NCBI GenBank assembly: GCA_043228905.1
Contig: JBHGNT010001203.1
Span: 1 to 10,986 of the forward strand
Length of the DNA: 10,986 nucleotides
Source: Azolla caroliniana
Taxonomy: Eukaryota; Plantae; Polypodiophyta
Reading direction: 5' to 3'
Positions 1 to 10,986 of this stretch are shown piece by piece (the first letter of the stretch is position 1; each line of letters starts with the position of its first letter). The position numbers were made by a program, and so were the translations under genes. The notes beneath the pieces are model-generated. The model did not search any database. It was given only the letters and a program-made list of their open reading frames with translations, and was not told the origin of the DNA.

Positions 1-17
1 AGAGTGTGTATAAAAAG

Positions 18-91
18 GTAGTGAGAGGAAGAGGGGATGAGAAATGGAAAAAAAGTAGTGAGAGGAAGAGGGGATGAGAAATGGAAAAAAA
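18..91. repeat. Perfect tandem duplication, 2 x 37 bp, purine-rich
   Basis: GTAGTGAGAGGAAGAGGGGATGAGAAATGGAAAAAAA occurs at 18-54 and 55-91. Confidence 0.95.
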
Positions 92-217
92 GGGGGAGGG
101 GGAGATGGAATATAGTTTTTAGTGAGATATAAGGGAAATATTGGGGGGGAAAAAAAGGGGAGGGGGAGATAGAATATAGTTTTTAGTGAGATATAAGGGA
201 AATATTGGGGGAAAAAA
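92..217. repeat. Near-perfect tandem duplication, 2 x ~63 bp
   Basis: GGGGAGGGGGAGATRGAATATAGTTTTTAGTGAGATATAAGGGAAATATTGGGGG..AAAAAA occurs at 92-156 and 157-217. The copies differ in homopolymer lengths and one substitution. Confidence 0.93.
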
Positions 218-626
218 GTAGATGTGTGTGACTACAAAATAAAAGTAAGGGGGAAGGAGAGAGGAACAAGGAAGGGGGATAGATTAAATGAAGGGTGAGA
301 AAATATGTTTATAGTGGCTCTAGGATGTTTTTAGTTTTTACTAGAAGGGAGTGGAGGTTTTTGGATTTAGTCCAACAAATAATGGGTTTAGGGATATGTT
401 GTAGTTGGGGATCTAATTGGATATCATAGTGTAGGTTAGTTAGTATTTTCTTAATAATTAGTGTTATGAGGATGAGTGAAGATGGTGGTGACGTCGAAGC
501 ATACTATAGAGAGTGGGTGAGGAAAACTTTAGATTAACTGCTTGTGTTAATACAGAATGTTTATGGACAGTGCCAACTTATCAAACAATTATGTGGGTTA
601 AAAAAAGACAAAGACTTTACACGCTT

Positions 627-776
627 ATAACACTGGACAATGGAAGTATGCAAGCCACAATCTTTAAACCAGGGGGACATATAGTTTGCATTCAGTATGG
701 AGGCCTTGACAATCTTCTCGAGGCATCAAACAAAGAGAAAAATAGAGGGTATTGGGATCTTGAATGGAACATCCCT
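627..776 (+). pseudogene. N-terminal fragment of a plant rhamnogalacturonan lyase (polysaccharide lyase family 4)
   Basis: ORF 513..779 contains ITLDNGSMQATIFKPGGHIVCIQYGGLDNLLEASNKEKNRGYWDLEWNIP. This matches the plant RG-lyase N-terminal pattern as I recall it (VxxDNGxxQVTxSKPxGxxxGIxYxGIDNLLExxNxExNRGYWDLxW). It ends in TGA with no recognisable continuation. Confidence 0.8.
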
Positions 777-1089
777 TGAGGACTCTTGATAACCCGGAAC
801 GGGTGAAAGAAGATGGCTATTTACAGCCTGCAACATGTTATGGAGATTGAAGGTTCTTGATTGCATAACAAAAGGGTATAGATTGCATTTTACCTCGTTT
901 GGTAGACCTTTGTGGAAGCTTTTTATAGAACAATTTTCAGATTGATTGTTTACTTTACTCTATGGTGGAGTCAAAACTTTTCATCAAAACTTTTGTTTTT
1001 TCAACCAGCATCTTATAAAGATGTTTTGGGGAAATTTTTGTATGTTGTTATGACTTTTCTAAATACTAATGGAAGTATACTTTCTTTTG

Positions 1090-1111
1090 AAAATAAAAAT
1101 AAAAATAAAAA
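1090..1111 (+). repeat. (AAAAAT)n A-rich tract at the junction with element A
   Basis: AAAATAAAAATAAAAATAAAAA lies immediately before homology to element C begins. Confidence 0.8.
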
Positions 1112-2950
1112 GTTAATACTAAAAGTAACCCTCCAGTACATGTCTTAGCACTCCTAGATTCTGGAGCTAATTCTTGCTTCATGGATAGGAATTTTGCCCA
1201 AGCTCATCAGATATCCCTAAGAAAACTCCCTTGTCCAGCCTCAATAGTAGTCATTGATGGTCGTCCCATTGCTTCCGGAAATATCATAGAAGAGTCAGAG
1301 CCAGTTAATATTGTCCGAGATAATTTAGCATGTGTAGTATCATTTAATATAATTAGAAGTCCATAACATCCCATTGTTTTGGGAATACCATGGTTCGAAT
1401 TACATAACCGAGACATAGATTGGAGAACAAGAGAAATCCAGTATTGACAAACCCGAGGATCTACTCATAGGATTGCAACCATTTCGCTACATCAATTGCG
1501 TGAGGAAGGACACAATGTTCGTCTTTGCGGTATCAGTAAAACCTTCCAACACTACTAAAGAGGAATCCAAAGTTCAACTTCTTGAGAAGTATCGTCATTT
1601 TGCCGATGTGTTCGATAAGGTACAAGCCAATATGCTTCCTCACAACTGATCGTATGATTGTCCCATCGATTTACAACCCGGAAAAGAGCCACCATGGGGA
1701 CCGATCTACAACTTGTCACCAATCGAGCTAGAAGTCCTTCGAGCCTATATAGAGGAGAACTCGGCAAACGGTTTCATTCGACATTCGAAATCTCCAGCTG
1801 GCACACCCATTTTCTTTGTCAAGAAAAAGGATGGATCACTTCGTCTCGTTGTAGATTACCGTGGCTTGAATAAGGTCACCATCAAGAATAGGTATGCACT
1901 CCCCCTTATCTCAAGTCTTTTAGAACGGATCAATGGTGCAAGGTTCTTCACAAAGATCAACTTACGAGGAGCATATAACCTCGTATGGATCCGACTAGGA
2001 GATGAATGGAAGACCGCGTTTCACACTAGATATGGGCACTTTGAGTATACGGTCATGCCATTCGGTCTCACTAATGCGCCAACCGTCTTCAAACACATGG
2101 CAAATGATATATTATGAGATCTTGTGGATGTTTGTTTGATCGTCTATTTGGATGATCTACTGGTTTATTCGAAGACCCAAGAAGAGCATGATTCTCATGT
2201 ATTGTTAGTACTAAAACAACTTTGAGAACATGGTCTTTATGCAAAACTAGAAAAATGTAGTTTCGAGTGCAACCAAGTGGAATTTCTAGGCTATGTCATC
2301 TCCTCGGAAGGCATCTCTATGGATCCAGCTAAGGTCAAAACTGTGGTAGAGTGGCAGACTCCACGTTCGTTGCGAGATTTGCAATGCTTTTTAGGCTTTG
2401 CCAATTTTTACCGCAAGTTTATACATGATTACTCAAAGCTTATTCTGGCTCTCACACAACTTACCAAGAAGGGGCAGTCGTTTGTTTGGTCTAAAGAAGT
2501 GGACAGGGCTTTTGAGAGTCTTACGAAGGCATTTACATCAGCTCCTATCCTAGCCCATGTTGATCCGAAAAAACCGTTCATCATTGAGGTAGACGCATCG
2601 GATTTTGCCTTGGGTAGCATTCTATCACAACAAGGCGATGATGAAAAGCTACACCCTATGGCTTTCCACTCGCACAAGTTTGACACCGCCGAAATCATCT
2701 ATGAAATTCATGATAAAGAGCTATTAGAAATAGTGGATTCTTTTACGCATTGGAGGCATTTTCTAGAGGGATCTTCTCATCAAGTCACCGTATTCAGTAA
2801 TCACAAAAATCTTGCCTACTTCTAGAATGCTCGTGTATTAAATCGACATCAAGCTCGGTGGGCCCAATTCCTCACTTGTTTCAACTTCAAAATTACATAT
2901 CGTCTTGGGAAACAACAAGGGAAGGCAGATGTGTTATCACGATGCTCGTA
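1111..2950 (+). pseudogene. pol: Element A pol: aspartic protease, reverse transcriptase and RNase H (disrupted)
   Basis: Protease motif ALLDSGANSCFM (DSG at 1157-1165). RT motifs [26 protein letters not shown] and YLDD (2145-2156). RNase H motifs EVDASDFALGSILSQ and YEIHDKELL. Multiple stops and an ~8-bp deletion near 1514 relative to C. Confidence 0.95.
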
Positions 2951-3244
2951 TCTATCACCGCGTCCCGGTGAGCCAACATTTGATAAAGCAAGTAATCCTG
3001 GGACCGATATGACAGCAAGCAACACGTGTTTTTGATATGCCATTGGATTCCCACATTATTGATACCATACGTGAGGACTTGAAGACAGATGCTTTCGTGA
3101 CAAGCCATTCTAGCACAAATTGATCCTCTCGGGCATCTTGTTCACAGTCGCAACAACCAAATTTGAATGTCATGATGGATTACTATTCTTTAAGAAACTC
3201 TTGATGTTCCTAATGGTTCCGGTCGCCTTTGAGTAATCCAAAAC

Positions 3245-4324
3245 TTTCACGAAACATATACAGTTGGGCATTTCGGTAGTACTAAAACGTTGGATTTAGT
3301 ACAACGATAATTCTGGTGGCCTCATATGTGATGATTTGTCGAAGACTATGTTCGGACATGTGATACATGTTGCAGGGCAAAGATGCCAAGACATCATCCA
3401 TATGGTTTATTGGAACCATTGCCAATTCCAGGTAAGACGTGACAATCCATTTCTCTAGATTTCATCACAGATCTTCCAGTTTCAAAGGGATTCAACGCGA
3501 TCTTAACAGTAGTAGATCGATATACGAAGATGGCTCATTTTCTGCCTTGTACTAAGGAAATCACTAGTGAAGAAACCGCCGAAATTGTCATGCGAGAGGT
3601 ATGTCAGCATCATGATCTCCCCGATAGCATCATCAACGACCGTGGACCCCAATTTGTCTCGAAATTCTGGAAGCATCTCTTCAAAATGCTCAAGGTCACT
3701 TGTAATCTCTCCTTCGGCTATCACCCACAAACAGATGGACAAGCAGAATGAATGAATCAAACGCTGGAAAAGTATCTTCGGTGTTTTCTAAGCTATCAAC
3801 AAGATGATTTGGCGGATATTCTCCACTTTGCAGAATTTGTGTATAATAACTCTGTCCACTCATTGACTAGGGTTACACCATTTTATGCTTATGTGGGCTA
3901 TCATCCCCGGTCGTGTGTATTTGAAACTCCGGAGTTACCCATAAATCCTTCTGCAGAGGATCGTTTGGAGCGGCTACGCAAGATACCGGTAGACTTATCT
4001 ACTCATTTACAACAAGCTCAACAAACACAGAAGGATTATGCGGATCGTCATCGGCTTCCATCCAGTTTTAACATTGGAGATCGGATATGGCTATTACGAT
4101 GACACATCAAGACTACTCGACCATGCGATAAATTGGATTATCGGCAATTAGGTCCTTTCTATATTATCGAAAAAATTAATCATGTCGCTTTTTGTCTCGA
4201 TCTACCTTCAAAACTACGGATACATTCAATTTTTCATAGTTCTCTTCTCAAATCGTATCACGAAAACACTATTCCGAATCGTATTATACCGCCTCCACCC
4301 TCGATCGAGCTTGAAACAAGACCG
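3245..4324 (+). pseudogene. pol: Element A integrase (HHCC, DDE, GPF module), disrupted
   Basis: Motifs FHETYTVGHFG...TCDTC, SISLDFITDLP, IINDRGPQFVSKFW, YHPQTDGQAE* and QLGPFYIIEKI, with in-frame stops (e.g. 3749, 4100). Confidence 0.93.
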
Positions 4325-4417
4325 GAGTACGAAGTAGCTGTCATCCTTGATTCCAAGATTGTTTGCAACAAGCTCTACTATTTGGTTGATTGGCTAGGCT
4401 ATAGTCCAAGTGAGCGT
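4325..4417 (+). pseudogene. Element A chromodomain, N-terminal part, cut by the element B insertion
   Basis: A Pro-rich linker (PPPPSIELE) is followed by EYEVAVILDSKIVCNKLYYLVDWLGYSPSER. The expected 'TWEP..NL' is replaced by B's LTR starting at TGTCGTG 4418. Confidence 0.9.
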
Positions 4418-4632
4418 TGTCGTGTTGTTACACTTTCATGTGTAAAATAGGCGGGACCACAGGGGCCCTGAACCGAGGAGTGAGAGAGACGAGGAGGTGA
4501 GAAGCACACAAGTGTAAGGCTCGCTAGACCTGTCAGCAACCGGCGGCACTTACTCGTTGATTGAACCACCAACGCGTATACCGATTGAATCAAGGAGCAC
4601 ACTCGGGAGAAGTGAAAGAAGACACTCCCGGA

Positions 4633-4686
4633 AACAGAGATAACAGAGATAACACAGACAACACAGACAACACAGATAACACAGAA
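4633..4686. repeat. Minisatellite, 6 x 9 bp (AACASAGAH), inside the B LTR
   Basis: AACAGAGAT AACAGAGAT AACACAGAC AACACAGAC AACACAGAT AACACAGAA. Confidence 0.92.
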
Positions 4687-4834
4687 ACAAGAGATTCAAT
4701 TACAATAACTGTGACAATTACAACGATGGCAACCCTGTAGAGAATGATGGTAGAGGAAGAGAGAGCTCGGTTCCCAGTCCGACATCACCTCCTTTTCCCA
4801 AAACGTGATACCCCCTTCTTCTTCTCCCCTCCCT

Positions 4835-4841
4835 CTTATAT
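4835..4841 (-). promoter_or_regulatory. Putative TATA box of the B LTR
   Basis: The minus strand reads ATATAAG followed by purine-rich AGGGAGGGGAGAAGAAG, a common plant LTR promoter context, about 230 bp into the LTR. Confidence 0.55.
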
Positions 4842-5069
4842 GTCACCGAGGAGGCCGTTACATCCCAAACACATTAATTTTATTCTCTGTCCCTTCGGAC
4901 AGAGATAGCATCGATTTTCCTAATTAACAAATATCTCATACCTAGTATATTTACATCAGCTGTCCTATTCCTAGTTATATACAATGTATCAATTCACGCA
5001 CACCCGTGAAAGGGTGGGTTCATGCCTTGAACTCCTTGATTCCTCTTAGGGCCGGTTTTCTTCACGACA

Positions 5070-5081
5070 TCCACCCCCACC
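5070..5081 (-). other. Polypurine tract of element B
   Basis: Minus-strand GGTGGGGGTGGA immediately precedes the LTR's TGTCGTG. Confidence 0.8.
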
Positions 5082-5143
5082 AAACCGCGCATCCACCGGT
5101 ATGCGCTAGACACGAACAATTGTCGGAGAAGACCGGTCCGTAA

Positions 5144-7303
5144 TCATCCGTCACCTCCTAAATCCCCGTTAGCTCCGAACCGGTCGTCGTCGTTGTTGGT
5201 CACGCTTCCCGGGTCTGGCTCGTCCTCATGCCACTTATTGAACGCCTTGATCTGCTTCCCGGCTACCGACGCTGTTAATCACGTCCCATCGAGCCCGTTG
5301 TCATTTGCGCTCGTAACGGCGTAAGGCCCGAACCACCTCCTTGTGAATTTGCGCATTGCCTTGTGCTGGTTGTCGAGGCTGTTGTCGTACACTAGCACCC
5401 AGTCGCCTTCCTTGATCTTCTTTGGCCGCAATCGATGCTTTCGGTCGAACCGGCCTTTATTCCTCTCCCTCGCCGCATGCAGCTTCACCTTTGCTCGCTC
5501 CACGTCCTTTGGTCTTCACTCGAGTTGTCAAATCCACGCCGCCAACAGCTCCTCCCGGCTCATCTCGTTTCTCCAATCTATCACCGCCCAGGAGGAAATC
5601 GTCCGGTTCACCGGCATGATTGGCTTCTGCCCGTACATCAGCTTCGCCGGCATGAACCCTGTTACCGAACTGTGCGTAGTCCGGTCCGCCCACAACGCGT
5701 AAGGAAGGAGGCGCGGCCAATTCCCGACCTGTCCGTCGCATGCGCGTACCAACGCCTTCACGATTGGCCTATGCCCGCGTTCTACCTTCCCGTTGGCCTC
5801 CGGATTGTATGCCGCGGTGAGAGAGAGACTAACCCCTAGCCGGTCGAACAACTCCTCAGCTTCTTGTGTGTCCAGATCTCCTTGGTCTGCTATGATCTTC
5901 CCCACGCACCCATATCGGCATACTACCTCTTCGATCAGAAACTGGCACACCGCTGCAGTCGTCTTGTTCTGCAACGCGCGGCCGTCCACCTGGTTTGTCA
6001 AATCCTCCTGCGCAAGCACCAGGTACCGCATTTGCCCTAACCCCATGGGCATCATTACTAAGTCTACCATCCATTTGGAATGGATGGTTGGCGGGTAGGT
6101 CGGGTGTAGCTCATCTCGATGTCGGACTGTGGAGTGCAGCTGACAACTTTCGCACGTCGTCACGAACTGGTACACATCCCGGTACAACCCTGACCACCAA
6201 TACTTCTCTTTCAGTTTCTCGAACGTAGCCCATGTCCCGCGGTGCCTGGCCCAAGGACTCTCGTGGTACGTCGTTAACAGCTTGTCCTACTCGTCCTTTC
6301 TCTCCATTACGCAAAGCGGAACGCCGCGTCGCTTCTTTGGGAGCTTCCATATACTTCCGTCCCGTAGGAAGAATCGGTACGCTTTCTTTTGGATCCGGTT
6401 AGCCTCCTCTCTGGTCCATGCCGCATCCGGCATAATTGTCCTTAGGAACCTTCCAATCTGGAGCCACTCCTCGTCGTACTCGCTCTCGTTGAACCCGTTA
6501 AGCACCGGAGTGCTCACTGTCCTTGTCGCTACGCGAGCCGACTCGAAGAAGTCTATGCCCACTTCTTCGTCCTTCGAAACCATGCCGTTCTCGTCGTCGA
6601 ACTGCGCTCTAGAAAGCATGTCGGCCATGGTGTTGTCCTTTCCGGAGATGTGTCGTATCTCCGAATCCAGGGACTTAATATACGCGATCCAGCTGGGCAT
6701 TGCTAGGTCCGAAGTCGTGCACCCGGAGACCATTCCGAGGATCGACAGACAATCCGTCTCGATGATTACTTCTGTCCCGATCAAGTAGTCTTTATCAATC
6801 TTGACCGCCGAAACGATACCCCACAGTTTGCGCTTAACTTGGGCGTATCCTCGCTATCGCTCACTGAGAACCTTCACCCCGAACCGGATCGGGAACCGTG
6901 TGCCTCTCTCGTCCTCCTGACTGATCACCCATCCTATCCCGGTTGGGCTCATATCTATGGTTACATAGATTGGGACCTCCTTGCCATAAACCGCTTTCAG
7001 GAGAGCCGATGCCGCAATAAGCGCCCCCTTCTGTCTCCGGATCGACTCCGTATGCTCCTTGCCCCATTCAAACTTACGCCCCTTTTTCAGTAGCCCGTAG
7101 AGTGGTTCTGTGATGTGTGCGTAGTGCGGAACCCAGATGTGATAGAATGCACACGCCCCCAAGAACCTTCGAACCTCTGTAACCGACCCGCATTTGTCCT
7201 TCATCGCGGAGATGGACTCCACCTTCACCGGAGACGGTTTCCGGCCGTAAGGCCCGCACAAGTGCCCGACTACTAGGATCTCCTACTGCCCGAAAGCTGA
7301 CTT
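5144..7303 (-). pseudogene. pol: Element B pol: RT C-terminus, RNase H and integrase in one frame with 5 premature stops
   Basis: ORFs starting at 7261, 6784, 6187 and 5503 are all in the same frame. Motifs: KSAFGQ*EILVVGHLC, EVRRFLGACAFY, VTIDMSPTGIGWVISQ, IETDC, GKDNTMADMLSR, YHESPWARHRG..CESC, WMVDL, IIADQG, YNPEANGKVERGH, WFGPY. The natural stop is TGA at 5146-5144 after an acidic tail; there is no chromodomain. Confidence 0.93.
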
Positions 7304-7308
7304 CTGTC

Positions 7309-7381
7309 ATGATATGGCAAGACTCGAACCCATGACCTTAGGTTATATGGGTCGAGCTCTTGACCATTAGATCATCTATTG
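7309..7381 (-). promoter_or_regulatory. tRNA-like sequence with RNA Pol III A box and B box, antisense, at the U3 edge of the C LTR
   Basis: Minus strand: A box TGATCTAATGG (7374-7364), variable-loop-like AGGTC and B box GGTTCGAGTC (7330-7321), at canonical tRNA spacing. The anticodon and acceptor stems do not pair. Confidence 0.7.
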
Positions 7382-7434
7382 TAATACGTAGGATATTATT
7401 TTCATTTACATTTTATTATAGGAAATTAGTGTAT

Positions 7435-7484
7435 ATTCCAGATTTCTCTGGAACATTCTAGAAGCTTCAGGATTACTCCTGAAA
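7435..7484. promoter_or_regulatory. Heat-shock element array, 10 in-phase alternating nGAAn/nTTCn units
   Basis: TTCcaGAtttcTCtgGAAcaTTCtaGAAgcTTCagGAttacTCctGAA: 6 perfect and 4 single-mismatch units, with a perfect 4-unit core at 7451-7468. It ends a few bp before the TATA box. Confidence 0.78.
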
Positions 7485-7488
7485 ACAC

Positions 7489-7495
7489 TATAAAA
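7489..7495 (+). promoter_or_regulatory. TATA box of the C LTR
   Basis: CTATAAAAG, with a CA initiator-like dinucleotide at 7521-7522, about 33 nt downstream. Confidence 0.8.
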
Positions 7496-7600
7496 GAGGG
7501 CACTAGGCATTTTGTTGAACCAAATTGGTTCAACGCCAGTCTTAAGCCTTTTAGCCACCATTGTATATTCTCTTCATATAATACATATCTTTCTTATCAT

Positions 7601-7660
7601 CACTCTCTCTCTCTTTCAATCTCTCTCTTTCTCTCTGTCTCGCTCACTTCTTCCTTCTCT
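7601..7660 (+). repeat. CT-rich, (CT)n-like tract in LTR R/U5
   Basis: CACTCTCTCTCTCTTTCAATCTCTCTCTTTCTCTCTGTCTCGCTCACTTCTTCCTTCTCT. Confidence 0.8.
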
Positions 7661-7742
7661 CGAAGAAGTTCCACACCTCTCATAGTACTAATCCTTCGTT
7701 TAGTACTAATTCCTTCTCCGTCTCAGTACTGTTCATGACAGT

Positions 7743-7754
7743 TTGAACCAATTT
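7743..7754 (+). other. Self-priming type primer binding site
   Basis: TTGAACCAATTT lies 2 nt after the LTR end and is the exact reverse complement of AAATTGGTTCAA (7522-7533) at the predicted transcript 5' end. No TGG tRNA-type PBS is present. Confidence 0.82.
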
Positions 7755-7814
7755 TCCCTACCTTCTGTCTCTCTCATTTCCTACTAATCTTTTATTCCTC
7801 TTTTCTTTCATCCC

Positions 7815-8975
7815 ATGGCCATTGTTAGCGCTGAAGAATATCAATCTGTTTTCTCGGAATTTCAATGCTTGAAGGAGAAGTTCCATGCTTTGGAACAAGA
7901 AAACCAACGGTTGCTGGGGGATCTTCAGCAAATCTCCTTAGAAAAGCAGCAAATGCAACAACAACATGGGGAACTTGCATTACGCGTGTAACAACTCGAA
8001 GCAACCATCGTAGCGATGCAACAACAAGGGCCCGGAACACAAGGGATTCATGAAGAACCCAAGATTGGCCTTCCCACGAAGTTCGATGGAACGCGATCGC
8101 AGTTTAGAGGGTTCCTTAACCAGGTACGATTAGTTATTCAAATGCATCCTTCCCGATATCCCACCGATGCATCACGAGTGGGTTTAGTAGGCACTTTGTT
8201 AAGTGGCTCAGTGTTGTCATGGTTCGCTCCACTATTAGAAAAGGAATCTTCGTTACTCAACAATTTTGGAGAGTTTCTAGGTGAGTTTAAAGCATGTTTC
8301 GGAGATACTGACAGCATCAGGACCGCAATCAACAAAATCCGGCGATTACGCAAAGGTGACCGTCCAGCCTCCGCATACGCTGCAGATTTTTGCCTACTCG
8401 CCGCCGATATCCCTTGGGATGATCAAGCGTTGATGGAGCAATTCCGTTATGGTTTACGCAACGACGTCAAGGATTTACTATTGACCTTCCCCGAAGAGCC
8501 AAAGTCCTTAACAGAAGCGATCAGTCGCGCGGTGAGATGTGACAACCGCCTCTTTGAGCGACGTTCAGAACGACAGCTACAGATGCCGAGGGCAAGATTA
8601 GAGCCCACCTACGCCTCAGTGGTAGCAAGACCTTTTCCGAGGGAGTCATATAATGTGCCTCCAGCGAATACTCCGACTCCGATGGAGATTGACACTACAC
8701 GTCGTCGAGGGCCATTATCTGAAGAAGAAAAGCAGCGACGCCGTACAAATCGACTATGTCTTTACTGCGGTGGACCAGGACATATCGCAATAAATTGCCC
8801 CAATAGGCCAAGAAGACAGGTAAACCAAATAGTCGCTAGTTCTAATTGTACTAAATCCGAGCCTATTTCAGTAGGGATATCTGATAGTCCTAATAGTACT
8901 AATAGTACTAATATCCCAGATCTAGCAAACAAATTTGATGTCCTTAGTCAGTTAGAAGAAGAGTTAAACGACTAA
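7815..8975 (+). pseudogene. gag: Element C gag (386 codons, one premature TAA at 7989-7991)
   Basis: ATG 7815 is in frame with ORF 8016..8975. It encodes a Q/E-rich coiled-coil-like N-terminus, capsid motifs PTKFDG..FLNQ..LSGSVLSWF and LRKG..ASAYAADF, PMEID, and the zinc knuckle CLYCGGPGHIAINC (8757-8798). This is sushi/PEG10-like architecture. Confidence 0.93.
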
Positions 8976-9014
8976 GTCCAGCCAAAATAGGAGCCGTTTG
9001 GTTGGACAGCCCTA
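8963..9014 (+). other. Putative -1 programmed ribosomal frameshift signal
   Basis: G_TTA_AAC (8963-8969), a 6-nt spacer, then an 11-bp stem 8976-8986/8997-9007. Pol is in the -1 frame and is open only from 8948. Confidence 0.75.
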
Positions 9015-10986
9015 GATCTGTGCAGCCCATTAGTGGTTCCATTCCCTCTAAGCAAGTTAGTGATGTGTTCGTAGCCCAAGTAATAGTTAGTACTAAAAGT
9101 ACCCCTCCAGTACATGTCCTAGCACTCCTAGATTCCGGAGCTAACTCTTGCTTTATGGATAAGAAATTTGCTCAAGCTCATAAGATATCCCTAAGAAAAC
9201 TCCAGTGTCCAGCCTTTGTAGTAGTCATTGATGGACGTCCCATTGCTTCCGGAAATATCATAGAAGAGTCAGAGCCCATTAATATTGTCCTAGATAACTT
9301 AGCATGTGTAGTATCATTTAATATTATTAGTATCCCAGAACATCCTATAGTTTTAGGATTACCGTGGTTCAAGTTACATAACCCAGACATAGATTGGAGA
9401 ATAAGAGAAATCCGGTGTCGACAAACCCAAGGGTCAACTCAAAAGATGGCAACCATTTCGCTACGTCAGTTGCGTAAAGAAGGGCGCAAGGAGGAAATGT
9501 TCCTCTTTGCAATATCAATAAACCCCTCCAGCACCACTAAAGAAGAATCCACCGTTCAACTTCCCGAGAAGTATCGTCATTACGCTGATGTGTTCGATAA
9601 AGTACAAGCCAACACACTTCCTCATCATCGACCGTACGATTGCCCCATCGATTTACAACCGGGAAAAGAGCTGCCATGGGGACCGATCTACAATTTGTCA
9701 CCAACCGAGCTTGAAGTCCTTCGGGCCTATATAGAGGAGAATTTGGAAAATGGTTTCATTCGGCATTCGAAATCTCCAGCCGGCGTGCCCATTTTCTTCG
9801 TCAAAAAAAAAAATGGATCGCTTCGTCTCGTTGTAGATTACCGTGGCTTGAATAAGGTTACAATCAGGAATAGGTATGCTCTTCCCCTTATCTCAAGTCT
9901 TTTAGAACGGATCAATGGTGCCAGGTTCTTCACGAAGATCGATTTACAGGGAGCATATAACCTTGTACGGATCCGACCAGGAGACGAATGGAAGACCGCG
10001 TTTCGCACCAGATATGGGCACTTCGAGTATACGGTCATGCCGTTCGGCCTCACTAATGCGCCGACAGTCTTCCAGCACATGGCTAATGATATATTCCGAG
10101 ATCTATTGGATGATTGTTTGATCATCAATTTGGATGATCTACTGGTTTATTCAAAGACCCAAGAAGAACATGATTCTCATGTACTATTAGTACTAAAACG
10201 ACTTCGAGAACATGGTCTGTATGCAAAGCTAGAAAAATGTAGTTTCGGGTGCAACCAAGTGGAATTTCTCGGCTACATCATTTCGTCAGAAGGCATCTCC
10301 ATGGACCCAGCTAAGGTCAAAACGGTGGTAGAATGGCAGACTCCGCGTTCGGTGCGGGATGTGCAATGCTTCTTAGGCTTTGCCAATTTTTACCGGAAGT
10401 TCATACAAGATTACTCAAAGATCGTTCTACCTCTCACACAACTTACCAGGAAGGGACAACCGTTCATCTGGTCTGAAGAAACGGACATGGCTTTCGAGAG
10501 TCTTAAAAAGGCATTTACATCGGCTCCAATTCTAGCTCATGTCGATCCGGAAAAACCATTCATTATCGAAGCTGACACATCGGATTTTGCATTGGGGAGC
10601 ATTCTATCACAACAGGGGAATGATGAGAAGCTACATCCTGTGGCTTTTCACTCACGCAAGTTTGACGCCGCCGAAATCAACTACGAAATTCATGATAAGG
10701 AGCTATTGGCAATAGTGGATTCTTTTATGCAATGGAGGCATTTTCTGGAGGGATCCTCTCATCCAGTCACCGTATTTAGTGACCACAAGAATCTTGCCTA
10801 CTTTCAGGATGCTCGTGTGTTGAATTGACGTCAAGCTCGGTGGGCCCACTTCCTCACGCGTTTCGACTTCAAAATTACATATCGTCCGGGGAGGCACCAA
10901 GGGAAGGCAGATGCATTATCACGACGTTCGTATCTAGCACCCCGTCCCGGCGAGCCAACTTTCGATAACCAAAAACAAGTCATCTT
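8966..10986 (+). pseudogene. pol: Element C pol (protease, RT, RNase H; continues beyond the window), inactivated
   Basis: ALLDSGANSCF (DSG 9131-9139); RT motifs with YLDD changed to NLDD (10127-10138); RNase H motifs EADTSD, HDKELLAIV and SDHKNL. A premature TGA is at 10826-10828, where A has CGA, and the frame continues [28 protein letters not shown]. Confidence 0.95.

What the first reader, a model, noticed from the sequence alone, without database searches (positions are those of the whole stretch)
7309..7381. tRNA-like Pol III promoter module built antisense into the outer edge of a Gypsy LTR
Seen: the first ~75 bp of the C LTR, read on the minus strand, is TGATCTAATGGTCAAGAGC-TCGACCCATATAACCTA-AGGTC-ATGGGTTCGAGTC. 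It maps position for position onto tRNA numbering (T8, A14, G18G19, A21, AGGTC 44-48, G53-TTCGA-C61) and ends within a few bp of the LTR terminus. Promoter residues are kept while anticodon and acceptor pairing are lost. Known: A/B boxes bind TFIIIC, tDNAs act as chromatin barriers in yeasts, and Cassandra TRIMs carry 5S Pol III modules in their LTRs. Inference: this chromodomain-bearing family may carry its own TFIIIC-bound insulator shielding the Pol II promoter, or make outward/antisense Pol III RNA (from the 3' LTR it would read back into the PPT and integrase). I do not know of this being described for this family.
Basis: partly seen in the sequence, partly recalled or inferred. Interest (0 to 1): 0.8.

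Follow-up and report, generated by a model that had tools for sequence, protein, structure and literature searches.

The report
Outward Pol III promoter in LTRs
A lineage of plant jumping genes keeps the two internal promoter boxes of a tRNA gene, pointing outward at the very edge of its end repeats, while the sequence around them has diverged to chance level, so the boxes likely recruit the cell's tRNA transcription machinery, which would shield the element's own promoter from silencing.

Summary
Window 7305-7740 is the 5' LTR of a self-priming, Tcn1-like Ty3/gypsy element. Its minus strand carries an A box (7374-7364) and a B box (7330-7320) at class I tRNA spacing. In relatives picked by Gag alone, 32 of 34 LTR starts carry the pair on the minus strand and 0 of 34 on the plus strand (shuffles 5.5%). 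Between LTR groups the fixed box letters are 89% identical. The spacer (36%), upstream U3 (38%) and Gag four-fold sites (33%) are near chance. tRNA stems show no clear covariation and the terminator is not conserved. The DNA boxes are therefore likely under selection and the RNA product is not. Best reading: a TFIIIC/Pol III complex at the LTR edge acts as a barrier for the element's Pol II promoter (0.45). Binding, transcription and function are untested. Closest known are the Helenus/Cassandra TRIMs, which are gene-less and use the promoter in sense. The scan noted antisense tRNA-like relics in other retrotransposons, but no such LTR-edge module.

The parts
7305..7740 (+). 5' LTR of element C (436 nt, TG...CA), inserted into the reverse transcriptase/RNase H region of an opposite-strand Ty3/gypsy element (B)
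   Evidence: Sequence; depth jump and loose ends at 7305 in four organisms; full-length matches in L001, L002, L008
7364..7374 (-). A box (tRNA positions 8-19)
   Evidence: T8, A14, T16, G18, G19 at 94-100% in an unguided alignment of 17 LTRs
7339..7363 (-). Spacer (positions 20-43): length fixed, sequence largely free, no anticodon stem
   Evidence: Positions 22-43 are 36% identical between groups; stem pairing no better than permuted
7334..7338 (-). Variable-loop relic (positions 44-48), conserved although not used to anchor the rows
   Evidence: Positions 44-47 are 81% identical between groups; 88-100%
7320..7330 (-). B box (positions 52-62), 16-26 nt from the LTR's outer end
7309..7375 (.). 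Family-specific long hairpin (imperfect inverted repeat) overlaid on the module
   Evidence: z -4.69 minus, -3.65 plus; not seen in other groups
7451..7468 (+). Heat-shock-element-like GAAnnTTC array (motif name recalled); likely Pol II enhancer
7489..7495 (+). TATA box of the Pol II promoter, 34 nt before the self-primer
   Evidence: TATA-to-R distance 33-34 nt in 25 of 26 LTRs
7523..7534 (+). Predicted RNA 5' end and self-primer, complementary to the primer-binding site
   Evidence: at least 10 of 11 letters complementary in 25 of 26 LTRs, with matched changes on both sides
7741..7753 (+). Primer-binding site of the self-priming (Tf1/Tcn1) type; not a tRNA 3' end complement
7815..8975 (+). 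gag, with one in-frame stop before 7992
   Evidence: Retrotrans_gag, Ty3_capsid
8948..10986 (+). pol (protease, RT, RNase H), with a stop ending the frame at 10828; the element runs off the window

Best explanation
The outer edge of this retrotransposon lineage's LTR holds a tRNA-type A box and B box facing outward, conserved while their surroundings have diverged; they likely bind TFIIIC and assemble a full RNA polymerase III complex, which would keep the LTR edge open and block silencing from spreading into the element's Pol II promoter 115-210 nt further in. Shown: the boxes, their fixed spacing, strand and position, their conservation across the lineage, and the lack of a conserved RNA fold or terminator. 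Inferred: capture from a tRNA gene, SINE or Helenus-like repeat in the lineage's ancestor; TFIIIC binding; TFIIIB placed on the AT-rich stretch towards the enhancer; the barrier role; and that the outward direction avoids transcribing through the Pol II promoter.
For: Loci were chosen by Gag, and LTR starts by the purine tract or by TG at LTR distance from the primer site, not by the module. Module with at most 2 mismatches at 13 fixed letters: 32 of 34 LTR starts, 21 of 23 clusters at 90%, 12 of 13 groups at 75%. Controls: 0 of 34 on the plus strand, 5.5% of shuffles, 331 of 4,886 other tiles. Between groups, fixed letters are 0.89 identical, free box letters 0.41, spacer 0.36, upstream 0.38 and Gag four-fold sites 0.33. 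Positions 9, 15 and 57 vary but are purines in 22 of 22 rows, as the box consensus allows. An unguided MAFFT alignment recovers the same columns, in register with two host tRNA genes from the flanks. T8-to-G53 is 44 or 45 nt in 30 of 34 with a 30-75 window, while the B box lies 20-49 nt from the LTR end. Keeping the A box as well as the B box fits a full complex: the S. pombe cen1 tDNA barrier needs the A box and Pol III and works in either orientation (PMC2040200, passages). The Pol II enhancer changed between groups (GAAnnTTC arrays versus CATGC-rich arrays) while the module stayed. These elements encode a chromodomain, reported to target heterochromatin (PMC2864245, passages).
Against: No binding, chromatin or Pol III transcript data exist here. 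The barrier precedents I read are from yeast; I read none for plants. The spacing is tighter than TFIIIC is said to need (30-60 bp between boxes; PMC11346459, passages), and the AGGT at 44-47 is not part of the textbook boxes; both are unexplained. CpG methylation is reported to exclude TFIIIC (same paper), and plant LTRs are usually methylated (recalled). C56, required in the B box, is T in 4 of 22 rows, and one group (L050) has lost the A box. The swap test gave a weak signal for acceptor-arm pairing (4% of permutations, one of four arms, driven by one row). The contigs are assembler-collapsed and come from 16 assemblies of one accession series, so the groups are related and are not independent origins.
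Confidence: 0.45

Rival explanations
1. The promoter matters for the RNA it makes: outward Pol III transcription from the 3' LTR gives antisense RNA over the purine tract and integrase end, which limits or times retrotransposition.
For: The orientation fits. In this family the first T4 lies 37, 515 or 883 nt beyond the LTR edge, and the module folds as a strong hairpin. Antisense RNAs restrict Ty1 (PMC12786077, passages). Foamy viruses make Pol III hairpin RNAs from A/B boxes in the LTR (PMC3993851, passages).
Against: The predicted RNA is not conserved. Of 26 purine-tract-linked LTRs, the first T4 is inside the LTR in 8, 9-45 nt beyond it in 5, 190 nt beyond in 1, and absent within the up to 300 nt available in 12. 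In the first 8 the RNA would stop before the purine tract. The hairpin is limited to one group.
Confidence: 0.2
2. TFIIIC is bound at the U3 end of the unintegrated cDNA or of resident copies and serves integration (tethering, or target choice as Ty3 uses Pol III genes), not promoter protection.
For: The B box stays within 20-49 nt of the cDNA end in all 34 LTR starts. Ty3 integrates at Pol III start sites (search listings).
Against: The distance to the end varies by 29 nt, and only one cDNA end has the module. In this window element C sits inside another element's pol gene, not beside a Pol III-like site.
Confidence: 0.12
3. The constraint is at the RNA level: the genomic RNA's U3 is an anti-tRNA that pairs with a host tRNA to aid strand transfer, or the minus-strand RNA mimics a tRNA's shape.
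For: The strict 44-45 spacing and the kept 44-47 letters fit a co-linear RNA role. D- and T-stem positions keep some pairing when G-U is allowed (0.59 and 0.68, with one faulty row). A tRNA-like stretch in HIV-1 U3-R that promotes minus-strand transfer is cited in PMC11241228 (title in its reference list only).
Against: A copy of any real tRNA would keep stems. Watson-Crick pairing is no better than permuted: acceptor 0.24 vs 0.20, D 0.36 vs 0.36, anticodon 0.25 vs 0.29, T 0.30 vs 0.27. Rfam scores none of the modules but does score 9 host tRNA-like genes in the same 16 loci. The element is self-primed, so no tRNA is bound at its 5' end.
Confidence: 0.08
4. A neutral relic: a SINE or tRNA piece captured once and decaying, or a by-product of the palindrome seen in this family.
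For: Some copies have broken boxes (C56 to T in 4 of 22 rows; L050 without an A box). Repbase holds 'not a few' LTRs with partial tRNA similarity (PMC10886601).
Against: Neutral sites between these groups are saturated (0.33), as are the spacer and upstream U3, yet fixed box letters are 0.89 identical. The palindrome is absent from the 11 other groups folded, which keep the boxes.
Confidence: 0.05

Closest known systems
Helenus / TRIMp3 (Kojima 2024, PMC10886601; whole main text and one supplement passage read)
   Same: tRNA-derived sequence inside the LTR; boxes A and B conserved; no functional tRNA; Pol III use inferred from conservation and not tested.
   Different: Helenus elements are gene-less, 311-1263 bp and tRNA-primed. 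The tRNA-like part is in sense in the three Helenus LTRs I saw and is thought to make the genomic RNA. Here the element is autonomous (gag-pol, chromodomain), self-primed and keeps a TATA-type Pol II promoter. Its module points outward in antisense, so it cannot make the genomic RNA. The paper expects autonomous elements to rely on Pol II promoters.
Cassandra and Ajax TRIMs (bioRxiv 10.1101/2023.07.14.548913 and PMC10946416, passages; PMC10886601)
   Same: A Pol III internal promoter built into an LTR and conserved over long times.
   Different: 5S-type (A, IE, C) promoter that replaces the Pol II promoter in non-autonomous elements; here a tRNA-type A/B pair beside an intact Pol II promoter.
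Foamy virus LTR miRNA cassettes (PMC3993851, passages)
   Same: A/B-box Pol III units inside the LTR of an autonomous retroelement that is otherwise transcribed by Pol II.
   Different: Those make defined hairpin RNAs with terminators and were shown by experiment. Here fold and terminator are not conserved, and the layout is a whole tRNA-length module at the outer edge.
tDNA heterochromatin barrier of S. pombe cen1 (PMC2040200, passages)
   Same: Needs A box, TFIIIC and Pol III and is orientation-independent; this is the proposed way of working.
   Different: A host tRNA gene at a centromere with barrier activity shown; here a mobile element's own degenerate copy, activity untested.
Tcn1 chromoviruses, e.g. 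SM-Tcn1 of Selaginella (PMC2864245 passages and supplement 3; PMC6317226 passages)
   Same: Self-priming site, chromodomain, gag-pol layout and LTR length (about 440 nt).
   Different: By eye, the SM-Tcn1 LTR start has no B-box match. The passages I retrieved from both papers mention no Pol III module; their element table and FASTA supplements could not be opened.

Membership tests
Type 2 (tRNA-type) Pol III promoter | A box and B box matching the consensus | tested here: met
   0 mismatches at 13 fixed letters in the window; at most 2 in 32 of 34 LTR starts. The consensus used is recalled.
Type 2 (tRNA-type) Pol III promoter | A-B spacing of 30-60 bp | tested here: met
   T8-G53 of 44-45 nt, 33-34 nt between the boxes; range from PMC11346459
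Type 2 (tRNA-type) Pol III promoter | Upstream AT-rich stretch and CAA at -10 to -3; downstream T4 terminator | tested here: inconclusive
   Upstream is AT-rich, but so is all of U3; no conserved CAA; T4 inside the LTR in 8 of 26. These signals are weak in non-flowering plants (PMC13437025, passages).
Type 2 (tRNA-type) Pol III promoter | TFIIIC/TFIIIB/Pol III occupancy and an uncapped transcript | not testable with these tools
   Only poly(A) RNA runs were laid: 13, 10 and 9 reads
tRNA gene | Cloverleaf with paired stems; recognised by ARAGORN or RF00005 | tested here: not met
Helenus (TRIMp3) | tRNA-derived A/B boxes inside the LTR | tested here: met
Helenus (TRIMp3) | Non-autonomous, short, no coding region | tested here: not met
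   gag and pol follow the LTR; in 20 LTRs an almost open gag follows directly
Helenus (TRIMp3) | Promoter in sense, able to make the genomic RNA; tRNA primer site | tested here: not met
   Minus strand only (0 of 34 on plus); self-priming site
tRNA-derived SINE insertion | Head with A/B boxes followed by a body, an A-rich or simple-repeat tail and a target duplication | tested here: not met
   The LTR ends 20-49 nt after G53, with no tail seen in the 34 LTR starts; an ancient SINE origin is not excluded
Tcn1 chromovirus | Self-priming site instead of a tRNA primer site | tested here: met
   25 of 26 LTRs with at least 10 of 11 complementary letters, changing together; feature from PMC6317226
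Tcn1 chromovirus | Chromodomain behind the integrase | tested here: met
   PF00385 in sister element A of the window (E 1.6e-4, below the curated cut-off) and in P0126, 88% identical to C's RT region. C's own integrase lies outside the window.
Tcn1 chromovirus | Placement with reference Tcn1 elements in an RT-RH-INT tree | not tested
tDNA/TFIIIC chromatin barrier | Blocks heterochromatin spread in a box-dependent way | not testable with these tools
   Needs reporter and chromatin assays

The most novel reading that the evidence does not exclude
An autonomous, heterochromatin-targeting retrotransposon lineage carries its own tRNA-gene-type insulator. Every new copy would bring a TFIIIC/Pol III-bound barrier at its outer edge that protects a stress-inducible Pol II promoter, and the very many LTRs would seed Pol III barrier sites across the host genome.
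Probability: 0.4. Interest if true: 0.85.

Novelty: new variant of a known kind. Interest (0 to 1): 0.7.

Why it matters
Pol III promoters in LTRs are known from gene-less TRIMs, where they make the element's RNA, and from foamy virus miRNA units. Here the promoter cannot make the genomic RNA, yet it has been kept while neutral sites saturated, so it likely does another job. If that job is insulation, it answers how chromodomain elements that land in silent chromatin stay expressible. It would also give a compact natural test case for whether TFIIIC/tDNA barriers work in plants. The family is very abundant in its hosts (summed contig depth about 80 times that of the neighbouring element in run X1; not a copy number), so it could also be a large sink for TFIIIC and a source of non-tRNA Pol III sites.

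Tried and rejected
tRNA gene calls: none by ARAGORN or Rfam. ARAGORN at a lowered threshold gave 201 calls over 79 loci and was discarded as noise. blastn against phages gave only 18-19 nt T-arm matches at E 3-9. No whole genome is held, so copies could not be counted or dated. Viral and prokaryotic collections held no relatives. No RNA holder was listed; three poly(A) runs gave 13, 10 and 9 reads, uninformative for a non-polyadenylated RNA. The source tRNA could not be named: only three host tRNA genes were compared, best 38 of 72 against tRNA-Pro, with no control. The idea that the U3 B box pairs with the self-primer was dropped, because the self-primer changes between groups and the B box does not follow it (by eye). 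Row L019 was mis-cut and redone. L050 was left out and the arm-swap test. Distant relatives L071 and L078 (about 50% Gag identity) show at most a B-box-like stretch by eye and no A/B pair at the LTR edge. Literature: 10 searches listed no description of this module; the library lacks most subscription papers and Repbase entries.

Full report
Observation. The quoted sequence is on the minus strand at the stated place. It belongs to a 436-nt LTR, 7305-7740, followed by a primer site, gag and pol. Contigs of four organisms laid on 7240-7900 jump in depth at 7305 and carry a purine tract before it where they are 3' LTRs, which fixes the outer end. On tRNA numbering T8 is 7374, G53 is 7329 and C61 is 7321. 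All 13 fixed A- and B-box letters match (consensus recalled). This is the only such pair in the window, and 30 of 20,000 shuffles of the LTR gave one. ARAGORN and Rfam call no tRNA. The stretch folds as one long hairpin (z -4.69), which raised the worry that the A box is only the mirror image of the B box.

The element. The primer site at 7741 is complementary to 7523-7534, 34 nt behind a TATA box. In 25 of 26 LTRs with both ends, at least 10 of 11 letters are complementary and both sides change together. That is the self-priming layout reported for most Tcn1 chromoviruses (PMC6317226, passages). A chromodomain is present in the sister element A of the window (weak hit) and in an 88% identical Pol protein. 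I did not place it in a tree with reference Tcn1 elements. No call names the host. The nearest named Gag is from Ceratopteris at 51%; earlier AI notes on this genome say fern or moss, unchecked.

Lineage test. A Gag alignment fetched 79 loci, the best 80 of 271 matches. I called 33 LTR starts without using the module, 26 by purine tract plus TG and 7 by TG at LTR distance from the primer site, and added the window. They form 23 clusters at 90% and 13 groups at 75% identity over 250 nt. In the first 130 nt, minus strand, 32 of 34 carry the pair with at most 2 mismatches (21 of 23; 12 of 13), and 23 of 34 match a strict RVTGG-N25-50-GTTCRA pattern. Controls were 0 of 34 on the plus strand, 3 and 6 of 33 in the next 130 nt (minus, plus), 5.5% of dinucleotide shuffles, and 331 of 4,886 other tiles (50 strict). 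T8-to-G53 is 44 or 45 nt in 33 of 34 with a 40-55 window and in 30 of 34 with a 30-75 window. The distance from G53 to the LTR end ranges from 20 to 49 nt.

Selection on boxes. I used 22 rows in 12 groups, with L050 left out and L019 corrected. Between-group identity was 0.89 at ten fixed letters, 0.81 at positions 44-47, 0.41 at free box letters, 0.36 in the spacer and 0.38 upstream, over 213 pairs. Gag four-fold sites were 0.33 over 159 pairs, at a mean 71% protein identity. The rows were anchored on the boxes, so the 0.89 is partly by construction. Positions 16, 20, 44-47 and 52 were not used for anchoring and are also kept. An unguided MAFFT alignment of 17 LTRs gives 18 window positions at 85% or more, 16 of them in the boxes or at 44-47, in register with a host tRNA-Asp and tRNA-Pro. 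Within the family, the variable places shown (40 of 114 rows shown; 40 of 48) fall at free positions 10 and 12, in the spacer or upstream, with one at position 45 in RNA reads and none at a fixed letter; the hidden rows were not seen.

No conserved RNA. Watson-Crick pairing in the four tRNA stems is no higher than after permuting groups. An arm-swap energy test gave shares of 0.11 (T), 0.22 (D), 0.95 (anticodon) and 0.04 (acceptor, driven by one row). Rfam scores none of the modules in 16 loci but finds 9 host tRNA-like genes there. The hairpin is limited to this family, so it is a later overlay and does not account for the boxes. The first T4 varies from inside the LTR (8 of 26) to more than 1.5 kb beyond it. 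The Pol II enhancer differs between groups while the module stays. The SM-Tcn1 LTR start lacks a B box by eye, and two 50%-Gag relatives show no pair at the edge, so the module looks confined to one sub-lineage. The Gag tree separates this 24-row set from those two relatives with full support.

Mechanism. Shown: an outward-facing A/B pair of tRNA dimensions whose fixed letters are conserved, without conserved fold, spacer or terminator. Inferred: it is a TFIIIC site, about 0.8 likely. A and B boxes are what TFIIIC binds (PMC13578239, PMC13437025, passages). Because the A box is kept, a full Pol III complex is more likely than TFIIIC alone. Because the product is not conserved, assembly or transcription itself is the likelier selected trait. 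A tDNA barrier in S. pombe needs the A box and Pol III and works in either orientation (PMC2040200, passages), and chromodomains are reported to aim these elements at heterochromatin (PMC2864245, passages). I therefore commit to a barrier or opening function for the Pol II promoter (0.45), ahead of antisense RNA (0.2), an integration role (0.12), RNA-level tRNA pairing or mimicry (0.08) and a neutral relic (0.05). Unexplained under the barrier model are the very tight spacing, against a 30-60 bp tolerance (PMC11346459, passages), and the kept AGGT. Poly(A) RNA runs gave 13, 10 and 9 reads and say nothing on Pol III.

Comparison and novelty. Helenus (PMC10886601; whole main text read; one supplement passage) is the closest: tRNA-derived boxes in LTRs, but in gene-less, tRNA-primed elements and in sense. 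This element fails those features and is not a Helenus, though it borrows the same kind of part. Cassandra uses a 5S promoter in place of Pol II (passages). Foamy viruses have tested Pol III hairpin units in the LTR (passages). Ten paper searches listed no description of an antisense A/B module at the LTR edge of autonomous chromoviruses. Against novelty, Kojima notes that 'not a few' Repbase LTRs resemble part of a tRNA and analysed only the short ones, and the large supplements of PMC6317226 and the DOC files of PMC2864245 could not be read. Earlier scan notes record single antisense tRNA-like units in other retrotransposons; look-ups by sequence and place found no report of this module. Limits: collapsed contigs from 16 assemblies of one accession series, no whole genome and no functional data. 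Verdict: a real, lineage-wide, likely selected module; a new variant of a known kind; interest 0.7.

Noticed in passing
L011 2912-3060; L045 8352-8500; L013, L018, L021, L037, L043, L053 (protease-RT linker): One clade has a second antisense A/B-like pair inside the pol coding linker, which is longer in that clade (0 mismatches at spacing 43 in L011 and L045; 1 mismatch in the others). It is absent from other clades and from the window, and could be a coding coincidence.
   Followed up: partly
window 7451-7468 and U3 of related LTRs: U3 enhancers fall into two types by LTR group: GAAnnTTC arrays resembling heat-shock elements, or CATGC- and CCAARTGGC-rich arrays resembling RY/ABRE seed and desiccation motifs (names recalled); L017 and L050 have neither.
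   Followed up: partly
window 7523-7534 and 7741-7753; SM-Tcn1: The self-primer and primer-binding site change together across the lineage. By eye SM-Tcn1 also has such a complementary pair, although its paper reports no evidence of self-priming.
   Followed up: yes
window 4975-5040: The 3' LTR boundary of element B shows no purine tract by eye. Earlier scan notes describe a tRNA-end copy replacing the purine tract in a non-chromovirus family of this genome; not checked here.
   Followed up: no
window about 1100-4417, 4416-7304, 7305-10986: Three nested Ty3/gypsy elements: A (same family as C, 85-89% identical blocks, broken) is cut in its chromodomain by B (opposite strand), which is cut in RT/RNase H by C.
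   Followed up: partly
L045 1074-6322: Seven tandem tRNA-like copies, one called with a GT-type anticodon, scoring 30-48 bits in Rfam.
   Followed up: no
L050 4445-4575: The one LTR group without the A/B pair has the B-box stretch duplicated and no A box.
   Followed up: partly
L056 1723 (-), L063 291 (-): Tight A/B matches outside the called LTR starts; probably further LTR copies, not checked.
   Followed up: no
window 1-300: Purine-rich short tandem duplications (37 and 64 nt units) of unknown origin.
   Followed up: no
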